Below, piece by piece: positions 1 to 64,000 of a stretch of 64,000 nt of DNA. The notes below the pieces were generated by a model. The model had not been told where the DNA came from. It did no database searches and saw only the letters and a list, made by a program, of their open reading frames with translations. How positions within the stretch are numbered: position 1 is the first letter of the stretch; the number at the start of each line of letters is the position of its first letter. The stretch comes from a virus: the IMG/VR virus record IMGVR_UViG_3300021373_003070. The stretch is one strand, 5' to 3'. The position numbers and the translations under genes are program-made.

Positions 1-1
1 C

Positions 2-943
2 GATACATGGTCAGAGGCTATGTACGACGAAGCCGACACTGACTTCTCTGGTAACACTACACCTGCTCACGCTGGTAACTCTCAAACTGGTGCACACGGT
101 ATCGGTATGGAGACTAGCACTGCTGAAGGTCTTGGTGACGGTACCAACCCTGACTTCGGTGAGATGGCGTTTAGCATCGACAAGGTAACTGTAACAGCTC
201 GCAGCCGTGCGCTGAAGGCAGATTACAGCTTAGAGCTCGCACAAGACTTGAAAGCAGTACACGGTCTTGACGCTGAAGCTGAGCTTAGCAACATCCTTGC
301 TGCTGAGATCCTGGCTGAAATCAACCGCGAAGTTATTCGTACAGTAAACAAGTCAGCTGTTGCTGGTTCACAAGGTTCTGTTACAACTAACGGTACTTTT
401 GACCTTGACGTTGACGCTTCTGGCCGTTGGTCAGTTGAAAAGTTCAAGGGCCTTATGTTCCACATCGAGCGCGAAGCAAACCGCGTCGCTAAAGACACTC
501 GTCGTGGTAAGGCTAACATCATCATCTGTTCTTCTGACGTAGCTTCAGCTCTTCAGATGGCTGGTGTCCTTGACTACACTCCTGCTCTTAACAGCAACAA
601 CCTCGCAATCGACGATACTGGTAACACATTCGCTGGTGTATTGAATGGCCGTTTCCGCGTATACATCGATCCATATGCAACTACTAACTACATGAACATC
701 GGCTATAAGGGTTCAGGCGCATTTGACGCTGGTATCTTCTACTGCCCCTATGTTCCACTGCAGATGGTACGTGCGGTTGACCAAGACACTTTCCAGCCTA
801 AGATTGGATTCAAGACTCGCTACGGCATGGTCGCTAATCCTTTCGCTCCATCAGTACAGGGTACTCCTGCAGTTGGAGATGGTTCATTGTCTGCTGGTAC
901 TAACGGATACTACCGTATCTCTACAGTCCAGAACTTGCTATAA
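2..943 (+). CDS. gp23: Major capsid protein gp23, C-terminal part (5'-truncated by the window)
   Basis: Frame open from base 2; T4-gp23 motifs ARSRALKA.YSLELAQDLKAVHGLDAE, FYCPYVPLQMVRA, FQPKIGFKTRYG. Confidence 0.98.
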   Translation, partial: DTWSEAMYDEADTDFSGNTTPAHAGNSQTGAHGIGMETSTAEGLGDGTNPDFGEMAFSIDKVTVTARSRALKADYSLELAQDLKAVHGLDAEAELSNILAAEILAEINREVIRTVNKSAVAGSQGSVTTNGTFDLDVDASGRWSVEKFKGLMFHIEREANRVAKDTRRGKANIIICSSDVASALQMAGVLDYTPALNSNNLAIDDTGNTFAGVLNGRFRVYIDPYATTNYMNIGYKGSGAFDAGIFYCPYVPLQMVRAVDQDTFQPKIGFKTRYGMVANPFAPSVQGTPAVGDGSLSAGTNGYYRISTVQNLL

Positions 944-992
944 CAATAATAATAGCAATCGACCTCGCATTGGTCTGAAATGCGAATTTATA

Positions 993-1017
993 GGGGATCT
1001 TCGGATCCCCTTTTTTT
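993..1017 (+). terminator. Rho-independent terminator after gp23
   Basis: GGGGATC-TTCG-GATCCCC stem with UUCG tetraloop, then T7. Confidence 0.95.
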
Positions 1018-1022
1018 GTCTG

Positions 1023-1051
1023 TGTACCTTGCATAAATAGTACTGTATAAT
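1023..1051 (+). promoter_or_regulatory. Sigma70-like phage promoter (TGTACC-N17-TATAAT)
   Basis: Matches the recurring TGTAC/TTTAC-N17-TA(G/T)AAT motif; a late-like CATAAATA lies in the spacer. Confidence 0.6.
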
Positions 1052-1068
1052 CTATTCATGGATATGAT

Positions 1069-1551
1069 ATGACTACATTCAATAAAAACATGTTATCTCC
1101 TCTTGGCTTTACATTCGAAGTCAAGAAGCTGCCTGGTTTCAATCACTTCGTACAAGCTGTTTCAATACCGGGCGTAACATTAGGTCAATCTGAAATACCA
1201 ACACCGCTCAAAGCAATGCCTATCTATGGCGATCACTTGACATATAGCGAATTGGTTGTAGACTTTAAGGTCAATGAGGATCTGAGTAACTATATTGAAA
1301 TCTTCAACTGGATCAAAGGTCTTGGTTTTCCAGATGACTTTCAACAATTCAAAGAGCTCGATCAAAAAGAATCTGACTGCAATCTCATGATCATGTCGAG
1401 CAATATGAATCCCCTTGTAAGAGTCGACTTTCTCGATGCATTCCCTGTTTCTCTGACTGATATTCGAATGGATTCAAAGGATACCGCAGTGGAATACATC
1501 GAAGCTACGGCTACATTTAAGTTCCTCAATTATACGTTTACAAGTCTATAA
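1069..1551 (+). CDS. gp3: Tail tube terminator/completion protein gp3
   Basis: N.LSP.GF.F, IPGVTLG, F.VNEDLSNYIEIFNW, F.DAFPVSL motifs; lies between gp23 and uvsY. Confidence 0.9.
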   Translation: MTTFNKNMLSPLGFTFEVKKLPGFNHFVQAVSIPGVTLGQSEIPTPLKAMPIYGDHLTYSELVVDFKVNEDLSNYIEIFNWIKGLGFPDDFQQFKELDQKESDCNLMIMSSNMNPLVRVDFLDAFPVSLTDIRMDSKDTAVEYIEATATFKFLNYTFTSL

Positions 1552-1565
1552 AAGTATGGTAGAAT
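1537..1565 (+). promoter_or_regulatory. Early/middle-type promoter (GTTTACA-N17-TAGAAT) for uvsY-uvsW
   Basis: T4-early-like -35 GTTTAC, 17-nt spacer. Confidence 0.65.
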
Positions 1566-1591
1566 AGCCTTTTATTGTACGTAAACACATT

Positions 1592-2029
1592 ATGACATTA
1601 GATGAAATTTTCGAAGAATGGTCAAGTGATACACAAATAGATCATACAGAGTTAGGTAATGCGGCATTAGAGCTAGCCAAATTACATCATAAGTATTATC
1701 GAATGTTATCACGTGAAAGACTTCATGGCAAAAAACTCGAAGCCGATATCAAGCAACTAAAACTTGAGAAAACGGAGTTTTACCAAGATGGACCTACTGA
1801 AGAGCATATTGAAAAAGGCTGGAAGCTTCCTGCTAAAGGACGAATACTACGTTCCGATGTTGGAAATTATGTTGATAGTGACAGCGATATTATTGCTGCT
1901 AACTTAAAGCTAGCCTATCAAAATGAGAAGGTGAATTTATTGCAAGACATTATTAAGACGATTTCTAATCGTGGATTTCATATTAAATCTGCGATAGATT
2001 GGGAGCGCTTCAAAACGGGATCTATATAA
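1592..2029 (+). CDS. uvsY: Recombination mediator UvsY
   Basis: LH.KY, I.NRGF.IKSAIDW.RF motifs; synteny with uvsW. Confidence 0.93.
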   Translation: MTLDEIFEEWSSDTQIDHTELGNAALELAKLHHKYYRMLSRERLHGKKLEADIKQLKLEKTEFYQDGPTEEHIEKGWKLPAKGRILRSDVGNYVDSDSDIIAANLKLAYQNEKVNLLQDIIKTISNRGFHIKSAIDWERFKTGSI

Positions 2030-2109
2030 TGGAATTTAGTGACATGGTAAGTAAGAGTAGATCTAATATGTCAAGATATCATTTTGATAATTGCAAAAAT
2101 AAATTATGA
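2029..2109 (+). pseudogene. 26-codon remnant resembling a homing endonuclease C-terminus
   Basis: Translates MEFSDMVSKSRSNMSRYHFDNCKNKL; NMxR(Y/W)HFDNCK resembles the terminal module of phage free-standing endonucleases. Confidence 0.5.
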
Positions 2110-3551
2110 TTAGAATTCGTAAAGTCAATGAGGTATACAATCAAGTACTCGTTGACGATATGGGCATCGCTCAAGAAATCTCAGACTATTTTACATTCCA
2201 AGTACCCGGCGCACAGTTTATGCCAGCGTACCGTAATCGTATGTGGGATGGGAAGGTCAGGCTGTACAATACATCTACACAGATGTTGTATTCAGGTTTA
2301 AATAATTACGTTCAGATATTTGCCAAAGAACGCGATTATGATGTCACATATGAATACGATAATTCTGCCAATGAGTTCTCTGTCGTAGAAGCCAAGCAAT
2401 TCCTCAAAGATCAGAAGTTTACACTTGAACCTCGCGACTATCAAATCGAAGCATTCGTTGATGCTGTTCGTTATAATCGTGGTCTGTTCTTATCTCCAAC
2501 GGCATCTGGTAAGTCGTTTATCATTTATATGATTATGCGTTGGCATCTCAAGCAGACACTACTCATCGTCCCCACGACTACTCTCGTCCATCAGATGTAT
2601 TCAGACTTTCAGGATTATGGTTTTAACTCAGAAAAATATTGTCATAAGATTTATTCAGGTCAGGATAAAAAGACAGATAAGCCTATTGTCATCACCACGT
2701 GGCAGTCTATCTACAAACTACGTAAGGATTTCTTCAAACAATTTGATGTAGTCATTGGTGACGAAGCGCACCTCTTCAAAGCTAAGTCACTGACATCGAT
2801 ACTGACTAAGTTAGAAGATTGCAAATATCGATATGGCTTTACAGGTACACTCGATGGATCACAAACACATAAGCTAGTCCTCGAAGGTTTATTCGGTCCA
2901 TGTCAACAGGTCACAACAACCAAAAAGCTGATGGATCAAAAACATCTTGCTGACTTTAAGATCAAAATACTGGCGCTCAAATATCCAGATGAGATACGAA
3001 AAGTCGTTGCAAAGATGAACTATCAGGATGAAATGGACTATCTGGTGGCGTGTGAAGCACGCAACAAATTCATTAAGAACCTTGCTCTATCGCTTGAAGG
3101 TAATACGCTTTTACTGTTTCAATATGTTGAAAAACATGGTAGAATATTACAAGATATGGTCGAGAAAGAAGCAGGTGATCGTAGAGTATTTTTTATACAC
3201 GGAGGTGTCAAAGGTGAAGAAAGAGACGAAATCAGAGGAATCGTCGAAAAAGAAACCAACGCTATCATTATTGCTTCTTATGGGACTTTTAGCACTGGGG
3301 TTAATATCCGAAATCTACATTCTATTATATTCGGATCACCTTCTAAATCCAAGATACGAAATCTTCAGTCTATAGGACGAGGACTACGTAAGTCAGATAC
3401 AAAAGAATCCGCCGTGCTATATGATATAGCAGATGATTTATCATGGAAGAGTACAAGTAACTATACACTTAAACATCTCATGGAAAGAGTAAAAGTGTAT
3501 GACGAAGAAAAGTTTGATTATAAACTCTATAGCATAGGAATCAGTGGGTGA
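2106..3551 (+). CDS. uvsW: UvsW DNA helicase
   Basis: SF2 motifs SPTASGKS, DEAH, TGT, QSIGRGLR; WDGK N-terminal motif. Confidence 0.97.
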   Translation: MIRIRKVNEVYNQVLVDDMGIAQEISDYFTFQVPGAQFMPAYRNRMWDGKVRLYNTSTQMLYSGLNNYVQIFAKERDYDVTYEYDNSANEFSVVEAKQFLKDQKFTLEPRDYQIEAFVDAVRYNRGLFLSPTASGKSFIIYMIMRWHLKQTLLIVPTTTLVHQMYSDFQDYGFNSEKYCHKIYSGQDKKTDKPIVITTWQSIYKLRKDFFKQFDVVIGDEAHLFKAKSLTSILTKLEDCKYRYGFTGTLDGSQTHKLVLEGLFGPCQQVTTTKKLMDQKHLADFKIKILALKYPDEIRKVVAKMNYQDEMDYLVACEARNKFIKNLALSLEGNTLLLFQYVEKHGRILQDMVEKEAGDRRVFFIHGGVKGEERDEIRGIVEKETNAIIIASYGTFSTGVNIRNLHSIIFGSPSKSKIRNLQSIGRGLRKSDTKESAVLYDIADDLSWKSTSNYTLKHLMERVKVYDEEKFDYKLYSIGISG

Positions 3552-3928
3552 TAGTAGTTGTAAAAATGAAGAGCGGCGATTTTATTATGGGCAATCTTAC
3601 AATCACTCATGAATCGAGCATCGAACTAAAGGATGCACTGATCGTTGAAATTGGCAAGAATCCTGCCGGTATCACTGTATACTTCTATAAGTATTGTCCA
3701 TTTAATACCTCATTCGATATCTCTTTGCAGAAAACAGAAATATCTAATATATTTGATGATCCTATTCCATCGTTGTCAGATTATTATAAAGCGCAATGCA
3801 AAATACTAAAGCGCACATATGATTTAAAGCTTGAACAGGATGAACAAGACGAAGAGGATGAGCTAGAGGATGATCCATCTTACGAAGCCTTTTTTGAAAA
3901 ATTGAAGACAGACCCGGAGGTACACTAG
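3548..3928 (+). CDS. Hypothetical protein between uvsW and gp55 (Sm-like N-terminus, acidic tail)
   Basis: Overlapping start/stop on both sides. Confidence 0.65.
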   Translation: MIVVVKMKSGDFIMGNLTITHESSIELKDALIVEIGKNPAGITVYFYKYCPFNTSFDISLQKTEISNIFDDPIPSLSDYYKAQCKILKRTYDLKLEQDEQDEEDELEDDPSYEAFFEKLKTDPEVH

Positions 3929-4437
3929 TGGCCAATTATATCAACAACAAAGAATTTTATGCATTGCTTGTAGATTACAAAGCAAAGTGCAATGAAGCTG
4001 ACCTGAACAGTCAGCCAACGCCTCGTATTCCTGAGGACATTGGCAAATGCTTTATGATGATCGCTACTAAGTTATCGACGAAGGCCAATTTCTCTGGCTA
4101 CACATATAAAGATGAGATGATATGTGATGCTCTCGAAAACTGCATCGTGGCTGTGCATAGTTTCAATCCTGAAAAGTCTAAAAATCCATTCGCTTACTTT
4201 ACTCAAATCATTTGGTATGCATTTCTACGCCGCATCGAGAAAGAAAAGAAACAAACATATGTCAAGTACAAATCTCTCGAGCAATTGGTTGTCGATGCTG
4301 ATCTCTTAGAAGACGATAACTATAAGAATTTTGATATCGCCAACGAGAAGATGAAACCTATTATTGATAAATTTGAACAAAAGAAAGCGAAGAAGCCACC
4401 TGAGAAAAAAGGTTTAGAGAAGTTTACAGATGAGTAA
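3928..4437 (+). CDS. gp55: Late transcription sigma factor gp55
   Basis: YINNKEF, NFSGYTYKDEMI.D, NPFAYFTQI...AFLRRI.KEKKQ. Confidence 0.96.
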   Translation: MANYINNKEFYALLVDYKAKCNEADLNSQPTPRIPEDIGKCFMMIATKLSTKANFSGYTYKDEMICDALENCIVAVHSFNPEKSKNPFAYFTQIIWYAFLRRIEKEKKQTYVKYKSLEQLVVDADLLEDDNYKNFDIANEKMKPIIDKFEQKKAKKPPEKKGLEKFTDE

Positions 4438-4591
4438 AGCTTGGTTAGTATGGAAGTATGCCATCGGATCATTTTCTGATGACAAGACTGAAAACTATGA
4501 TGACATTGTGGCGATAATTAGGACACTGGTTGTGCTGGTTAACTTCGTCACATGTTTTTTTATTATGAGCAACGTGGTGCATAACTGGTGA
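4430..4591 (+). CDS. Small membrane protein (53 aa, not in ORF track)
   Basis: MSKAWLVWKYAIGSFSDDKT...IIRTLVVLVNFVTCFFIMSNVVHNW; overlaps gp55 stop and gp47 start. Confidence 0.7.
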   Translation: MSKAWLVWKYAIGSFSDDKTENYDDIVAIIRTLVVLVNFVTCFFIMSNVVHNW

Positions 4592-5643
4592 AGATAGCAT
4601 TAATTACAGATCAACATTTCGGCGCACGAAATGATTCAATACAATTTCATGAGTACTACAAAAAATTCTACGACGAGTATTTCTTTCCTATACTTGCTGA
4701 AAATAACGTCGATACAATTGTGGAGTTAGGAGATATATTCGATCGCCGTAAGTATGTCAACTTCGATACACTATATCGAGCGAGAGAATACTTCTTCGAT
4801 CCTATCATCAACAATGGATATCAGCTTCATTGCATCGTTGGTAATCATGACATCTACTTTAAGAATACAAATCGTGTAAACGCACCTACTCTTCTTGTTG
4901 ATGAGGCTGGTGATAATATACATGTATATGATGATCCAACTGTTGCCAACTTTGATGGGTTGAACATCTTATTGATGCCGTGGATCAACAACGAAAACTA
5001 TAATGATGCGATGCATTATATCGAGAATAGTGGATGTCAAGTTTGTCTTGGCCATCTCGAGCTGAAAGGTTTCGAGATGTACAAAGGCGCCGTGATTGAT
5101 GCTGGATTGCCACACGGCGTGTTTAAAAAGTTTGATATGGTAATGTCCGGACACTTCCATCATAAGTCTACACGAGATAACGTGCACTATCTAGGCGCAC
5201 CATATGAAATGACGTGGTCAGATTATAACGACGATCGTGGTTTTCACATCTTCGATACAGATACTCGCGAACTGACGTACTATAAAAATCCATACACGAT
5301 GTTCAATAAGGTGTACTATGATGATCTAGAAGGTGAGAAAGTATTAGAGCAAACTTTCGGGCATCTTACAAATACCTATGTCAAGGTCATCGTAAAAAAT
5401 AAAGATAATCCATATCTATTTGACCTGTTTATTGACAAACTCAATAGTGCCAATCCTGCTCATGCTCAGGTAGTGGAAGACAACTTCCATCTCGATATGG
5501 AAGACGACGACACCATAGTTGATGAGGCTGAAGACACGATCACAATCATCAACAAGTATATCGATAATCTACAACTCCAAAACAGCAAACCAATGAGTGA
5601 TCTATTTTACGATCTATATCATGAGGTGATAAGTGCAGAATGA
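4588..5643 (+). CDS. gp47: Recombination endonuclease subunit gp47 (Mre11-like)
   Basis: TDQHFG, LGDIFD, GNHD, GH, SGHFH phosphoesterase motifs. Confidence 0.96.
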   Translation: MKIALITDQHFGARNDSIQFHEYYKKFYDEYFFPILAENNVDTIVELGDIFDRRKYVNFDTLYRAREYFFDPIINNGYQLHCIVGNHDIYFKNTNRVNAPTLLVDEAGDNIHVYDDPTVANFDGLNILLMPWINNENYNDAMHYIENSGCQVCLGHLELKGFEMYKGAVIDAGLPHGVFKKFDMVMSGHFHHKSTRDNVHYLGAPYEMTWSDYNDDRGFHIFDTDTRELTYYKNPYTMFNKVYYDDLEGEKVLEQTFGHLTNTYVKVIVKNKDNPYLFDLFIDKLNSANPAHAQVVEDNFHLDMEDDDTIVDEAEDTITIINKYIDNLQLQNSKPMSDLFYDLYHEVISAE

Positions 5644-6076
5644 AGTCATAGCTACCGATGCTGTACCTCACGAATGTGATGGATGCATAGGATGTTGTGA
5701 TGGTACTTTATCACATCGCTATGTGACACAGTCCGGTAAACAATTATATTGTGATAATGATGCCGCGTGCGATTATTGTGGACCATCAGGTTGTCTAGGA
5801 TATGACGATAGACCACAAGGTTGTGATGAGTTCCAATGTTACTGGAAACAAGATTCTGGTTTGCCAATGTGGTTGAACCCCAAAGAATGTGGATTCATGA
5901 TTTTACCTTATCCGAAAGACGGTGGCAATTACTTTACGATCAAAGAGATAAAATCATATGACTTGAATTGGTCTTCGTTGTTGTGGGCATTGGCTTGGGC
6001 TAATGAGACTCATAAAAATGTGTACACTATTTTGGCAAAACAAGGTACAATGTACTTTGAAAACGAACGCGAGTAA
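5633..6076 (+). CDS. Cys-cluster protein (CxxCxxCC, YkgJ-like)
   Basis: CDGCIGCC ... CLGYDDRPQGCDEFQCYW. Confidence 0.6.
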   Translation: MQNEVIATDAVPHECDGCIGCCDGTLSHRYVTQSGKQLYCDNDAACDYCGPSGCLGYDDRPQGCDEFQCYWKQDSGLPMWLNPKECGFMILPYPKDGGNYFTIKEIKSYDLNWSSLLWALAWANETHKNVYTILAKQGTMYFENERE

Positions 6077-6078
6077 GT

Positions 6079-7779
6079 ATGTTATATTTTAAGAAGATTC
6101 GTTGGCAGAATTTTTTGTCAACTGGTAATCAATTTACAGAGATATTGCTTAACAAATCACAATCTACATTGATCGTAGGTGAGAATGGCGCCGGCAAATC
6201 AACAATGCTGGACGCTATTTTGTTTGCGTTATATGGTAAGCCGTATCGAAACATCAATAAGCCTCAGCTAGTCAACAGCATCAATAACAAGCATGCACTT
6301 GTCGAAATAGAATTTAGTACAAAGGGCAAAGACTACTTAGTTCGCAGAGGTATCAAACCGGCAAAGTTTGAGATCTTCTGCGACGATAAGCTTGTTGATC
6401 AGAATGCAAGTGTCAAAGAGTATCAAGATTATCTCGAGAAGACTGTCCTCAAACTCAATCATAAGTCATTCACTCAAATCGTTGTGATTGGTTCGGCCAA
6501 CTTCGTACCATTTATGCAGATGAAAGTATGGGAACGACGTGATGTGATCGAAGATCTTCTTGATATCGAGATCTTTACGAAGATGAACAACGCATTACGC
6601 GACCGCATATCCAAAAACAAAGACGAAGTCATCGAAGCAAAGTATCATATCGATCTGCTCAATGAAAAGATAGAGCTTACACGTAAGCATATGAACGAAC
6701 TAGCGTCTATCAAAAAGTCTGATAAAGAAGCAAAAGAAAAACAGATCAAAGAACACAAACAACAACTGTCTGAGCTCACAGAAAAATACGAAGAGGTCAA
6801 TGGTCAGGTAAAAGAATTACACGAAAGTATTTCTGACTATCAAAAGCTAAAGGATAAGAAGTCGCAACTCAATGAGTTGAAATATAAGCTTGATCATAAA
6901 GTCAAGACATTACACGAAGAGATTGATTTCTTTGAACACAATGACAATTGTCCAGCTTGCACACAACCTATCGATTCACATGTAAAACAATGTGCCGTTG
7001 ATGACAAGAACAGTAAGCGTGTTGAGTTGCAAGAAGCAGTCACACAGATGGATGAACACTTTAGTGAGGTTGAGAATAGACTTGAGCAGGTCATGGTTGT
7101 ACAAGAAAAGATTCAAAGTCTCAACTCATCTCTTCTTAGTCTAAATAATGATATGCTATATCATTCCAATACGATCAAGAAATTGTCAGTTGAAGAGAAG
7201 AAACCAGAAGTCAAAGAAAATACAGATGACATGGCAGATTTGAAGGCTAAGCTAACTGCCAGTCAAGCATCTCATGAGTTTCTATTATTTCAAAAAGAAA
7301 CATATGAAATGGCATCATCACTGCTCAAAGACGGTGGTATCAAAGCAAAGATCATCAAACAATATGTACCTATCATCAACAAATTGATGAATAAGTATTT
7401 AGCTGCCATGGAATTTTTTGTGCAGTTTGAGTTAGATGAACAGTTTAATGAGAAAATCAAGTCGCGATTCCGTGATGAGTTTACGTACGACTCTTTTAGT
7501 GAAGGCGAGAAGATGCGTATTGATTTATCATTATTGTTTACTTGGCGAGCTGTAGCCAAGTTGCGTAATTCTATTACGACAAACCTGTTGATTATGGATG
7601 AGGTGTTTGACAGCTCTCTTGATAACACGGGTACAGATGAATTTATGAAACTGATTACGCAGTTGACTAGCGACACCAATGTGTTCGTGATTAGCCATAA
7701 AGGTGATCAACTATTTGATAAGTTTCATAGTAATATTAAATTTGAAAAGGTTAAAAATTTCTCGCAGATTGCTGCATAG
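6079..7779 (+). CDS. gp46: Recombination ATPase gp46 (Rad50-like)
   Basis: GENGAGKS Walker A, CPAC zinc hook, FSEGEK signature, IMDEVFD Walker B. Confidence 0.97.
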   Translation: MLYFKKIRWQNFLSTGNQFTEILLNKSQSTLIVGENGAGKSTMLDAILFALYGKPYRNINKPQLVNSINNKHALVEIEFSTKGKDYLVRRGIKPAKFEIFCDDKLVDQNASVKEYQDYLEKTVLKLNHKSFTQIVVIGSANFVPFMQMKVWERRDVIEDLLDIEIFTKMNNALRDRISKNKDEVIEAKYHIDLLNEKIELTRKHMNELASIKKSDKEAKEKQIKEHKQQLSELTEKYEEVNGQVKELHESISDYQKLKDKKSQLNELKYKLDHKVKTLHEEIDFFEHNDNCPACTQPIDSHVKQCAVDDKNSKRVELQEAVTQMDEHFSEVENRLEQVMVVQEKIQSLNSSLLSLNNDMLYHSNTIKKLSVEEKKPEVKENTDDMADLKAKLTASQASHEFLLFQKETYEMASSLLKDGGIKAKIIKQYVPIINKLMNKYLAAMEFFVQFELDEQFNEKIKSRFRDEFTYDSFSEGEKMRIDLSLLFTWRAVAKLRNSITTNLLIMDEVFDSSLDNTGTDEFMKLITQLTSDTNVFVISHKGDQLFDKFHSNIKFEKVKNFSQIAA

Positions 7780-7787
7780 GAGTCATC

Positions 7788-7964
7788 ATGTATAAGCTAT
7801 ATACAAAACTAAAAGAAGATCAAGAGTGGATTGCTGTTCTTGATGTCAAGCTCAGTCGAGTAAATAAAGTAGATCGTATTTTTATGAACCGTGAAGAGGC
7901 TGAGGCGTTCGTTAAGCAACAAAACATTCCTGATAACATGTACAAAATTGAAGAACAAGAGTAG
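7788..7964 (+). CDS. Hypothetical protein (58 aa, not in ORF track)
   Basis: AGGAG RBS; MYKLYTKLKEDQEW...EEQE. Confidence 0.55.
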   Translation: MYKLYTKLKEDQEWIAVLDVKLSRVNKVDRIFMNREEAEAFVKQQNIPDNMYKIEEQE

Positions 7965-7967
7965 AAT
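7939..7967 (+). promoter_or_regulatory. Promoter TGTACA-N17-TAGAAT upstream of the NTP pyrophosphatase
   Basis: Exact match to the recurring motif. Confidence 0.6.
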
Positions 7968-7991
7968 AGATACATCATTGAGGAGAAAATT

Positions 7992-8405
7992 ATGAGTAAC
8001 GATTGGGCATCAGACATTCGATCTATGCATGACAAATATGGTGTACACGAATGGGTACAGGAAAATCCAGAAAAGCTACGTGAGTTCCTACAGTTCCGAA
8101 TGAAGTTTATACAAGAGGAATTTAGCGAGACGCTCGAAGCAATCATCAATAATGATCCTGAAGAAATGGTCGACGGTCTTATTGATCTATGTGTTGTAGC
8201 TATCGGCACAATGGATGCATTTGGTATCGATGCTCATAAAGCGTGGAACGAGGTCTTCGCTGCCAACATGGCGAAAGAACGTGGTGTAAAAGAAACACGT
8301 CCTAATCCTCTCGGTCTACCAGATCTGATCAAGCCAGAAGGATGGCAAACACCATCACATGCCGGCAATCACGGCCTACTGGCTGAGATGTCACGATCGG
8401 AATAA
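7992..8405 (+). CDS. MazG-like all-alpha NTP pyrophosphohydrolase (possible dCTPase)
   Basis: EEFSE ... EMVDGLID acidic metal motif, ANMAK, DLIKPEGW. Confidence 0.8.
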   Translation: MSNDWASDIRSMHDKYGVHEWVQENPEKLREFLQFRMKFIQEEFSETLEAIINNDPEEMVDGLIDLCVVAIGTMDAFGIDAHKAWNEVFAANMAKERGVKETRPNPLGLPDLIKPEGWQTPSHAGNHGLLAEMSRSE

Positions 8406-8441
8406 CCGATTAATTTTGTGTTTTTTTGCTGAAAATAAGTG

Positions 8442-8470
8442 TGTACTTTTTCTTGATTATGCTGTAGAAT
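8442..8470 (+). promoter_or_regulatory. Early promoter TGTACT-N17-TAGAAT
   Basis: Motif match, AT-rich upstream tract, downstream TCAAAT leader motif. Confidence 0.7.
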
Positions 8471-8501
8471 AGACTAGTCAAATGGAAAAAGGTACACACT
8501 T

Positions 8502-9128
8502 ATGGCCTATTATTACGGCTCACTCAGAGACTCTCTGATCACAGAATGCCAGAACCAAGGCATGTCTCCATCTCATATCGAAAAGTATGCCAAGTACTAC
8601 ATGGCAAAGCAGAGAGCTGCTCGAGGTGGCGGCCGTTCAAAGACTGGATATCAGGACTCCGATAAGACAAAAGTCTATCGTTCAGAGTGGGCATTTCAGT
8701 CAAAGGTTGACATCCGTCAATTCAAAGATATCGACGAAGCAACACAAAGATTCAAGCAAATCAAGAAGTCAAAGCTGTGGAGTCAGATTGGTAAGCAATG
8801 CTATCTGATGGACAATCGCCGCATGGGTCGTGCTACTGCAGGTCGTGCACACGTTGGTGGTAAGATCGAGCTAGGTACAACAGGCATGGATGAGTATACA
8901 CTTATCCACGAAATGGCACATCAGACACATAACTCAATGCACCACGGTGTACAATTTCGTATCCACTTGTTAAAGTTAGTATCTAGATTTATGGGACGAG
9001 AAGCACATGACATTCTCAAAGCAGAATTCAAAGAACGTAAGCTTAAGCTATCAATGCCTAAGCCACGTTCACCGGCTAGCTGGTTCAAATCATATCAACA
9101 CATGCAAAAAGTAAGAGGTGAAGCATGA
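8502..9128 (+). CDS. SprT-like HExxH zinc metalloprotein
   Basis: TLIHEMAH...HHGVQF. Confidence 0.65.
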   Translation: MAYYYGSLRDSLITECQNQGMSPSHIEKYAKYYMAKQRAARGGGRSKTGYQDSDKTKVYRSEWAFQSKVDIRQFKDIDEATQRFKQIKKSKLWSQIGKQCYLMDNRRMGRATAGRAHVGGKIELGTTGMDEYTLIHEMAHQTHNSMHHGVQFRIHLLKLVSRFMGREAHDILKAEFKERKLKLSMPKPRSPASWFKSYQHMQKVRGEA

Positions 9129-9466
9129 AAGAATCACTTAAAGTTTTACAAGAATGTGCTGAGGTACAAATCAAAAAGTCTAATGACTATCAAAATGATT
9201 ACTCTCGCATTCGTCAAGCAGACTACTATCCTCGTGGTGTAGCTACTATCACAGATCTCATCTATGCTAAAGTTCTTCGTATGCAATCAGTCATCGAAGC
9301 TAGCGAACGTGATCCAGAATATACACCAAACTTCGAATCAATCGAAGATTCTGCTAAAGATCTAATCAACTATGCATCATTCGTTGTTGCATACATGCGT
9401 GGCCAAATGGATGGCCAAGAAACAAACCGTGACTTCCTTAATCGGGTGATTGATGATTCAGAATAA
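9125..9466 (+). CDS. Nucleotide-modification-associated all-alpha NTP-PPase (Nmad1/DUF1599-like)
   Basis: KKSNDY ... K.LR ... ESIEDSAKDLINYA pattern; adjacent to the hydroxymethylase. Confidence 0.7.
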   Translation: MKESLKVLQECAEVQIKKSNDYQNDYSRIRQADYYPRGVATITDLIYAKVLRMQSVIEASERDPEYTPNFESIEDSAKDLINYASFVVAYMRGQMDGQETNRDFLNRVIDDSE

Positions 9467-10130
9467 AGTACATGATATCCGTTCTTATTTCAAAGAAGCT
9501 TTACACAAAGAACAATTCACAATTGACAAGACTGGTCAAAAGACTATCGAATTAATTGGTGCATCGTTTATTGCAGACGAGCCATCTATCTTTGGTAGAC
9601 CGGTTCAAAAGTATATCGATGCCGAGATCAATTGGTATATTTCTCAATCTACTAACATTCACGATATCTATGATGAAGGTAGAGCACCACCTGAAGCTTG
9701 GAAGTATTCGGCAAATGAACACGGTGAGATCAACTCAAACTATGGCCATCTTATTTACAGTGAAAAGTATGGTAATCAATACCATCGTGTAATGCAAGAA
9801 CTTCTCGCTCATCCGGATGGCCGACGTGCAACAATGATTTATAATCGTCCATCTATATGGAATGAATACAACGAGAATGGTAAGTCAGACTTTATTTGTA
9901 CCAATGCTGTAACTTACTATGTACGTAATGGTAAACTCCACTGTGTGGTTCAGATGCGCTCTAACGATGTGGTTTTCGGTTACAAGAATGACTATGCTTG
10001 GCAGAAATATATACTAGATATGTTGGCTTATGATATTTCTAGTCATCACACACAAATATTTTCTGGTGATATTATGTGGCAGGTTCAAAACCTTCACGTA
10101 TACGAACGACACTTTAAATTGGTGGAATAA
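9450..10130 (+). CDS. gp42: dCMP hydroxymethylase (thymidylate synthase fold, T4 gp42-like)
   Basis: NSNYG, DFICT catalytic Cys, MRSNDVVFGYKNDYAWQ with Asp at the dCMP-specificity position, LHVYERHF. Confidence 0.9.
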   Translation: MMIQNKVHDIRSYFKEALHKEQFTIDKTGQKTIELIGASFIADEPSIFGRPVQKYIDAEINWYISQSTNIHDIYDEGRAPPEAWKYSANEHGEINSNYGHLIYSEKYGNQYHRVMQELLAHPDGRRATMIYNRPSIWNEYNENGKSDFICTNAVTYYVRNGKLHCVVQMRSNDVVFGYKNDYAWQKYILDMLAYDISSHHTQIFSGDIMWQVQNLHVYERHFKLVE

Positions 10131-10631
10131 ATGTGGATAATGTCCTCTCTTAGAATGATGTTTGTAGGTGCGCTGGCTTCGGCTGGTGTGCTTGCATATT
10201 TTTATTATGTTAATACTCAAGCTGAGTTAGAGTTACTACGCACTGAGATTGAACTATACGAAGTAAAGTTTGCCACACAAACTGAAACTATTGATGAGCT
10301 AAGAGATGAAATACAAGCTCAAACTGAAAGGCTAAATACTTTAGCCATGGCAAATCAAGAAGCTGAAGTCGAGTTGAACAGATATCTTGATATTTTTAGA
10401 CGACACAATTTGCAAAGGTTAGCGGCAGCTAAACCGGACTGGGTGTCGAATATTGTTAATAATGGAACGAAAGATGTATTTGACAGCATTGAAGAAGTTA
10501 GTCGTGTTATCGACTCTATTGATGGTGACGGGGTGCAGTTGGCTCCATCCGAAGACGGAGATACAGATACAGACGAAACAGGTGAGAGTGCCAATAGCAC
10601 AGCCGACACTTCCACGGGAACTGGATCTTAA
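10131..10631 (+). CDS. Probable inner-membrane spanin (Rz-like)
   Basis: N-terminal TM helix, long coiled coil, overlaps a lipoprotein gene. Confidence 0.65.
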   Translation: MWIMSSLRMMFVGALASAGVLAYFYYVNTQAELELLRTEIELYEVKFATQTETIDELRDEIQAQTERLNTLAMANQEAEVELNRYLDIFRRHNLQRLAAAKPDWVSNIVNNGTKDVFDSIEEVSRVIDSIDGDGVQLAPSEDGDTDTDETGESANSTADTSTGTGS

Positions 10632-10854
10632 AGAACCAAAGTTCTACGTAGTATCGGATAAAAATCTCGACGATTTTCTCGTAGAAATTGAGAAGCGTGC
10701 TGGTGGAATTGTATTCGTCGCCATCACTGTTGATGACTACGAACTGATGTCATATAACATGCAAGAGATTAAGCGCTATGTACAACAGATGAAATCTGTA
10801 GTAGTATATTACTATGATATCGTCGAAGACAACAATGCGAAGGCTGAAAAGTGA
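10474..10854 (+). CDS. Probable outer-membrane lipoprotein spanin (Rz1-like)
   Basis: Signal peptide with lipobox MVTGC; Pro-rich; starts inside the previous gene in another frame. Confidence 0.7.
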   Translation: MYLTALKKLVVLSTLLMVTGCSWLHPKTEIQIQTKQVRVPIAQPTLPRELDLKEPKFYVVSDKNLDDFLVEIEKRAGGIVFVAITVDDYELMSYNMQEIKRYVQQMKSVVVYYYDIVEDNNAKAEK

Positions 10855-11486
10855 GAGTTGCGTATTACGTCAATGGTAGTATACGTAAGGTAAATCAAAA
10901 CAATTTGCCATACGATCCTATTGATGTGCATACAGATTTTGCCAATAAGATTGGTGCAGATCTCGGAATGTCAACATGGGAAGTAAGTAGTGATCCAAAA
11001 TCAATATCGCTTCAAGAGCTCATGGAATTGCCATTTGAGAGAAGTAAACAGCCGCCGGGTTATTATCCGGATTTGTTCTGGCAACATGTAAATTATTGTG
11101 AATGGGCGGCATGCAATTATGAAGTATATGACGTATTAGTCAGAGGTCGTTGGGATAATATTTACAATGAAGATAACATCGACCTGATCAGTGAAAGCAT
11201 TACGGCGTGTTATACTGATAGAATGGCGTTTGGATTTTGCAACAGTCGATATCGAGCATTAGATGAATCACTCAAAAATATCAATGATCATGTGATTATT
11301 CATCCAGCTAAATCGTTTGATCCGGATTTTACCTCAAATTTCTTTCGTACATTCACCGGCGTATGGGAAGAAATGGGACCAGTAAGACAAAGTCAGCATG
11401 CTGCATGTAAAGCTGAACATATATGGTGGTGGCTACTATGTGGTCGAACAAATTTACCTTACAAGAATATTAGATTATCTGAATGA
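10851..11486 (+). CDS. Putative GT-A-like protein, paralog family member 1
   Basis: RVAYYVNGSIR ... YDVLVRGRWD; paralogous to 39729, 42474, 60768. Confidence 0.55.
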   Translation: MRVAYYVNGSIRKVNQNNLPYDPIDVHTDFANKIGADLGMSTWEVSSDPKSISLQELMELPFERSKQPPGYYPDLFWQHVNYCEWAACNYEVYDVLVRGRWDNIYNEDNIDLISESITACYTDRMAFGFCNSRYRALDESLKNINDHVIIHPAKSFDPDFTSNFFRTFTGVWEEMGPVRQSQHAACKAEHIWWWLLCGRTNLPYKNIRLSE

Positions 11487-12652
11487 TTGAAACTACAAAA
11501 TATTATGATGAATTCATAAGGTACTTCAACTTAGCCTATAAACAGCAAGAGCTATGTAATGTATCTGATAAAGAACCTTATGGCATGGTCGCACATAAGG
11601 ATTCGAATCTCGGTGATGATCTCATGGAGAATGTTGAATTATATGATGTAGTCGAACGCAAATATGCAGGCTTTTCTCAGATCATAAATGATTGTTTTTA
11701 TGGATGGACAGAAGATCATCCATATTGGAAAAAGATGCAGGCGGGCTTGTGTACCCGTCAACGAGAGACCGTCGCCAAAGACTGGACCGGTAAACAAGAC
11801 GTATTCTCTCTTCCTGAATGGCTCTATGTTTTTATCCTTCATAGAGTCACCGGTTCAGCAATTAACTATGCCCAGAAACCATCTGGGTATTTTAACACCA
11901 TCCTCTTCAATCTCCATCAGTGTGATACAATAGAAGAGATGGTGCAGCTGGCGAAGCACTACCCGGTACCCTTCTATACCTCAGTCGGTTACCAGTTCCC
12001 AGCGTTTCCAAAACCAGTCGGCGACTATAAGAAAGGCGGTGATTATTACCTCGGTGAATTTGCCCCTCGATTAGCTCGCGATCTCGCGGACCATTTGACG
12101 ATGGGTCCTCGCAAGGACCTTCGCGAGATTGGTGAGTTTATGCTGAAGTGGAATGAAGACAATGGTCTTCGACGCTATCAGTTTCAATACGCAGCTGTAG
12201 TCGCTGACGTCGCCGACTGGTTTCCTCAATACGTTAACCGTGAAAGCATGTTCTATTACGGTACAAATGCAGTAGAATGTATCTCTTACTTGGCTAAACC
12301 TGTCAAGAAGATGAAAAAAGAGTTGTTCCTTGATGCCGTCATGACGAAAATATATGATGATACAGGAAGTGTACCATATAATGCTGAAGATGTATGTTGC
12401 GACTTCATTCGTTATGTTGAAAATTATGTTCGCCCTGGTCCGGAATATAATCATTTAGATTATGATAATCTGTGGTCGTCATGCGGCATCAAGGATCACC
12501 CTTATGGAAGACAGAAATATATGTTGGATATGGGGTTGATAGAAACTTTTAATGGCATGAAAAATCATCCATCTGATGATGCAATTCTAAAAAATAATGA
12601 AATGACTGTTGAAGAGTACCAACGTAATGTCGCTAACTTACTTTCTAGGTGA
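11483..12652 (+). CDS. Amino acid:DNA transferase / aGPT-pyrophosphorylase-like protein A
   Basis: DDLMENVELYDVVER, FQYAAVVADV...YGTNAVECISYL, NAEDVCCDFIRY resemble aGPT-Pplase motifs; context of gp42 and a PLP enzyme. Confidence 0.6.
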   Translation: MIETTKYYDEFIRYFNLAYKQQELCNVSDKEPYGMVAHKDSNLGDDLMENVELYDVVERKYAGFSQIINDCFYGWTEDHPYWKKMQAGLCTRQRETVAKDWTGKQDVFSLPEWLYVFILHRVTGSAINYAQKPSGYFNTILFNLHQCDTIEEMVQLAKHYPVPFYTSVGYQFPAFPKPVGDYKKGGDYYLGEFAPRLARDLADHLTMGPRKDLREIGEFMLKWNEDNGLRRYQFQYAAVVADVADWFPQYVNRESMFYYGTNAVECISYLAKPVKKMKKELFLDAVMTKIYDDTGSVPYNAEDVCCDFIRYVENYVRPGPEYNHLDYDNLWSSCGIKDHPYGRQKYMLDMGLIETFNGMKNHPSDDAILKNNEMTVEEYQRNVANLLSR

Positions 12653-13619
12653 ACACGAAAATGATATCCAATATCAGAACATTGCTGAGGTGGATTACAA
12701 AAACGGCAAACCTACGTCGTCGTGGTTAAAAGGTTGGTGTCAAGAAGCTCGAACTGAAAAGTTTTTCGAGTTCTGTCGTGGCTACGATGCACGTCAAGAC
12801 TTTTTACTAAAGAACAACTATCAACAATTCTCACATCGATTGCACTGGCACGAATGTCCTTTTGTTGACGAGATGGCACAAGAGAAAGACAGAGTCAAGG
12901 TACTCGAAGCATGCGTTCTCTTCTCATTTAGCAACGAGCATTGGCAAACATTCAGAGCATGGCGTGATCATGGTCAAGACGGTATGAGAGTAAGATTTAC
13001 AAGCTATCGTCATGCTCGTAGCGATCTGTTTCAGATCTACTATCCAAAAGATACGAAGGTCAAAGACTGGCTCATCGAAGCGCCAGCTCGTATTGCACTT
13101 GAGCTCGATTCATTATTCGATGGCATGCGTAGACCGTTCACGATGATGGAATTTGCCAAAAAAATGAACATCATCATGGTCCGCGATTTTGGTTTTCGTA
13201 ATGCCATGTACCCGTCAAAGAATGCAGCGCGACATGTAGCGATGAGCCATCCTGAGTGGGTTGATCCTGACTCGTTCTTACATGGTGGTACAGGATACTT
13301 CGATGGTTTGTCGCAGATCTTTGACTGTCCACATCTTATGTCAAGATCAAAGTATGAGATTGATGAGGATGGTGAATACGTACCGATGAATAAATGGGCA
13401 GAGATGCAGATCCAACACATGGACTATCTCAAAAATCATCCTAGCAATCCTATTCATACACATCAGTATCTCAACTTAGAAGACAAGCTATGTATGCATT
13501 ACAAGTTTATGTCAATGAAGCTAGGTTCTAAAAAGCAAACAAAGATGATACCATATAACTGGGTGTATCCAGAGAATTGGTCTCTTAAAACAAATAGGTA
13601 TGATCGTGGCACACAATAA
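12627..13619 (+). CDS. Amino acid:DNA transferase / aGPT-pyrophosphorylase-like protein B (paralog of A)
   Basis: DFLLKNNYQQFSHR, HPEWVDPDSFLHGGTG, NLEDKLCMHYKF parallel protein A; ATG 12627 gives N-terminal MSLTYFL. Confidence 0.55.
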   Translation: MSLTYFLGEHENDIQYQNIAEVDYKNGKPTSSWLKGWCQEARTEKFFEFCRGYDARQDFLLKNNYQQFSHRLHWHECPFVDEMAQEKDRVKVLEACVLFSFSNEHWQTFRAWRDHGQDGMRVRFTSYRHARSDLFQIYYPKDTKVKDWLIEAPARIALELDSLFDGMRRPFTMMEFAKKMNIIMVRDFGFRNAMYPSKNAARHVAMSHPEWVDPDSFLHGGTGYFDGLSQIFDCPHLMSRSKYEIDEDGEYVPMNKWAEMQIQHMDYLKNHPSNPIHTHQYLNLEDKLCMHYKFMSMKLGSKKQTKMIPYNWVYPENWSLKTNRYDRGTQ

Positions 13620-14490
13620 TCATGTAATCGATGGCGTCAACAAAGACGTAGGAGTTTTTGGCTATGAAGCAGCAAAAGAATACTACTTATCTCTCACTGA
13701 AGGATGGGAACCATTCAATCCAGATCCCGTTGTCCGTGAACATGAAGGAGTACGGGTCGTTAGAGATGACCTTATCATGGGGACAAAATCGCGAGCTGGC
13801 GATCTCCTTGCCTTCAAAGCCCCTGCCGAAACGTTGGTATACTGTCAGCCAAGGACTGGACTCGCTGGGGTATCGTTATTAGATGTAGCTAAACATCACA
13901 ATCGTAAGGTTGTCTTGTTTATGCCATCATCAAAGAGAGTATCACATCATCAGGCATGTTGTATAGAACGTGGAGCAGAAGTGCATTTCCATCGTATTGC
14001 AGCGATGCCAAATCTTAACAAAAAGGCAAAAGAATATGCAGAAAAACATGGATACTTTTTCATCCCTCTTGGTCTTAGACACGAGTACGCTACCGCCGCA
14101 ATTGTACACGCAGCTAGTAAAATACCTGAGCCAGATGAAGTGTACGTTGCTACTTCGACTGGAGTTCTCAATCGCGCTCTTCAAATTGCATGGCCAAATG
14201 CTCGTATCAATGGTATTGCCGTCGCTCGTAACATGAAGGCCGGCGAGCTAGGTCGATCTACCATTACATCAGAACCTTTGCCATTCATAAAAGCAGAGAA
14301 GAAAGAAAATCTACCACCGTTCCCGTCCATCGACACATATGATGGTAAGGTGTGGAAATACATTCCAAAAAATAGTGGTAAAAATATACTTTTTTGGAAT
14401 GTAGGTACTGAACCTAGTTTACAAGATGATACAATCTATGATAGAATAGATTCATATCGCGATTGGGAGAAAAATAATGCATCAGCGTAG
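13600..14490 (+). CDS. PLP-dependent enzyme, fold type II
   Basis: VVRDDLIMGTKSR (PLP Lys), ATSTG phosphate loop, YDGKVW, LFWNVG. Confidence 0.8.
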   Translation: MIVAHNNHVIDGVNKDVGVFGYEAAKEYYLSLTEGWEPFNPDPVVREHEGVRVVRDDLIMGTKSRAGDLLAFKAPAETLVYCQPRTGLAGVSLLDVAKHHNRKVVLFMPSSKRVSHHQACCIERGAEVHFHRIAAMPNLNKKAKEYAEKHGYFFIPLGLRHEYATAAIVHAASKIPEPDEVYVATSTGVLNRALQIAWPNARINGIAVARNMKAGELGRSTITSEPLPFIKAEKKENLPPFPSIDTYDGKVWKYIPKNSGKNILFWNVGTEPSLQDDTIYDRIDSYRDWEKNNASA

Positions 14491-15580
14491 TGGATTAGTA
14501 GCAACACCTTTTATTACAATCTCACGCCAATTAAGTAGCCATAGAGCTGCGCAAGGTGTTATATATGCCGATCAATTACAAGAAGCTAACGTTGGCCAGA
14601 TTAAAGTCAACATGACAGGGGACCAATACGAAAGTGAATTCAGTAATTATGATGACCTGTATGTATATCATGGCAATGATTGGAGTGGCAATATTAATCT
14701 TTTTGGCGGTCTCAATAATTTCCCTTATATTGAAAACTTTGTCAATTTCTCTAGATTTACTGGTAAAGTGTATTCCCTTGTTATTGATATGCCTGATTAT
14801 TATGGCCTTATGAAAGAGAAGTTCGACAAGGCTAAAGAAAAAGGCAAAGAATGGAATCCTTTATGGGATGGCATCGATTGGGATAATCTCAAACGAATGT
14901 GTGAAACTGCCGAAACGATTGTGCCTAACGAACTACACAAATTTACAAAAATGTCTGTCGGTGATAGTCATGCAATATGCATGTATCGCCCGGGCTGGAA
15001 CAATCTATCCGTACCATTCAAGACATTACACGGCGCATTGAAAGAAGGACTCGAATCATTTCTCGAAGATAGAACATATACACATCTAGAATTTTACTTT
15101 GGCAACATCGATGTAAGACATCACCTTTGTCGTCAAGATGATCCTGTAGCTGCCACACGACAACTCGTTGCAGAGTATATGAAGCAGGCTCATGCCATTG
15201 CACAGAAGTATAATTGCAAAATTCGTATCTACGAACTCCTGCCAATCGAAGCAGAAACACGATCTATTCCAAAAACTGGTTGGTATAAAGGTACGCCGTT
15301 CTATGGCTCTCGTCAAGAGAGAAATGATATTCGCAAGTTGTTCAAAGAAGAAGTAAGAAAGAGATGCACAGACGAGGTGCAACTTTACGAGTGGATTGGT
15401 GAGATGGTTAACTCGAGAGGTGAACTCGATTTTGAGTTTATGGAACGACCTCAGTCAGTACATTTATCTCGTCGTTGGTATCCACATTGGCAAGGCTATC
15501 AGTGGAGTCACGCTCCGTATGTTGAATATATACCTACAGCAGAGCGAGAAACAACTACACTTGAGGATTTTTTTAGCTAA
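14477..15580 (+). CDS. SGNH/GDSL-fold protein with C-terminal clamp-binding-like peptide
   Basis: VGDSH (block I), FGNID (block III), SVHL (block V); ends TLEDFFS. Confidence 0.55.
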   Translation: MHQRSGLVATPFITISRQLSSHRAAQGVIYADQLQEANVGQIKVNMTGDQYESEFSNYDDLYVYHGNDWSGNINLFGGLNNFPYIENFVNFSRFTGKVYSLVIDMPDYYGLMKEKFDKAKEKGKEWNPLWDGIDWDNLKRMCETAETIVPNELHKFTKMSVGDSHAICMYRPGWNNLSVPFKTLHGALKEGLESFLEDRTYTHLEFYFGNIDVRHHLCRQDDPVAATRQLVAEYMKQAHAIAQKYNCKIRIYELLPIEAETRSIPKTGWYKGTPFYGSRQERNDIRKLFKEEVRKRCTDEVQLYEWIGEMVNSRGELDFEFMERPQSVHLSRRWYPHWQGYQWSHAPYVEYIPTAERETTTLEDFFS

Positions 15581-16788
15581 TGAAGCATGCGACTATTATT
15601 CCATTAATTGGAGGTGAAGTGCTCGCCTCCGAAAAGGTGTTCGGCCATAAGCCGGATTATATCCTATCATATAATGCGTTTCAAGCAAACGAAGAGCACC
15701 TACTAAATTATTGGAATCATGAGGTACCGTACTACGTACTCGACGAAGGGGATCGCCACCCCCATCCCGTAGACGTAGTGTCCAGTGTATGTCCTTGTGC
15801 TGGCTTGTCATTGTTCAGCACGCGTTATGGAGAGGACAACAAAAACAATCGCTGGATGATTGAAACGGCTAAGTACGTTCTTGGCGAGATCAAGCCTCTT
15901 GTATTTTGGGGAGAGAATGCCCCAACCTTCACCGGTAAAATCGGTGCACCAATTCGAAATCAACTTATCGAAGTTGGTAAAGAACACGGTTATGTTATGT
16001 CAATGTTTAAGACAAAAAGTCTTTTGCACGGCATACCACAAACACGCGAACGTACATTCTACTTCTTCTGGAAAGGAGACAAGGTACCAGTGTTTGACTA
16101 CTATCGTAGAGACATGACATCAATCGAAGATCTTATACTGAGTGTCGATCGTGATCCTAAGGATCCGATGTCTGAAGTCATTAATAGAACCAAACCAACA
16201 GACAATCCTTTCTACAAATATTTACTTGAGGAGATTCACGGTGGAATATCTCATCGCGATCATTTTGATTCCATTGATGTGCGGGACCCTTCAACTCCTA
16301 ATTATCTTGATGTATATAGCCTCATTGAAAGCCATAAACACGACTACGTCCGTGTTGGAAAATGGCTGGAAAATAAAGGCTATGACCGCGAATCGAAGCG
16401 AGCTTATCGAATGTATGATAAGTTGGAGTCAGGTGGTAATATTATGCGCCGCGGCACTATTCTGCCTAAAGGTCATATCGGATCATTTGTAGGTCACTAT
16501 CCTCAGATGCTAACACATCCACATGAAGATCGATACATTACATTTCGAGAAGCAATGACAATCATGGGTCTGCCTGAAGATTATCAGCTTCTCAATCCTC
16601 GTGGTAGCTTCAATCATATATGTCAGAATGTACCTTATCAGACAGCTGTAGATATGGCTACCGAAGTAAAGGCAGCAATCGAAGGTCAACGACCATGGGT
16701 TGATGCTAACGTTTCTTTGCAGCAAAACACATCTAAAAAGTTTGAAATTTTAGACAAAGAAGAATCTACACTTGAATCATTTTTCTAG
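15580..16788 (+). CDS. DNA cytosine-C5 methyltransferase-fold protein with degenerate SAM motif
   Basis: PCAGLS (IV), ENA (VI), PQTRER (VIII), RYITFREA...GLPEDY (IX); motif I reads IPLIGG; ends TLESFF. Confidence 0.8.
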   Translation: MKHATIIPLIGGEVLASEKVFGHKPDYILSYNAFQANEEHLLNYWNHEVPYYVLDEGDRHPHPVDVVSSVCPCAGLSLFSTRYGEDNKNNRWMIETAKYVLGEIKPLVFWGENAPTFTGKIGAPIRNQLIEVGKEHGYVMSMFKTKSLLHGIPQTRERTFYFFWKGDKVPVFDYYRRDMTSIEDLILSVDRDPKDPMSEVINRTKPTDNPFYKYLLEEIHGGISHRDHFDSIDVRDPSTPNYLDVYSLIESHKHDYVRVGKWLENKGYDRESKRAYRMYDKLESGGNIMRRGTILPKGHIGSFVGHYPQMLTHPHEDRYITFREAMTIMGLPEDYQLLNPRGSFNHICQNVPYQTAVDMATEVKAAIEGQRPWVDANVSLQQNTSKKFEILDKEESTLESFF

Positions 16789-16817
16789 TGTACATTCTTG
16801 TCCACATGCTGTACAAT
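16789..16817 (+). promoter_or_regulatory. Promoter TGTACA-N17-TACAAT
   Basis: Motif match upstream of the GT-gp45 unit. Confidence 0.55.
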
Positions 16818-16846
16818 TTATAAATCTTATCGAATATAGGTAAACT

Positions 16847-17824
16847 ATGGAAATCAATGTACCAGTCGAAGAACTTCGCCAATATAAGGTGATGATTGGC
16901 ACACCAATGTACGGGGCTCAATGCTCAGGTATGTACACGCGATCGATGGCAGAGTTAACAACTACGATGCAGCGATATGGTGTTCCGATGCAATTTTATT
17001 TCTTGTTCAATGAATCTCTTATTACTCGAGCACGTAACTATTGTGTTGATGAGTTTATGCGATCTGATTGCACGCATCTTATGTTCATCGATTCTGACAT
17101 CTCATTTAAAGCACAAGATGTACTATCGATGCTAGCTATTATGCATCAACGACAAGAAATGGATGTGTGTTGTGCACCATATCCGAAGAAGACAATTGCA
17201 TGGGAAAAAATTACTCAGGCTGTCAAGAGTGGTGTCGCTGACGAAGATCCAAATGTCCTCGAAAATTTTGTTGGTGATTATGTCTTCAATCCAATCAGAC
17301 CCAAAGAAAAGGGTGAACACTTTATCAAGTTATCAGAACCAACCGAAGTAGCAGAAGGTGGTACTGGTTTTATGATGATCAAGCGAGAAACGTTTGACAA
17401 GTATAAAGAAACATATCCACAATTTATGTATCGACCAGATCATGTTCGAACTGCACATTTTGATGGTTCAACAGAAATCATGGCATATTTCGATGCATTG
17501 ATTGATGATAAATCACAGAATCTAATACCTGAAATAAAAGCATTCTTTAAGAAGAATCCGAATGCTAAGAACAATGATGTCGTCAGGTTCCTTGAAGATA
17601 AGACAAAGGGTATCGATCAGAAGCAATACTCGAATCGATACCTGTCAGAAGATTACATGTTTTGTTATAATGTAAGACGTGCAGGAATGAAAGTATTCAT
17701 GTGTCCTTGGATGGAATTGAAACATATGGGTGCATACGTATTCGGTGGTTCTCTTGCAGCTCTCGCATCAGTTGGTGCAGCGGCTACAGCGGATCCTGAA
17801 AAACTTGGAAAGAAAAAAGGATAA
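16847..17824 (+). CDS. GT-A fold glycosyltransferase
   Basis: GTPMYG, ESLITRARN, FIDSD (DxD), GTGFMMIKR, YLSEDY.FC. Confidence 0.85.
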   Translation: MEINVPVEELRQYKVMIGTPMYGAQCSGMYTRSMAELTTTMQRYGVPMQFYFLFNESLITRARNYCVDEFMRSDCTHLMFIDSDISFKAQDVLSMLAIMHQRQEMDVCCAPYPKKTIAWEKITQAVKSGVADEDPNVLENFVGDYVFNPIRPKEKGEHFIKLSEPTEVAEGGTGFMMIKRETFDKYKETYPQFMYRPDHVRTAHFDGSTEIMAYFDALIDDKSQNLIPEIKAFFKKNPNAKNNDVVRFLEDKTKGIDQKQYSNRYLSEDYMFCYNVRRAGMKVFMCPWMELKHMGAYVFGGSLAALASVGAAATADPEKLGKKKG

Positions 17825-17832
17825 ATTATATT

Positions 17833-18486
17833 ATGAAACTCAACCAACGCTCGGTACAAATTCTCAAGAATTTTTCTACCATTAATCCGTCAATTCAGTT
17901 TCGAGAAGGTAATGCTCTCAAGACTATTTCGCCAAACAAAACCATTATGGCGAAAGCAGTTCTCGAAGATCAGATTCCACAAGACTTTGCAATCTATGAC
18001 TTGTCGCGATTCTTAGGAGTGTCATCTTTGTTCGAAGATCCTGATTATGTACTCGCTGATCGCAATGTTGTGATTGCGGCACCGGGACGACAGGTAAGTT
18101 ATACTTTCGCTGATCCTAATACGATCGTGTCAGCTCCAAACAAAGACATTGATATTGGTGATGTCGATGTGCAGTTCGAACTGAAGCAAGAAGTATTTGC
18201 CGAAGTAATGAAAGCACTCGGTGTGATGAGCTTTCCTGAAGTTGTAGTTGCAGGCGAAAATGGTCGAATTGTTTTACGCGCAACTGATACGAAGAATCCA
18301 TCAGCAGATAAATATGACATTGAAGTTGGTGAAACAGATCTTGAATTCACCTCTGTCTTCAAATCCGAGAATCTCAAAATCTTATCTGGCAACTATGTTG
18401 TTGGTATCTCATCGAAAGGTATCTCACACTTCCGCGGTGATGATGTAGAATATTGGATCTCGATCGAATCGAACTCTGCTTTTTAA
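17833..18486 (+). CDS. gp45: DNA polymerase sliding clamp gp45
   Basis: ILKNFSTINPSI, FAIYDLSRFL, YWISIE. Confidence 0.95.
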   Translation: MKLNQRSVQILKNFSTINPSIQFREGNALKTISPNKTIMAKAVLEDQIPQDFAIYDLSRFLGVSSLFEDPDYVLADRNVVIAAPGRQVSYTFADPNTIVSAPNKDIDIGDVDVQFELKQEVFAEVMKALGVMSFPEVVVAGENGRIVLRATDTKNPSADKYDIEVGETDLEFTSVFKSENLKILSGNYVVGISSKGISHFRGDDVEYWISIESNSAF

Positions 18487-18488
18487 TA

Positions 18489-18506
18489 TAGGGGCGTAAG
18501 CCCCTA
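18489..18506 (+). terminator. Hairpin/probable terminator after gp45
   Basis: TAGGGGC-GTAA-GCCCCTA (GNRA loop), AT-rich tail. Confidence 0.65.
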
Positions 18507-18517
18507 AATTATTTTGA

Positions 18518-18525
18518 TATAAATA
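18518..18525 (+). promoter_or_regulatory. T4-type late promoter TATAAATA
   Basis: Exact gp55 consensus, intergenic, ahead of the membrane/secreted gene cluster. Confidence 0.75.
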
Positions 18526-18588
18526 ATTCACTGATTTGTGCTTCCTTATATGATGTCTTTGTTACGAGACTTAATATGAGGAATAATC

Positions 18589-18900
18589 ATGTCTGAAGAA
18601 AAATATCATCCTGCTGACACTAATGGTGATGGCAAGGTAAGCAAAGAAGAAGAATTGCTGTATCTGGAATTCAAGCGAAAAGAACTTGAAGATGCTGATG
18701 CGATGCGTGATGCTCAGCGTAATATGACTTGGTTTGCACTGGCTGGTCTTCTCTTATATCCATTCGCTGTCGTATTGACAGATATTATAGATCTTGAACA
18801 AGCTGCCAAAATCCTTGGTGATATGGCTGCTACTTATTTTGTTTCCGTTGCCGGTATTGTTGCGGCGTTTTTTGGAGCGCAGGCTTGGAGCAAAAAGTAA
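18589..18900 (+). CDS. EF-hand plus two-TM membrane protein
   Basis: DTNGDGKVSKEE EF-hand loop; two hydrophobic helices. Confidence 0.75.
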   Translation: MSEEKYHPADTNGDGKVSKEEELLYLEFKRKELEDADAMRDAQRNMTWFALAGLLLYPFAVVLTDIIDLEQAAKILGDMAATYFVSVAGIVAAFFGAQAWSKK

Positions 18901-19584
18901 ATGAGACATATGATCATATTCATTATGTTTCTGCTTTTATCAGGATCTGTAGCTGCTGAAAAAAGTATTCGTGAAGATTACATAGAACCATCAGAACCAG
19001 TTGAAGATATTGTCGATCCTAACAATGAACAGAACGGCGATTTAAATTCTAATCAACAAAATTCAAACAATAACAATAGAAGTACAACTAATATTGGTGC
19101 AGGAGCAGGAGCTCCGACGCCAGTACCTACGGCTATCGCTCCATCTCTCATGTCGTCTGGGAGTGATACCTGTTTACAAAGTCGAGGAACCGGTGTGCAA
19201 TTATTAGATATCGGAGTTTCGCGTGGAGCATATAAGCAAGATGAAGAATGTAACCGACGACGTGACGCGAAAGTCTTCAAAGATTTAGGCATGGTGCTAC
19301 CAGCAGTTAGTCGCATGTGTCAAAATGAAGACAATTGGAAAGCCATGTTTTCATCAGGCAATCCATGTCCGATATTAGTGGCCGGTAAAATGGTCTTTGG
19401 TAAGAGAGCCGTGCTGGCAATGAGAAACCAGCCAACGGTTTATATTCCTGATTACGATGAAAATAGAACTTACTACGACACAGTTTTAGGAATAGGACAA
19501 AAAGATGAAAAATCTGAAAAATCTGATGATGAGCGTAGCATTAGTGAGCGGTTCCGCACTAGCGGGTCCAGTACAGTGGAATAG
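18901..19584 (+). CDS. Secreted Cys-containing hypothetical protein
   Basis: Signal peptide, Asn-rich linker, TAIAPS...DTC...EECNRRR...MCQ...PCP. Confidence 0.7.
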   Translation: MRHMIIFIMFLLLSGSVAAEKSIREDYIEPSEPVEDIVDPNNEQNGDLNSNQQNSNNNNRSTTNIGAGAGAPTPVPTAIAPSLMSSGSDTCLQSRGTGVQLLDIGVSRGAYKQDEECNRRRDAKVFKDLGMVLPAVSRMCQNEDNWKAMFSSGNPCPILVAGKMVFGKRAVLAMRNQPTVYIPDYDENRTYYDTVLGIGQKDEKSEKSDDERSISERFRTSGSSTVE

Positions 19585-20440
19585 CGTCGATAACCTCGTA
19601 ACTGCTTCCGGTAGTATCAATACAACTTTAGACGCCGCTATTAAGCGTGTTGGTGGTGTACAAAGTGGAATTGGTGTTTCTGCTGGTAACATTACGCCCG
19701 ATGGATTCCTAGAAACTTCTGCTACGTTGTTAACGAGTGCACAGCAAGATGCCTACAACCTTGCTGTCTTGGAAGTCACCGCGGATGTATTTTCGAAAAC
19801 AGCAGCAGAGTATTTTGCTGAAGAGTATGAAACTGCGGGTATTAGCTTTAGTGAAGCAGTTGATGCATTCGTCAATGCTACTACAGCTATCGCAATTGCA
19901 AGTCATGTAGGAAATATGGCAACACAGGTACAAACATCCGGTGATGCTATTCAAGGTCAACAACTACAGGCGTATGTTCAGAACAACTCTGTTTTGATTA
20001 CGACTGCAGAACTTGATGCCTTTAACAACTCGCAAACTGCATTGCAAGATGCAGCTGATCAGTATGCTGCGGTTGCCGCAGTATATAATGATGCGCAAAT
20101 GATTTCTAATTTCCAGACTAACGCTGATTTAAACGGTGTAGATTTCTTGAATGCTGATTCAGTATTCTTAGATCGTATCGAAAATCAAGGGCTCACTGGC
20201 TTTCAGGCTGGTGTCGTAGTTGACTTTACATCAACTGCAAGCTTGATGTTAGTTGAAGATATTAGTGCTAATATTGAAACGACAAACTTCTTTGTTAACG
20301 CAGGTGCCACGAGCTTCTTTTATACACAAGGCCCAACACAAGATGTTGACACAACTTGTTCTGTTGTAAATGGTGTACTCACTGGTACATTCCAAAACGA
20401 AGATCCTGCAATGCCATGTTACATTGAACCAATGCCATAG
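19505..20440 (+). CDS. Secreted Ala/Thr/Gln-rich helical protein
   Basis: Signal peptide MKNLKNLMMSVALVSGSALA. Confidence 0.7.
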   Translation: MKNLKNLMMSVALVSGSALAGPVQWNSVDNLVTASGSINTTLDAAIKRVGGVQSGIGVSAGNITPDGFLETSATLLTSAQQDAYNLAVLEVTADVFSKTAAEYFAEEYETAGISFSEAVDAFVNATTAIAIASHVGNMATQVQTSGDAIQGQQLQAYVQNNSVLITTAELDAFNNSQTALQDAADQYAAVAAVYNDAQMISNFQTNADLNGVDFLNADSVFLDRIENQGLTGFQAGVVVDFTSTASLMLVEDISANIETTNFFVNAGATSFFYTQGPTQDVDTTCSVVNGVLTGTFQNEDPAMPCYIEPMP

Positions 20441-20449
20441 GAAACTAAA

Positions 20450-20992
20450 ATGTCAATAGAAGAAATGGAACTAAATGTTGGCGGTACATCATTCAAAGGT
20501 GTATGGCTAGCAGTGCTTCTTTCATTTTCTTCTACACTTGGAGGCGGTATTTGGGCCGCCTCTGAGTTCTTCTCACGACTAAATTTGTTAGAGGAAACGG
20601 TAGAAGAATCGCTAAAAAATACTGAGCTAGTATCTGCTCGTTTCAATGATCTCAAGGAAGAGATTGATGAAGACTTAAATGATGCTGATGTAGAAATAAA
20701 CAAAGTGACTCAACAACTCTTAGACAATGATGTAGCTGGTCTACAAGGCAAGTTAGCAACACTAGGTACAAACCTAAAAAGTATTATGGATCGACAACAA
20801 GAACTGATTACACTTGGTGAACGTATTGTCGAAGTTGAGAAAAAAATAACCGAAACTGAAACACTCGTTTCGAAAGCTGAGATACTCTTTAAAGATGCAG
20901 ATAAAATCAACAATAAACTAGATGTGATTCAAAAAGAGATCGACGATTTATGGAACGGCCTCGATTATCTTTCGAATCCATACGGGAGCTAA
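20450..20992 (+). CDS. Membrane-anchored coiled-coil protein
   Basis: N-terminal TM, heptad pattern, ends LDYLSNP. Confidence 0.7.
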   Translation: MSIEEMELNVGGTSFKGVWLAVLLSFSSTLGGGIWAASEFFSRLNLLEETVEESLKNTELVSARFNDLKEEIDEDLNDADVEINKVTQQLLDNDVAGLQGKLATLGTNLKSIMDRQQELITLGERIVEVEKKITETETLVSKAEILFKDADKINNKLDVIQKEIDDLWNGLDYLSNPYGS

Positions 20993-20993
20993 T

Positions 20994-21179
20994 ATGACTG
21001 GATTTATTTTCTCTTTGTGGGAGTGGGTCAACGCGTTGACTCTACTAAGCGTAATGTGTTCGGCCTTTGTTGCCGCGACACCAACACCAAAAGACGATGA
21101 GCTGTGGGGAAAGATCTATAAGTATATAGATGTCTTCGCACTCAACATAGGCAAGGCAAAAGATAAGTACAGCCTATAA
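20994..21179 (+). CDS. Small membrane protein (holin-like)
   Basis: Hydrophobic helix, AATPTPKDD, ALNIGKAK. Confidence 0.6.
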   Translation: MTGFIFSLWEWVNALTLLSVMCSAFVAATPTPKDDELWGKIYKYIDVFALNIGKAKDKYSL

Positions 21180-21244
21180 CATGTCAAATATGTGAGGAAT
21201 GCTGTATAATTTATATTGATCAACACCCTGAGGTTTTTTATATT

Positions 21245-22183
21245 ATGAATGATGATTTTTTATGGGTAGAAAAGTATCGGCCACGTACTGTCGCTGATAC
21301 TATTCTACCAGTCCAACTTCAACAAACGTTTCAACAGTTCGTTGATGATGGTAATGTACCAAATCTTATCCTCACCGGTACTGCCGGTGTGGGTAAGACT
21401 ACTATCGCAAAAGCCATGCTCGAGCAACTCGATTGCGATTACATCGTTATCAACGGTTCGATGAATGGCAATATCGATACACTTCGCAACGATATCATGT
21501 CGTTCGCATCATCGGTATCTCTTCAAGGTGGTCGTAAGTATGTGATCCTCGACGAGGCAGATTACCTTAATCCAAACTCAACTCAACCAGCTCTTCGTAA
21601 TTTCATGGAAGAGTTCTCCAAAAACTGTGGCTTCATCCTCACATGTAATTTCAAGAATAAGATCATCGATCCACTACATTCTAGATGTAGCGTTGTTGAG
21701 TTTAAGCTTGACAAAGAACAACGTATGGAATGTGCAGCACAGATGTTCAAGCGTACATGCACTATCCTTGATAGCGAGAACGTTGATTATGACAAAGCAG
21801 TTGTTGTTGAAGTAGTCAAGAAACACTTCCCTGACAATCGTCGTATTCTCAACGAGCTACAACGATATTCTGCAACTGGTCGTGTCGATACAGGCATTCT
21901 TACCAATTTGCAAGAAGTGACTCTCGACAATCTACTCAAATCTCTCAAAGAAAAAGACTATACCTCGGTTCGTAAGTGGGTAGCAGACAACAGCGATGCT
22001 GATAATACTGTCATCTTTCGTCGACTGTATGACAAATGTTCAGACTTCATGGAAAGCGGTTCGATACCTCAGCTCGTTCTTATTCTCGCTGACTATCAAT
22101 ACAAGGCTGCATTCGTTGCTGACCATGAAATAAATATGACTGCATGTCTCACTGAAATTATGGCGAATTGCTCATTTAAATGA
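21245..22183 (+). CDS. gp44: Clamp loader large subunit gp44
   Basis: LWVEKYRP, GTAGVGKT, ILDEAD, PLHSRC. Confidence 0.97.
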   Translation: MNDDFLWVEKYRPRTVADTILPVQLQQTFQQFVDDGNVPNLILTGTAGVGKTTIAKAMLEQLDCDYIVINGSMNGNIDTLRNDIMSFASSVSLQGGRKYVILDEADYLNPNSTQPALRNFMEEFSKNCGFILTCNFKNKIIDPLHSRCSVVEFKLDKEQRMECAAQMFKRTCTILDSENVDYDKAVVVEVVKKHFPDNRRILNELQRYSATGRVDTGILTNLQEVTLDNLLKSLKEKDYTSVRKWVADNSDADNTVIFRRLYDKCSDFMESGSIPQLVLILADYQYKAAFVADHEINMTACLTEIMANCSFK

Positions 22184-22701
22184 TTGTTGTTCCTAAGTTC
22201 CTCACTCTCGATACCTGTCTCAATATCACTCGTGAATTGGATGACAGGCTATTGAAAGAAGGAATGTGGAAAATTAACAAGAACAACTGGGCAGATCATC
22301 TTACTCGAGGCTTTGACGGAGCTGTATATCTTGCAGATTTCAGAGACCACATGGCACAAGATGACAAAAAGATTTGTTGGAAAATACAGAATAGTGGTTA
22401 CTTCGATCGTAGGATCAATTGGCAAAAGACAAGATTGGTCATGCAAGTATGGGACACTGGCTCAGGTTGTAACTGGCACGCCGACAATCATGTTGACTTT
22501 GCCTGTACCATTTATCTCAACGATAGATGGCAAGAGGAATGGGGTGGTCTGTTAAAATATAGACCGAAAGACGAAGACAAGTATGTCATACCAGATACAG
22601 GTACAATGGTCATCAACACTGATCAAACCTACCATATGGTCACTGAACAGAAGGCTCCATTCTATCGATACACTTTGCAATGTTTTGGAACATACGAATG
22701 A
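22180..22701 (+). CDS. 2OG-Fe(II) oxygenase (prolyl-4-hydroxylase-like)
   Basis: WHAD, IYLN..W..EWGG.L, HMV, R.TLQ.F. Confidence 0.85.
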   Translation: MIVVPKFLTLDTCLNITRELDDRLLKEGMWKINKNNWADHLTRGFDGAVYLADFRDHMAQDDKKICWKIQNSGYFDRRINWQKTRLVMQVWDTGSGCNWHADNHVDFACTIYLNDRWQEEWGGLLKYRPKDEDKYVIPDTGTMVINTDQTYHMVTEQKAPFYRYTLQCFGTYE

Positions 22702-22883
22702 AAATATTTAAGAACAAGAGACCACTGTGCGAAGTAGCTGCATGTAGTAACTTTTTAGAAGACGATCCAGTCATCATCTATCTCGACGAACATGAGTTTA
22801 AAGTTTGTAACGAATGTAGTATGGTATTAGAAGCAATAACGACCAAATTTGAAGAGCGAGAAGACGATGTCGAATCCATTTGA
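22698..22883 (+). CDS. Small Cys-containing hypothetical protein
   Basis: CEVAAC...VCNEC; overlaps both neighbours. Confidence 0.5.
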   Translation: MKIFKNKRPLCEVAACSNFLEDDPVIIYLDEHEFKVCNECSMVLEAITTKFEEREDDVESI

Positions 22884-23253
22884 TTACCTTAATTCTATCA
22901 ACACCACCAAGAAGAATCTTATGCGAGGTTCTAACGATGATGATGTGGCTGAGAAAGACTATCTGCCATTCATGATCAATCGAGGACTGTCTTACTTTCA
23001 GGATACCATCGCTCTTGCCAATGAGATGAATCGCTATCACGACATCGACAAAAAAATGCAATACGAGTTTTATATAAATATTGTCAGACCACGGAAGAGA
23101 TTTTCTAAGTGGTTCAAAAAAGAAGAAGATAGTGACATCGAGGCGGTAAAAGAATATTATGGATATAATGACCAGCGAGCTTCTCAAGCACTTTCCATTC
23201 TCTCAAAAGAACAATTACAAATAATAAAAAGCCGACTAGAAAAAGGTGGTTAG
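22867..23253 (+). CDS. gp62: Clamp loader small subunit gp62
   Basis: PFDYLNSIN, Y.PFMINRGLSYF.D, RPRKRFSKW, ends KGG. Confidence 0.93.
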   Translation: MSNPFDYLNSINTTKKNLMRGSNDDDVAEKDYLPFMINRGLSYFQDTIALANEMNRYHDIDKKMQYEFYINIVRPRKRFSKWFKKEEDSDIEAVKEYYGYNDQRASQALSILSKEQLQIIKSRLEKGG

Positions 23254-23256
23254 TGT

Positions 23257-23655
23257 ATGAACATCGACTCGTTAATTGAGGTCGAACTTGTATCTCCCGA
23301 TGATTTTTTAAAGGTGCGCGAGACGTTAACACGAATCGGTATTGCATCGCCACGGGACATGAAATTATATCAGTCATGTCACATCCTACACAAGCGTGGT
23401 AAGTATTACATCGTACATTTCAAAGAGTTGTTTGCGCTTGACGGAAAGCCAACAAATTTCAATGAGCAAGATGAAGGTCGACGAAACACAATTACAAAGC
23501 TGCTGGCCGATTGGAATCTTATCAAAGTGACAAGACCAGACAGCATTAGCGAACCAATAGCTCCAATCAATCAGATCAAAATCATTGCTCATAAAGACAA
23601 AAATGACTGGCAATTGGTTGCTAAATATAACATTGGAAACAAAGGTAAAAATTAA
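23257..23655 (+). CDS. regA: Translational repressor RegA
   Basis: DDFLKVRETLTRIGIAS, LYQSCHILHK.GKYYIVHFKELF. Confidence 0.97.
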   Translation: MNIDSLIEVELVSPDDFLKVRETLTRIGIASPRDMKLYQSCHILHKRGKYYIVHFKELFALDGKPTNFNEQDEGRRNTITKLLADWNLIKVTRPDSISEPIAPINQIKIIAHKDKNDWQLVAKYNIGNKGKN

Positions 23656-23659
23656 TTTT

Positions 23660-23730
23660 AAAAGTGCTTTAGAATCAATAAGTTAGAGAGTGACAGAGGC
23701 ATGTACATCAGTTATGAATTGTAGTAGAAT
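23660..23730 (+). promoter_or_regulatory. Early promoter with a single IHF-consensus site
   Basis: AATCAA-TAAG-TTA at 23673-23685; TGTACA-N17-TAGAAT at 23702-23730. Confidence 0.7.
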
Positions 23731-23753
23731 GGTACTTCAAATTGGAGATATCT

Positions 23754-24281
23754 ATGGCTATCGTACGATCTTACGGTCTTGATCCACTACAGAAGAAAAT
23801 AGCTAAAAGCTTCTGCGATTTCGCGATGAAGAAGTTTATGCCTCGTATTCATAATAAGATATGCATCAAAATTAAAGGCAAGGACACCTTGCTAGATGTA
23901 GAAGGCATACACGCTGATGTAATTTACGAAGAGTCTTGGTCACCTCGTGAATTCGTTTTACGTATTGATACTAAGCAATCTTACGAACTTTTTACCAAGT
24001 CATTGGCCCATGAATGCGTACACATTAAGCAATGGGCCAAAGGCGAAATGAGACAATACGAACGTGACTACAAAATGACACGTTGGCACAAAGAAAAAGT
24101 CAACGTCGATCGTGTTGCGTACGGTGAATTACCATGGGAGATTGAAGCTCATGGTCGTGAATATGGATTATATGTAGAATTCTTGGAAAATAATGAGACC
24201 CTTGGAGCTTTGATTGATGAAACACATACGGATTACAAACTGCTCGGACCAAAGCAGATGGTATTCAAATTCGGTCGGTAA
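23754..24281 (+). CDS. HExxH metallopeptidase-like protein
   Basis: LAHECVHIKQW ... PWEIEA; GGAG RBS. Confidence 0.7.
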   Translation: MAIVRSYGLDPLQKKIAKSFCDFAMKKFMPRIHNKICIKIKGKDTLLDVEGIHADVIYEESWSPREFVLRIDTKQSYELFTKSLAHECVHIKQWAKGEMRQYERDYKMTRWHKEKVNVDRVAYGELPWEIEAHGREYGLYVEFLENNETLGALIDETHTDYKLLGPKQMVFKFGR

Positions 24282-24411
24282 GACGTTCCCTCTCCTTAAA
24301 GAATACGATACAGAGTATCTCACCTTGCAAGAGCCAGACGACAGCGTGTTGCCCGGCTATCGCTTTAAAAATTATATACTGAAACAAGACTCGGAGTTGT
24401 GTAATGAATGA
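24217..24411 (+). CDS. Hypothetical protein
   Basis: GGAG RBS upstream; fills the gap to the next gene. Confidence 0.5.
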   Translation: MKHIRITNCSDQSRWYSNSVGKTFPLLKEYDTEYLTLQEPDDSVLPGYRFKNYILKQDSELCNE

Positions 24412-24673
24412 TGTTATGACGTACGTCACCATGGGTGGCGAGATTGTTGGTCGATTGAAAGAAGAGCTTGATGATCGTTTGATTATTGAAAATCCACGTG
24501 TGTTTGCAGCAACACCAGAAGGCGCAGCCTTTGTGCCGGGTGTATGTATGACAGGCGAAAAAGAATTGTCTGAATGCGAAGTCATGAAGACTGGCGTTAT
24601 TCTTATCAGCCGCACTGATCCTCAAATTGTCAAAGCTTGGCAACAACAAACATCTGGTCTCGTATTGCCGTAA
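24404..24673 (+). CDS. Hypothetical protein (Sm-like, GGEIVG...NPR)
   Basis: GGAG RBS; ends SGLVLP. Confidence 0.65.
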   Translation: MNDVMTYVTMGGEIVGRLKEELDDRLIIENPRVFAATPEGAAFVPGVCMTGEKELSECEVMKTGVILISRTDPQIVKAWQQQTSGLVLP

Positions 24674-26160
24674 TGATTCTCGAGAATGATCCCTTATTAC
24701 CGATATATCATATCTTATATACTGGCGACAAGGAAGGTGTAAAAGGTCATAATGTAGAAAAGTACTTTGACGATTTTCGAACAGTGAGAATCGTCGATGC
24801 TAATACTGTCGCGCGACGTACACAGGCATGGGATTTTTACAATGGTCACATGCTGAAGAAGCACACCTTATCGATCAAAACTTTCTACAAATCAAAAGAG
24901 AAAGTAGAAAACTTCCAGTACATGAAGTGTGCGCCTGACACACATCAGAACTACTATCGTGATATTATCAAGATGCAGTGGTTGTGCAATAATATTATCG
25001 ATACTGGTCTACGCGAACCTGTTACAGCAGTCACGTTCCCATACAAAGACAAAGATATCGGTAAAATCAGATACAGTTCTGTGATACATCCCGGCACATT
25101 TAGATGGTATGCATTTCAAATATGTGACGTCAATCCACAATGCATTGTGTTCGATCCATTCGATCAGTTTACTGATTATCCAAAAGCAACATTGAGCGAG
25201 TGCTTAGACTTGTTTACTGAGGAAAGTAACAAGTATGAGATTGCAATCTTACCTAATAATGACAACTATCTTACACCTCAAATCATGAATATGAAAGATG
25301 GTTCTACGAATGCATCGATGACCAAAGCGGTCACAGAATATGAAGAACGTGTGAAAGAACATTGGCATTCACCTATCAATATCTTTGTTGGGTATGACTC
25401 AAGACATAACGATGTACATGAGGCTTGCATAAAGAGTATCAAACTCAGCAGCACAGGTATTGAAAACACACCTAATATCAACATCATTCCACTTGACATT
25501 GCTGATATACCTGAATACGATCGTGAGTTTGCCAATCAAAGTGTTGAGTTCTCATACTCAAGATTTCTTGCACCGTACCTGTCTGACTATAAAGGATGGA
25601 GTATTTTTGTCGACAATGATTACATCTTCGAGTCAGATATACTCAATCTATTATGGTTTATCGACGATACGAAAGCAGTGTCGGTTGTACAACATGACTT
25701 TGAGAAGAAATACGATAAGAAGTTCGGTGATACTAAAGATGTGTGGTATGACAAAAAGCTATGGTCAAGCCTGATGGTTTTCAATAACGCTCATCCTGAT
25801 TGCCAAAAATTGACACCAGAAACGATCAATACTGAGTCTGGAAAATATCTACATCAGTTCGAATGGACAGAGAATGTTGGCAAGATACCTGACAAATGGG
25901 CATGGCAAGAAGGCTATAGTCCAGTCGATGAATTTGATGACGCTCGTTCCATGCACTGGACACGAGGTGGATACTGGATAAATAATATGGACATTGATGA
26001 TATATATGGTATGAATGTGCACGCAGCATATCATTACATCAATAATGACTTTCCATCGACGTATAAAAGCTATATAGATCCGAGGAAGTATTTTTACATG
26101 GACTTTATAGCAAGGAAAGATAATTCGAAATACTGTCAACCCAAAGATTTAGGAGAATGA
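24673..26160 (+). CDS. Two-domain protein: unknown (ParB/Srx-like?) N-domain plus GT8-like glycosyltransferase
   Basis: C-half: IFVGYDSR, EFSYSRFL.P, FVDND, WSSLMVFN..H, YLHQFEW, HWT.GG. Confidence 0.75.
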   Translation: MILENDPLLPIYHILYTGDKEGVKGHNVEKYFDDFRTVRIVDANTVARRTQAWDFYNGHMLKKHTLSIKTFYKSKEKVENFQYMKCAPDTHQNYYRDIIKMQWLCNNIIDTGLREPVTAVTFPYKDKDIGKIRYSSVIHPGTFRWYAFQICDVNPQCIVFDPFDQFTDYPKATLSECLDLFTEESNKYEIAILPNNDNYLTPQIMNMKDGSTNASMTKAVTEYEERVKEHWHSPINIFVGYDSRHNDVHEACIKSIKLSSTGIENTPNINIIPLDIADIPEYDREFANQSVEFSYSRFLAPYLSDYKGWSIFVDNDYIFESDILNLLWFIDDTKAVSVVQHDFEKKYDKKFGDTKDVWYDKKLWSSLMVFNNAHPDCQKLTPETINTESGKYLHQFEWTENVGKIPDKWAWQEGYSPVDEFDDARSMHWTRGGYWINNMDIDDIYGMNVHAAYHYINNDFPSTYKSYIDPRKYFYMDFIARKDNSKYCQPKDLGE

Positions 26161-26161
26161 C

Positions 26162-26461
26162 ATGGATAATTTAATCGCACTTGTATTGTTCGCCGGCGCA
26201 GCAGTTGCCATTTATTACTGGCTTCAAAAGCGCAAAGAACCAAAACCCTTTTCGCCTGCAAACCCCGGTATTAGTGAAGCATATTTCAATCAGATTGTAG
26301 ATGGTTATCTACGACTTGGTCGCGAAGGAATGATTCAAGAATGGTCACGCCTTATTATTGATAAAGGTGGAAACTATGTACCACCTACACTTGGTGACGG
26401 CATGACTGATATGGAAATTGCCACTGAGATGGCAATCCTACAAACTGGCGTAAGATACTAG
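26162..26461 (+). CDS. Membrane-anchored hypothetical protein
   Basis: AGGAG RBS, N-terminal TM. Confidence 0.6.
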   Translation: MDNLIALVLFAGAAVAIYYWLQKRKEPKPFSPANPGISEAYFNQIVDGYLRLGREGMIQEWSRLIIDKGGNYVPPTLGDGMTDMEIATEMAILQTGVRY

Positions 26462-26490
26462 TTTACAAATGAATGCATACGATGTAGAAT
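26462..26490 (+). promoter_or_regulatory. Promoter GTTTACA-N17-TAGAAT
   Basis: Motif match; implies the next gene starts at 26514. Confidence 0.65.
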
Positions 26491-26513
26491 GGTATGGAAA
26501 TGAGGAAACACGT

Positions 26514-27104
26514 ATGCAAGAAAAAGTAATTCTAACCGACTGTGATGGCGTACTTCTTGATTGGGAGTATGCCTTCGGTCGTTGGATGGCCCGCCACGGA
26601 TATGAAGTAAAAGTAGAGGGTGTCTATAAAATGGACGTCAAGTACGGTCTCCCTCGACAAGCGTCGAAGGCGTTAGTACGAATGTTTAATGAAAGTGCAT
26701 CAATCAGGAAGATACCACCACTGAGAGATGCAATTAAGTATGTGCGAAAGTTACATGAAGAACATGGCTATGTATTTCATGCCATTACTTCTCAAACAGA
26801 TGACGAGTATGCACAACACCTTCGAATCAAAAATTTATGTGAACTGTTCGGACCATCTACGTTCGAAAAGTATGTCATCTTAGACTGCGGTGCAGATAAG
26901 GATGAAGCGTTAGCAGAATACAAGAACACAAATTGTTTTTGGATCGAAGATAAAGTAGAGAATGCATTGGTCGGTGAGACGATGGGTTTAAGATCAATCC
27001 TCATGGCTCATGGCTTCAACGAAAATCAAGAAGAATGGGCAGACTCTGAAATCATCAGAGTACAGGATTGGAGAGAGTTGTATGACGTCATCACCGGATA
27101 CTAA
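26514..27104 (+). CDS. HAD-family 5'(3')-nucleotidase-like protein
   Basis: ILTDCDGVLLDW (DxDG), ITS, WIEDK. Confidence 0.85.
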   Translation: MQEKVILTDCDGVLLDWEYAFGRWMARHGYEVKVEGVYKMDVKYGLPRQASKALVRMFNESASIRKIPPLRDAIKYVRKLHEEHGYVFHAITSQTDDEYAQHLRIKNLCELFGPSTFEKYVILDCGADKDEALAEYKNTNCFWIEDKVENALVGETMGLRSILMAHGFNENQEEWADSEIIRVQDWRELYDVITGY

Positions 27105-27249
27105 GAAATGTGTCCAGTGTGGTAAAGAATTTAGGGTTGTATTAGTTTGGGCTACGTATTGTAGCGGCGATTGCGAGAGAAAACATTATGACAAAATGGC
27201 AGGAGCACACAAAAGAAGTGCAGATAAGCGAGTTCTTCGCTCAAGATGA
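27082..27249 (+). CDS. Small zinc-finger protein
   Basis: CVQCGKEF...YCSGDC. Confidence 0.5.
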   Translation: MTSSPDTKKCVQCGKEFRVVLVWATYCSGDCERKHYDKMAGAHKRSADKRVLRSR

Positions 27250-27430
27250 TTCACGTAAAGCTGTATTGAGTCAAGATAAATACCATTATATATGCCGATT
27301 GTATGACATAACACATTCCGGTATATTGAGAGAGTATGACACTGTATTGATTGCTGATAGAACACAACAATATGCAGAAGATTGCTGTGAGAATTTTGTA
27401 AATTATGTTGGTAGTTTCAATATTCGCTGA
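27188..27430 (+). CDS. Hypothetical protein
   Basis: 80-aa ORF ending YAEDCCENFV just before the tmRNA. Confidence 0.55.
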   Translation: MTKWQEHTKEVQISEFFAQDDSRKAVLSQDKYHYICRLYDITHSGILREYDTVLIADRTQQYAEDCCENFVNYVGSFNIR

Positions 27431-27752
27431 AGCTTGTAATAGGAAGTGCGGACGCGGGTTCGACTCCCGCCGCCTCCACCAAATGAACACTGTTGATCTA
27501 AAGAGTAGTCATTTTAGTCTACGATCAAGATCCCGGCCGCCGGGTATGTGGGTGGAAATCCGACACAGTGTTCATCTGATGGGGGCGTAATGGATTCGAC
27601 GGGCGACTGAAAGCAAGTGGAGAATCGTCAATGATGCTGACGTTAAACAGGGTCAAACAAAATAGTTGCAAACGATGACAACTACTACGGTGATTACGCA
27701 CTAGCTGCCTGATCCCGCGAGGCTCGCTCCCTCCTCGTCGCCCAACGGGAGC
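27426..27752 (+). ncRNA. ssrA: Circularly permuted (two-piece) tmRNA, tag ANDDNYYGDYALAA
   Basis: T-arm and CGCCTCC-A-CCA at 27454-27481 precede the 5' end GGGGGCG...GGATTCGAC at 27581; G3.U70 pair; tag frame 27668-27712; outer ends approximate. Confidence 0.92.
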
Positions 27753-27771
27753 TTCGATTTAGGACTATAGT

Positions 27772-28071
27772 ATGACACCAAAAAGTAAAGGCGATCCAAT
27801 GCAACGAGCATTAGGACGATTCAAACCAGATCGAAACTGGTATCCAGACGACTTCGATTGGTATCTCAAATGGGTTGCCTCGATTCTCGTTCTTATATCT
27901 CTAGCCATGCGTTCAGCTGGCATCGATTATCGTATGTACGATCTTGGCTTTGGTTTAGCTGGCATTGTTCTATGGACATGGGTATCTGTCATATGGAGAG
28001 ATCGAGCTCTTATCATGTTGAATTCAATCTCGGGCTTTATGTTAGCAGTTACTATTCTTAGGGAAATGTAA
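27772..28071 (+). CDS. Small multi-TM membrane protein
   Basis: DWYLKWVAS...W.DRALIMLN; three hydrophobic segments. Confidence 0.7.
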   Translation: MTPKSKGDPMQRALGRFKPDRNWYPDDFDWYLKWVASILVLISLAMRSAGIDYRMYDLGFGLAGIVLWTWVSVIWRDRALIMLNSISGFMLAVTILREM

Positions 28072-28799
28072 TGGCTCTGATTGCTGAAAATTATACACCT
28101 CTAAAATTATGGGCAACACCGATTGTCGAATACAATATCGAGTTTACTGAAGAAGAAAATCAGTTGATCGAAAAATTCAATGATGATGCTTTCATTGAAA
28201 AGCACAATGCTACGATCGACGGTCCAGAAAAAAACTTTAGATTGGCATGGATGGGTTACAACATATTGAATCGTAATCCTGAGTTTCAATCAATCGCAAA
28301 GACAGTCGTCGAATTATCATTTCACTATCTACGTGATGTCTGGAATCAGAATATACCTGATGACCTCGCTCTTACGATATCAGATTCATGGATTGTAAAG
28401 GTTGGAGGCGACAGCAACTTTAACGAACCAAATTACTTTAGAAATCACAATCATGCTGGTGCATTACTTACTGGCATCATCTATCTTGATGACAGCAGTC
28501 ATGGTACTGTCATTAAAAACCCACAGTATGATTTTCCTTTCTTTCCATTCGTATGGAAACCGCTCGTAGATGATCCATGGCGCAAATCCGAATACATCTC
28601 AGAATCAAAAAGAGGCAAGGTGCTCATCATGCCGGCCAAAACACATCACGAATTATTTCAAACTCCTGATGAATCCGACAGACGATCAACTATCATCTTT
28701 AATATATGGCCAACTGGTGTGATAAGTGCGCAAGCAGGTTCAGAGCTTGATGTTGAAGACTTTGCCAACTGTTATACTCAAGCTGATTTAGCCGACTAG
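28071..28799 (+). CDS. 2OG-Fe(II) oxygenase
   Basis: HNH...TGIIYL, LIMP...HH, R.TIIFN. Confidence 0.8.
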   Translation: MALIAENYTPLKLWATPIVEYNIEFTEEENQLIEKFNDDAFIEKHNATIDGPEKNFRLAWMGYNILNRNPEFQSIAKTVVELSFHYLRDVWNQNIPDDLALTISDSWIVKVGGDSNFNEPNYFRNHNHAGALLTGIIYLDDSSHGTVIKNPQYDFPFFPFVWKPLVDDPWRKSEYISESKRGKVLIMPAKTHHELFQTPDESDRRSTIIFNIWPTGVISAQAGSELDVEDFANCYTQADLAD

Positions 28800-28810
28800 T
28801 TACAAAAGCA

Positions 28811-28839
28811 TGTACATTCGTTTTGCAATGCTGTAGAAT
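28811..28839 (+). promoter_or_regulatory. Early promoter TGTACA-N17-TAGAAT
   Basis: Motif match plus TCAAATGGAG leader. Confidence 0.7.
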
Positions 28840-28866
28840 AGCATCTGTCAAATGGAGATATATACT

Positions 28867-29187
28867 ATGGGTATGATGTTCACTAACACACTTTCGTATG
28901 ACATGAATGGCCGTAAGCGTAAGGCCAAGAAAGCCAAAGGCGAGGTGTATGGCAAATACAAACCAGAATTCAAACCTTATGTGGCTAAGCCAAGTACACC
29001 TCGTCGCGACGAAGGTGTTACATATGCATCTGTACCACTGTCTGCCAACAATGCTCAGACACCACGTAAGGAGTCAATGAAGTACACTGGTACCTTGATT
29101 AAAGGTATCGCAACAATGCACAAGTCAAATGCTGTGCCAGTTATAGAGAAGTCTCACGCTGAAGACATCTCGAGGATGAGGAGATAA
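28867..29187 (+). CDS. Basic hypothetical protein
   Basis: YTGTLIKGIATMHKSNAVPV...DISRMRR; GGAG RBS. Confidence 0.7.
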   Translation: MGMMFTNTLSYDMNGRKRKAKKAKGEVYGKYKPEFKPYVAKPSTPRRDEGVTYASVPLSANNAQTPRKESMKYTGTLIKGIATMHKSNAVPVIEKSHAEDISRMRR

Positions 29188-29188
29188 A

Positions 29189-29497
29189 ATGAAGTACTTT
29201 GCAATCGCGCTGTTCATGATGGCATCATCACCAGCTTTTTCTGAAGATAGATTCGAAGACATTCGCGATAAGTGGAAGATGTGCACAACTTGTCATGGAG
29301 CTCAAGGTCAAGGTGGTATTGGACCAACACTTGCAGGTCAGTCTGCTGATGACATTATTGATAAGCTGTTGCATTATAAGGCAGGTCATCAACTTGGTTC
29401 ACAGTCCGCATTGATGATTCCATGGGCTCAACAATTAACTGAAGGACAGATCGGTACTTTCGGTGTATTTGTTCAAGAAGGATTTCCAGATCAGTGA
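29189..29497 (+). CDS. Monoheme class I cytochrome c (c553/c554-like)
   Basis: Signal peptide, CTTCH heme motif, GPTLAGQ, distal Met in SALM. Confidence 0.9.
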   Translation: MKYFAIALFMMASSPAFSEDRFEDIRDKWKMCTTCHGAQGQGGIGPTLAGQSADDIIDKLLHYKAGHQLGSQSALMIPWAQQLTEGQIGTFGVFVQEGFPDQ

Positions 29498-29649
29498 ACG
29501 GTAAGGGTGACAAGAGACGACCTCCTAGTGTAGATCAAAAAACATTTGATAGCAACTGGGATCGTATTTTTAATAAACAGCAACAACAACCTGCGCAGCC
29601 TAATCTTGATGAAAAGAAAAGGCAAGCGCAGGATCGTCGGAATGGTTGA
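29494..29649 (+). CDS. Small hypothetical protein (51 aa, not in ORF track)
   Basis: GTG start overlapping the cyt c stop; GKGDKRRP...FDSNWDRIF. Confidence 0.55.
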   Translation: MNGKGDKRRPPSVDQKTFDSNWDRIFNKQQQQPAQPNLDEKKRQAQDRRNG

Positions 29650-29651
29650 AT

Positions 29652-29906
29652 TTAAGCAACCACGATATTGATCTTCTCAACTTCACATTGCATAGTTTTT
29701 CGTCCTTGTTTTACAAGGACTTTATCTACTGGAAAGTGACGTTGTTTAGTGAGTATCTTTACAGGTTGAGTGGGATCAATGGTGCAGTTTTCAACTGTGA
29801 TGGCCCAAGTGTATTTGTCTTGTTCGACATATACTATTTTGGTTTCTTCTTGATTTGCGTATGCAAATGTAGATGTGAGTAGCAAGAGTGATGCTAGATA
29901 TTTCAT
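29652..29906 (-). CDS. Small secreted protein
   Basis: Signal peptide, AAGGAG RBS and upstream late promoter on the minus strand. Confidence 0.7.
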   Translation of the reverse strand: MKYLASLLLLTSTFAYANQEETKIVYVEQDKYTWAITVENCTIDPTQPVKILTKQRHFPVDKVLVKQGRKTMQCEVEKINIVVA

Positions 29907-29960
29907 TTTTGTCTCCTTTTTTCGTCATCACGACGAGTTAATTGCCTCACGGCATAGTTT

Positions 29961-29968
29961 TATTTATA
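29961..29968 (-). promoter_or_regulatory. Late promoter TATAAATA (minus strand)
   Basis: TATTTATA on +, 55 nt upstream of the 29906 start. Confidence 0.65.
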
Positions 29969-30019
29969 CAAAATTGTAATACAACCTTAACATAGACTTA
30001 ACAAAAAATTAACAATTTA

Positions 30020-30095
30020 GCCGCTATAGCACAATTGATAGTGCATTCGCCTTGTAAGCGAAAGGTTCTTGGTTTGAGTCCAAGTAGCGGCACCA
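30020..30095 (+). tRNA. tRNA-Thr(UGU)
   Basis: GCCGCTA/TAGCGGC acceptor stem, TTCGC-CTTGTAA-GCGAA anticodon arm, encoded CCA; atypical T-loop TTTGAGT. Confidence 0.9.
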
Positions 30096-30102
30096 TTTTA
30101 AT

Positions 30103-30128
30103 TCCCTGTTAGCTCATGTTAAAGAGCA
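30103..30128 (+). pseudogene. 5' fragment of a tRNA (Asn-like)
   Basis: TCCCTGT-TA-GCTC-ATGTTAAA-GAGC-A gives an acceptor 5' strand plus D-arm; no 3' half follows. Confidence 0.55.
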
Positions 30129-30134
30129 ACTTTG

Positions 30135-30142
30135 TATAAATA
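30135..30142 (+). promoter_or_regulatory. Late promoter TATAAATA for the endonuclease gene
   Basis: Exact consensus, then GGAGGT RBS and ATG at 30160. Confidence 0.7.
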
Positions 30143-30159
30143 AAAATACGGAGGTGCTT

Positions 30160-30492
30160 ATGAAAACATGTAAACATTGTGGTATAGATCTATCTACTGT
30201 CAAACATGAAGGTAGACAGTGTAAAACTTGTCGTAATGGATTGGCAAGATATGGTTTAAATCGCAAACAACAACAGGAGTTGTTAGAATCACAGAATCAT
30301 AAATGTGGTATTTGTGAACAAGAAGTAGAATTATTCGTGAATAATAATCAGGCAGGAGTAATTGATCATTGTCACGAAACAGGAAACGTTAGAGGGATAT
30401 TATGTGGACCATGCAATACAGTTTTAGGACGAATAGATATTGTTGGCCAACAAAAATTCTTATCTAACGTCGAAAAATATATTCCCGAGTAG
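30160..30492 (+). mobile_element. Endonuclease VII-family free-standing (homing) endonuclease
   Basis: CxxC pairs, YGL, Q...CGIC, IDHCHETG.VRGILC..CN..LG. Confidence 0.85.
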
Positions 30493-30559
30493 CTCAGTTG
30501 GTAGTAGCAATTGACTGTTAATCAATGGGTCGTAGGTTCGAGTCCTACCTCGGGAGCCA
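30483..30559 (+). tRNA. tRNA-Asn(GUU)
   Basis: TCCCGAG/CTCGGGA stem, ATTGA-CTGTTAA-TCAAT, GTAGG-TTCGAGT-CCTAC, CCA. Confidence 0.95.
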
Positions 30560-30620
30560 TTTTTTTATATAAATGTGAAAAATTAACAAAAATAATTGAA
30601 AATAATCGCACTTTTTTCTC

Positions 30621-30716
30621 AAAAAAGTCTAATGAAATCAATAAGTTACAAGTCTCAAAAAACTCTAATCAAATCAATAACTTAGAGATGTACTTTCCTG
30701 ACCATTGTAGTATAAT
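30621..30716 (+). promoter_or_regulatory. Early promoter cassette with two IHF-consensus sites (copy 1)
   Basis: WATCAA-N4-TTR at 30636 and 30672; TGTACT-N16-TATAAT. Confidence 0.75.
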
Positions 30717-30743
30717 GGTACCATCAAATAGAGGAAAGCAGAC

Positions 30744-31022
30744 ATGGCACGAATCATCTACCAAACAGAATGTGAAATCGCAGAGATGAAGGACAGCGGT
30801 ATCGACTTCAACCAAGCCCTTCGTATCATCAAGGGTTTCATGGGTACAGACGATACTCTTGACGCCCTTCAAGGTTTCGAGCGTCGTTATTCGAAAGCTG
30901 AGGTTGATGCTCTCGAGACTGACGACTACGATTTCGACCACGAATGGCGGTACGAGGTTTACTCTTACAACCTTCTGGTCGAAGGTTTTTCTAAATTGTT
31001 TGCTCCAAAGGAGGTAGCGTAA
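30744..31022 (+). CDS. Early hypothetical protein
   Basis: GAGGA RBS; first gene behind the cassette. Confidence 0.7.
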   Translation: MARIIYQTECEIAEMKDSGIDFNQALRIIKGFMGTDDTLDALQGFERRYSKAEVDALETDDYDFDHEWRYEVYSYNLLVEGFSKLFAPKEVA

Positions 31023-31204
31023 TGCCAGTAACTGAATGGTGGATGAGAGGTGAGATGGGCGAGTATCTTCGCGATTGTGTTGAGCATCGCATTTATAATG
31101 CGCCCAACCCTGAGTGGGGTGAGCTCGAGCAAGACGCTAAGCGTGCAGGCTTGTCTTACTCAGAGACGTTTGAATTTTTGCAGAATGTAAGAGAGGAAGG
31201 TTAA
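31022..31204 (+). CDS. Early hypothetical protein
   Basis: AGGAGGT RBS, coupled start. Confidence 0.65.
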   Translation: MPVTEWWMRGEMGEYLRDCVEHRIYNAPNPEWGELEQDAKRAGLSYSETFEFLQNVREEG

Positions 31205-31206
31205 TC

Positions 31207-31557
31207 ATGGAAGTTAAGTCAGGTCGTACCCCAGCATACGTTTGCACTTTAGATCCAATGTCAGTTGGTGATATGCAACACCTTGATCACATGCGCGCAG
31301 CAATTGCTGCAGCAAATCGTACCGCAGAACGCGTGTACACGAAGTACGGTTCGAGCTACATTGCTAAGCAGCGTGTGACTGTCAAAGGTCGTAAGCCTAT
31401 TCAAAAGCAACTCGTTAACGTTGGCGGTTATTACGGTAAACCAAAACTCGCTTGGAGAGGTCACAATTCTTTCGGCGACATCGTAGGTGGTCTTGCCAAT
31501 GCTGGTGAGTATGACATCTACATTCATCAAGATCGACGAAATTGGGAGTATGCATAA
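31207..31557 (+). CDS. Early hypothetical protein
   Basis: GAGGAAGG RBS. Confidence 0.65.
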   Translation: MEVKSGRTPAYVCTLDPMSVGDMQHLDHMRAAIAAANRTAERVYTKYGSSYIAKQRVTVKGRKPIQKQLVNVGGYYGKPKLAWRGHNSFGDIVGGLANAGEYDIYIHQDRRNWEYA

Positions 31558-31678
31558 TGAATGAACAAAGAAACTGGTTGATACATCAACTATCAATGGA
31601 AGACATAAAAGTCTACCGACTTATGGCTCTTGAAACAGAAGAGCTTATTCGTCTCGCTAAGTCATATGGTATTGAGTT

Positions 31679-32221
31679 ATGACACATCCATTTAGAAAGA
31701 TGCAGGAACGCCTGCGTCAAGAAGGCTGGTATGTTGGTTGGAACGAACCATGCTGTCAGTCATGTGCATGGTCTTGTCTACCTGACTATCTTGACGAAGA
31801 GAAAGAGATCGACGTCGACTTTTCCAAGGTACTCTTCAATCACTCACAAGATTGTGAAGTCGATATGTACATGGATGAAATGGAATGTGAGATGTGTGAT
31901 GGTGAAGGCTACTATTACGAAGAAGATCTCAACGAAGATCAAGGCGAAGATGATGACGATGAATGTCCTAAATGTGGCGGAAGCGGATACAATCAAGCCT
32001 TACTCGAAACGATGTATGACGATGACGAATTCGATCGTTCGGTTGACGGCTTTCTATGTCTTACACCTGAAGCATCGAATGGATCAAATTTCTGTTTCGA
32101 TGGCAGCAAAGAAGGTGTCGAGAACTTCAAAGCCGTTATGCCAATCATTGAGGAGTGTGGCATCAAAATACATTGGAACGGTTCCGGCGATTCAAGGATT
32201 GAACTGACATGGAGAGATTGA
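31679..32221 (+). CDS. Cys-rich acidic protein with DnaJ-type zinc-finger repeats
   Basis: CCQSC; CEMCDGEG and CPKCGGSG (CxxCxGxG). Confidence 0.7.
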   Translation: MTHPFRKMQERLRQEGWYVGWNEPCCQSCAWSCLPDYLDEEKEIDVDFSKVLFNHSQDCEVDMYMDEMECEMCDGEGYYYEEDLNEDQGEDDDDECPKCGGSGYNQALLETMYDDDEFDRSVDGFLCLTPEASNGSNFCFDGSKEGVENFKAVMPIIEECGIKIHWNGSGDSRIELTWRD

Positions 32222-32300
32222 TAGATATTAGTATAGCTTGTACTATTATAGACATTACTCTCTTAATAGCATTTCAATTATTAGTCAACCGAAGTATGAT

Positions 32301-32615
32301 ATGATGTCAGAAAAAACATACAAATACAGACAGGTATCGTTAACATTGATTGAGGGAGCTGCGTTAGTATCACGTAAGTTTCCTAAGTCATATGTTTATC
32401 TGCCCGAAGATCAACGTCTTAGCGATTTGATGAATGATGAACGACAGTTCCTCCCAGTGTATAAAGAAAATCAATATCACATGGGCGACTATGATATGAT
32501 GATTGTAAACAAAGCAGTCATCGCAGTGATTGAAGAGGAAGGTAATGGCGCGAAGAAAAAAATCAGTAGAGAAGGAATTAAAACCAATAGCGGGATTCGT
32601 TTCGACACCGACTAA
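32301..32615 (+). CDS. Hypothetical protein
   Basis: RLSDLMNDERQFLPV...IVNK; start uncertain. Confidence 0.55.
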   Translation: MMSEKTYKYRQVSLTLIEGAALVSRKFPKSYVYLPEDQRLSDLMNDERQFLPVYKENQYHMGDYDMMIVNKAVIAVIEEEGNGAKKKISREGIKTNSGIRFDTD

Positions 32616-32865
32616 TAAGATACCCGGCTATAAAACAAGCTTTCGAAAAGGTGGTATCACATTTAATGTTGGTGATACAATCTTGGCTGGTGTAGGTGAT
32701 GAGGCGATAGAAGGTCAGCTGACTTCTGTTCTCGCCTCGCAGTTCGTTGTAACAGGTGATCAAGCACCATATGGTAAGTTCTTCTTTTATAATGGTACGA
32801 AGCTAGTGATGATTAAATCTACAAAACCACAGAAGCCTAAGCGCAAGCGACGTACGAAGAAATGA
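32545..32865 (+). CDS. Basic hypothetical protein
   Basis: GAGGAAGG RBS before MARRKK. Confidence 0.6.
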   Translation: MARRKKSVEKELKPIAGFVSTPTNKIPGYKTSFRKGGITFNVGDTILAGVGDEAIEGQLTSVLASQFVVTGDQAPYGKFFFYNGTKLVMIKSTKPQKPKRKRRTKK

Positions 32866-33413
32866 TTGAAACTCCAGTTTTTCCAACGATGTTTTATGAG
32901 ATGAATATTGATCCGAATCTTGCGATCGATATCATTGCATACATTAAAGAACAAGAACCAAGAATAAGATCGATATCAGAGGCATCACAGCCTCATCCTA
33001 TTACTGACTATGCAACAGATTTTGCTCATCCCATACACATACCATTATTTCATGAGCATGTCATTCCAGCTGTAGAGGCATCAGCTAGCTCAATTGGATA
33101 CAAATTTCAGTTAGAAAATTATTGGGTGTCATGCTATACTGGACCAGCTGGTTCACATCCTATGCATAATCACCAAGAGAAATACAATGGTAGAATCATG
33201 ATGTCAGCCATTCTATATTTGTCTGATATTGGTTTTACTGATTTCTTTAACATGAGCTATTCAGCTGACCAATATATGTATAGCGTACCATCGAAGATGG
33301 GTAAGATTGTATTCTTTCCTTCTATCGTACCTCATCAATACAGAGCAGAACAATACGACGGTAATAGCCGTTACACATTACCATTCAACGGAAGCTTTAT
33401 ACGTGCAGACTAG
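32862..33413 (+). CDS. 2OG-Fe(II) oxygenase
   Basis: HNH, SAILYL, VFFPS.VPH, R.TLPFN. Confidence 0.8.
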   Translation: MIETPVFPTMFYEMNIDPNLAIDIIAYIKEQEPRIRSISEASQPHPITDYATDFAHPIHIPLFHEHVIPAVEASASSIGYKFQLENYWVSCYTGPAGSHPMHNHQEKYNGRIMMSAILYLSDIGFTDFFNMSYSADQYMYSVPSKMGKIVFFPSIVPHQYRAEQYDGNSRYTLPFNGSFIRAD

Positions 33414-34101
33414 AATTATATACGTAGAACAATCTGAAAAAAGTGTAAAAGCAGCAACAGCATTAAAAGAAAAGATGTTGGATTATTTTAAGAATGTAGA
33501 ATTGTCTGCTGGTGTATGGAAAGATGACGTCGATATTTCTAAACACAAGTTGCTACCGTATTTTGGTGGACAACACGGCAGTGAAGGTCGACTAGATATA
33601 GCTGCTGAAGTGGCAACCTTTCTTTCTCATAAACAATGCTGGGAAGAGTGTGCCAAAGGTTTTGAGAATATGCTCATTCTCGAGGATGATGCTGCATTCT
33701 TAAACGATCCGGATATGACAGCTATTGAGATGTTTCACGGTCATGTTCTTAATCTTGGCATACCAAATTGGGGCACACCAAATGGTAGACAGAAAAAGTC
33801 AATCATAAAACGCAGAGAGTTAAAGCGCCGGCTCGACTGCAACTATGATCATAACGTTATGAATATTACAAATGATAAATGTGATTGTGACAACATTAAT
33901 TTATTCGGTGCACATGCATATATTCTGTCGCCAGCAGGTGCAAAATTATTATTAGCTGATGTAAAAAATGGTATTAGACCAGCTGATGTTTTCATTCGAC
34001 AAGAGATAGTCACCATATATGATTTGTTTCCACTCATTGCAAATCAATCAACATATATTGGAGAATACTTTTCAAACATAGTGAAAGATTATAATGTATG
34101 A
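33403..34101 (+). CDS. GT25-like glycosyltransferase
   Basis: FLSH..CW, LILEDDA, GAHAYILSP.GA..LL, PAD. Confidence 0.8.
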   Translation: MQTRIIYVEQSEKSVKAATALKEKMLDYFKNVELSAGVWKDDVDISKHKLLPYFGGQHGSEGRLDIAAEVATFLSHKQCWEECAKGFENMLILEDDAAFLNDPDMTAIEMFHGHVLNLGIPNWGTPNGRQKKSIIKRRELKRRLDCNYDHNVMNITNDKCDCDNINLFGAHAYILSPAGAKLLLADVKNGIRPADVFIRQEIVTIYDLFPLIANQSTYIGEYFSNIVKDYNV

Positions 34102-34810
34102 TGACATAGAAGGTTACGCCACTTCTGCTTTTTTCGAATGTGTTGGTATGATCAATGACGCGATTAAGAGTGATGCAGGTATCGCCGAAATAGGCGCATA
34201 TAAAGGTAAGAGCTTTTGCATGTTGAATCACTATTCGAATGGAAAAGAATCATACGCATTTGATATCTTCGAAGATCAACAATTTAACTGGCCGAGATCG
34301 GGCACAATTGATTTGACAATGGATATGTTTACCGAAAACTTACGTAAGCATGATCGTTGGTCCGGAAAAAATGTACATATCATGAAGTGCGATACGCTAT
34401 ATTCGACGAAGCTTATCACTGAAGATTTTGTAAAGAAGAAAGTAAAAATGTTCAGTGTAGATGGTTCTCATACGAAACATCATGCACTCAACGATCTGTA
34501 TATTGCTGAAAAGTGTATTACAAAGGATGGCGTTGTCATTCTCGATGATTTCTTTTCATCGCAATATGCAGGACCTACGGAAGCGTTGTTTGCCTATGAA
34601 GGAAACCTCGTTCCGTTTTTTAATGTTGATGGTGCTTTATTTTTGTGTGATCAGAGTTATCACAATCAATACTATCAACATGTTTATACCCGTACTATCA
34701 ATGCACATGGAGGACATACAGAGTTCTTCAACAATATCAGTAATATTAATATTGTTAATTTTTCAAAGTTGTTAAATTTTGATGTACTGTGGTATAAATA
34801 TATGCCGTGA
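34094..34810 (+). CDS. Class I SAM-dependent methyltransferase (Methyltransf_24-like)
   Basis: AEIGAYKGKS, SVDGSH, GVVILDD. Confidence 0.8.
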   Translation: MYDDIEGYATSAFFECVGMINDAIKSDAGIAEIGAYKGKSFCMLNHYSNGKESYAFDIFEDQQFNWPRSGTIDLTMDMFTENLRKHDRWSGKNVHIMKCDTLYSTKLITEDFVKKKVKMFSVDGSHTKHHALNDLYIAEKCITKDGVVILDDFFSSQYAGPTEALFAYEGNLVPFFNVDGALFLCDQSYHNQYYQHVYTRTINAHGGHTEFFNNISNINIVNFSKLLNFDVLWYKYMP

Positions 34811-34863
34811 TGCCTAATGGGTCACATAATTCTTGCTTAATAAAAAAGGAGAAAACCACTATG
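34793..34863 (+). promoter_or_regulatory. Late promoter plus ROSE-like structured leader of hsp20
   Basis: TATAAATA 34793-34800; TTCTTGCTT (34830-38) can pair with SD AAGGAGAA (34846-53) with a bulged G. Confidence 0.6.
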
Positions 34864-35292
34864 GTTACGACTAAACATTTTACGTTCCCTACCTCTAGCT
34901 TTATCGGATTCGACCACCTCTGGGATGAGATCACCAAGCTGCAACAAGTTGGCGATAACACATACCCGAGACACAATGTAGTCAAGCACAGTGAGACGGA
35001 GTACAGTATCGAACTGGCTTTAGCTGGCTACGGGAAGGACGAGATTGAAGTAGAGTTGAAGGAAGGGATACTCGTCATCAAAGGCGAACCGTCCAAAGAT
35101 GACGTAGAGTACCTGCATAAAGGAGTCTCTACTAAGAGATTCACACGAACGTTCCGTCTGTCCGAACACGTTGTAGTGGATGGAGCTGACTTCAAGAATG
35201 GACTACTAGTCATAGATTTGAGAGTAGAAATTCCAGAAGAAAAGCGTCCTCGCAAAATTCCCATTGGAAAACAATTGCTAACAGAGGACTGA
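34861..35292 (+). CDS. hsp20: Small heat-shock protein Hsp20 (IbpA-like)
   Basis: IGFD, YP.HN, ELALAG, YLHKG, F.NGLL.I.L...PEEK.PR.I.I. Confidence 0.95.
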   Translation: MVTTKHFTFPTSSFIGFDHLWDEITKLQQVGDNTYPRHNVVKHSETEYSIELALAGYGKDEIEVELKEGILVIKGEPSKDDVEYLHKGVSTKRFTRTFRLSEHVVVDGADFKNGLLVIDLRVEIPEEKRPRKIPIGKQLLTED

Positions 35293-35293
35293 G

Positions 35294-35521
35294 ATGAAAA
35301 AACTGGCCATTACGGCTCTATGTTTTTTTTCTTCATTATCGCAAGCATCTGACATGGAAGAGATGGTTGTAGTAGCACGGCAAGTACGAATTGTATTGCT
35401 GTCTATCAACGAGACTCACCGGTACGATGCGTTTACACGCTCTTGGATATACGATGCCGCTAAAGAAAAGGCAGCGATGGCTAAGAAGCTTGCAGATATT
35501 GAAGACAAAAAAGCCGCCTAA
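35294..35521 (+). CDS. Small secreted protein with TonB-box-like EEMVVVA
   Basis: Signal peptide followed by MEEMVVVAR. Confidence 0.6.
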   Translation: MKKLAITALCFFSSLSQASDMEEMVVVARQVRIVLLSINETHRYDAFTRSWIYDAAKEKAAMAKKLADIEDKKAA

Positions 35522-35523
35522 CA

Positions 35524-35545
35524 AAAAGGGGCTTCGGCCCCTTTT
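35524..35545. terminator. Bidirectional rho-independent terminator
   Basis: AAAAGGGGC-TTCG-GCCCCTTTT between convergent genes. Confidence 0.9.
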
Positions 35546-35546
35546 C

Positions 35547-35993
35547 TTAGACAACCTCTAAACGGCCCATTAACCTTTCAGCGCGATTAGTTACTTGACG
35601 ATACCACAATGAATCACGACCTTCCACAGCAGCAGAACTCCACTCACCACATTCGAGGTGGGCATTCATCTTCTTAAATTTTGATAAGCGAGTACGACCC
35701 ATATTGAACATCATATTGACAAGAATTTCTTGTACTTCACCGGGATATCCTTCCCAAATATCAGGTCCATATAATGCAACACATTCACTTATAGCCAAAT
35801 CGAGATCCGCTTCGAAGAGTTCGAAGACTCTTTCTTCCGATACTTTTGTTCCCACATCGGCTCCGTGTTCTGGCTCTCCTTCTTTAATGAGGTGGCCGAC
35901 TCCAAGGGTTGGATAGCCGAGGTGATCAAGGTAGATTTCATACTCGACGCCTTCATCGATCTTGAGTTGTTGATATACATTGTTTCTGTCCAT
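35547..35993 (-). CDS. T4-type lysozyme (GH24 endolysin)
   Basis: Start MDRNNV with AGGAA RBS; E-x8-D-x5-T triad (EGVEYEIYLDHLGYPT), NMMFNMG, SLWYRQV..RA.RL. Confidence 0.9.
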   Translation of the reverse strand: MDRNNVYQQLKIDEGVEYEIYLDHLGYPTLGVGHLIKEGEPEHGADVGTKVSEERVFELFEADLDLAISECVALYGPDIWEGYPGEVQEILVNMMFNMGRTRLSKFKKMNAHLECGEWSSAAVEGRDSLWYRQVTNRAERLMGRLEVV

Positions 35994-35997
35994 TATG

Positions 35998-36026
35998 TTT
36001 ACTTTCCTATGTTTTTTTGGTAGAAT
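35998..36026 (+). promoter_or_regulatory. Promoter GTTTACT-N17-TAGAAT for gp43
   Basis: Motif match; the ATG follows after only 6 nt. Confidence 0.65.
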
Positions 36027-36032
36027 AGCCTT

Positions 36033-38585
36033 ATGACTAAATTTTATACTAATATCGATCAGCACGGTTCGCAGATACTCGTACGTGGCTATAATGAAGA
36101 TGGCACACCTTTTCAACATAAAGAGAGATACGAACCTTATTTGTTTATGCGATCTCAGGTTGAGACCGGTTACACAGATATTTATGGTAATCATGTCAAA
36201 CGCATGGACTTTCCTAACATCGGCGAAGCCAAGCAGTTTCGCAAGAAATACGAAGACGTTGAAGGTGTAGACATCTACGGTCTTGAACGATATAAGTGTG
36301 TCTATATTTATGACAACTTTCGAAATCAAGTACCTGATACATCACGTATCAACATTGTCAACATAGATATCGAGGTTGCATCCGATGATGGTTTTCCAGA
36401 ACCTGAAGATGCCGACAAAGAAGTAACAGCCATTGGCTTACGAGATCGTACTAAAACAGTTGTGCTTGGTTGTGGTGAATTTAAACATGACGATCCTAAT
36501 ACCTACTACGTAAAGTGTAAGAACGAGATTGAGCTACTCGATAAGTTCTTGAACATATGGCAGCATATGAATCCTGACGTAGTCACAGGTTGGAACACAG
36601 AATTCTTTGATATTCCATATCTTGTCCATCGCATTGCAAAGTGTGGTGCACTTGGCGAAGAAGCACTTAAAAGATTTTCTCCATGGAATCTGCCACTACG
36701 TAAAGGTAGTGTGTTTCGGCCTGGCAGCGACAAAGCTTCAACGACATATCGCATCATCGGTGTAGCAAGTCTTGATTATCTGTCAATCTACAAAAAGTTT
36801 AGATTGCAACCGCGTGAATCATACAAGCTCGATTTCATTGCCGAGACAGAACTTGGTACCAAAAAGATTGACTATAGCGAGTATGGCAATCTACACGAGT
36901 TGTACAAAAACAACTATCAAAAGTTTATCGAATACAACATTCGAGATATTGATCTGATCTTTGATCTCGAAGAAAAGCTAGGTTTCATCGAACAAGTATT
37001 TACTGTCGCATATGATGCTGGCGTCAACTATGAAGACACGCTCGGTTCGGTAGGCATATGGGATGTGATTATTCACAACTATCTCATGGACCAAAACATT
37101 GCGGTGTCAGACAAAGTCAACGCCATATCAGATAGACAGATCGAAGGTGGTTACGTCAAAGAACCAATCGTTGGCATGCACAAGTGGGTGATGTCATTTG
37201 ACCTCAACTCGCTGTATCCTCACTTAATTCAACAATACAACATATCACCTGATACAGGTCTCAATAAGTTTGACGACCTCTTTCATATTACTTCGCGTGC
37301 ATCAGTCGACAATATCTTATCAGAAGAAATTGACTTTAGCGAATTAAAATCTTACAACGTAACCATGACACCGAATGGCAAGATCTATCGACGTGATCGT
37401 CAAGGCTTCTTACCTGCATTGATGAAGAAGATGTATGATGATCGTGTATTGTACAAGAAGAAGATGTTGGAATGCAAACAAGAAGCAATCAAGAATCCAA
37501 GCCGACAACTTGAGATTGACATCTCTCGCTATCACAACTTACAACACGCCAAAAAGATTCAGCTAAACTCAGCTTATGGTGCACTTGCCAACAAATACTT
37601 CAGATGGTTCGATAACGAGAATGCCGAGGCTATCACCATGGCTGGTCAGTTGTCTATTCGTTGGATCGAAAAGAAGATCAACATATGGTTGAATGACATA
37701 CTCAAAACCAAAGGTCGTGACTACGTCATAGCGATCGATACCGATTCAGTATATGTGTCATTCGATAAGATGATCGAACTTACCAATCCAAAGAATCCTG
37801 TTGAATTTCTTGACAAGGTGGCACAGCAACAAGTCGAACCATTCATCGATAAGTCTTATCGTGAGCTAGCCGATTATCTCAATGCATATGATCAGAAGAT
37901 GATTATGAAACGAGAAAACATCGCTGATAAGGCAATCTGGACTGCCAAGAAGCGATACATCATGAACGTATGGGACTCTGAAGGTGTACGATACGAAAAG
38001 CCAGATCTCAAGATGATGGGTATCGAGGCCATTCGATCAAGTACACCAGCGGTATGTCGTGATTACATTAAGAATACGTTGCAGCTTATCATGTCAACCA
38101 GTGAAGCTGATGTGCAAAAATATATTGCTCACATTCGCGAAGAGTTCCGCACATTACCATTCGAAAAAGTTGCATTCCCTCGATCATGTAACTTCGTAAA
38201 GTGGCAAACAAACTCACATACAGGTCAGCGATATCCATCTACATATGCTGATGATAAGACAATCTACAAGAAAGCAACACCTATTCAAGTCAAAGGTGCT
38301 CTACTATACAACTGGTACTTACATAAATATAACTTGACAAAGAAGTATGAACTCATAAAATCAGGCGAGAAAATTAAGTTTTGTTATCTACGAAAACCAA
38401 ACTCATTTCGAGATTCGGTTGTTTCGTGTCCTGATATTTTGCCATCGGAGTTTGGCTTGGAACAGTATATCGATTACGATACACAATTCGTAAAAGGTTA
38501 TCTCGATCCAATTGAAATCATACTACATGCAATCGGTTGGAAGTCTGAAAAGATTTCTACATTGGAGGACTTTTTCAGTGACTAA
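36033..38585 (+). CDS. gp43: Family B DNA polymerase gp43
   Basis: DIEV exo I, FDLNSLYP, KIQLNSAYG, DTDS; ends TLEDFFSD. Confidence 0.98.
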   Translation: MTKFYTNIDQHGSQILVRGYNEDGTPFQHKERYEPYLFMRSQVETGYTDIYGNHVKRMDFPNIGEAKQFRKKYEDVEGVDIYGLERYKCVYIYDNFRNQVPDTSRINIVNIDIEVASDDGFPEPEDADKEVTAIGLRDRTKTVVLGCGEFKHDDPNTYYVKCKNEIELLDKFLNIWQHMNPDVVTGWNTEFFDIPYLVHRIAKCGALGEEALKRFSPWNLPLRKGSVFRPGSDKASTTYRIIGVASLDYLSIYKKFRLQPRESYKLDFIAETELGTKKIDYSEYGNLHELYKNNYQKFIEYNIRDIDLIFDLEEKLGFIEQVFTVAYDAGVNYEDTLGSVGIWDVIIHNYLMDQNIAVSDKVNAISDRQIEGGYVKEPIVGMHKWVMSFDLNSLYPHLIQQYNISPDTGLNKFDDLFHITSRASVDNILSEEIDFSELKSYNVTMTPNGKIYRRDRQGFLPALMKKMYDDRVLYKKKMLECKQEAIKNPSRQLEIDISRYHNLQHAKKIQLNSAYGALANKYFRWFDNENAEAITMAGQLSIRWIEKKINIWLNDILKTKGRDYVIAIDTDSVYVSFDKMIELTNPKNPVEFLDKVAQQQVEPFIDKSYRELADYLNAYDQKMIMKRENIADKAIWTAKKRYIMNVWDSEGVRYEKPDLKMMGIEAIRSSTPAVCRDYIKNTLQLIMSTSEADVQKYIAHIREEFRTLPFEKVAFPRSCNFVKWQTNSHTGQRYPSTYADDKTIYKKATPIQVKGALLYNWYLHKYNLTKKYELIKSGEKIKFCYLRKPNSFRDSVVSCPDILPSEFGLEQYIDYDTQFVKGYLDPIEIILHAIGWKSEKISTLEDFFSD

Positions 38586-38883
38586 ATCAGCAGTAGACTT
38601 ACAAGACTTTGACTTTGGTTTTTCGCTTGTAGATGCAGACGAGTTAGACGTCGTACAGCAACTCAAAACAGAGACCACTAATATCTCTTCAACGGCAGAA
38701 GAGTGGGAAGCAAACGCCGAGCAATGGCGATTGAAAGCAAATACCATATACAGTGCAATTATACCTTTGCTTGAAAACCTATCGCAATCACCTGAGAAGG
38801 AATATATTTTATGGCCGGGTGAAGATCGCGTAAACAAAATCAATGCATTCAAACTAAAGTTAATGCAAATACTGGAGGACTAA
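38578..38883 (+). CDS. Hypothetical protein downstream of gp43
   Basis: GGAGG RBS, FDFGFS.VD, PLLENL...PEKEYI.WP. Confidence 0.7.
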   Translation: MTKSAVDLQDFDFGFSLVDADELDVVQQLKTETTNISSTAEEWEANAEQWRLKANTIYSAIIPLLENLSQSPEKEYILWPGEDRVNKINAFKLKLMQILED

Positions 38884-39726
38884 ATGAACATCAATCATCT
38901 CGTCTTAGTGATGGGATTGTTGTTGACGGCAGTTGGTGGGTATTTTTCGGTTATTGGTCTCGCAACAATTTTTGCTGGAGCATTTTGGTCGGTAGTAGTC
39001 ATGGCGACTACGCTCGAATTATCTAAAGTAGTAGCAGCTTCTTGGATTTACAGAAGCTGGAGTATAGCACCGTTTCTTATACGTCTGTATATGATTATTG
39101 CAGTAGTCGTACTGGTGTTCATCACATCGATGGGTATCTTTGGTTACTTATCAAAGGCGCATGTCGAGCAGACAATCAATCAAGGTGGAAATAATGAACT
39201 TCAAATCGACAGCTTGGAAAGAAAGATTGCAAGGCAGCAATCAATCATTGTGGATTCAGAGACGGTACTCTCGCAATTGGATCAACAAGTCTCTGTACTC
39301 ATTCAGTATGACAGAATTCGTGGCCCTTCAGGTTCGATTGCGGTACGCGAAAGTCAATCAGAAGAAAGGAAAGCACTCAACCAGAAGATCGATGCTGCGT
39401 ACGTTCGAATTGAAGAACTCCAAACGGACCTCGCACCGCTACAAAAACAGTCACTTGCGCTTGAAGCGGAAATTGGCCCGCTTAAATATATTGCGGAGTT
39501 AATTTACGGAGACGAAGCCCAGTCTTATTTCGATACTGCTGTTCGTTGGATTATTATATTACTCGTCTCTGTATTTGATCCTCTCGCAGTAACAATGATT
39601 ATTGCAGGTAACGTTGGACTATCACGAAAAACAATGGTGATACCAATGACAGAAGAAGAAATCATGAAAGACGTTAATATAGATATAAAAAGAAGATCGA
39701 GAGAGGGCCATGGCCTAAGCGGGTAG
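38884..39726 (+). CDS. Multi-TM coiled-coil membrane protein
   Basis: FSV.GLA, LE.SK, TSMGIFGYLSKAH, EIGPLKY, VFDPLA. Confidence 0.8.
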   Translation: MNINHLVLVMGLLLTAVGGYFSVIGLATIFAGAFWSVVVMATTLELSKVVAASWIYRSWSIAPFLIRLYMIIAVVVLVFITSMGIFGYLSKAHVEQTINQGGNNELQIDSLERKIARQQSIIVDSETVLSQLDQQVSVLIQYDRIRGPSGSIAVRESQSEERKALNQKIDAAYVRIEELQTDLAPLQKQSLALEAEIGPLKYIAELIYGDEAQSYFDTAVRWIIILLVSVFDPLAVTMIIAGNVGLSRKTMVIPMTEEEIMKDVNIDIKRRSREGHGLSG

Positions 39727-39728
39727 AT

Positions 39729-40685
39729 GTGAAGAAATGTTTAGTATTATTAGCTGGCATACCAGAATGGGATTTGATAAAACCCGGTGAAGATGGTTGG
39801 CCAGATTCGATCGTTGAGTCTATTAGATTTAAGCATGTACATCATCGATGGAGAAAGTGGTTAATAGAAAAAAATCCAGACGTTCAGTTTGATCTTAGAC
39901 TGTCGTGGGATACTACATTCGTTTCTCCATCCGGTGAGTACCTTAAAAAACATATGGGACTCAAGAAAAGATATATCGATCACGACGAAACCATTAAATG
40001 GATATGTGAAAACTGCATGGGCCGCAATGGCTACAATGATATCGTCGTCAATGACCTGCCTATCGTAGGCAATGGCAAATGGGAACTACCAACAGAATTG
40101 TCCGATCAAAAAATCTATAGTCCTAATATCATGCCCTTTGTTCGTATGTTTCGAGTATTTCAGCAGACAAAGAACATGGGCTATGATTACTTCGTATATG
40201 CCAGACCTGATTCATTTATCAAAAGTTCTTTATATCTTGACAAATTTGAGAATACTGCGAGTATCTTTACGCCATCAGAAAATTGGGGCGGACTGTTCTT
40301 CAATAATAAAGACTTCGACTATATGTGGGGAGGCACTTACGAGGCTGTACAGCGTCTCTTACGTTTGTTTGTTAGCGCTCCACACATACAACTACAACCT
40401 CATCATACACACAAATTATCTGAAAAACGAAAGCTTGAAATATGTTCTAAGTATGATCTATTCGGCATTCAGTTTCGGAAAGAAGATAATGTCACTCGAG
40501 ATACCGATCAGAGATTATTAGATTATCTCGTTGAGATAGAAAATTATTGGTATGCATGCATTGATATATTTGAGAATGAAGGATACAATTTTAGTACGAC
40601 ACATAATCATGGCATATTGTGTATACTAAAGCAAGCTATGTTACAACCGCATCCAAAATATGATAGAGGCGAACGACCTTGGTAA
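39729..40685 (+). CDS. Putative GT-A-like protein, paralog family member 2
   Basis: KKCLVLLAG ... YDYFVYARPD. Confidence 0.5.
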   Translation: MKKCLVLLAGIPEWDLIKPGEDGWPDSIVESIRFKHVHHRWRKWLIEKNPDVQFDLRLSWDTTFVSPSGEYLKKHMGLKKRYIDHDETIKWICENCMGRNGYNDIVVNDLPIVGNGKWELPTELSDQKIYSPNIMPFVRMFRVFQQTKNMGYDYFVYARPDSFIKSSLYLDKFENTASIFTPSENWGGLFFNNKDFDYMWGGTYEAVQRLLRLFVSAPHIQLQPHHTHKLSEKRKLEICSKYDLFGIQFRKEDNVTRDTDQRLLDYLVEIENYWYACIDIFENEGYNFSTTHNHGILCILKQAMLQPHPKYDRGERPW

Positions 40686-41140
40686 TTATTGCACATCGTG
40701 GAAATACAGCAGGATCAGATAAAGATATCGAGAATAATCCAGAACAAATTGACCGTGTCTATCATCAATATGGTTTTCATAGTGAAATCGATTTGTGGCG
40801 AATCAATGAGCAACTCTATCTTGGACATGACACGCCTGATTATAAGATAGATTCTGCGTGGTTGAAGATGCGTAGCAATATATTGTGGATTCATTGTAAA
40901 AACATTGAAGCATTTGCCATGTTTCAGAATCATCCATATCGCGAGAAGTTCAATTACTTTTGGCATGAGGAAGACGCATATACAATGACGTCACATGGAT
41001 GGATATGGGCATACCCGGGCAAGAAAGTACCAGACACGTGTAAAGCCATTGCTGTTATGCCTGAAATTACTGGTATGCTGCATAAAGATTTGTGTAACTT
41101 TCATGGTGTGTGCACAGATTATGGAGTCAACTACCTGTGA
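40679..41140 (+). CDS. GDPD/PLC-like phosphodiesterase
   Basis: IAHRGN, EN, EIDLW, LGHD, WIHCKN, GVCTDY. Confidence 0.8.
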   Translation: MVIIAHRGNTAGSDKDIENNPEQIDRVYHQYGFHSEIDLWRINEQLYLGHDTPDYKIDSAWLKMRSNILWIHCKNIEAFAMFQNHPYREKFNYFWHEEDAYTMTSHGWIWAYPGKKVPDTCKAIAVMPEITGMLHKDLCNFHGVCTDYGVNYL

Positions 41141-42477
41141 TAAAACTTATATTATTTGATTTAGATGGTGTACTCATCGATGCAAAAGATATTCATTATC
41201 GAGCCTTGAATAGTGCACTCGGCAAACATTTTAATATCTCTCATGACGAACACTTAAACATATATGATGGTCATAAGACTCGTAAAAAATTACAGATGCT
41301 GACTGAGGCGAAAGGTCTACCACTCGAATTGCATGATGAAATATACAATCGAAAGCAAGCTATTACACAGGTAGAAATAGGTAATCTAAAACCTAGCAAT
41401 AAGATAGTCAAACTCTTTCGTCGATTGACAGATGATGGATATAAGATCGGTGTGTGCTCGAATAGTATTCGACAAACGGTGTTGACTGCTCTCGCAAAAT
41501 CACAGCTAATAGAATTCTGTTCTGTTATCATATCCAACGAAGACGTAAAGAATAGTAAGCCTCATCCAGAAATGTATTGGAAGGCAATGTCAATCATGAG
41601 TGTGCTACCTGAAGAGACAATCATTATTGAAGATTCACCGCCAGGTCTATTGGCAGCTGAACGTTCACGCGCACAATATATAAGAGTAACATCTCCTCGT
41701 GATGTGACGATAGATAATATACTGCCGCAAATAAACGGTGATCCAATTGTACATAAATGGAAGAATGATAAGATGAATGTATTGATTCCCATGGCCGGCG
41801 CTGGTTCGAGATTCGCCGAAGCTGGTTATACTTTTCCTAAGCCTCTTATTCAGGTCAATGACAGGCCGATGATCGAACTTGTTGTCAATAATATTGGCAT
41901 CGAAGCTAACTATATTTTCGTTGTTCAAAAAGAACATCGCATCAAATTCAATCTCGACACAATGCTATCATTGATTGCACCTCGCTGTCAGATTGTCGAA
42001 GTAGATGGCATTACCGAAGGCGCAGCATGTACTGCACTTTTAGCAAAAGAATTTATTGACAACGATGAACCATTATTCTTTGCCAATAGTGATCAATATG
42101 TTGAATGGAATCCTGTTGAATTCATGTATGAAATGCAAGAAAGACAGGCAGATGGTGGCATTGTAACATTTAAAGCAACACATCCAAAGTGGTCATTCGC
42201 TGAAGTTGTAGACGGATATGTGACACGTGTTGCTGAGAAGGATCCAATTAGTGATGAGGCTACGGTAGGATTCTACTATTGGAAATATGGATCTGACTTT
42301 GTAAAATATGCAGAGCAGATGATTGAGAAAGATGTACGTGTCAATAATGAATTCTATGTGTGTCCAGTCTTTAATGAGGCCATCGGCGATGATAAGAAGA
42401 TAAGAACATACCGAGCTGAGAAGATGTGGGGTCTTGGTACTCCTGAAGATTTGGAATATTATTTGGAGAAGAATTGA
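41137..42477 (+). CDS. HAD phosphatase fused to a sugar-phosphate nucleotidyltransferase
   Basis: FDLDGVL, KPHP, IEDS; then IPMAGAGSRF, PKPLI, EK, EFYV.P, LGTPEDL. Confidence 0.88.
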   Translation: MIKLILFDLDGVLIDAKDIHYRALNSALGKHFNISHDEHLNIYDGHKTRKKLQMLTEAKGLPLELHDEIYNRKQAITQVEIGNLKPSNKIVKLFRRLTDDGYKIGVCSNSIRQTVLTALAKSQLIEFCSVIISNEDVKNSKPHPEMYWKAMSIMSVLPEETIIIEDSPPGLLAAERSRAQYIRVTSPRDVTIDNILPQINGDPIVHKWKNDKMNVLIPMAGAGSRFAEAGYTFPKPLIQVNDRPMIELVVNNIGIEANYIFVVQKEHRIKFNLDTMLSLIAPRCQIVEVDGITEGAACTALLAKEFIDNDEPLFFANSDQYVEWNPVEFMYEMQERQADGGIVTFKATHPKWSFAEVVDGYVTRVAEKDPISDEATVGFYYWKYGSDFVKYAEQMIEKDVRVNNEFYVCPVFNEAIGDDKKIRTYRAEKMWGLGTPEDLEYYLEKN

Positions 42478-43430
42478 TGCCAAAGAAAGTAGCAGTATTT
42501 TTCTCCGGTCTATTACGTGGACCATTTGAAAAGTATGCTGAACAAATAACACAATGTTTCGATCCTGAATACACTGACTTTTTCTATACAACATGGAAAC
42601 GAAAGTATGGTCAGAGTGAGTGGGATAATAAAACTGATGGATGGAAAACACGTCTTAAACATCCACCTCGTAGTGCACTCATCAATCATTATTTCGATGA
42701 ACCAGAGCAAAACTTTCAATACGATCTCTTATCTGTTCGTGAATATATTCGAGCATATAGGAAAATGGAAGAAGAATATAACTGGGACATCAGCAAACTA
42801 CCTCGCATTATTACTAACTCCGGTAAGAAAACTGTTGAGCAAGTAAAAGACGATCTCATCAACCCAGCACGTAATTTTAGGATGATGAGACATCAACACA
42901 AACAAACACTTGCACATGCATGGGCTGTCGATCATTTGATTGATCGCAGAAAATACGATTTGATTGTAAGAGTACGATACGATACTGTTGCAATGCGTGG
43001 ACTCAGAGACAACATGTCCACACTCCTAGATCTTTGTTATGATACTAAGATGCCTATAGGATTCAACTACCTTAATTACTGGGGTATGACGAATATGTAT
43101 CCGGGCAGATTCGAGTTAAAGTATCATCCGACCGAAGATCTACATGACTTTATGATTATTCATAGAGCAGATCAGATTGACGTTAACTATATCAACTACT
43201 TATACCAAGAGAAGAAAATGTGTATCGCTGAAACAGGATGGTATCAAGCACTGTGTTTGCCATACGACTGTTTTAGTTGGGAGACACTCGGTCTTGTCAA
43301 GCTCCATGCTCAGCATGTAGATGAACAGAAATGGTTTGATTGGTACAGAAAACAACCGTCTGAATCATATAAGAATTCGTATCAAGAAAAAATGAAAGCT
43401 GTGGTAGGAAACGTAGGAGCAAACTTATGA
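42474..43430 (+). CDS. Putative GT-A-like protein, paralog family member 3
   Basis: KVAVFFSGLLR ... YDLIVRVRYD ... DFMIIHR. Confidence 0.6.
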   Translation: MMPKKVAVFFSGLLRGPFEKYAEQITQCFDPEYTDFFYTTWKRKYGQSEWDNKTDGWKTRLKHPPRSALINHYFDEPEQNFQYDLLSVREYIRAYRKMEEEYNWDISKLPRIITNSGKKTVEQVKDDLINPARNFRMMRHQHKQTLAHAWAVDHLIDRRKYDLIVRVRYDTVAMRGLRDNMSTLLDLCYDTKMPIGFNYLNYWGMTNMYPGRFELKYHPTEDLHDFMIIHRADQIDVNYINYLYQEKKMCIAETGWYQALCLPYDCFSWETLGLVKLHAQHVDEQKWFDWYRKQPSESYKNSYQEKMKAVVGNVGANL

Positions 43431-43747
43431 AGTTTACTGTGGTAACAAATCAAAAGTGGTTGTTCTGGGCAGGTGGCATGGTCATCTATCCTTTCGTTAT
43501 TATAAAAGGTCGTGTTCTCAGTAAACGTCTCTTTCGACATGAACTAGAACATTGCTATCAAATTGAACGCATGGGTGTCTGGAAATTTTATCTGAGTTAC
43601 ATTGGAAAATATCTGCTAAAAGGATATTGGCATCACCCGTACGAGAGAGAAGCACGTCAAGTAGAATACGATGCCCTTACATCTCGAGAAGAAGAATGGT
43701 ATAAGACAGGCAAGATCGATCTGTCTAAGAAGTGGCTCGAAGACTAG
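43427..43747 (+). CDS. Small HExxH protein
   Basis: RHELEH..Q ... PYEREA. Confidence 0.7.
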   Translation: MKFTVVTNQKWLFWAGGMVIYPFVIIKGRVLSKRLFRHELEHCYQIERMGVWKFYLSYIGKYLLKGYWHHPYEREARQVEYDALTSREEEWYKTGKIDLSKKWLED

Positions 43748-43776
43748 TGTACAAAATCATCATTATGCTGTAGAAT
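43748..43776 (+). promoter_or_regulatory. Promoter TGTACA-N17-TAGAAT
   Basis: Motif match. Confidence 0.65.
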
Positions 43777-43782
43777 ATGCAG

Positions 43783-44436
43783 ATGATTGGTAAAAATAAA
43801 TATGGTTCGTATTCGGTACCTGAGAGTTCTTCTTGGCGTGTTTGCGCGCAGCAAATACTTGCCGGTAAAGTATACGAGCCTGATACAATCTCTTATATGA
43901 TCGAAAATTGTGGTGATGGTAGTATCATACATGCCGGCACATATTTTGGTGACTTCTTACCTGCCCTTTCACGGCACTGTCAAAACACAGTCTATGCATT
44001 CGAACCTAACACAGAAAATTATGAGCATGCTAGAGCGACATGTGACATGAATGATTGTTGGAATGTGGACCTTCATCACTATGCGTTAGGCAATGATGAA
44101 ACGATGGTCAACTTAGAAGTCACATCTCATGGTAGATCTGCCGGCGGCATTAGTAAAGTCGTATCATTTGCTTCAGACAAAACTGAAAGAGTCAAACAGG
44201 TTAGACTCGATGATGTTATACCAGACGAACCTATCAGTATTCTGCAACTCGATGTCGAAGGACACGAAGCATTGGCCATCGAAGGTGCTTTACGTATCAT
44301 CGAAGAAAATAATCCTATTATTATTGTTGAAGGCAAAAATGCATTCGACATACTACAACAACTTGAGTACAAATTAATCAAACACATACATCTAAATACT
44401 GTATGGAAACGAACATTAAATAATGGAGAGACTTAA
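43783..44436 (+). CDS. FkbM-family methyltransferase
   Basis: HAGTYFG, AFEP, ALG, LDVEGHE, PIIIVE. Confidence 0.85.
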   Translation: MIGKNKYGSYSVPESSSWRVCAQQILAGKVYEPDTISYMIENCGDGSIIHAGTYFGDFLPALSRHCQNTVYAFEPNTENYEHARATCDMNDCWNVDLHHYALGNDETMVNLEVTSHGRSAGGISKVVSFASDKTERVKQVRLDDVIPDEPISILQLDVEGHEALAIEGALRIIEENNPIIIVEGKNAFDILQQLEYKLIKHIHLNTVWKRTLNNGET

Positions 44437-45491
44437 TGTCTGTATTGGCAAAACTAAAGAAAAATTCAACAATCAAGGATACAGCTATCCTCACTGAATC
44501 AAAGTTCTTTACACAAAAAGACATGATTCCAACATCTATTCCTGTCATCAACGTTGCATTAAGTGGACGACTTGATGGCGGTCTTACACCCGGCTTAACA
44601 ATGTGGGCCGGCCCTTCTAAACACTTTAAAACGGCATTTAGTCTACTCATGGCTAAAGCATACATGGACAAATATAATGATGCAGCGCTTTTATTCTATG
44701 ATTCGGAGTTTGGTACTCCTCAATCCTATTTTGATTCCTTCGGTATTGACTCTGATCGTGTTCTACATACTCCTATTACTGATGTCGAACAACTAAAATT
44801 CGATATTATGAAGCAGCTTGATCAAGTTGATCGTGGCGATAAAGTGATTATTATTGTTGATTCCATCGGTAACTTGGCTTCGAAGAAAGAAGTTGAGGAT
44901 GCATTGAACGAGAAAGCTGTGGCTGATATGTCACGCGCTAAACAGATCAAGTCATTGTTCCGTATGGTCACACCACATCTTACACTCAAAGACATTCCTA
45001 TGGTTGTAGTCAATCACACATACAAAGAGATGAGTCTCTTTCCGAAAGACATTGTTGGTGGTGGTACAGGTTCTTACTACTCAGCTGACAATATCTACAT
45101 CATCGGTCGTCAGCAAGAAAAGCAAGGCAAGGATGTGGTTGGTTACAACTTTATTATTAACGTGGAGAAATCACGACATGTTCGAGAGAAATCTAAGATA
45201 CCTGTTACTGTTACTCACAACGGTGGTCTTTCTAGGTGGAGTGGACTCCTTGAGATGGCCCTCCAAGGTGGATTCGTCGTCAAACCAAGTAATGGCTGGT
45301 ACGCGAGGGTAAATGCAGAAACAGGTGAAGTCGAAGACAAAAAGTTCAGACTCAATGATACTGACTCATCAGATTTTTGGATGCCTATTCTTACTCAATC
45401 AAACTTCTCAGAGTACGTAAAGAATACATATTCAGTAGCACACGATTCGATTATTAAAGATGACGAAGTAGAGGATTTCCTAAGTGCTTGA
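44436..45491 (+). CDS. uvsX: UvsX RecA-like recombinase
   Basis: GPSKHFKT, YDSEFG, DSIGNLASKKE, GGTG. Confidence 0.97.
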   Translation: MSVLAKLKKNSTIKDTAILTESKFFTQKDMIPTSIPVINVALSGRLDGGLTPGLTMWAGPSKHFKTAFSLLMAKAYMDKYNDAALLFYDSEFGTPQSYFDSFGIDSDRVLHTPITDVEQLKFDIMKQLDQVDRGDKVIIIVDSIGNLASKKEVEDALNEKAVADMSRAKQIKSLFRMVTPHLTLKDIPMVVVNHTYKEMSLFPKDIVGGGTGSYYSADNIYIIGRQQEKQGKDVVGYNFIINVEKSRHVREKSKIPVTVTHNGGLSRWSGLLEMALQGGFVVKPSNGWYARVNAETGEVEDKKFRLNDTDSSDFWMPILTQSNFSEYVKNTYSVAHDSIIKDDEVEDFLSA

Positions 45492-45562
45492 TGAATCTAC
45501 AATAGCATTGCTTGTACTTTTTCTGCCAATCAGTGTAATATGGTGGTTGATCAAAGGCGGAG

Positions 45563-46978
45563 ATGATGATGACTAGTGATGCTTCAATTGAAAGAATTAT
45601 ATTTGCAAACTTGCTGTCTAACGAAGGCTATATTCGAGCAACACTTCCATTTATAAAAGAAGAATACTTCCCTCAACAGGAGTATCGAATTGTTTATAAA
45701 TTGATTGCCGAGTACTTCGCAAAGTATAACAAGTGTGCACCAGCTTCTGCACTCAAGATTGAACTTGATGAACTACAAATTGCAGATGGACTATATCGAG
45801 ACACTCTCGAGTTTCTTATCAACATATCGCAAGATAAAGTTGAAACTGACTATGATTGGTTGATTGAGAATACCGAGAAATATTGTCAAGATAAAGCAAT
45901 CTACAACGCCATCATGGAATCGATTCAGATTATTGATGGTAAGTCTGATCAAGATAAAGGTGCATTACCTAATCTACTTGCTGATGCTCTTGGTGTCTCG
46001 TTCGATACCAATATCGGTCATGACTTTCTCGAAGATTACAATGATCGATACGACTTCTATCATAAAACGGTAGAACGCATTCCATTTGATATCGACTATC
46101 TCAATCGTATCACTCGTGGTGGCATACCTCGTAAAACATTAAACGTCATCTTAGCTGGCACCGGTGTTGGTAAAACATTGTTGATGTGTCACTTCGCCGC
46201 TGCTAATATGATGGCTGGTAAGAATGTGTTGTACATTACTTTAGAGATGGCCGAAGAACGTATCTCTGAACGTATCGATGCTAACTTGATGTCAGTACCA
46301 TTGAATGATCTCGAGACATACCCACGCGAGACCTATGAGACTAAAATACAACGTATAAGTAATAAGACGACTGGTAAACTTATCGTCAAAGAATATCCGA
46401 CTGCGTCGGTTGGATCTGGCCACTTTAGGCACCTCTTAAATGAATTGAAGTTGAAGAAAAAGTTTACCCCTGATATTATCTATATCGATTATCTGAATCT
46501 GTGTACATCATCTCGTATTAAAGGTGGTGCTAATGTAAACAGCTACACGCTTGTGAAGGCGATAGCAGAAGAATTGAGAGGACTCGCAGTTGAATACAAC
46601 TTACCGATTTTTACGGCAACGCAGACAAATCGAACAGGCTTCTCGTCGTCGGATGTGGGTCTCGAAGACACCAGTGAATCCTTCGGATTGCCCGCTACTG
46701 CAGACTTTATGTTTGCCGCGATCTCTTCGGAAGAACTTGAATCACTCAACCAACTCCTCATCAAACAGCTCAAAAACCGTTACAATGATCCCGGTATGCA
46801 CCGTCGATTCGTAGTCGGTGTTGATCGAGCTCGTATGAAAATCTATGATGTTGAACAAGGTGCTCAAGATAATGTTGGCAAAGACATTGATGACAAACCA
46901 GTCATGGATAACACAGACTTCGGTCGAGGTTTAAAAGCAGAAAAATTTAATAAGGACGTATTTGACTCGTGGAAATAG
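45563..46978 (+). CDS. gp41: Replicative helicase gp41
   Basis: AGTGVGKT, YITLEMAEE, IDYLN, ATQTNR, SESFGLPATAD, QLKNRY. Confidence 0.97.
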   Translation: MMMTSDASIERIIFANLLSNEGYIRATLPFIKEEYFPQQEYRIVYKLIAEYFAKYNKCAPASALKIELDELQIADGLYRDTLEFLINISQDKVETDYDWLIENTEKYCQDKAIYNAIMESIQIIDGKSDQDKGALPNLLADALGVSFDTNIGHDFLEDYNDRYDFYHKTVERIPFDIDYLNRITRGGIPRKTLNVILAGTGVGKTLLMCHFAAANMMAGKNVLYITLEMAEERISERIDANLMSVPLNDLETYPRETYETKIQRISNKTTGKLIVKEYPTASVGSGHFRHLLNELKLKKKFTPDIIYIDYLNLCTSSRIKGGANVNSYTLVKAIAEELRGLAVEYNLPIFTATQTNRTGFSSSDVGLEDTSESFGLPATADFMFAAISSEELESLNQLLIKQLKNRYNDPGMHRRFVVGVDRARMKIYDVEQGAQDNVGKDIDDKPVMDNTDFGRGLKAEKFNKDVFDSWK

Positions 46979-47166
46979 TAGAAGTAATCTATAAGCACTG
47001 GAAGTCAGGACAGCAGCTAAGTTGTGTTGGCGAAATAGTGCCTAAGTATAACAATGATGCATCAGACAGACTGATTGTGAAGACAGGTGATGCTTTCGAA
47101 GACATTATTAAGAAGACTATTATTGAGGTAAGACCGTATAATGCTAGAACCAATTTTCCTGTGTAG
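46969..47166 (+). CDS. Hypothetical protein
   Basis: Overlaps both neighbours. Confidence 0.5.
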   Translation: MEIVEVIYKHWKSGQQLSCVGEIVPKYNNDASDRLIVKTGDAFEDIIKKTIIEVRPYNARTNFPV

Positions 47167-47728
47167 TACACTCACAACAATGATACCTGATGTCGACAAT
47201 AAGGTGTTGGCTGAACAGATTTATGCGCTCAAAGATAAGAAGCAATACACTGATGAGAAACACACATTCAATGAAGACAGCGATTATCCAGACACACCTG
47301 AGTGTGAAGCATTAGTAGATCTCATCGATCATTACATACAAGAGAATGTGCATTCGAAGTTTATTACATGGACAAAGTGGTCGCATATCATTGAACCACG
47401 TGAGCAGACAATGATGCATACTCATACCAATCGAGAGCTGCCAATCACACAGCTATCATGGGTATATTATGTCGACGTGCCAGAAAATTCAGGTGATCTT
47501 GGATTTGTTTTGAATGTTGGTAAGAAGTCAGTGCATCGAGATATCACACCAGAGACTGGTATGCTAGTCGTATTTCCAGATTGGATACCACACTTCACTT
47601 ACAAAAACAACAGTGATAAAGCAAGAATCTCTGTGAGTGGTAACTCGTATCCTGCAGTCGATGACATACAAAGATGTTATGACGATCCAGAAAATTTATA
47701 TAATATAGTGGGTATCGCAAATGATTGA
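47141..47728 (+). CDS. 2OG-Fe(II) oxygenase
   Basis: HTH, SWVYYV, SGDL, VFP.W.PH, RISVSGN. Confidence 0.85.
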   Translation: MLEPIFLCSTLTTMIPDVDNKVLAEQIYALKDKKQYTDEKHTFNEDSDYPDTPECEALVDLIDHYIQENVHSKFITWTKWSHIIEPREQTMMHTHTNRELPITQLSWVYYVDVPENSGDLGFVLNVGKKSVHRDITPETGMLVVFPDWIPHFTYKNNSDKARISVSGNSYPAVDDIQRCYDDPENLYNIVGIAND

Positions 47729-48005
47729 ATACAAATTTAGAGAGAATGAATTACTCAGTGAGTTCATGGCATACATTGACTCGACATATGATCAACACTA
47801 TTCCAAGAATGGTAAGCAAACATTGGAATCGATCATTCGTGATGGTCATGGTACAGGTTTCTGCATGGGTAATCTACAAAAGTACAAAGACAGATATGGT
47901 GAGAAAGGCGATACGCCTGACGAGTGGCGTAAGGACCTCATTAAAGTAATGCACTATGCATTGTTTCAACTTTATATCCATGACGAGGAACATAATGCAA
48001 CTTAA
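47721..48005 (+). CDS. DUF3310-like protein
   Basis: TY.QHY, GFCMGN..KY..RYG.KG, DL.K..HY. Confidence 0.75.
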   Translation: MIEYKFRENELLSEFMAYIDSTYDQHYSKNGKQTLESIIRDGHGTGFCMGNLQKYKDRYGEKGDTPDEWRKDLIKVMHYALFQLYIHDEEHNAT

Positions 48006-48681
48006 AATGATACCGACTGTTGAAGGATCTATTCGACAGCTTTTCTCAGAATACGAATGGATTGATGGCTTTCCAATACTAAAAGGAAAGCTGCATCCTG
48101 TTGTGCATCAGGAATTTATTGATGAGGCACGCAGACTCGAAAAGCAGATGTTTCATCCTGACTTAGGCAAACTAAAGTATCATCTTAATGTTGGTCAGAA
48201 TCTTGGCCAAGCATCTATTCCAAAGCATCGTCTGAATGATGGCTTTTCCTTGCATTATATTACTGCACTCGCATCTCACTTCTTAGCTGAGTTTGGCTTC
48301 TGTGATTTTCAGGATGCATGGAGTAAAGGTCAACTACTCATGTCAAGTCATCCACAGAATCAGGAGTCTTCGTGGTGGCTTAATTGGTCAGACAAAACAA
48401 GTATTAACGAACGACACAACCATCCTACCAGTCTCACATCAGTGCTCTACGTAGAGAATACACAGCTAGCCAGCACATTCTTCTACATGGATGATGAGTC
48501 TAAAGTATACGAACACAAGCCAGAAGACGGCACGATCGTCCTCTTTCCCGGCTGGTTAGAACATTCGGTATCACCTATTGATTCTGATGGTGTACGTATC
48601 ACCGCAGCATGCAATCTAAACTTTTATGCAGCATATTCTGATTACACTGGCAACATTAGTCAGTGGGAAAAAATATACTAA
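47995..48681 (+). CDS. 2OG-Fe(II) oxygenase
   Basis: HNH, SVLYV, LFPGWLEHSV, RIT.A.N. Confidence 0.8.
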   Translation: MQLKMIPTVEGSIRQLFSEYEWIDGFPILKGKLHPVVHQEFIDEARRLEKQMFHPDLGKLKYHLNVGQNLGQASIPKHRLNDGFSLHYITALASHFLAEFGFCDFQDAWSKGQLLMSSHPQNQESSWWLNWSDKTSINERHNHPTSLTSVLYVENTQLASTFFYMDDESKVYEHKPEDGTIVLFPGWLEHSVSPIDSDGVRITAACNLNFYAAYSDYTGNISQWEKIY

Positions 48682-48712
48682 AATGTAATTATTTACATAA
48701 AAAAGTTTAAAT

Positions 48713-48807
48713 AAAAGTCTTTATAAATCATAGACTTGCAACTCTTTAAAAACTCTAATGAAATCAATAACTTAGAGTTGTACTTTCCTGCAACCACTTG
48801 ATATAAT
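48713..48807 (+). promoter_or_regulatory. Early promoter cassette with two IHF-consensus sites (copy 2)
   Basis: AATCAT-AGAC-TTG at 48726 (one mismatch), AATCAA-TAAC-TTA at 48762; TGTACT-N17-TATAAT. Confidence 0.75.
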
Positions 48808-48843
48808 TCTTCTTGTCAAATGGAAAAACACAGGAAAAAACAC

Positions 48844-49503
48844 ATGTCAAATCCAACTTTCAACGCAGAAATGGTCTCAGAAATCGCAGCTGGTGGTTAC
48901 AATGTTTTTGAGTTCGCAAACGAAAAGTACTTCTGGTCAGCACCTGTTCGAGTTAGTGCTCGTATCGGCTACAAGGCTATCGACACTTCAGACCGCAGCC
49001 TAGGCTTCGAAGATACTCTCGAGCTTGATCTCACTAACTCATCTGGTGGCACCAACGGTCTTGACTGTGTCGAAACTGCTGAAGCTATGATGACTCTATT
49101 GCACGAAGCTGTGATGTTGGTCGAAGAACTTCGCGCTAACAAAGATGTTATCATCGCTGAATATCGTGCACAGATGGAAGCACGCCTCGAAGCTGATCGT
49201 CAGGCTGAAGCTGCAGCTCAAGCTAAGATCAACGCTGACACCACAATCGGTACTCAACGAGCAAAGCAAATCGTTCAGACTTTGTTTGAGAATGCTAAGA
49301 AAAACGATCACGATCATGTCAATATTCGTCGACGTGGTGAAGATGTTAACGAAGTTTTCCATGCTCAGTTCACTGGCTCAATCGTTGCATTCTCTGAGCG
49401 TGGCAAGTTCCGTCGATTCACACGTATTCGTCGCTCAGCACTGATCGCTAAGATCGCGAAGATGGCTGAGGTTGTTGAAACTAAAGAGCAGGCCGCGGCA
49501 TAG
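48844..49503 (+). CDS. Early hypothetical protein
   Basis: CAGGA RBS; behind the cassette. Confidence 0.7.
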   Translation: MSNPTFNAEMVSEIAAGGYNVFEFANEKYFWSAPVRVSARIGYKAIDTSDRSLGFEDTLELDLTNSSGGTNGLDCVETAEAMMTLLHEAVMLVEELRANKDVIIAEYRAQMEARLEADRQAEAAAQAKINADTTIGTQRAKQIVQTLFENAKKNDHDHVNIRRRGEDVNEVFHAQFTGSIVAFSERGKFRRFTRIRRSALIAKIAKMAEVVETKEQAAA

Positions 49504-49561
49504 TCGCGGTTGTTATATGCTTATAACAAAAAAGTCTAAGAAAAAGTGAAAAAAGTTATTG

Positions 49562-49656
49562 AAAAAGTCTTTACAAATCAACGACTTGCAAGTGCTCAGA
49601 AAGTCTTTATAAATCAATAACTTAGAGATGTACATCTACACTCAGTGTAGTATAAT
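49562..49656 (+). promoter_or_regulatory. Early promoter cassette with two IHF-consensus sites (copy 3)
   Basis: AATCAA-CGAC-TTG at 49576, AATCAA-TAAC-TTA at 49612; TGTACA-N16-TATAAT. Confidence 0.75.
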
Positions 49657-49691
49657 AGATCCATCAAATCAAAGAAAACAGGTAAAAAACT

Positions 49692-50036
49692 ATGGCAACA
49701 TTCACTATCCACCAGCTAGATCGCGACCTTCCAGATACAAATCTTGACGCGTTCTATCGTTTGTCTTTCAACTCAGATCGCTTTCAGCCTGAAGACTTTC
49801 AATTCTTCAATCCTGTTGCTCGTGTTGAAGCTAACGATATGGAAGAAGTGTTTGACATCAGCAACCGCCTCGGCTTCGTAACCGCTGAGGCTATTCGTGA
49901 CGAGCTCAATCAAAAGCTTCGTCGTTTCATGCCTATGCACTCAATGAGTGTTGGCGACATCATCGAGTGTCACACCGGTGATCATGAATATTACATTTGC
50001 GCAGACTTCGGTTTCGAAGCGATTTCTGTAGCATAA
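49692..50036 (+). CDS. YodL-like domain protein
   Basis: F.IHQL ... EEVF...N ... HSMSVGDII ... Y.C...GF. Confidence 0.65.
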   Translation: MATFTIHQLDRDLPDTNLDAFYRLSFNSDRFQPEDFQFFNPVARVEANDMEEVFDISNRLGFVTAEAIRDELNQKLRRFMPMHSMSVGDIIECHTGDHEYYICADFGFEAISVA

Positions 50037-50057
50037 ATACTTTTGGAGGAAATTGAT

Positions 50058-50348
50058 ATGAAGAAATTAGTAATAGCAGCGGTACTCACGGCATTCGCCT
50101 TCGAAGCAAATGCCAATCCACAAACTACACAGCAGACACAGCAGCCGACTGTAGCTCAACATCTTGAGTCTCAAGCGAAGAAAGCTGATCGTAAGCCATG
50201 TAACTATCGTGATCCACTCACTGGTCCTTGGTGTAATGTTATCGATCGCAATGTTCGTAAGGCGTCAGTTAACACACGCTATACTGTTGATCGTAAAATT
50301 CAACGTAATGTTGACAAGTTTTTACGAAAGCTCGAGAGGAAACTATAA
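50058..50348 (+). CDS. Small secreted protein
   Basis: GGAGG RBS, signal peptide MKKLVIAAVLTAFAFEANA. Confidence 0.65.
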   Translation: MKKLVIAAVLTAFAFEANANPQTTQQTQQPTVAQHLESQAKKADRKPCNYRDPLTGPWCNVIDRNVRKASVNTRYTVDRKIQRNVDKFLRKLERKL

Positions 50349-50515
50349 TGTTGTGGTTCAAGCGCGCCTTATTTTTATGTGTGTTTGTCCCACTTGCATT
50401 CATTTGGGATATGGTTTACTTACTCGTAAAAGTGCTGTATGATATATCAACTACCATCGATGAGGTTGGTGGTAATTATCTAGAGCGCATTCGCATTTTA
50501 TTATGGGAGAATTAA
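50348..50515 (+). CDS. Small membrane protein (55 aa, not in ORF track)
   Basis: MLWFKRALFLCVFVPLAFIWD...; coupled to both neighbours. Confidence 0.5.
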   Translation: MLWFKRALFLCVFVPLAFIWDMVYLLVKVLYDISTTIDEVGGNYLERIRILLWEN

Positions 50516-50680
50516 ATGAAAACAATTGTACAGGTTGAGATCGACGCAATGAATCGAGTTTTGGATTTGCTAGGATCAATGCCTTATAATCAAGTCGCAG
50601 GTCTCGTTGCAGACCTCAAAGAAAATTCAAAAGTCATTCAAGTTGAGGAGACCGTAGACGAAGAAGAAGCTACGGAATAG
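50516..50680 (+). CDS. Small hypothetical protein (54 aa, not in ORF track)
   Basis: GGGAG RBS; MKTIVQVEID...LGSMPYNQVAGLV. Confidence 0.55.
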   Translation: MKTIVQVEIDAMNRVLDLLGSMPYNQVAGLVADLKENSKVIQVEETVDEEEATE

Positions 50681-50683
50681 ATT

Positions 50684-51922
50684 ATGGGCAATAAAAGGAC
50701 TTACACGCCTGAGACTGTTCGCAGTCTACAGGGTAGCCGTGTACACGATTACACGTTTGCTCGCGAGCAAGCAGCTGAACTAAGAAGGTTGTTAAACGAT
50801 AACGATTATATCAACACGTTTGGAGCTTACAATGGACAGCAAGCCGTTCAACATGTCAAAGCAGGTCTTAAAGCCATTTATGTATCAGGATGGCAAGTGG
50901 CAGCCGCCGCTAACAGTGCTGATGAGGTTTATCCAGACCAGTCACTCTACTCAGTTAATTCTGTGCCTAATGTGGTACGCAATATTAATAATGCATTTCG
51001 GAGACAAGATCAAATCGAATATCTTGAATCCGGAGAAGGCTTCGTATATGCACCAATTATCGCAGATGCCGAAGCGGGATTTGGAGGAGTTTTAAATAGT
51101 TATGAATTGGCAAGAAATCTTATTGAGGCCGGCGCAGCTGCTGTCCACTTTGAAGATCAACTCGCATCTGAAAAGAAGTGCGGTCACTTGGGAGGAAAAG
51201 TTCTTATCCCTGTATCTCAAGCTGTGCGTAATCTTACTGCTGCCCGTCTCGCTAGTGATGTTTGTGGTACTGATACAGTGGTTATCGCACGAACTGATGC
51301 CGAGTCTGCTAAGTTACTTTCATCTGATGTAAGTGATGTAGACAAAAAGTATATCAAGCGAGCAGCCGGCCAAGGTAGTGCATCGATGAAGATGCGCACT
51401 TCAGAAGGCTTCTATCAAATCGAAGGTGGTATGGATCTGTGTATCGATCGTGGTCAAGTATATGCTGAGTATGCTGATCTTATTTGGTGCGAGACTTCAA
51501 AGCCATGTTTGAAAGAAGCAAAGCGATTCGCAGATGGTGTACGCGGTGCATTTCCAGATCAGATGTTGGCATACAATTGTTCGCCATCATTCAATTGGAG
51601 ATCTTCTATACCCGGTGATCAAGAACTGGCTGACTTCCAACGTGGATTGGCAGATCTTGGATTTAAATTTCAATTTATTACATTGGCTGGTTTTCATCAG
51701 ACAAATCACGCGATATTTGATTTTGCTAGGCGGTATAAAGATGAAGGTATGCTAGCTTACTCACAGCTGCAAGAAGCTGAATTTGATAGTGAACGTTATG
51801 GATACACAAGCACAAGACACCAACGAGAAGTCGGAGTTAGTTACTTTGATGCAATTACTCAAGCGTGTGGTTCCACTTCCACTGCTGCAATGGCAGGATC
51901 AACAGAAACGGACCAATTCTAA
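50684..51922 (+). CDS. aceA: Isocitrate lyase
   Basis: IYVSGWQVAA, YPDQSLY, PIIADAEAGFGG, HFEDQ...EKKCGH, ARTD, AYNCSPSFNW, HQREVG. Confidence 0.97.
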   Translation: MGNKRTYTPETVRSLQGSRVHDYTFAREQAAELRRLLNDNDYINTFGAYNGQQAVQHVKAGLKAIYVSGWQVAAAANSADEVYPDQSLYSVNSVPNVVRNINNAFRRQDQIEYLESGEGFVYAPIIADAEAGFGGVLNSYELARNLIEAGAAAVHFEDQLASEKKCGHLGGKVLIPVSQAVRNLTAARLASDVCGTDTVVIARTDAESAKLLSSDVSDVDKKYIKRAAGQGSASMKMRTSEGFYQIEGGMDLCIDRGQVYAEYADLIWCETSKPCLKEAKRFADGVRGAFPDQMLAYNCSPSFNWRSSIPGDQELADFQRGLADLGFKFQFITLAGFHQTNHAIFDFARRYKDEGMLAYSQLQEAEFDSERYGYTSTRHQREVGVSYFDAITQACGSTSTAAMAGSTETDQF

Positions 51923-51945
51923 TATTTGTATTTGGGACTTAGAAA

Positions 51946-52170
51946 ATGAAGGTTGAAATTGACATTAATTCTGATTTTGCTGATCTTCTGATCGTAGAAA
52001 ATTTAAAGCAGACAATCGCCGATCTCGAAGCTGATCTAAAACATCGTAGAGAAGGTGGAGGCATATCCATATTTTCAACCAATCAAAAACATGATATAAT
52101 TGAAATCGAACGGCATTTATATGCATTTAGATTAGCTCTTAGATATTATGGTGGACCTGAATATGAATAG
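51946..52170 (+). CDS. Hypothetical protein
   Basis: 74-aa ORF in an operon context. Confidence 0.55.
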   Translation: MKVEIDINSDFADLLIVENLKQTIADLEADLKHRREGGGISIFSTNQKHDIIEIERHLYAFRLALRYYGGPEYE

Positions 52171-52753
52171 ATTTATTATTGAAAATACACCTCAAGCATG
52201 TGCACAATCACACTGTGATAAGCACGTACCTAAGATGTATGTTGAAGAAGCACAGATGCTTTGTACTGTTCATCGTCTTCTCGATGGTGAGCTGACATAT
52301 GTGCCAGCTCTCGATAAGAAAGGCAATCAAGTCTATCTCAAATCAGGCGAGCCGCGAATGAAGAAACATTGGCGCTTACCTGATCATCGTGAAGATGTAC
52401 TGTACAAGGCTGCACATATGAAACATCCTTGTACTGTATGGGCAATGGAAACGGCTGGCAATTACAAGTATGCATATCAGTTTTTTCTGTATCTTGGCAT
52501 CGAGTACGGCTATCGTTACGGTAAACCACACAAGACTGATTCGCTTGACGGTTGGTTATGTGAATTACCTCACAACATCAATCCTTCTGAAGAGATTACA
52601 CCTATGCCACTTGCCATGGGTGCTAATCCCGAGTGTATTGATCATAGTGATGTCATTGGTTCGTATCGTAAGTTCTACCAAACTAAGCAGCATCGATTCA
52701 ACATGGTCTGGTCAAAACGTCCTGTTCCGGAGTGGTTCCAATTTGCTGCATGA
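52163..52753 (+). CDS. Pyrimidine-dimer DNA glycosylase-like (DenV/Pyr_excise-related) protein
   Basis: MN.F, HCDKHV.KM..E.AQ.L, HPCT.W, EY..RYGK.H, P.AM, YR..Y. Confidence 0.75.
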   Translation: MNRFIIENTPQACAQSHCDKHVPKMYVEEAQMLCTVHRLLDGELTYVPALDKKGNQVYLKSGEPRMKKHWRLPDHREDVLYKAAHMKHPCTVWAMETAGNYKYAYQFFLYLGIEYGYRYGKPHKTDSLDGWLCELPHNINPSEEITPMPLAMGANPECIDHSDVIGSYRKFYQTKQHRFNMVWSKRPVPEWFQFAA

Positions 52754-52791
52754 TAAATAGATTTGTTACGAATTAATTTGTCGGAGCTGCT

Positions 52792-53565
52792 ATGACAGAC
52801 GCAAGAGTATCAGACCTAGATGCTGATTTTATACAGCGTGCTACACGTGTCACATCTTTTAATTTAAGAGGTGAGGACATGGGTAGTCTAAAGTACAAGG
52901 CTGAGATTCAGCATTTGTACTCAACGTATGTATTTAAAGGATTTGATCTAAGTAAAACACTCAACACGATGGATGTTACAAAAGCAAACAACATCATTAA
53001 CGAGCTCAAATCTATTAACCGTCAAGGCTTTAATGACCTTTATGATTTTCAACCAAAGGGTGTTGGGCCGGGCGAAGCATTGTTGTATTTTATTATCGAT
53101 AGTGCAAGACTAGGTGGTGGTACATCAGCTGGTGTGGACATGCACATTGGATCTAAGGCATATGAAATTAAAGGTGCAAATATCACCGGCGATAAAAAGT
53201 ATGCCTACGGATTTAAGCTTGGTGGTACCGTCGACTTGACTGAAGCTGTAAATGCATCAGTTACATTTAAAGAAAAGCTCGGGTTCTCTACTCAAGGAAA
53301 GGGTAAGAACGAAGTAAATAAAGAGCAAATAGAAGCCATTAGAAAAGAGTTTCCAAAAGAGTGGAAGAAGATCGAAGCAGAGTATGGTCGCAAAGCTCAT
53401 GCCTATTTCGGTAGCATTCCAGTTATATTTTTTAACAATAATCGTTCTGGTTCTAAATTAACACAGGCTGCTGGGGGCATAGCTGCAGCCAAGGTTGTTA
53501 AGAAAGAAGATATCCAGATCGAACGTATTACACAAGGAACGATCAAACCGATTATACGCTTATGA
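52792..53565 (+). CDS. Hypothetical protein, possible PD-(D/E)xK nuclease fold
   Basis: GVGPGE ... VD......YEIK; late-like GATAAATA upstream. Confidence 0.5.
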   Translation: MTDARVSDLDADFIQRATRVTSFNLRGEDMGSLKYKAEIQHLYSTYVFKGFDLSKTLNTMDVTKANNIINELKSINRQGFNDLYDFQPKGVGPGEALLYFIIDSARLGGGTSAGVDMHIGSKAYEIKGANITGDKKYAYGFKLGGTVDLTEAVNASVTFKEKLGFSTQGKGKNEVNKEQIEAIRKEFPKEWKKIEAEYGRKAHAYFGSIPVIFFNNNRSGSKLTQAAGGIAAAKVVKKEDIQIERITQGTIKPIIRL

Positions 53566-53774
53566 AAAAATTTTGGATTATATTGGCCATGCTCCCGGCC
53601 TGTGTATCTGCTGAAAAAGATGAAAGAATTTGCATAGACTTTGGTAGTTATGTAATTGTAAGAGAAAAGTGTACGCCAATGTATGGAACTCTCATATGTG
53701 CGGACATAGAAGAAACGAGGACATGGTGTAAACTATATGCGGAAACGGAACCTGTTCGCCCAGAGTCAGACTAA
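53562..53774 (+). CDS. Small lipoprotein-like Cys-rich protein
   Basis: MKKFWIILAMLPAC. Confidence 0.55.
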   Translation: MKKFWIILAMLPACVSAEKDERICIDFGSYVIVREKCTPMYGTLICADIEETRTWCKLYAETEPVRPESD

Positions 53775-54315
53775 ATTTTTTAGATTCTTTGCTGATACTT
53801 TTTTTAGAAAGAAGTATGGACAAAGAGCTCTGGTATTAGAAACCGTAGCCGGTGTGCCGGGCATGGTCGGTGGTATGTTAACGCATCTGTATAGTTTACG
53901 TAAATTGCAACCGGGCAATGGCACAAAAATACATGAGTTGTTAGCTGAGGCTGAGAACGAGCGAAAGCATTTAATGTTCTTTATGGAGATTGTGCAGCCA
54001 ACAAAGCTCGAGCGATTTATTATTACGATCGCACAGTTAGTGTTCTGGCATTACTATCTCTTACTATATCTGATATCGCCAAAAACTGCACATTTGACGA
54101 TTGCATATTTCGAAGAAGAAGCAGTTAGAAGCTACACAGACTACATTAGTTTGATCGAGCTAGGTCAAATCGAGAATGTAGATGCACCACAGATCGCAAA
54201 AGATTATTACAATATGTTACCTGATGCTAAGTTGATTGATATGATTAAATACATACGAGAAGACGAAAGGGGCCACAGTGTGGCTAATTTTAGGTACGCA
54301 GATGAGTCATCTTGA
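53737..54315 (+). CDS. aox: Alternative oxidase (di-iron ubiquinol oxidase)
   Basis: LETVAGVPGMVG, EAENERKH, FEEEAV.SY, IREDE..H. Confidence 0.95.
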   Translation: MRKRNLFAQSQTKFFRFFADTFFRKKYGQRALVLETVAGVPGMVGGMLTHLYSLRKLQPGNGTKIHELLAEAENERKHLMFFMEIVQPTKLERFIITIAQLVFWHYYLLLYLISPKTAHLTIAYFEEEAVRSYTDYISLIELGQIENVDAPQIAKDYYNMLPDAKLIDMIKYIREDERGHSVANFRYADESS

Positions 54316-54439
54316 AGAAGAAGGCATGACATATTTTCAACATATGCGAAGAGCATGGTCAATTGCCTTCGTTTGTTTTGTACATGGATTGTTTCCGAAT
54401 GTATGGAAACACAAAGCGAGTGAGATAATTAATGGATGA
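54302..54439 (+). CDS. Small protein, DUF6356-like (45 aa, not in ORF track)
   Basis: HL...GMTYFQH.RRA...VHGLFP....AS. Confidence 0.55.
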   Translation: MSHLEEEGMTYFQHMRRAWSIAFVCFVHGLFPNVWKHKASEIING

Positions 54440-54569
54440 TATCGGACTGCTCGGTCTATTAGCAGTGTTCCTATGTCCGATGGTATTCGGTGGTATCACC
54501 ATGTACTACTCGCACGAAGCAATACATAAAGCAACTCTACAACGGTGGAAACAACATGAAGAAGTTTAA
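54432..54569 (+). CDS. Small membrane protein (45 aa, not in ORF track)
   Basis: MDDIGLLGLLAVFLCPMVFGG...; overlaps both neighbours. Confidence 0.5.
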   Translation: MDDIGLLGLLAVFLCPMVFGGITMYYSHEAIHKATLQRWKQHEEV

Positions 54570-55785
54570 CCAATACATCATTGAAGCAAAGAATACTCAC
54601 ATGGAACACGTTGAGGATTTGATGTTCAATGAAGGTGTAGCTGGTACAAGGAAAGCAATTAACTTCTTACGTAATTTGCGAGACATGTTAGCAGGTTCAT
54701 CGAACAAAAATATCTCACGTACTGTCAAATGGGATGGAGCACCAGCCGTGTTTGTTGGCATCGATCCATCAGATGGTAAGTTCTTTGTCGCAAAGAAAGG
54801 TGTATTCAATAAAGATCCGAAAGTCTACAAGACACCAGCAGATGTAAAGGCTGATACGAGCGGTGATCTACAAGCTAAACTACTTTTAGCACTACAAGAA
54901 TTTTCAAAGCTAGGTATCAAATCTGGTGTATATCAAGGCGATCTGATGTTTACGAAAGGCGACGTTCAGAAGGAAAAAATAGATGATCAATCGTATTTTA
55001 CTTTTCAGCCCAATACTATTGTATATGCTATACCTGTCGGTTCTGCCATCGGTAGGGAAATTACCCGAGCAAACATCGGAGTTGTGTGGCATACAGCATA
55101 CAGTGGGGAGTCATTTGAAACAATGCGAGCCTCATTTGGTAAGCCAATCGTCAACAAGTTCAACCAATCAAAAAGCATCTGGCAAGTAGACGCTAACTAC
55201 GAAGACGAAACTGGTAAAGCTTTGTTTAGTGCCGCTGAGACTGCAGCTGTGACTGCAAAATTATCCGAAGCAGGTAAATTATTCAATGCTGTGCCAGCTG
55301 GTCTCTTAAATGGTATCGCAACCAATGACGAGTTACGAGAGCGATTGAAGGTATTCAATAATACATTTATTAGAGCTGGTCAACGAGCTAATCCTAAAAC
55401 ACATACTCGTAAGCTCATCTCATTTATGACTGACTATTATAAGAAGCAATCAGATAGTCGATCTTCAGAGAGAGGCAAGGCTGCAGTTAAATCAAGACAA
55501 GCTGCGGCTGTTAAGATCTTCTCACAATACAAAGCTAATGACTTTGAAAACATGTTTAAGTTGATGTTAGTTATGACTGATGCAAAGAACATGATTGTCG
55601 ATAAGATGAATCAAGCCGGAAAGCTGAGTACATTCCTCCGTACACGTAATGGTTTTAAAGTCACGAATCCAGAAGGCTTTGTTGCAATCGATCATCTTAG
55701 CAATGACGCTGTCAAAATCATTGATCGCCTCGAATTCTCTCAAGCAAACTTCTCACCTGACATCATAAAAGGATGGCAGAAATAA
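54556..55785 (+). CDS. Ligase-like covalent nucleotidyltransferase (DUF6267-like) with capsid-targeting-like N-terminus
   Basis: MKKFNQYIIE; TVKWDG (KxDG), QGDLMF, PEGFV, VKIIDR. Confidence 0.7.
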   Translation: MKKFNQYIIEAKNTHMEHVEDLMFNEGVAGTRKAINFLRNLRDMLAGSSNKNISRTVKWDGAPAVFVGIDPSDGKFFVAKKGVFNKDPKVYKTPADVKADTSGDLQAKLLLALQEFSKLGIKSGVYQGDLMFTKGDVQKEKIDDQSYFTFQPNTIVYAIPVGSAIGREITRANIGVVWHTAYSGESFETMRASFGKPIVNKFNQSKSIWQVDANYEDETGKALFSAAETAAVTAKLSEAGKLFNAVPAGLLNGIATNDELRERLKVFNNTFIRAGQRANPKTHTRKLISFMTDYYKKQSDSRSSERGKAAVKSRQAAAVKIFSQYKANDFENMFKLMLVMTDAKNMIVDKMNQAGKLSTFLRTRNGFKVTNPEGFVAIDHLSNDAVKIIDRLEFSQANFSPDIIKGWQK

Positions 55786-56472
55786 TTGAGAAGAAAAAAA
55801 TATACGGTATTCGGATTACAACGTAGCGGTACCAATTTCCTAGAGCAGCAATTGATGACAGGTTTACCGAACTGTCGTATCATTAATGCGTATGCTCACG
55901 ATGGCCCATGGAAACACACATACGATATCCACCATGATATCAAAACCATGTATGCCAAAACCACAAACGGATTAGAAACATACGATTATTGGATAGCTCG
56001 ACTGAGAGAGACCAATGCTATATGGATACACAAACATCCAGTGATGTGGGTACAAAGTGTGCTGAAGAAAAACGTAGACTGTCGTCGTCATCCTGATTTT
56101 GATGGCAAACCTGAAGCAAGAGTAAAATACTACACAGGTACCAAATTAAGTCTATGCAACATGTACAGAAATCATTGGTTGTTTTGGAAAGAACAAAGCC
56201 GACATCAAAAAATATATCGTGTACCATACGAGCATCTATTGCCCGGTGCAAATGCAAAGATGCATACGAAGATGATCGCAGAGTTTTTCAATGATGATGA
56301 CTTTACACCATACGACAGAGCGTTCGATAAAGTACCTATGTCTGCCAAATTTACTGAGGATGATCGTAATAAATATCTAAAGTATGAGACTAACTTGAAT
56401 GAAGAAGATCAAGCGTTCATATTAAAGCATGTAGGTAAGGACTGTTTGAAATATTATGGATACGATATATAG
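55786..56472 (+). CDS. Sulfotransferase-like protein
   Basis: GLQRSGTN PAPS-binding loop, WKH, KHP..W..S, V.YE.L. Confidence 0.7.
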   Translation: MRRKKYTVFGLQRSGTNFLEQQLMTGLPNCRIINAYAHDGPWKHTYDIHHDIKTMYAKTTNGLETYDYWIARLRETNAIWIHKHPVMWVQSVLKKNVDCRRHPDFDGKPEARVKYYTGTKLSLCNMYRNHWLFWKEQSRHQKIYRVPYEHLLPGANAKMHTKMIAEFFNDDDFTPYDRAFDKVPMSAKFTEDDRNKYLKYETNLNEEDQAFILKHVGKDCLKYYGYDI

Positions 56473-57130
56473 AAAATTTGTAGATCATCCAGACGAAGTA
56501 AAAGTTATATTTGAACGATATGACTTAGATGGATTATGGTGGCCAGATATTAAGAGAGGTGATGGTTTATGGACTGGTCCTCTTAAAAACTGGAATGAAG
56601 AAGTTGATGTGTGGTTATCATTTCTTAAAAATTTTGATGTATGTGTACAGGCTGGTGGTGCAGCTGGCATGTATCCAAGATTCTGGTCAGAACATTTCTC
56701 GAAAGTAATCACTTTCGAACCATGCCCTCGAAGTTATTCATGTCTTATACAGAATTGTGTTGGCGATAAGTTTGAAACACACAATCTAGGTTTAGGTAAT
56801 CCAAAGCCAGACGAAAAATATCAGATCAACAACAAGAACAAGTCGAATCTAGGTACTCATAAAGTTATAGGACCTGTCAAACATACGAATGCAGATTATA
56901 CAGACATTGAAGTTATATCTATCGACTCGTTAGATCTTGAAGTCTGCGACCTTCTACATCTCGACGTAGAAGGATCCGAACAATCTATCATCGACGGTGC
57001 AATACAAACAATCAAAAGATGTAAGCCTCTTATTATAACAGAACGATCTGGCGGCAAAGCGACACTTGAACAACTAGGATATCGTCAAGTGTTCAAAGGC
57101 AGAATGGATACGGTATTTAGATATGAGTAA
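56456..57130 (+). CDS. FkbM-family methyltransferase
   Basis: QAGGAAG, TFEP, LDVEGSE, P.II.E. Confidence 0.85.
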   Translation: MDTIYRKFVDHPDEVKVIFERYDLDGLWWPDIKRGDGLWTGPLKNWNEEVDVWLSFLKNFDVCVQAGGAAGMYPRFWSEHFSKVITFEPCPRSYSCLIQNCVGDKFETHNLGLGNPKPDEKYQINNKNKSNLGTHKVIGPVKHTNADYTDIEVISIDSLDLEVCDLLHLDVEGSEQSIIDGAIQTIKRCKPLIITERSGGKATLEQLGYRQVFKGRMDTVFRYE

Positions 57131-57938
57131 ACAAGTCCCAGATAAAGTCTATATAATCTACAATTCTGGCAACGATAAGTCTGAAGAATATATGGGCGTT
57201 GCTCGTAGATCTATCAAGCGTGTTGAGATGGACTTCGAAGAGGTAGATTGGCCTACTGATATAGATGAATGTTGGAAGAAAGTCGAGCATCTCAACATCA
57301 AAGATCATGGTCATTTTAACTATTCGCAACCGTTGTATCCTGACTATCATGCTGATCGTACACCTATCGAACAAAAGAATGCAGCAGAGTCAGTCACTTT
57401 AGCTCATCTATATTTATGGGATAAAATAGCAAAAAGTGGTGAAGCGGCATGCATTGTTGAGCATGACTTTATATTCTATAATAACATCGATATGATCATA
57501 CCTGATGGTTTTATTGTCGGCCTAGGATATAAGTTAGCCGAAGCCAATGCATATAGGAATGATTTTCATAACTTAGATGATAAACCAAAAGAAATCGTAT
57601 TGGCTGATAAGATACTTGGTGCACATGGCTATGCTATCACAGCAAAGACTGCTCAAAATCTTGTAGACGAGGCGATAAATAAAGGTACACAAGGCTGGAT
57701 TGATTGCGTTTACTTTCAAGGTAACTCATTGAGACTAACTGATACACGAACATCGATGATGAGTCCACCACCCGGTGCTGCATTGTTACGTGATTCTACT
57801 ATCTGGCCTGTTGTTGCAACGTTAAATTATAAGTGTTGTGATTCATTTATTAAACGATGTAAACCAGAATATACAAACAAGAAACGCAACGAAATATCTC
57901 GACATCACTTCGCAAGCTTAAAAATGAGAAGTGTATAA
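57123..57938 (+). CDS. GT25-like glycosyltransferase
   Basis: AHLYLW..I, IVEHD, GAHGYAIT...A..L. Confidence 0.7.
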   Translation: MSKQVPDKVYIIYNSGNDKSEEYMGVARRSIKRVEMDFEEVDWPTDIDECWKKVEHLNIKDHGHFNYSQPLYPDYHADRTPIEQKNAAESVTLAHLYLWDKIAKSGEAACIVEHDFIFYNNIDMIIPDGFIVGLGYKLAEANAYRNDFHNLDDKPKEIVLADKILGAHGYAITAKTAQNLVDEAINKGTQGWIDCVYFQGNSLRLTDTRTSMMSPPPGAALLRDSTIWPVVATLNYKCCDSFIKRCKPEYTNKKRNEISRHHFASLKMRSV

Positions 57939-57941
57939 ATA
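57934..57941 (+). promoter_or_regulatory. Late promoter TATAAATA
   Basis: Exact consensus about 40 nt before the 57979 start. Confidence 0.7.
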
Positions 57942-57978
57942 AATCAAAATAGACGAAGTTAGGCTAAGGCAATCCTTC

Positions 57979-59505
57979 ATGAAGAAAATTGTAATCTGCT
58001 TCGGCAGAATGAATCCTGTTACTGTGGGACACGAGAAACTGGTCAAAAAGATCCAGTCTGTTGCTCGTTCTCAGCGCGCTGATGCCGCCGTCTACTTGTC
58101 GCATTCGCAAGACAAGAAAAAGAATCCACTCTCATATCAAGACAAAATACGATTTGCAACCAAGGCATTTGGTTCTGTCGTAAAAAAGTCTAACGCCAAT
58201 ACAATCATCAAAGTATTACAGGAACTCGATAGTAAGTATGACGAGGTAACACTCGTGGCTGGTTCTGATCGTGTGAAGGACTTTGATTCATTGCTTAATA
58301 AATATAATGGCAAAGACTATACGTTCAAAAGTATTAAGGTTGTTTCAGCCGGTGAAAGAGATCCGGATGCAGATGATGTTTCAGGAATGTCTGCTTCGAA
58401 GATGAGAGCTCTTGCAGGATCCGGCGATTTTGCACAATTTAAAAAAGGTTTACCTCGTGGATTGCAGGGTAAAGAGGCCAAACAAATGTATGATAAAATA
58501 AGAGATGCCGCCGGTATCAAAGAAGAGAACATACAAGAAGTCCTGACTGTTCAACAGCGTCTCAAAAAGAAAGCTATGATGAAGCGTATCAAGTCTAAGA
58601 TCAAGCTTGGTCGCCGACGTGCTAAGTATAAGGTAGCAAATAAGCAGAAGCTGACAGTAAGATCACAGAAGAAAGCTCGCGAGCTTATTCGTCAACGTGT
58701 TGCTGGCGCACTTGGTAAAAATTATAAGTCACTACCACTCGCTGGTCGTATGCAAGTAGATAAGAAAGTAGAAAAGAAAGCAGCATTGATCAAGCAGATA
58801 GCAAAGCGTATGCTTCCAAAAGTTCGTAAGGCAGAGATGGAGCGAGTTAGCAAAGCTCGAAAGTCTCGCAATGAAAATTACGAAATGTTGTCAATGATCG
58901 AGTCGGTTTACGAAGTTGTAAAGAACGAAGAAATCACGCAAAAAGTAGAACGCAATCTTGCTCGTAAGAGTGAGAAATATGGTGTACAGTTCGAAGAGCT
59001 GAAAGAAAAGTATTTGTCATATCGTCAGTTTGCAAGCGAGGCAGATACATTCCAAGCGATCAACTCTGAGCTTGCGAACGAAGCAATATCACCTGAATCA
59101 CAAAAAGCTCATCGTGGTATGTTTAAAGCAGCACAAAAGAAGAAAGACGATGCGGCCGCACAGCGTGAAAGAGAAACAAGATTAAAGAAAAAAGGTTGGG
59201 TTAGAAACGATCGCGGCGGTTTCTCTAAGATCACCGAAGACGATAAGCCTAATAAGCGAGGCGATGATAGTAAAGGTCATAAGCGGCCGACTGAAGATGG
59301 TGCTGGTTTGACACGTAAAGGTGCAAAGGCAGCCGGTGTCAAAACCGCTGTGACTACACCACCTAGCAAGTTAGATCCAAAGGGAAAAGCTGCTAAGCGA
59401 CGTAAGTCATTCTGTGCTCGTATGGGTGGTATGAAAGGACCAATGAAGGACGAAAAAGGACGGCCAACACGAAAGGCCATGTCATTAAGAAGGTGGAATT
59501 GCTAA
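57979..59505 (+). CDS. HxGH-family nucleotidyltransferase fused to basic modules
   Basis: FGRMNP.T.GH, KNPL, AGSDR, GMSASKMR; Lys/Arg-rich tail punctuated by [ILV]xE. Confidence 0.8.
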   Translation: MKKIVICFGRMNPVTVGHEKLVKKIQSVARSQRADAAVYLSHSQDKKKNPLSYQDKIRFATKAFGSVVKKSNANTIIKVLQELDSKYDEVTLVAGSDRVKDFDSLLNKYNGKDYTFKSIKVVSAGERDPDADDVSGMSASKMRALAGSGDFAQFKKGLPRGLQGKEAKQMYDKIRDAAGIKEENIQEVLTVQQRLKKKAMMKRIKSKIKLGRRRAKYKVANKQKLTVRSQKKARELIRQRVAGALGKNYKSLPLAGRMQVDKKVEKKAALIKQIAKRMLPKVRKAEMERVSKARKSRNENYEMLSMIESVYEVVKNEEITQKVERNLARKSEKYGVQFEELKEKYLSYRQFASEADTFQAINSELANEAISPESQKAHRGMFKAAQKKKDDAAAQRERETRLKKKGWVRNDRGGFSKITEDDKPNKRGDDSKGHKRPTEDGAGLTRKGAKAAGVKTAVTTPPSKLDPKGKAAKRRKSFCARMGGMKGPMKDEKGRPTRKAMSLRRWNC

Positions 59506-59506
59506 C

Positions 59507-60478
59507 ATGGAATACAAAACAAATGCAAAAGCTCGTATTGATCGAGAAAAGAAAGCTGATAAAAGAAAGCATGACACCATGATGGATAGAGCCAGAATTC
59601 GAGATGCGCGCGCTAAGAATCAAGCAACAAAAGCTGAAGCAGTTGAGCGACTTGACGAGTTAGGTAAGAAGACACTCGGCTCTTATATCAAAAAGGCTTC
59701 TAAGAGCGCTGCAGATAACAAAGCTGCGTCGGCTACATACAGCATGGCGGCAAATAAAGAAGCTCCGCGAAGTTCTGGTGAAAGAAGCATGAGAAAACAT
59801 GAACTAAGCACATTTCAAAAGTCGCAGCGACGTCAAAAAGGTATCGAAAGAGCTACCGATCGGTTGACACGAGAAGATATCGAGCAGGTTGATGAGATAT
59901 CAGCAAAGACTGCAAAATCTGCATGGTTGAAGCGTAAGGCACAGGCTGCAAAGGTAAGTGGCCACAATCATGACATTCTTGCTGCGAAGGCGCGAAAGAA
60001 CAAAGAGCGATTTGGCTATAAAGAAGAACTGCCAGAAGCTAAATCAGCACAAGATCCAGATATTAAGGATCGTGAAGGTACACAACCAGCAGCATATCAC
60101 AAAGGTCTAAAGAAGTCGACCAAAGCCAAGCGTGATGCTCATTTTAAGAAACACGGACCAAAAGCGGACAACGATCAATCAGCATACGGTGATGCACCGG
60201 GCGATAAGGCAGCTCGCAAAAAGGGTATGCCAAAGTCTAAGCACACAAAATTCGTTGACAATATGATGAAAGAAGAAGATTCTGGATTCGCAGCAAAGTC
60301 GAAGAAGTCAGGTATTTCGGTATCGACTCTTCGCAAAGTTTACAATAGAGGCGTTGCAGCATGGAAAACCGGTCATCGGCCGGGAACGACACCACAACAG
60401 TGGGGCCATGCACGAGTCAATGCATTTATTGCAAAGAAGAAGAAAGGTGGATTGAACCACGATAAAGATTTAGCATGA
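59507..60478 (+). CDS. Basic modular protein, probable internal head polyprotein
   Basis: LDE/LGKKTLGSYIKKA, VDE/ISAKT, LPE/AK; terminal module KSG.....L..VYNRG.AAW.TGHRPG..PQQW..ARVN.F. Confidence 0.7.
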   Translation: MEYKTNAKARIDREKKADKRKHDTMMDRARIRDARAKNQATKAEAVERLDELGKKTLGSYIKKASKSAADNKAASATYSMAANKEAPRSSGERSMRKHELSTFQKSQRRQKGIERATDRLTREDIEQVDEISAKTAKSAWLKRKAQAAKVSGHNHDILAAKARKNKERFGYKEELPEAKSAQDPDIKDREGTQPAAYHKGLKKSTKAKRDAHFKKHGPKADNDQSAYGDAPGDKAARKKGMPKSKHTKFVDNMMKEEDSGFAAKSKKSGISVSTLRKVYNRGVAAWKTGHRPGTTPQQWGHARVNAFIAKKKKGGLNHDKDLA

Positions 60479-60485
60479 GGATATT

Positions 60486-60764
60486 ATGACTGATATAAAA
60501 GATACACAACAGAATTACCAAGGCTTAAATAGTGCAGTGATGGATGTACTGCAGAAGAATCAAGATCTATATCGACAGGATCTTGAGAATCAATTTGCTA
60601 AGTATATGATTGCGCCAGAAGAAGAAGCGCCTAATCCTACTGAAGCAGAAATGGATGCAGCTACACAACAAAATGTAGTAGCCACTCCTGATCCTATTGC
60701 AGAGCCTGAAGCTGTAAATCCAGACGACGTCATCGATGGCGCAAGTGGTATGTCTGAAGAGTAA
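60486..60764 (+). CDS. Acidic hypothetical protein
   Basis: GAGG RBS; Glu/Asp/Pro-rich. Confidence 0.65.
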   Translation: MTDIKDTQQNYQGLNSAVMDVLQKNQDLYRQDLENQFAKYMIAPEEEAPNPTEAEMDAATQQNVVATPDPIAEPEAVNPDDVIDGASGMSEE

Positions 60765-60767
60765 ACA

Positions 60768-61586
60768 ATGCGAGTTTTATTTTTGTTATCTGGCGAGATT
60801 AGAGGTTCTCGCACGAAAGCTAATATAGAATGGATTAAAGAGTGTTTACCAGATATTGATGTAAAGTGCATTACATGGAACAGAGGTATCGAGTATTCAT
60901 TCGTTGATAAGTATTATGATGAGCCAGTTGCAACTTATTGGCCTGAAAATTCAAAGCAGCACGTCCTACATAGAATTGAAGGACTGAGGCAGTTGAAGAA
61001 ATCGGGTGCAGATTGGCCGCCGTTAAACAACCATGATTTTGAATTGGTGACACAGAGATTTAGTCAAAACGCCAATAATAGAAATCGATGGAAAAAACGG
61101 CATTATCAATTGTTGCAGCATGCATTAGGTGTCGATGATTTTGGTGATGGATATGATATCATAGTAAGAGGACGATTCGATTATCCTTATAGAAACTATG
61201 ATCATATCAAACTGGCTATCGAATATTTAAGTATGAGTAAGACTGATATTGTAGAGGTGAGAAACTCGGTCGATGTTGAAGGTCATGAATTTATTGAACC
61301 AGAGCTAAATTGGTTATCATGGGATTTTACGATCATACATCGAAAAGAAGCATACGATACAGATTTTATTTGGAATGAGCATAAGAACAAAAGGTTATTA
61401 GGTGCAGAGAGTGGTTGGAATCAAGCATTTAAATTAGACCAACCTGAACCGCCAAAGCTGATGAGTATTAACGGTCATCGTTGTAAGGAAGTTGGTATGC
61501 ATAGCATACTCGATTATTTCCAAAGAATGGATGACTTGACTGAACAGGAACAGACTTTCTATGAAAGACAAACAGAACAAGTCTAA
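60768..61586 (+). CDS. Putative GT-A-like protein, paralog family member 4
   Basis: RVLFLLSGEIR ... YDIIVRGRFD ... DFTIIHR ... AESGW. Confidence 0.6.
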   Translation: MRVLFLLSGEIRGSRTKANIEWIKECLPDIDVKCITWNRGIEYSFVDKYYDEPVATYWPENSKQHVLHRIEGLRQLKKSGADWPPLNNHDFELVTQRFSQNANNRNRWKKRHYQLLQHALGVDDFGDGYDIIVRGRFDYPYRNYDHIKLAIEYLSMSKTDIVEVRNSVDVEGHEFIEPELNWLSWDFTIIHRKEAYDTDFIWNEHKNKRLLGAESGWNQAFKLDQPEPPKLMSINGHRCKEVGMHSILDYFQRMDDLTEQEQTFYERQTEQV

Positions 61587-64000
61587 AGATCCAGATGGAC
61601 CTTTGCCAAAATGGGGTGAGCCGAAAGGTGTCGCTAAGTATATGGCGTTTACTCCCGGTCAGAAAAAAGTAAAAGAAGCTTGCTGGGATGGCTATAAAAA
61701 GGTAGGTATGAAAAAGAAAGGCAAGAAAATGGTACCGGATTGTGTACCAGAAATGAAGACGATTAAAGTTGGAGAAGATGCTATCGGCTCCAACAATTGT
61801 CATTATGCTCTTGTTCAGTCGAGAAAGGTAATCGCTACCGGTACCAAAGAAGAGATGATGTCACAATGCCAAGAAAAAGGTGGTCGTGTTTGGGTATCTA
61901 CAAAAGCAGTTGGCGATATTGTCGAAGCCAAGTATAGTGTAGATGTAAGCGGTTTACCTCGTTTTTACATGGATGCAGACTCACCAGCTGAGATCAAGAA
62001 GAAGCTGCGAGTATTGCTTCGTAAAGTTTCAGACATCGACAGTGTAGATCGTGTAAACGACGCTAAGATTAAAGCAGATCTACGTCAAAGAATTAAAGGT
62101 GCTGATACCAATAAGAGATTGGTTGACGAAGAACTCGGTTGCTTTCCAGCAGGTAGCTTAGTATTTGTACAGAGCGACATCAATTCTGAAGCAGCATGGA
62201 CAAATATTCCAGAAGAAGAGCCTGAATTTGATTACGGCGAAGATACCTATGTTGAATTCAAAGCAATCGAAGAAGTTGTAGTTGGTGATGTGATTCTAGG
62301 ATACGGTGGCTGGAACACAGTTGAAGAAGTTCATCACTATCCACAAGAATCTCGTAACATGGTTACATATCAGTTTGCAGGTAACCTCGTTGACTGGACT
62401 GGATCGTTGAAGTGTACAGATTATCATCCGATTATGTTCAATCGACAACGTATATGGGAAACAAGAAAAGATTTTAATCATGGTGATCATACGTATGCAT
62501 GGTGTTCAGCAAATCCAGCCTTAAGTAACACTAAGCATCCCGGTCTCGATGTGACAGAGCCATTGATTGGTGATTATGCTGTTACATATACTGCATATCC
62601 ACCTGATATTGATGCTCCATGGAATTACACATCGTTGACTGGTATGACTACAACAACCGAAAACATACCTGTATACAACCTGACTGTGTCAGGTGACCAT
62701 ACGTATATAGTAAATAGTATAGTCGTACACAATAAAAATTTAGATGAGAAGCTAGGTAACAGTTCCACCGCTGGTGACTGGATAAAAGATTTTAGAAAAT
62801 CAGATGCTCCTCAGTTTAAAGGTAAATCAAAAGAGAAAAAGACTAAGATGGCCATTGCTGCCTATCTTAATCATCGCAGACAAAAGGGACTAGAAGAGAT
62901 GGCCTATCGTAAACCAACTGCCGCTGAGATTGCGGCTGATCGTAAAAAAGATAAGAAGGCACCAGAAGGTGATCGCGCTAGCCGAATAAAGAAAAAAGTG
63001 TATGGTAATGCGATGGGCGGTTTGAAGAAAGAATCAACAGCAGAATATGGTAAGTCTATGGATCGTATTCAGGCCAAGAAAACTTCTGATCAATTATCAC
63101 CGGAACATAAGAAAAAGCTATCTGCATTGCATGCTCTTATGAAGAAGCAAAGAAAGACAGGTAACTACAAGATGGAAGATACACAGCTTGAAGAATCAAA
63201 GAAAGCAGTAGCTGCATTGAATATGTTGGCGAAGAAAGATAGCCGAGTTATTCCGGATCAAATCGCCATGTTGAATAGAATTGTCATGGATGGCAAGCAT
63301 AAGGATGCACACAAGTTTGTTCGAGGAATGGATAAAAAGATTTCATCAACTGTTGCCGGCATCCTACGCAAGCATGGTATAAAAGAGGAAAAAGATACGA
63401 CACCAGAAGAGAAGGCTAAGAAGCGTCAGGCATTCCTTGATCGTCTTCGTGGCAAGCCGCCCGTTAGAGAAGAAGATGAACATCATTACGTAAAGGTACA
63501 TGGCAAATCATACCGCGATCATCTCTATGTAAAAACCAAAGCAGCCAGCAAGCGTGACGCCGTTGCTAAAATTAAAAAAGAATATCCAAACAATAAAGTC
63601 ACTTACCATAAAGAGGAACTAGATATGAACGAAGGTTCAATAAAAGGTTCTGATACATCTAGCGTAAAGGGTAAGCTCAAGAAAGCTTTCCGTAAAGGCG
63701 AAGCTGATCAGAAAACATTTAACACGGCGGGCGGTATGCCAAGACGTAAAGAGCCAAAGAATCCAAAGACTGGAGAGCAAAAGGCTTATAAAGCAGGTCG
63801 TCAGGCTGGATATTCAACCAATAAAACTGGTGCTGCGCGATCAAAGCCACAAGATTCTCTGAATTACAAATCAAATAAGATGTTCCCAAAGCGTCCTACT
63901 GGTTTTAGTGCAGATCCTAAGTTGCCAAAAGATAGGAAGCCACAGAGTGAAGGTTTTGCAGATAATAAGCCTAAGCCTCGATTCTCTGATCGCATGTCAA
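61561..64000 (+). CDS. Large basic modular polyprotein with an embedded Hint domain (>813 aa, runs off the window; absent from ORF track)
   Basis: Translated by hand from ATG 61561 with no stop to 64000; modules CWDGYKKVGMKKKGKKMVPDCVP and DFRKSDAPQFKGKS. Confidence 0.85.
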   Translation, partial: MKDKQNKSKDPDGPLPKWGEPKGVAKYMAFTPGQKKVKEACWDGYKKVGMKKKGKKMVPDCVPEMKTIKVGEDAIGSNNCHYALVQSRKVIATGTKEEMMSQCQEKGGRVWVSTKAVGDIVEAKYSVDVSGLPRFYMDADSPAEIKKKLRVLLRKVSDIDSVDRVNDAKIKADLRQRIKGADTNKRLVDEELGCFPAGSLVFVQSDINSEAAWTNIPEEEPEFDYGEDTYVEFKAIEEVVVGDVILGYGGWNTVEEVHHYPQESRNMVTYQFAGNLVDWTGSLKCTDYHPIMFNRQRIWETRKDFNHGDHTYAWCSANPALSNTKHPGLDVTEPLIGDYAVTYTAYPPDIDAPWNYTSLTGMTTTTENIPVYNLTVSGDHTYIVNSIVVHNKNLDEKLGNSSTAGDWIKDFRKSDAPQFKGKSKEKKTKMAIAAYLNHRRQKGLEEMAYRKPTAAEIAADRKKDKKAPEGDRASRIKKKVYGNAMGGLKKESTAEYGKSMDRIQAKKTSDQLSPEHKKKLSALHALMKKQRKTGNYKMEDTQLEESKKAVAALNMLAKKDSRVIPDQIAMLNRIVMDGKHKDAHKFVRGMDKKISSTVAGILRKHGIKEEKDTTPEEKAKKRQAFLDRLRGKPPVREEDEHHYVKVHGKSYRDHLYVKTKAASKRDAVAKIKKEYPNNKVTYHKEELDMNEGSIKGSDTSSVKGKLKKAFRKGEADQKTFNTAGGMPRRKEPKNPKTGEQKAYKAGRQAGYSTNKTGAARSKPQDSLNYKSNKMFPKRPTGFSADPKLPKDRKPQSEGFADNKPKPRFSDRMS
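62140..62733 (+). other. Hint (bacterial intein-like, BIL-type) domain, 198 aa
   Basis: CFPAGSLV (block A), LKCTDYHPI (block B, TxxH), VYNLTVSGDHTYIVNSIVVHN (blocks F/G); +1 residue is Lys; no endonuclease domain. Confidence 0.88.

What the first reader, a model, noticed from the sequence alone, without database searches (positions are those of the whole stretch)
27426..27752. Phage-encoded circularly permuted tmRNA with a gammaproteobacterial-type tag
Seen: the T-arm/CCA piece ends at 27481, upstream of the 5' strand GGGGGCG at 27581. The 7-bp acceptor stem has G3.U70. The tag is ANDDNYYGDYALAA, followed by a single H-type pseudoknot (CGAGG/CCTCG, GCTCCC/GGGAGC) with no room for pk3/pk4. Known: two-piece tmRNAs occur in alphaproteobacteria and some beta- and cyanobacteria, while AND(E/D)NY..ALAA tags are typical of one-piece gamma tmRNAs. 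Inference: an independent, minimized viral permutation used for ribosome rescue or to replace cleaved host tmRNA.
Basis: partly seen in the sequence, partly recalled or inferred. Interest (0 to 1): 0.8.

Follow-up and report, generated by a model that had tools for sequence, protein, structure and literature searches.

The report
Two-piece tmRNA gene in marine phage
An uncultured marine T4-like phage carries a real, conserved "back-to-front" (two-piece) gene for tmRNA, the RNA that frees stalled ribosomes; phage genes of this kind are already on record, so this is a new family member, and its claimed independent origin could not be shown.

Summary
ARAGORN and Infernal both call a circularly permuted tmRNA at 27416-27752(+): acceptor/T-arm piece ending in CCA at 27481, a 99-nt spacer, then GGGGGCG, pk1, the tag ANDDNYYGDYALAA, helix 5 and one pseudoknot (Rfam RF04321, 108 bits, E 4e-20). 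Twenty IMG/VR contigs carry the same gene; 13-16 of them share the upstream genes. Their spacers range from 11 to 150 nt, their helices covary, and the tag ends are conserved through synonymous changes. It is therefore not a misassembly and is under selection.

Phage two-piece tmRNAs are published (Buchholz 2022: HTVC008M, Melnitz, cyanophages, Stenotrophomonas phages) and annotated in GenBank, and this scan has met them often on other DNA. One post-tag pseudoknot is normal for beta-type and phage two-piece forms. ANDD/ANDE tags also occur on two-piece tmRNAs.

This family is not alpha-type (canonical T- and D-loops) and not cyano-type. It is weakly beta-like (RF01850, 60.8 bits against a cut-off of 84). 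It nests in no sampled bacterial clade, and its coding half scores best against one-piece phage tmRNAs. Trees and AU tests have no resolving power, so an independent permutation stays possible (about 0.3) but unshown.

Verdict: a new member of a known kind, of modest interest.

The parts
27416..27481 (+). Acceptor piece: the 3' strands of helix P2 (ATTC 27422-27425, CTTG 27433-27436, AGT-GC 27445-27449), then GGAC, the T-arm (27454-27470), the acceptor 3' strand CGCCTCC (27471-27477), discriminator A and an encoded CCA (27479-27481). The true 5' end is not mapped.
   Evidence: Sequence; RF04321 alignment; P2 duplexes predicted in all 13 members tested, with compensatory changes; the last 32 nt are identical in 116 IMG/VR contigs.
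27482..27580 (+). Intervening spacer of 99 nt, presumed to be removed during maturation. It is closed by the stem ATGAACACTGT / ACAGTGTTCAT and ends in TGAT just before G1.
   Evidence: Fold of 27475-27590: -39.5 kcal/mol, z -3.1. Spacer length runs from 11 to 150 nt across the family while the flanks are conserved. The window and L110 share this spacer, with one G-C to A-T compensatory change in the closing stem.
27581..27625 (+). 5' end of the coding piece: acceptor 5' strand GGGGGCG (G3 pairs with U70), D-loop analogue TAATGGATTCGAC, and the 5' strands of P2 ending in GAAT (27622-27625).
   Evidence: Sequence; invariant columns in alignments A1 and A3; P2 duplexes.
27626..27655 (+). Pseudoknot pk1: stem 1 is CGTC 27626-27629 / GACG 27639-27642. 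Stem 2 is TGAT 27632-27635 / GTCA 27652-27655; it is 5 bp (TGAAC/GTTCA) in most relatives.
   Evidence: Helices 1 and 2 of the counted structure are 80% and 93% paired, with one compensatory pair.
27663..27712 (+). Resume region and tag reading frame. The stem TAGTTG/CAACTA encloses the resume codon GCA (27668). Fourteen codons encode ANDDNYYGDYALAA, followed by stop TGA 27710-27712. Helix 5 (GATTA 27692-27696 / TGATC 27710-27714) holds the stop codon.
   Evidence: ARAGORN. Helices 3 and 4 have 5 compensatory pairs. Codons 1-3 and 11-14 vary only synonymously across 14 family sequences.
27717..27752 (+). The single post-tag H-type pseudoknot: stem 1 is CGAGG 27718-27722 / CCTCG 27733-27737 and stem 2 is GCTCCC 27726-27731 / GGGAGC 27747-27752. 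The loop is CGTCGCCCAAC. This is the probable 3' end of the coding piece.
   Evidence: Helices 5 and 6 are 98% and 100% paired, with 3 compensatory pairs in stem 2. The same motif occurs in one-piece phage tmRNAs, beta two-piece tmRNAs and HTVC008M.

Best explanation
This is a functional ssrA gene of the two-piece (circularly permuted) form, carried as an accessory gene by a lineage of uncultured marine T4-like (Kyanoviridae-like) phages.

Shown from sequence and comparison:
- The gene order is acceptor piece, spacer, coding piece.
- All tmRNA hallmarks are present.
- The two pieces can pair through the 7-bp acceptor stem and a long, covarying helix P2.
- The spacer is variable, which fits a segment that is discarded.
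- The ends of the tag are under purifying selection.

Inferred from established tmRNA biology (Caulobacter-type two-piece tmRNA, as described in the papers read):
- One precursor is transcribed.
- RNase P cuts 5' of G1 (27581), and 3' trimming exposes the encoded CCA at 27481.
- Host AlaRS charges the RNA through G3.U70, and host SmpB delivers it to ribosomes stalled on broken mRNAs.
- Translation resumes at GCA 27668 and appends ANDDNYYGDYALAA. Its ALAA end is a ClpXP-type degron, and its ANDDxY start resembles the SspB-binding part of gamma/beta-proteobacterial tags.

The likely benefit is extra ribosome-rescue capacity while infection degrades host mRNA. That step is speculative.

The gene belongs to the already reported class of phage-borne two-piece tmRNAs, in a subtype with canonical T- and D-loops and a beta-like build. 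Its evolutionary source is unresolved.
For: - ARAGORN calls tmRNA* with this tag.
- RF04321 scores 108.1 bits, E 4e-20.
- Twenty IMG/VR contigs carry the same tag type. Of these, 13-16 also share the genes just upstream. Contig L001 (160 kb) has a gp43 polymerase 78% identical to the window's.
- The structure counted on 15 sequences is 92% paired. Nine pairs carry compensatory changes, 0 of 500 shuffles reach the observed values, and slid controls give 26-52% pairing.
- An intermolecular P2 duplex is predicted in all 13 members tested, with covarying blocks: CAAG/CTTG, CAAA/TTTG, CAATAT/ATATTG, CATCG/CGATG; and GAAT/ATTC, GAAC/GTTC.
- Spacer length is 11-150 nt while the flanks are conserved.
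- Tag codons 1-3 and 11-14 change only synonymously, and all three stop codons are used.
- The context is a T4-like phage: gp43, gp44, gp41-like and gp46-like genes, all on one strand.
- Known phage examples were re-typed here: HTVC008M and Melnitz are alpha-type, S-SSM7 and S-CRM01 are cyano-type, and Stenotrophomonas phage Yut2 is beta-like with an ANDD... tag.
- Literature: Buchholz 2022, PMC9004378.
Against: - There are no transcript, end-mapping or tagging data, and the host is unknown.
- No SmpB gene was found in the 89%-complete relative, so function depends on compatibility with host SmpB and AlaRS.
- The window's own copy has no recognisable sigma-70 promoter on the + strand and no U-run terminator. 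The L001 subgroup has ATAAATA upstream and a U8 run downstream.
- pk1 stem 2 is only 4 bp, including a G.U pair, in the window.
- The gene is dispensable for the lineage: phage C48C1 has a homologue of the upstream gene (65% identity) but no tmRNA beside it.
Confidence: 0.85

Rival explanations
1. One reading: an independent permutation that arose inside phages from a one-piece, gamma-like tmRNA, separate from the alpha, beta and cyanobacterial events.
For: - A covariance model of the coding piece (R1) scores one-piece tmRNAs on other viral contigs highest: L020 84.5, L079 77.6, L054 and L057 67.9 bits.
- One-piece gammaproteobacterial tmRNAs reach 60 bits. L275 has tag ANDDNYDYALAA and a nearly identical tag/helix-5 region.
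- Bacterial two-piece forms score much lower: beta 27-37, alpha at most 32, cyano 16 bits.
- The T-loop, D-loop and encoded CCA are those of ordinary one-piece tmRNAs.
- No bacterial permuted clade sampled contains the family.
Against: - The scores are phenetic and come from a model trained on this family.
- Pairwise identity to every outgroup is flat at 45-65%, and Melnitz (two-piece) is the top outgroup at 64%.
- The ML backbone is unresolved. AU tests do not reject ANDD+beta (p 0.50), ANDD+alpha (p 0.47) or all permuted forms together (p 0.38).
- The one-piece carriers are probably different (huge?) phages. The three large contigs checked (L079, L054, L057; 121-178 kb, 36-44% complete) show no T4-like polymerase, and none of the one-piece loci shares the genes flanking the window's tmRNA. 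No in-lineage intermediate was seen.
- Other phages, including a cultured Stenotrophomonas phage, have the same beta-like permuted build. If there was a separate event, it is older and wider than this phage lineage.
Confidence: 0.3
2. The gene was captured from a host, or from the phage gene pool of a host group, that already has a beta-type two-piece tmRNA. This would mirror cyanophages carrying cyano-type and pelagiphages carrying alpha-type genes.
For: - Among the Rfam clan models, beta_tmRNA is the best for the whole family and aligns over essentially its full length. Scores are 60.8 for the window, 78.6 for L001 and 93.8 for L016, against a gathering score of 84.
- The architecture is the same: no 5' hairpin on the acceptor piece, a canonical T-arm, pk1, tag, helix 5 and one pseudoknot.
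- Known Kyanoviridae phages carry the type of their host lineage or of a former host.
- Two-piece Burkholderiales tmRNAs have ANDE/ANDD tags, and some encode CCA.
Against: - True beta two-piece tmRNAs score 155-313 bits on that model, while the window is below the cut-off.
- Their coding pieces score only 27-37 bits on R1.
- Features shared with beta also occur in alpha two-piece or one-piece forms, so they are not diagnostic. Examples are the spacer stem, the xGAU before G1 and the pk loop CCUUGUUAYCCAA.
- No close bacterial donor turned up in 151 Burkholderiales, 151 Gammaproteobacteria and 81 genomes of one family.
Confidence: 0.35
3. It descends from the alpha-type two-piece tmRNA of pelagimyophages and Melnitz, with later change of the tRNA-like domain.
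For: - Melnitz SsrA is the most similar outgroup by global identity (64%) and scores 59 bits on R1.
- The acceptor stem is the same (GGGGGCG/CGCCTCC), the spacer design is the same, and the tag ends in DYALAA.
- The phages are of the same broad group: gp43 is 48% identical to Melnitz and 44% to HTVC008M.
Against: - Melnitz and HTVC008M have the alpha-specific T-loop (GGGGGCAGTACCC, GGGTGCAATACCC) and D-loop (TAGG). Both were also seen in all alphaproteobacterial references printed.
- This family has TTCGACT and TGGATTCGAC, so both pieces would have had to be replaced.
- Rfam types Melnitz as alpha (106.7 bits). The window reaches only 53.6 bits on that model, over part of it.
Confidence: 0.08
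4. It is not a working tmRNA: a decaying pseudogene, an att-site remnant, a tRNA-like decoy that titrates SmpB, or an assembly artefact.
For: - No expression data exist.
- Fragments of tmRNA 3' ends are common in prophages, and the blastn hits are of that kind.
- A phage tmRNA consisting of the tRNA-like domain only (DS6A) is known.
Against: - Both halves are complete.
- Compensatory changes occur in six helices and in P2.
- Changes in the tag ends are synonymous only.
- The gene recurs in 20 contigs from many samples.
Confidence: 0.03

Closest known systems
SsrA of Methylophilales (OM43) phage Melnitz and Pelagibacter phage HTVC008M (Buchholz et al. 2022, PMC9004378; MZ577097.1, NC_020484.1)
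   Same: - A two-piece tmRNA gene in marine Kyanoviridae-type T4-like phages of heterotrophs.
- Acceptor piece first, then a stem-closed spacer ending in TGAT, then the coding piece with pk1, tag, helix 5 and one pseudoknot.
- The acceptor stem is identical to Melnitz's, and the Melnitz tag ends in DYALAA.
- No phage SmpB was found in the relative searched.
   Different: - Those are alpha-type: altered T-loop and D-loop, with RF01849 at 83.8 and 106.7 bits.
- This family has canonical loops.
- Melnitz has a glutamine riboswitch after the gene; none is present here.
- The coding piece is only 56-64% identical.
Annotated tmRNA of Stenotrophomonas phages of genus Menderavirus (e.g. Yut2 PV130723.1; Mendera, Moby and YB07 are listed as 'Permuted' in Buchholz Table S1)
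   Same: - A permuted tmRNA with a canonical T-loop in a phage of a host group that normally has one-piece tmRNA.
- beta_tmRNA is the best Rfam clan model (92.8 bits).
- The tag starts AANDDSY.
   Different: - It belongs to an unrelated phage group and sits in a tRNA cluster.
- The tag ends in RIAA.
- Its coding piece scores only 24 bits on this family's model.
Betaproteobacterial two-piece tmRNA (Rfam RF01850; Azonexus/Rhodocyclales type and a second Burkholderiales group)
   Same: - The overall build is the same, with a single post-tag pseudoknot.
- Both have a canonical T-arm and ANDE/ANDD...ALAA tags.
- The model aligns over its full length except its last hairpin.
   Different: - The window scores 60.8 bits, against a gathering score of 84 and 155-313 bits for true members.
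- The Azonexus type does not encode the final A of CCA.
- The bacterial genes have an extra terminator hairpin.
- Their coding pieces score only 27-37 bits on R1.
One-piece tmRNAs on uncultured viral contigs (IMG/VR; e.g. L020, L079, L054, L057)
   Same: - The last 32 nt are identical. This was the search criterion, so it carries no weight.
- They give the best covariance-model scores to the coding piece (68-85 bits).
- The pk2 motif is the same, and the tags are similar (ANDNYYYNEFALAA, ANNNNHYEYALAA).
   Different: - They have the standard gene order with four pseudoknots (332-372 nt).
- They lie on other phages, with no shared neighbouring genes. The three large contigs checked show no T4-like polymerase.

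Membership tests
tmRNA (SsrA), any form | tRNA-Ala-like domain: 7-bp acceptor stem with G3.U70, a T-arm, and a 3' CCA | tested here: met
   GGGGGCG 27581-27587 pairs with CGCCTCC 27471-27477, and G3 pairs with T27475. The T-arm is 27454-27470 and CCA is 27479-27481.
tmRNA (SsrA), any form | Internal tag reading frame without a start codon, beginning at an Ala resume codon after pk1 and ending in a hydrophobic ALAA-type degron plus a stop codon | tested here: met
   GCA at 27668, ANDDNYYGDYALAA, TGA at 27710. pk1 lies at 27626-27655. The tag ends are conserved through synonymous changes.
tmRNA (SsrA), any form | Works with SmpB and is charged by AlaRS | not testable with these tools
   No SmpB (PF01668) was found in the 160-kb, 89%-complete relative, so host SmpB is presumed.
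Permuted / two-piece tmRNA (Rfam RF04321) | The acceptor (3') piece is encoded upstream of the coding (5') piece, with an intervening segment, and the match exceeds the curated score | tested here: met
   108.1 bits against a gathering score of 47, over model positions 1-213. ARAGORN calls tmRNA*. Spacer length varies from 11 to 150 nt among relatives.
Permuted / two-piece tmRNA (Rfam RF04321) | The mature RNA consists of two base-paired pieces | tested here: inconclusive
   Pairing between the pieces (acceptor stem plus P2) is conserved with covariation, and the variable spacer fits excision. No RNA ends were mapped.
Alphaproteobacterial two-piece tmRNA (RF01849) | Alpha-specific shortened T-loop (GGGGGCGGTACCC type), D-loop TAGG, and a 5' hairpin on the acceptor piece, as seen in all the alpha references printed | tested here: not met
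   The window has TTCGACT and TGGATTCGAC and no 5' hairpin. RF01849 gives 53.6 bits, nominally above its gathering score of 50, but only over model positions 40-268 of 355, and it is outscored by beta_tmRNA.
Betaproteobacterial two-piece tmRNA (RF01850) | A match at or above the curated score of 84 bits | tested here: not met
   The window scores 60.8 bits, L001 78.6 and L005 64.1. Only the divergent member L016 reaches 93.8. True members score 155-313.
Cyanobacterial two-piece tmRNA (RF01851) | It is the best clan model at or above 70 bits, with a very short spacer and no encoded CCA | tested here: not met
   It is not the best clan model. CCA is encoded here. The Prochlorococcus reference scores 15.8 bits on R1, whereas cyanophages S-SSM7 and S-CRM01 do match RF01851.

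The most novel reading that the evidence does not exclude
The canonical-T-loop, beta-like two-piece tmRNAs found on phages could represent a fourth origin of tmRNA gene permutation. This group includes the present family, the L073/L027, L043/L091 and L041 types, and the Stenotrophomonas-phage gene. On this reading the permutation arose in phages from a one-piece gamma-like gene, was not inherited from the alpha, beta or cyanobacterial events, and could conceivably be the source of the patchy betaproteobacterial two-piece forms.
Probability: 0.25. Interest if true: 0.6.

Novelty: new member of a known kind. Interest (0 to 1): 0.3.

Why it matters
The finding adds a well-conserved, structurally validated family to the phage-encoded two-piece tmRNAs. 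At least 20 contigs carry it, most at the same place in the genome. It also shows that Kyanoviridae-like phages carry at least three structural types: alpha-like, cyano-like, and this canonical-loop, beta-like type.

That is useful for annotation, because the gene falls below the RF01850 cut-off and only the newer RF04321 model or ARAGORN catches it. It may also help host inference from the tag and the tRNA-like domain.

The wider question is how often tmRNA genes have been permuted and whether phages are a source. That question would matter to RNA evolution, but the present data cannot answer it.

Tried and rejected
- **blastn and megablast against 50,697 phage records.** No relative of the whole gene was found. 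The only hits were 48-nt 3'-end matches to prophage att remnants, plus one unrelated 281-nt hit to phage C48C1.
- **Genome-contig scan with the pk-loop pattern.** The hits were mostly chance. It yielded two true beta two-piece genes and usable genome handles.
- **ML tree of coding pieces.** It used 75 rows and 182 columns from a model-fitted alignment. The backbone was open, and the family came out as a central grade.
- **AU tests.** Nothing was rejected, not even 'all permuted forms form one clade'. The data have no power for this question.
- **Candidate diagnostic characters.** The spacer stem, the TGAT before G1 and the pk loop CCTTGTTAYCCAA turned out to be generic. They occur in alpha and beta two-piece forms and in one-piece phage tmRNAs.
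- **Search for an in-lineage one-piece intermediate.** The one-piece carriers share no neighbouring genes with the window. The three large ones checked have no T4-like polymerase. The bacterial MAG contig with the near-identical tag (G219:C169) shares no proteins with the window. Phage C48C1 has the upstream gene but no tmRNA.
- **Family-level search around the low-GC beta two-piece genome G073.** Five more two-piece genes were found, none closer (26.7-37.1 bits on R1).
- **Glutamine riboswitch as in Melnitz.** Absent here.
- **Model quality.** Model R1 was built with one helix (pk2 stem 2) one column out of register. The structure count was repeated with the correct register. The R1 bit scores are therefore slightly pessimistic for distant sequences.
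- **Unpublished genome.** One reference (L251, genome G034) comes from a genome flagged as unpublished.
Full report
**1. The observation**

- The T-arm is GCGGG/TTCGACT/CCCGC. It is followed by the acceptor 3' strand CGCCTCC, discriminator A and CCA ending at 27481.
- The 5' strand GGGGGCG begins 99 nt further on, at 27581. This gives a 7-bp acceptor stem with G3.U70.
- Translation would resume at GCA 27668. The tag is ANDDNYYGDYALAA, with stop TGA at 27710-27712.
- The pseudoknot is CGAGG/CCTCG plus GCTCCC/GGGAGC, at 27718-27752.

ARAGORN reports a permuted tmRNA with this tag. Infernal reports Rfam RF04321 (tmRNA_permuted) at 108.1 bits, E 4e-20, over the whole model.

**2. Context**

- All large ORFs of the window lie on the + strand, and GC content is about 40%.
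- The ORFs include a T4 gp43-type DNA polymerase (PHROG 262, E 4.6e-300), a gp44-type clamp loader, a DnaB/gp41-like helicase and an SbcC/gp46-like nuclease subunit.
- The polymerase is 44-49% identical to those of cyanomyoviruses, Melnitz, HTVC008M and phage C48C1, which are all Kyanoviridae.
- No host genome is held for this window.

The window is therefore part of an uncultured marine T4-like phage, roughly equidistant from the known groups.

**3. The family**

- The last 32 nt of the gene occur exactly in 116 IMG/VR contigs. ARAGORN finds a tmRNA in 84 of them: 50 standard and 34 permuted.
- Twenty carry a permuted gene with an ANDD[N/S/V]Y...ALAA tag.
- Of these, 13-16 share the upstream genes of the window at 40-80% protein identity: the 211-aa and 507-aa ORFs, several small ORFs, and (in 11) the clamp loader. 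Contig L001 (160 kb) has a polymerase 78% identical to the window's.
- The gene is thus a stable accessory gene of one phage lineage. Independent assemblies from many samples exclude a misassembly.
- It is dispensable. Phage C48C1 has a 65%-identical homologue of the upstream gene but no tmRNA next to it.

**4. Evidence for structure and selection**

- I counted a hand-drawn structure on 15 coding pieces: pk1, the stem around the resume codon, helix 5, and both stems of the post-tag pseudoknot.
  - It is 92% paired, and 9 pairs carry compensatory changes.
  - None of 500 shuffles reaches the observed values.
  - Slid controls give only 26-52% pairing.
- RNA duplex prediction between the 5' part of the acceptor piece and the region after the D-loop gives the same long interrupted helix (P2) in all 13 members tested. 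Blocks change in a compensatory way: CAAG/CTTG, CAAA/TTTG, CAATAT/ATATTG, CATCG/CGATG; and GAAT/ATTC, GAAC/GTTC.
- The segment between CCA and G1 is 11, 20, 55-60, 98-99 or 150 nt long in different members, while both flanks are conserved.
  - In the window, this segment with its immediate flanks (27475-27590) folds to -39.5 kcal/mol (z -3.1).
  - The window shares this spacer with L110, with one G-C to A-T compensatory change in the closing stem.
- In the tag, codons 1-3 and 11-14 vary only synonymously, residues 5 and 7-10 vary, and all three stop codons are used.

This is what a working two-piece tmRNA should look like. That the spacer is excised and two RNAs result is an inference from the known Caulobacter-type pathway. 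It was not tested here.

**5. Likely mechanism**

- The precursor would be cut 5' of G27581 by RNase P and trimmed back to CCA 27481.
- The two pieces would stay paired through the acceptor stem and P2.
- The RNA would be alanylated through G3.U70.
- Host SmpB would carry it to stalled ribosomes. No SmpB gene was found in the 89%-complete relative.
- The tag would end in the ClpXP-type ALAA degron. Its invariant ANDDxY start resembles the SspB-binding half of gamma/beta-proteobacterial tags (my background knowledge). This hints at a gamma- or beta-proteobacterial host.
- In the L001 subgroup, an ATAAATA motif (T4-late-like) lies 5 nt before the acceptor piece, and a U8 run directly follows pseudoknot stem 2. 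The window has neither, and the consensus scans found nothing on the + strand. Its transcription signals are therefore open.
- The benefit to the phage is speculative. Candidates are extra rescue capacity while host mRNA is degraded, or tagging for amino-acid recycling.

**6. Comparison with what is known**

- Phage two-piece tmRNAs are published. Buchholz et al. 2022 describe one in OM43 phage Melnitz. They report 53 ARAGORN-called two-piece tmRNAs among 18,146 phage genomes, 50 of them marine or aquatic. Their Table S1 lists cyanophages, pelagiphages, Caulobacter phages, Stenotrophomonas phages and others.
- The tmRNA database paper counts 79 bacteriophage sequences and speaks of three main bacterial permuted clades.
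- I re-typed representatives:
  - HTVC008M (tag ANFNEYALAA) and Melnitz (ANDNYVPVDYALAA) are alpha-type, at 83.8 and 106.7 bits on RF01849. Both have the alpha-specific T-loop and D-loop.
  - S-SSM7 and S-CRM01 are cyano-type.
  - Stenotrophomonas phage Yut2 has an annotated SsrA that is permuted. Its best clan model is beta_tmRNA at 92.8 bits, and its tag is (V)AANDDSYTVRIAA.
- 'A permuted tmRNA with an ANDD-type tag in a phage' therefore already exists in public records.
- A single post-tag pseudoknot is the normal build. It is not a special minimisation.
- The scan's earlier notes also show many such finds on other DNA.

**7. Which type is this one?**

- It is not alpha-type. Its T-loop TTCGACT and D-loop TGGATTCGAC are canonical, and it lacks the acceptor-piece hairpin seen in the alphaproteobacterial references.
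- It is not cyano-type.
- Among the Rfam clan models, beta_tmRNA is the best and aligns over its full length except its terminal hairpin. The scores are 60.8 bits for the window, 64-79 for close relatives, and 93.8 only for the divergent L016. The gathering score is 84, and true members score 155-313 bits.
- True beta two-piece genes were found in 4 of 151 Burkholderiales genomes and in 6 of 81 genomes of one family. None is close to this family.

**8. Was it an independent permutation?**

I built a covariance model (R1) of the coding piece, which is collinear in one-piece and two-piece genes. Its scores were:

| Comparator | R1 score (bits) |
|---|---|
| One-piece tmRNAs on other viral contigs | up to 84.5 |
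| L073-type permuted phage tmRNA | 66.6 |
| One-piece gammaproteobacterial tmRNAs | up to 60 |
| Melnitz | 59 |
| HTVC008M | 43 |
| Bacterial beta two-piece | 27-37 |
| Bacterial alpha two-piece | at most 32 |
| Stenotrophomonas phage Yut2 | 24 |
| Prochlorococcus (cyano two-piece) | 16 |

Three points weaken it.
- Global identities to every outgroup are flat at 45-65%, with Melnitz at the top.
- The ML tree has an open backbone.
- AU tests reject none of ANDD+beta (p 0.50), ANDD+alpha (p 0.47) or all permuted forms together (p 0.38). The last grouping contradicts the accepted view of separate alpha, beta and cyanobacterial clades with their own models. A test that cannot reject it has no power here.

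Characters I hoped would be diagnostic turned out to be generic: the stem-closed spacer, the xGAU before G1, and the pseudoknot loop CCUUGUUAYCCAA. No in-lineage one-piece intermediate was found.

My estimates for the origin are:
- capture from an unsampled beta-type source: about 0.35
- an independent phage-borne event: about 0.3
- descent from the alpha-type pelagimyophage gene: about 0.08
- the rest is unknown.

**9. Verdict**

This is a real, selected, phage-encoded two-piece tmRNA. It is a new family within a known kind. The claim of an independent origin is open rather than established. One comparator (L251, genome G034) comes from a genome flagged as unpublished, and nothing depends on it.

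Noticed in passing
L045:814-965 (and L096), spacer of the same tmRNA family; also L326:1283-1420 (Melnitz SsrA spacer): In L045 and L096, the 150-nt spacer between CCA and G1 carries AAAGGAG, then 7 nt, then ATG and an ORF of about 55 codons encoding a basic peptide. The Melnitz spacer likewise holds GGAG..ATG and a small ORF. The window's own spacer has no ORF. Earlier notes of this scan describe such spacer-borne genes in other phages.
   Followed up: partly
window 30020-30095 and 30483-30559: Two phage tRNA genes lie 2.3-2.8 kb downstream of the tmRNA: tRNA-Thr(UGU) and tRNA-Asn(GUU). Both were called by ARAGORN and by Rfam (70.6 and 64.6 bits).
   Followed up: no
window 27772-29497: The genes just downstream of the tmRNA are a DUF6552 protein (Pfam E 2.9e-15), a 242-aa putative 2OG-Fe(II) oxygenase at the Pfam cut-off (27.1 bits against 27), and a 102-aa ORF with weak cytochrome-c motifs.
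   Followed up: no
L006:2638-7583 (IMGVR_UViG_3300033405_000002, 332 kb): A huge-phage contig has a permuted tmRNA (tag ANAPKAMAAHA) followed by a tRNA cluster. The cluster includes two tRNAs with a CUA anticodon, which ARAGORN labels 'Pyl'. They are possible amber suppressors or a sign of stop-codon recoding.
   Followed up: no
L275:1501-1874 (genome G219, contig C169, 20.8 kb, GC 50%): A one-piece tmRNA in a gammaproteobacterial MAG has tag ANDDNYDYALAA. Its resume, tag and helix-5 region is almost identical to that of the phage family. It is flanked by tRNA-Thr, tRNA-Ala and tRNA-Pro. The contig shares no proteins with the window.
   Followed up: partly
L001:5331-5668 and relatives L004, L011, L045, L056: In this subgroup an ATAAATA motif (like a T4 late promoter) ends 5 nt before the acceptor piece. 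In most of these contigs, but not L056, a run of eight T follows pseudoknot stem 2, so the pseudoknot stem doubles as a terminator hairpin. The window's copy lacks both.
   Followed up: partly
L334:582-1067 (Stenotrophomonas phage Yut2, PV130723.1): The annotated tmRNA feature overlaps the annotated tRNA-Leu and tRNA-Thr by about 25 nt at each end. The deposited boundaries, which match ARAGORN's call, are too wide. The Rfam RF04321 match spans only locus positions 671-922.
   Followed up: no

Follow-up and report, generated by a model that had tools for sequence, protein, structure and literature searches.

The open reading frame at 61561..63999 (+ strand) of the window, the 64,000-nucleotide stretch of viral DNA analysed here, is a real gene, and its product is a mosaic of small cassettes delimited by phi-x-Glu motifs. 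One cassette contains a Hint domain which, judged by its sequence, belongs to a distinct phage clade. The best explanation of the locus as a whole, to which we give a probability of about one half, is that the gene belongs to a recombining cassette family of head cargo that would be cut by a gp21-type protease and that here would carry one active BIL-like Hint cassette.

The gene and its cassettes

The initial annotation had placed an open reading frame of more than 813 residues at 61561-64000, and this was borne out: the frame is open over 813 codons, leaves the window at its 3′ end, and starts at a position backed by homologous N-termini and by an AGGA about 12 nt upstream. Homologues of the product show 50-78% identity. 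The close homologue P0001 has 992 aa, extends about 290 aa beyond the point where the window ends, and its comparison with the window protein shows one 83-aa insertion and two deletions. Megablast of the 57-64 kb region against GenBank phages gave no match, and tblastn against GenBank phages gave a sole match, to phage C48C1, over residues 448-564. Neither IMG/VR nor metagenome contigs gave a match to the window end. The modules other than Hint had no Pfam match, no credible fold match in PDB or BFVD and no lead in the ESM Atlas, and their PHROG matches were to families of unknown function only. The layout is as follows.

61561..63999, +, 3′-open gene whose mosaic product is Lys-rich and longer than 813 aa (open reading frame, homologues)
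61561..61677, +, cassette 1, residues 1-39, N-terminal module conserved in about 15 homologues, ends VKE
61678..61752, +, cassette 2, residues 40-64, CW..GY..CV beta-hairpin module, ends VPE
61753..61926, +, cassette 3, residues 65-122, small alpha/beta domain, ends IVE
61927..62130, +, cassette 4, residues 123-190, small alpha/beta domain, ends VDE
62131..62748, +, Hint cassette, residues 191-396, ELG + Hint + KNLDE
62749..62898, +, cassette 6, residues 397-446, helical module with SDAPQFKG, ends LEE
62899..63633, +, cassettes 7-11, residues 447-691
63634..63999, +, Lys/Pro-rich tail, residues 692-813, cut by the window end

Cassette 2 is missing from five homologues (P0005-P0009) and falls within the 83-aa deletion of P0001, and homologues carry insertions of 6 or 100 aa directly after cassette 3. 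The VDE junction of cassette 4 is an insertion hot spot, and cassette 6, present in 90 of the 120 homologues listed, is more widespread than any other module. In the predicted model of cassettes 7-11, residues 538-604 form a helical bundle (pLDDT 93-97) and residues 641-683 a beta-beta-alpha-beta domain; the junctions here are KKE491, LEE545, IKE609, VRE637 and MNE691. The tail is predicted to be disordered except for one low-confidence helix at 702-720.

The phi-x-Glu junctions

Junctions were defined by indel breakpoints, BLAST end-point pile-ups being too fuzzy. Ten of about 12 robust breakpoints relative to homologues lie no more than two residues from the Glu of an [ILVM]-x-Glu motif; apart from the Hint site, they fall at VKE, VPE, IVE, LEE, IKE, VRE and MNE. 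Ten phi-x-Glu motifs stand at cassette junctions, the majority in predicted linkers, and of the 11 junction Glu residues the model places 9 in stretches of coil or low confidence that link small, confidently predicted domains, and Glu 446 and 545 within predicted helices. Where cassettes 4 and 6 are both present (17 homologues), they abut directly in 10, are separated by Hint in 2 and by other inserts in 5, and those inserts that are visible in full have a phi-x-E end before the next cassette. No DNA-level motif was found at the junctions.

The abundance of the motif is not specific by itself. The window protein contains 11 [ILVM]xE motifs against 6.5 expected, which is barely above chance (P 0.04), and 5 [IL]xE motifs against 3.1 expected (P 0.19). 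Across the family the [ILVM]xE excess reaches z 9.7, with z 10 for the reversed Ex[ILVM] and z 5.6 for [ILVM]xK, and no enrichment of the Asp control motif. This excess could reflect amphipathic helices, and since the reversed motif is equally enriched, the global phi-x-E excess (z 8-10) was set aside as evidence. The earlier reading of these motifs as module separators holds as far as the indel breakpoints are concerned, but not by the motif count, which is near chance in this protein. The rule that gp21 cuts after Glu, which the initial annotation had invoked, agrees with the cassette boundaries: gp21-type proteases cleave after Glu at ITE-6, LTE-619 and LIE-9. Ile or Leu occupies P3 in the T4 sites quoted in reviews, whereas half of the junction sites have Val or Met there.

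The Hint domain

The Hint cassette includes the following features.

62140..62733, +, Hint domain proper, C194..N391 (residues, AlphaFold, Foldseek)
62140-62142, +, Cys1
62416-62427, +, block B TDYH, T286-x-x-H289
62728-62733, +, terminal His-Asn, H390-N391
62734..62736, +, Lys392 at +1

A complete Hint domain boxed by LVDEE-LG and KN-LDE had been recognized in the initial annotation, and both the domain and its flanks (LVDEELG/C and HN/KNLDEKLG) are as described there. The AlphaFold model (pLDDT 81, pTM 0.79) matches BIL2 (6y75) best in Foldseek, with E 2e-7 and a TM of 0.78 on the target, followed by inteins, with gp41-1 and NrdJ-1 among the matches, Hedgehog and the Cth BIL. Whole-domain profiles match the Cth BIL 2lwy (3e-6) and BIL2 6y75 (2e-5). 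By Pfam, in contrast, the search with Hint HMMs that had been proposed as a check gave a weak result, with an Intein_splicing match at E 0.0033, below the cut-off, and no match of the window protein to Hint_2; it is AlphaFold and Foldseek that confirm the fold. The splicing-domain blocks A, B, F and G are all present, three loops are lineage-specific, there is no homing endonuclease, and the GC content equals that of the flanks. Cys1, the T..H pair, the terminal His-Asn and the Lys vary little or not at all among 14-17 sequences of 33-73% identity, from which we infer that the Hint is probably catalytically active.

Homologues with and without the module were compared, as had also been proposed. 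In the close homologue L001, which is without Hint, VDE abuts KL directly, and the missing segment lies exactly between two phi-D-E linkers; relative to this empty allele, the flank motif DE-x-L is duplicated around Hint.

A distinct clade of phage Hint domains

On sequence grounds, the Hint is placed in a distinct phage clade, which is named HNK here. The Lys at +1, from which canonical splicing had been judged unlikely, is present as Lys392; of 87 copies of the HNK domain, 78 have Lys directly after the terminal Asn. The reading frame ends HNK-stop at 41 of 48 viral (IMG/VR) loci, and six of the ten HNK Hint-carrying proteins scanned match phage tail families. The Hints of six modular proteins are monophyletic with support of 100, and they nest in a weakly supported group (91, drawn unresolved) whose other members are 23 terminal HNK-stop Hints. 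True inteins among the matches read HN/C or HN/S and are mostly outside the main HNK group. The Hint is not a canonical intein and is closest to the A-type BIL and BUBL BIL2 domains. No description of the HNK Hint clade, including Hint domains on phage tail proteins, was found in the searchable literature, nor was one found there of DUF5824 and the cytidylyltransferase family encoded upstream.

Neighbourhood of the gene and clues to packaging

Three features of the neighbourhood bear on the question of packaging.

54556..55785, +, neighbour gene, product starts MKKFNQYIIE/A
57934..57941, +, TATAAATA, box resembling a T4 late promoter, 38 nt before the first cluster gene
57979..60478, +, two genes that precede the mosaic gene and belong to its cassette system, one for a cytidylyltransferase-like enzyme with DUF6321 and one for a DUF5824 protein

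There is no strong + strand terminator between the 57934 box and 64000; TATAAATA occurs 6 times in the window against 4.2 expected, which is no enrichment. The two genes at 57979..60478 form one fused gene in L001.

Within the window, a T4 CTS-like leader was found on the product of 54556..55785 alone. The mosaic protein itself starts MKDKQNKSKD, without a CTS-like leader of the T4 capsid-targeting type in cassette 1, and its first phi-x-E is at residue 39. Among its relatives, the leader M-[KR]-x-[FY]-x-[EQ] is present in 26 of the 120 listed, genes of the C48C1 cluster begin MLSFKQFVSE, MITFKKYLEE and MKKFKQYIDE, and MKSF-x-E relics are found within fused forms of cluster genes; the verified T4 CTS is MKTYQEFIAE/A, and IPI starts MKTFKEF. 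Genes for the T4 internal proteins are located outside the head gene cluster. Cytidylyltransferases have been reported in cyanophage virion proteomes (PMC10665884); this evidence is thin, with 3 peptides in S-CREM2, its authors admit possible contamination, and it concerns the neighbouring gene family and not that of the 61561 product. The capsid packaging proposed in the initial annotation is thus favoured by the leaders of the relatives and of the 54556 product, by the 57934 box and by the proteome reports, and is opposed by the leaderless start of the 61561 frame; by analogy with T4, packaging of the product and its processing by the head protease appear plausible.

A link to ubiquitin-like anti-phage defence, in which BIL domains had been thought to serve, was considered and rejected as a confusion of names. 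The Bil anti-phage system is, as we take it, the bacterial ISG15-like system, unrelated to bacterial intein-like (BIL) domains. None of the Bil-type families (ubiquitin-like, E1, E2, deubiquitinase) was found in the 5 open reading frames of 57979-64000 or in 10 large ones elsewhere. The actual precedent is the ciliate BUBL BIL2 with its Lys isopeptide bonds.

Proposed processing and its alternatives

We propose that the gene is a member of a large, highly recombining "beads-on-a-string" protein family of marine T4-like myophages, in which each bead is a cassette of 25-70 aa with its own C-terminal phi-x-Glu. The family would be ejected internal-head cargo resembling the T4 internal proteins and Alt, and a gp21-type head protease would cut after the junction Glu to yield small basic proteins. 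Hint was probably gained once by the family, from Hints that are normally C-terminal on phage tail proteins. Its reaction would begin with an N-to-S acyl shift at Gly193-Cys194, followed by cyclization of Asn391, and the thioester would then be resolved by water or by the amine of Lys392. Hint would thereby leave, and the halves 1-193 and 392 onward would either separate or be rejoined through Lys. Since a phi-D-E site lies on each side of Hint, the adjacent cassettes would have native ends whichever outcome applied. The analysis lends no support to Hint acting as a decoy or as an enzyme in trans.

A bolder version of this scheme is offered tentatively, as rather doubtful. The HNK Hint could be a Lys-resolved splicing or ligating domain, which in the window gene would work within a combinatorial cargo polyprotein, decoded by the protease and injected by T4-like marine phages together with their DNA. 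The amine of the +1 Lys would attack the Gly-Cys thioester, giving an (iso)peptide-linked Lys or moving the upstream protein onto Lys, and phages could in this manner cap, join or covalently anchor virion proteins.

The absence of a CTS-like leader from the 61561 frame would be expected if the product were a multi-domain protein that stays in the cytoplasm and never enters the capsid, with the phi-x-Glu motifs as linker or helix-end features and recombination scars, and with Hint splitting the protein or being removed in the infected cell. The location of the gene in a region of replication and nucleotide metabolism, the equal enrichment of the reversed motif, the resemblance of the duplicated DE-x-L to a recombination footprint, and the free fusion and splitting of cluster genes also fit such a protein. 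However, the Glu grammar is kept in the protein and not in the DNA, the Asp control is not enriched, and many relatives have CTS-like leaders, with relics of them in fused forms. A late-promoter box precedes the cluster, and T4 internal-protein genes likewise stand apart from the head genes. We regard a purely cytoplasmic role as unlikely on balance, although it retains a substantial chance.

Two other interpretations concern Hint alone. Its full set of splicing-domain blocks, its presence or absence among close homologues and its structural matches to gp41-1 and NrdJ-1 could indicate a genuine (mini-)intein, which would splice precisely as a selfish element of no use to the phage. This is improbable, because +1 is Lys and not Cys, Ser or Thr; the true inteins among the matches have HN/C or HN/S and mostly stand apart from the main HNK group; the site is a hypervariable linker rather than a conserved site of an essential protein; a homing endonuclease is lacking; homing does not give rise to duplicated flank residues such as are seen here; and most clade members are at the very end of the protein, where nothing is left to splice. 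Still less probable is a catalytically dead Hint whose sole role is that of a folded spacer or a binding module: the sub-threshold Pfam scores and the three lineage-specific loops would suit it, but loss of the catalytic residues would then be expected, and these are retained down to 33% identity.

Comparison with known systems

The A-type BIL domains (Amitai 2003; Dassa 2004; C. thermocellum BIL, PDB 2LWY) share with the HNK Hint the Hint fold, Cys1, the terminal His-Asn and the absence of an obligatory Cys, Ser or Thr at +1, and like the window Hint they occupy hypervariable regions of non-conserved proteins. At the sequence level, the likeness is that of the whole-domain profile match to 2lwy (E 3e-6). 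The HNK clade differs in its +1 Lys, in its occurrence in phages, whereas A-type BILs occur in bacterial secreted proteins, and in its position, which is mostly the very C-terminal end of a tail protein or a tandem array. The best structural match, BIL2 of the Tetrahymena BUBL1 polyubiquitin-like locus (PDB 6Y75/6TMM), acts on a polyprotein as a processing Hint, and there a Lys amine resolves the thioester to an isopeptide. Sequence identity to the window Hint is only about 15%, and Lys chemistry in the phage Hint is putative. BIL2 lies between ubiquitin-like domains in a eukaryote; the window Hint, in a phage protein whose predicted model shows no ubiquitin-like fold, is bordered by short phi-D-E linkers. 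Canonical class 1 mini-inteins (gp41-1, NrdJ-1, DnaB) agree with the window Hint in fold and in blocks A, B, F and G. The window Hint departs from them in its +1 Lys, its linker site in a non-conserved protein and its lack of a homing endonuclease. The Hedgehog autoprocessing domain shares with HNK Hints the fold and the C-terminal place in the protein, and it frees the N-terminal part via a thioester with cholesterol as the nucleophile. To our knowledge, Hedgehog Hint domains do not have the terminal His-Asn, which the HNK clade retains.

As regards cargo, T4 IPI-III and Alt resemble the cassette proteins in being basic cargo-type proteins encoded outside the head gene cluster. The relatives and the neighbour with MK-x-[FY]-x-x-phi-phi-x-E leaders extend this likeness, which by analogy would imply cutting after Glu. 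T4 internal proteins are single-domain and receive one or two cuts, whereas the window family has up to a dozen cassettes and includes enzymes and Hint; unlike them, the window protein is leaderless and its packaging is putative. The inner-body/ejection proteins of phiKZ and SPN3US are large and head-internal, with several x-Glu cuts by a gp21-related protease. Their cut motif is (S/A/G)-x-E or A-x-E, whereas P3 is hydrophobic in the window protein, to which they have no sequence similarity, and they belong to a different phage group.

Implications

The HNK clade is widespread on phage tail proteins and has Lys where inteins carry Cys, Ser or Thr. If this Lys is the nucleophile, the domain would be a natural ATP-free module for protein ligation or traceless tag removal, of biotechnological interest, and it would extend BUBL-type chemistry from ciliates to viruses. 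Packaging and cutting of the cassette proteins, if they occur, would mean that marine T4-like phages deliver along with their DNA a shuffled set of small proteins and enzymes, which the head protease decodes. Such a system would resemble the T4 internal proteins but be far more combinatorial, and factors for early host takeover or counter-defence could readily be drawn from it.

Genomic setting of the gene

The window comes from a T4-like myophage and covers its arm for replication and nucleotide metabolism, encoding a gp43-type DNA polymerase, a gp41-type helicase, a gp46-type (SbcC-like) nuclease subunit and a DNA helicase (phrog_16); megablast of its 57-64 kb part found no close DNA-level relative among GenBank phages. 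Three features are central here.

54556-55785 (+), neighbour gene matching phrog_455, product starting MKKFNQYIIE/A
61561..63999 (+), studied gene, 813-codon frame open at the window end
62140-62733 (+), Hint domain, C194..N391 of the studied protein

We regard 61561..63999 as a real gene because a search of 5.8 billion proteins returned 686 relatives of its product (the best 50-75% identical), the homologues have its N-terminus in common, and AGGA lies ~12 nt 5' of the ATG at 61561. Relative to the studied protein, the 992-aa homologue P0001 has one insertion of 83 aa and two deletions, and it extends ~290 aa past the position of the window end. Lys makes up 18% of the studied protein outside Hint. 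An EF-hand-like loop, D-x-D-K-D-G-D-I-D after SPAQKKH, is the C-terminus of P0001, P0002, P0004, P0007 and P0008, and this module may also occur in the part of the studied gene beyond the window end.

Gene fusion and fission are common at cassette borders in the 57979-64000 cluster: in the window two adjoining genes (59505/59507) encode the DUF6321-ending protein and the DUF5824 protein, and the IMG/VR locus L001 (1-1239) has them as one fused frame. A 272-aa ORF (60768-61586) shares 26 nt with the 5' end of the studied gene; neither Pfam nor PHROG gives a match for it, and it has no counterpart in L001, which is otherwise collinear.

Cassette borders

Robust indel breakpoints relative to the homologues are located at VKE39, VPE64, IVE122, VDE190, LDE396, LEE446, LEE545, IKE609, VRE637 and MNE691, all of the form phi-x-Glu ([ILVM]-x-Glu); those off the motif lie near 490 (KKE) and 632. 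We judge 10 breakpoints out of 12 to be far beyond chance, because only ~9% of the positions outside Hint are as near as two residues to the Glu of the motif (~2e-9 in a binomial calculation on breakpoints identified by eye). The junctions have no common DNA motif, and therefore the constraint acts on the protein. In the AlphaFold model of the whole protein (mean pLDDT 60.6), confident small domains alternate with coil or low-confidence linkers; these linkers hold nine of the 11 junction Glu residues, and the other two are in predicted helices. The motif count in the studied protein alone is near chance. The family-wide excess of phi-x-Glu (z 8-10; Asp control flat, z 1.3) is not counted as evidence, because the reversed motif is equally in excess.

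Are the cassette proteins head cargo?

Cleavage by T4-type head proteases follows Glu (Alt, ITE-6 and LTE-619; gp21, LIE-9), and a short N-terminal leader targets the T4 internal proteins. As read from the T4 genome, the leader is MKTYQEFIAE/A in IPII and IPIII, and that of IPI begins MKTFKEF and ends ITE/A. A start of the form M-[KR]-x-[FY]-x-[EQ], such as MKTFKQLTE, is present in 26 of the 120 relatives listed; the homologous cluster of phage C48C1 is a gene run with starts MLSFKQFVSE, MITFKKYLEE and MKKFKQYIDE, and fused forms carry an internal MKSF-x-E relic directly after IVE. The start of the 54556-55785 product is a near-perfect pattern match to the T4 capsid-targeting sequence. These likenesses make the cassette proteins plausible head cargo. 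They resemble T4 internal proteins on paper; however, the studied ORF lacks a T4-type capsid-targeting leader.

The phrog_455 profile also matches, in a different part, the cytidylyltransferase product (57979-59505). Cytidylyltransferases have been reported in virion proteomes of T4-like cyanophages, where contamination is possible according to the authors (PMC10665884). A TATAAATA box lies 38 nt 5' of the cluster's first gene, and no strong terminator stands between it and 64000; the window shows no enrichment of this box. A 23-aa module in P0049, P0071 (residues 322-344) and P0075 is 57% identical to T4 gp23 107-129 (GVQPM..PTG..FAL), a segment that presumably overlaps the Gol peptide, an EF-Tu binder that triggers the Lit protease; the module may be a capsid-peptide mimic.

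The Hint domain and its flanks

The initial annotation placed a Hint domain at exactly 62140-62733, boxed by the linker motif, and this holds on both sides (LVDEELG before, KNLDEKLG after). When homologues with and without the domain are compared, that of L001 (613 aa, 60-78% identical) lacks Hint, and VDE joins KL unbroken. The flanking linker copies differ at synonymous positions, and therefore a recent DNA duplication is ruled out. Where homologues have both flanking cassettes, these abut directly in 10 of 17, enclose Hint in two (plus the window) and enclose other inserts in five (~65 aa in four, ~320 aa in one); inserts shown in full have a phi-x-Glu end just before the next cassette. The GC content of Hint equals that of its flanks.

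Pfam gives one sub-threshold match (Intein_splicing, E 0.0033). The AlphaFold model from 17 sequences is confident (pLDDT 81, pTM 0.79), and Foldseek assigns it to the Hint fold. The best match is BIL2 of the Tetrahymena BUBL1 locus (E 2e-7); behind it rank the gp41-1 and NrdJ-1 inteins, Hedgehog 1at0 and the C. thermocellum BIL domain. In a profile search of PDB sequences the only whole-domain matches are the C. thermocellum BIL domain (3e-6) and BIL2 (2e-5). The catalytic set is complete (Cys194, Thr286-x-x-His289, His390-Asn391) and is kept down to 33% identity.

A Lys-marked phage clade

The residue following Asn391 is Lys, from which canonical splicing had already been considered unlikely; Lys occupies this position in 78 of 87 near-complete Hint copies, and the seven with Cys are true inteins of radical-SAM and similar enzymes. 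This residue and the insertion site do not match a canonical intein. The domain agrees with A-type BIL domains as generally defined, yet belongs to its own Lys-marked clade (HNK); we classify it as a distinct phage clade and not an intein. Bil is an ISG15-like anti-phage system and BIL an intein-like domain, and the earlier link to ubiquitin-like anti-phage systems arose from confusing these names.

An exhaustive phmmer search over 1.84 billion representatives yielded only 36 relatives, of which those close by belong to the same modular family and the distant ones share the ending V-H-N-K; a profile search raised the HNK proteins to at least 228, nearly all unnamed. In 41 of 48 IMG/VR loci (L011-L058; e.g. 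L015:2276-3457, L018:5395-6438, L011:2386-6390) the ORF stops directly after Lys, which suggests that the retained Lys is a one-residue 'C-extein'. Six of ten hosts scanned match phage tail families (phrog_32, lambda gpI-like tail assembly; phrog_2048 and phrog_1101, tail), one matches phrog_358 of unknown function, and three gave nothing useful. Giant viral or metagenomic proteins (L051:844-8043, L055:1549-10308, P0121, P0132, P0139) carry head-to-tail Hint arrays with little or no cargo, in which the next Cys comes either straight after HNK or a few Gly later. The six modular-family Hints are monophyletic in a quick tree (support 100, long stem); the group that unites them with 23 terminal HNK-stop Hints is weakly supported (91, drawn unresolved). 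This suggests that the modular family gained Hint by one acquisition. No description of the clade was found in the searchable literature outside subscription journals; the HNK-stop viral proteins are apparently a large, undescribed family.

Proposed mechanism

Hint would form a thioester at Gly193-Cys194, and Asn391 would cyclise. Participation of the amine of the invariant Lys is suggested because this residue is kept even as the last of the protein. As precedent, the thioester of ciliate BIL2 is resolved by a Lys epsilon-amine (PMC8616854), and A-type BIL domains are known to cleave at either end (PMC7765530). Removal of Hint would leave the two halves joined or free, and in either case protease trimming at phi-D-E on each side would provide native ends for the neighbours.

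In L050 (4039-7131) the sequence after an HNK Hint reads SDARLKRNIE, which we take to resemble the beginning of the tail-fibre intramolecular chaperone, a self-cleaving domain (peptidase S74). If it is such a chaperone, two different self-cutting devices would be combined in one fibre protein.
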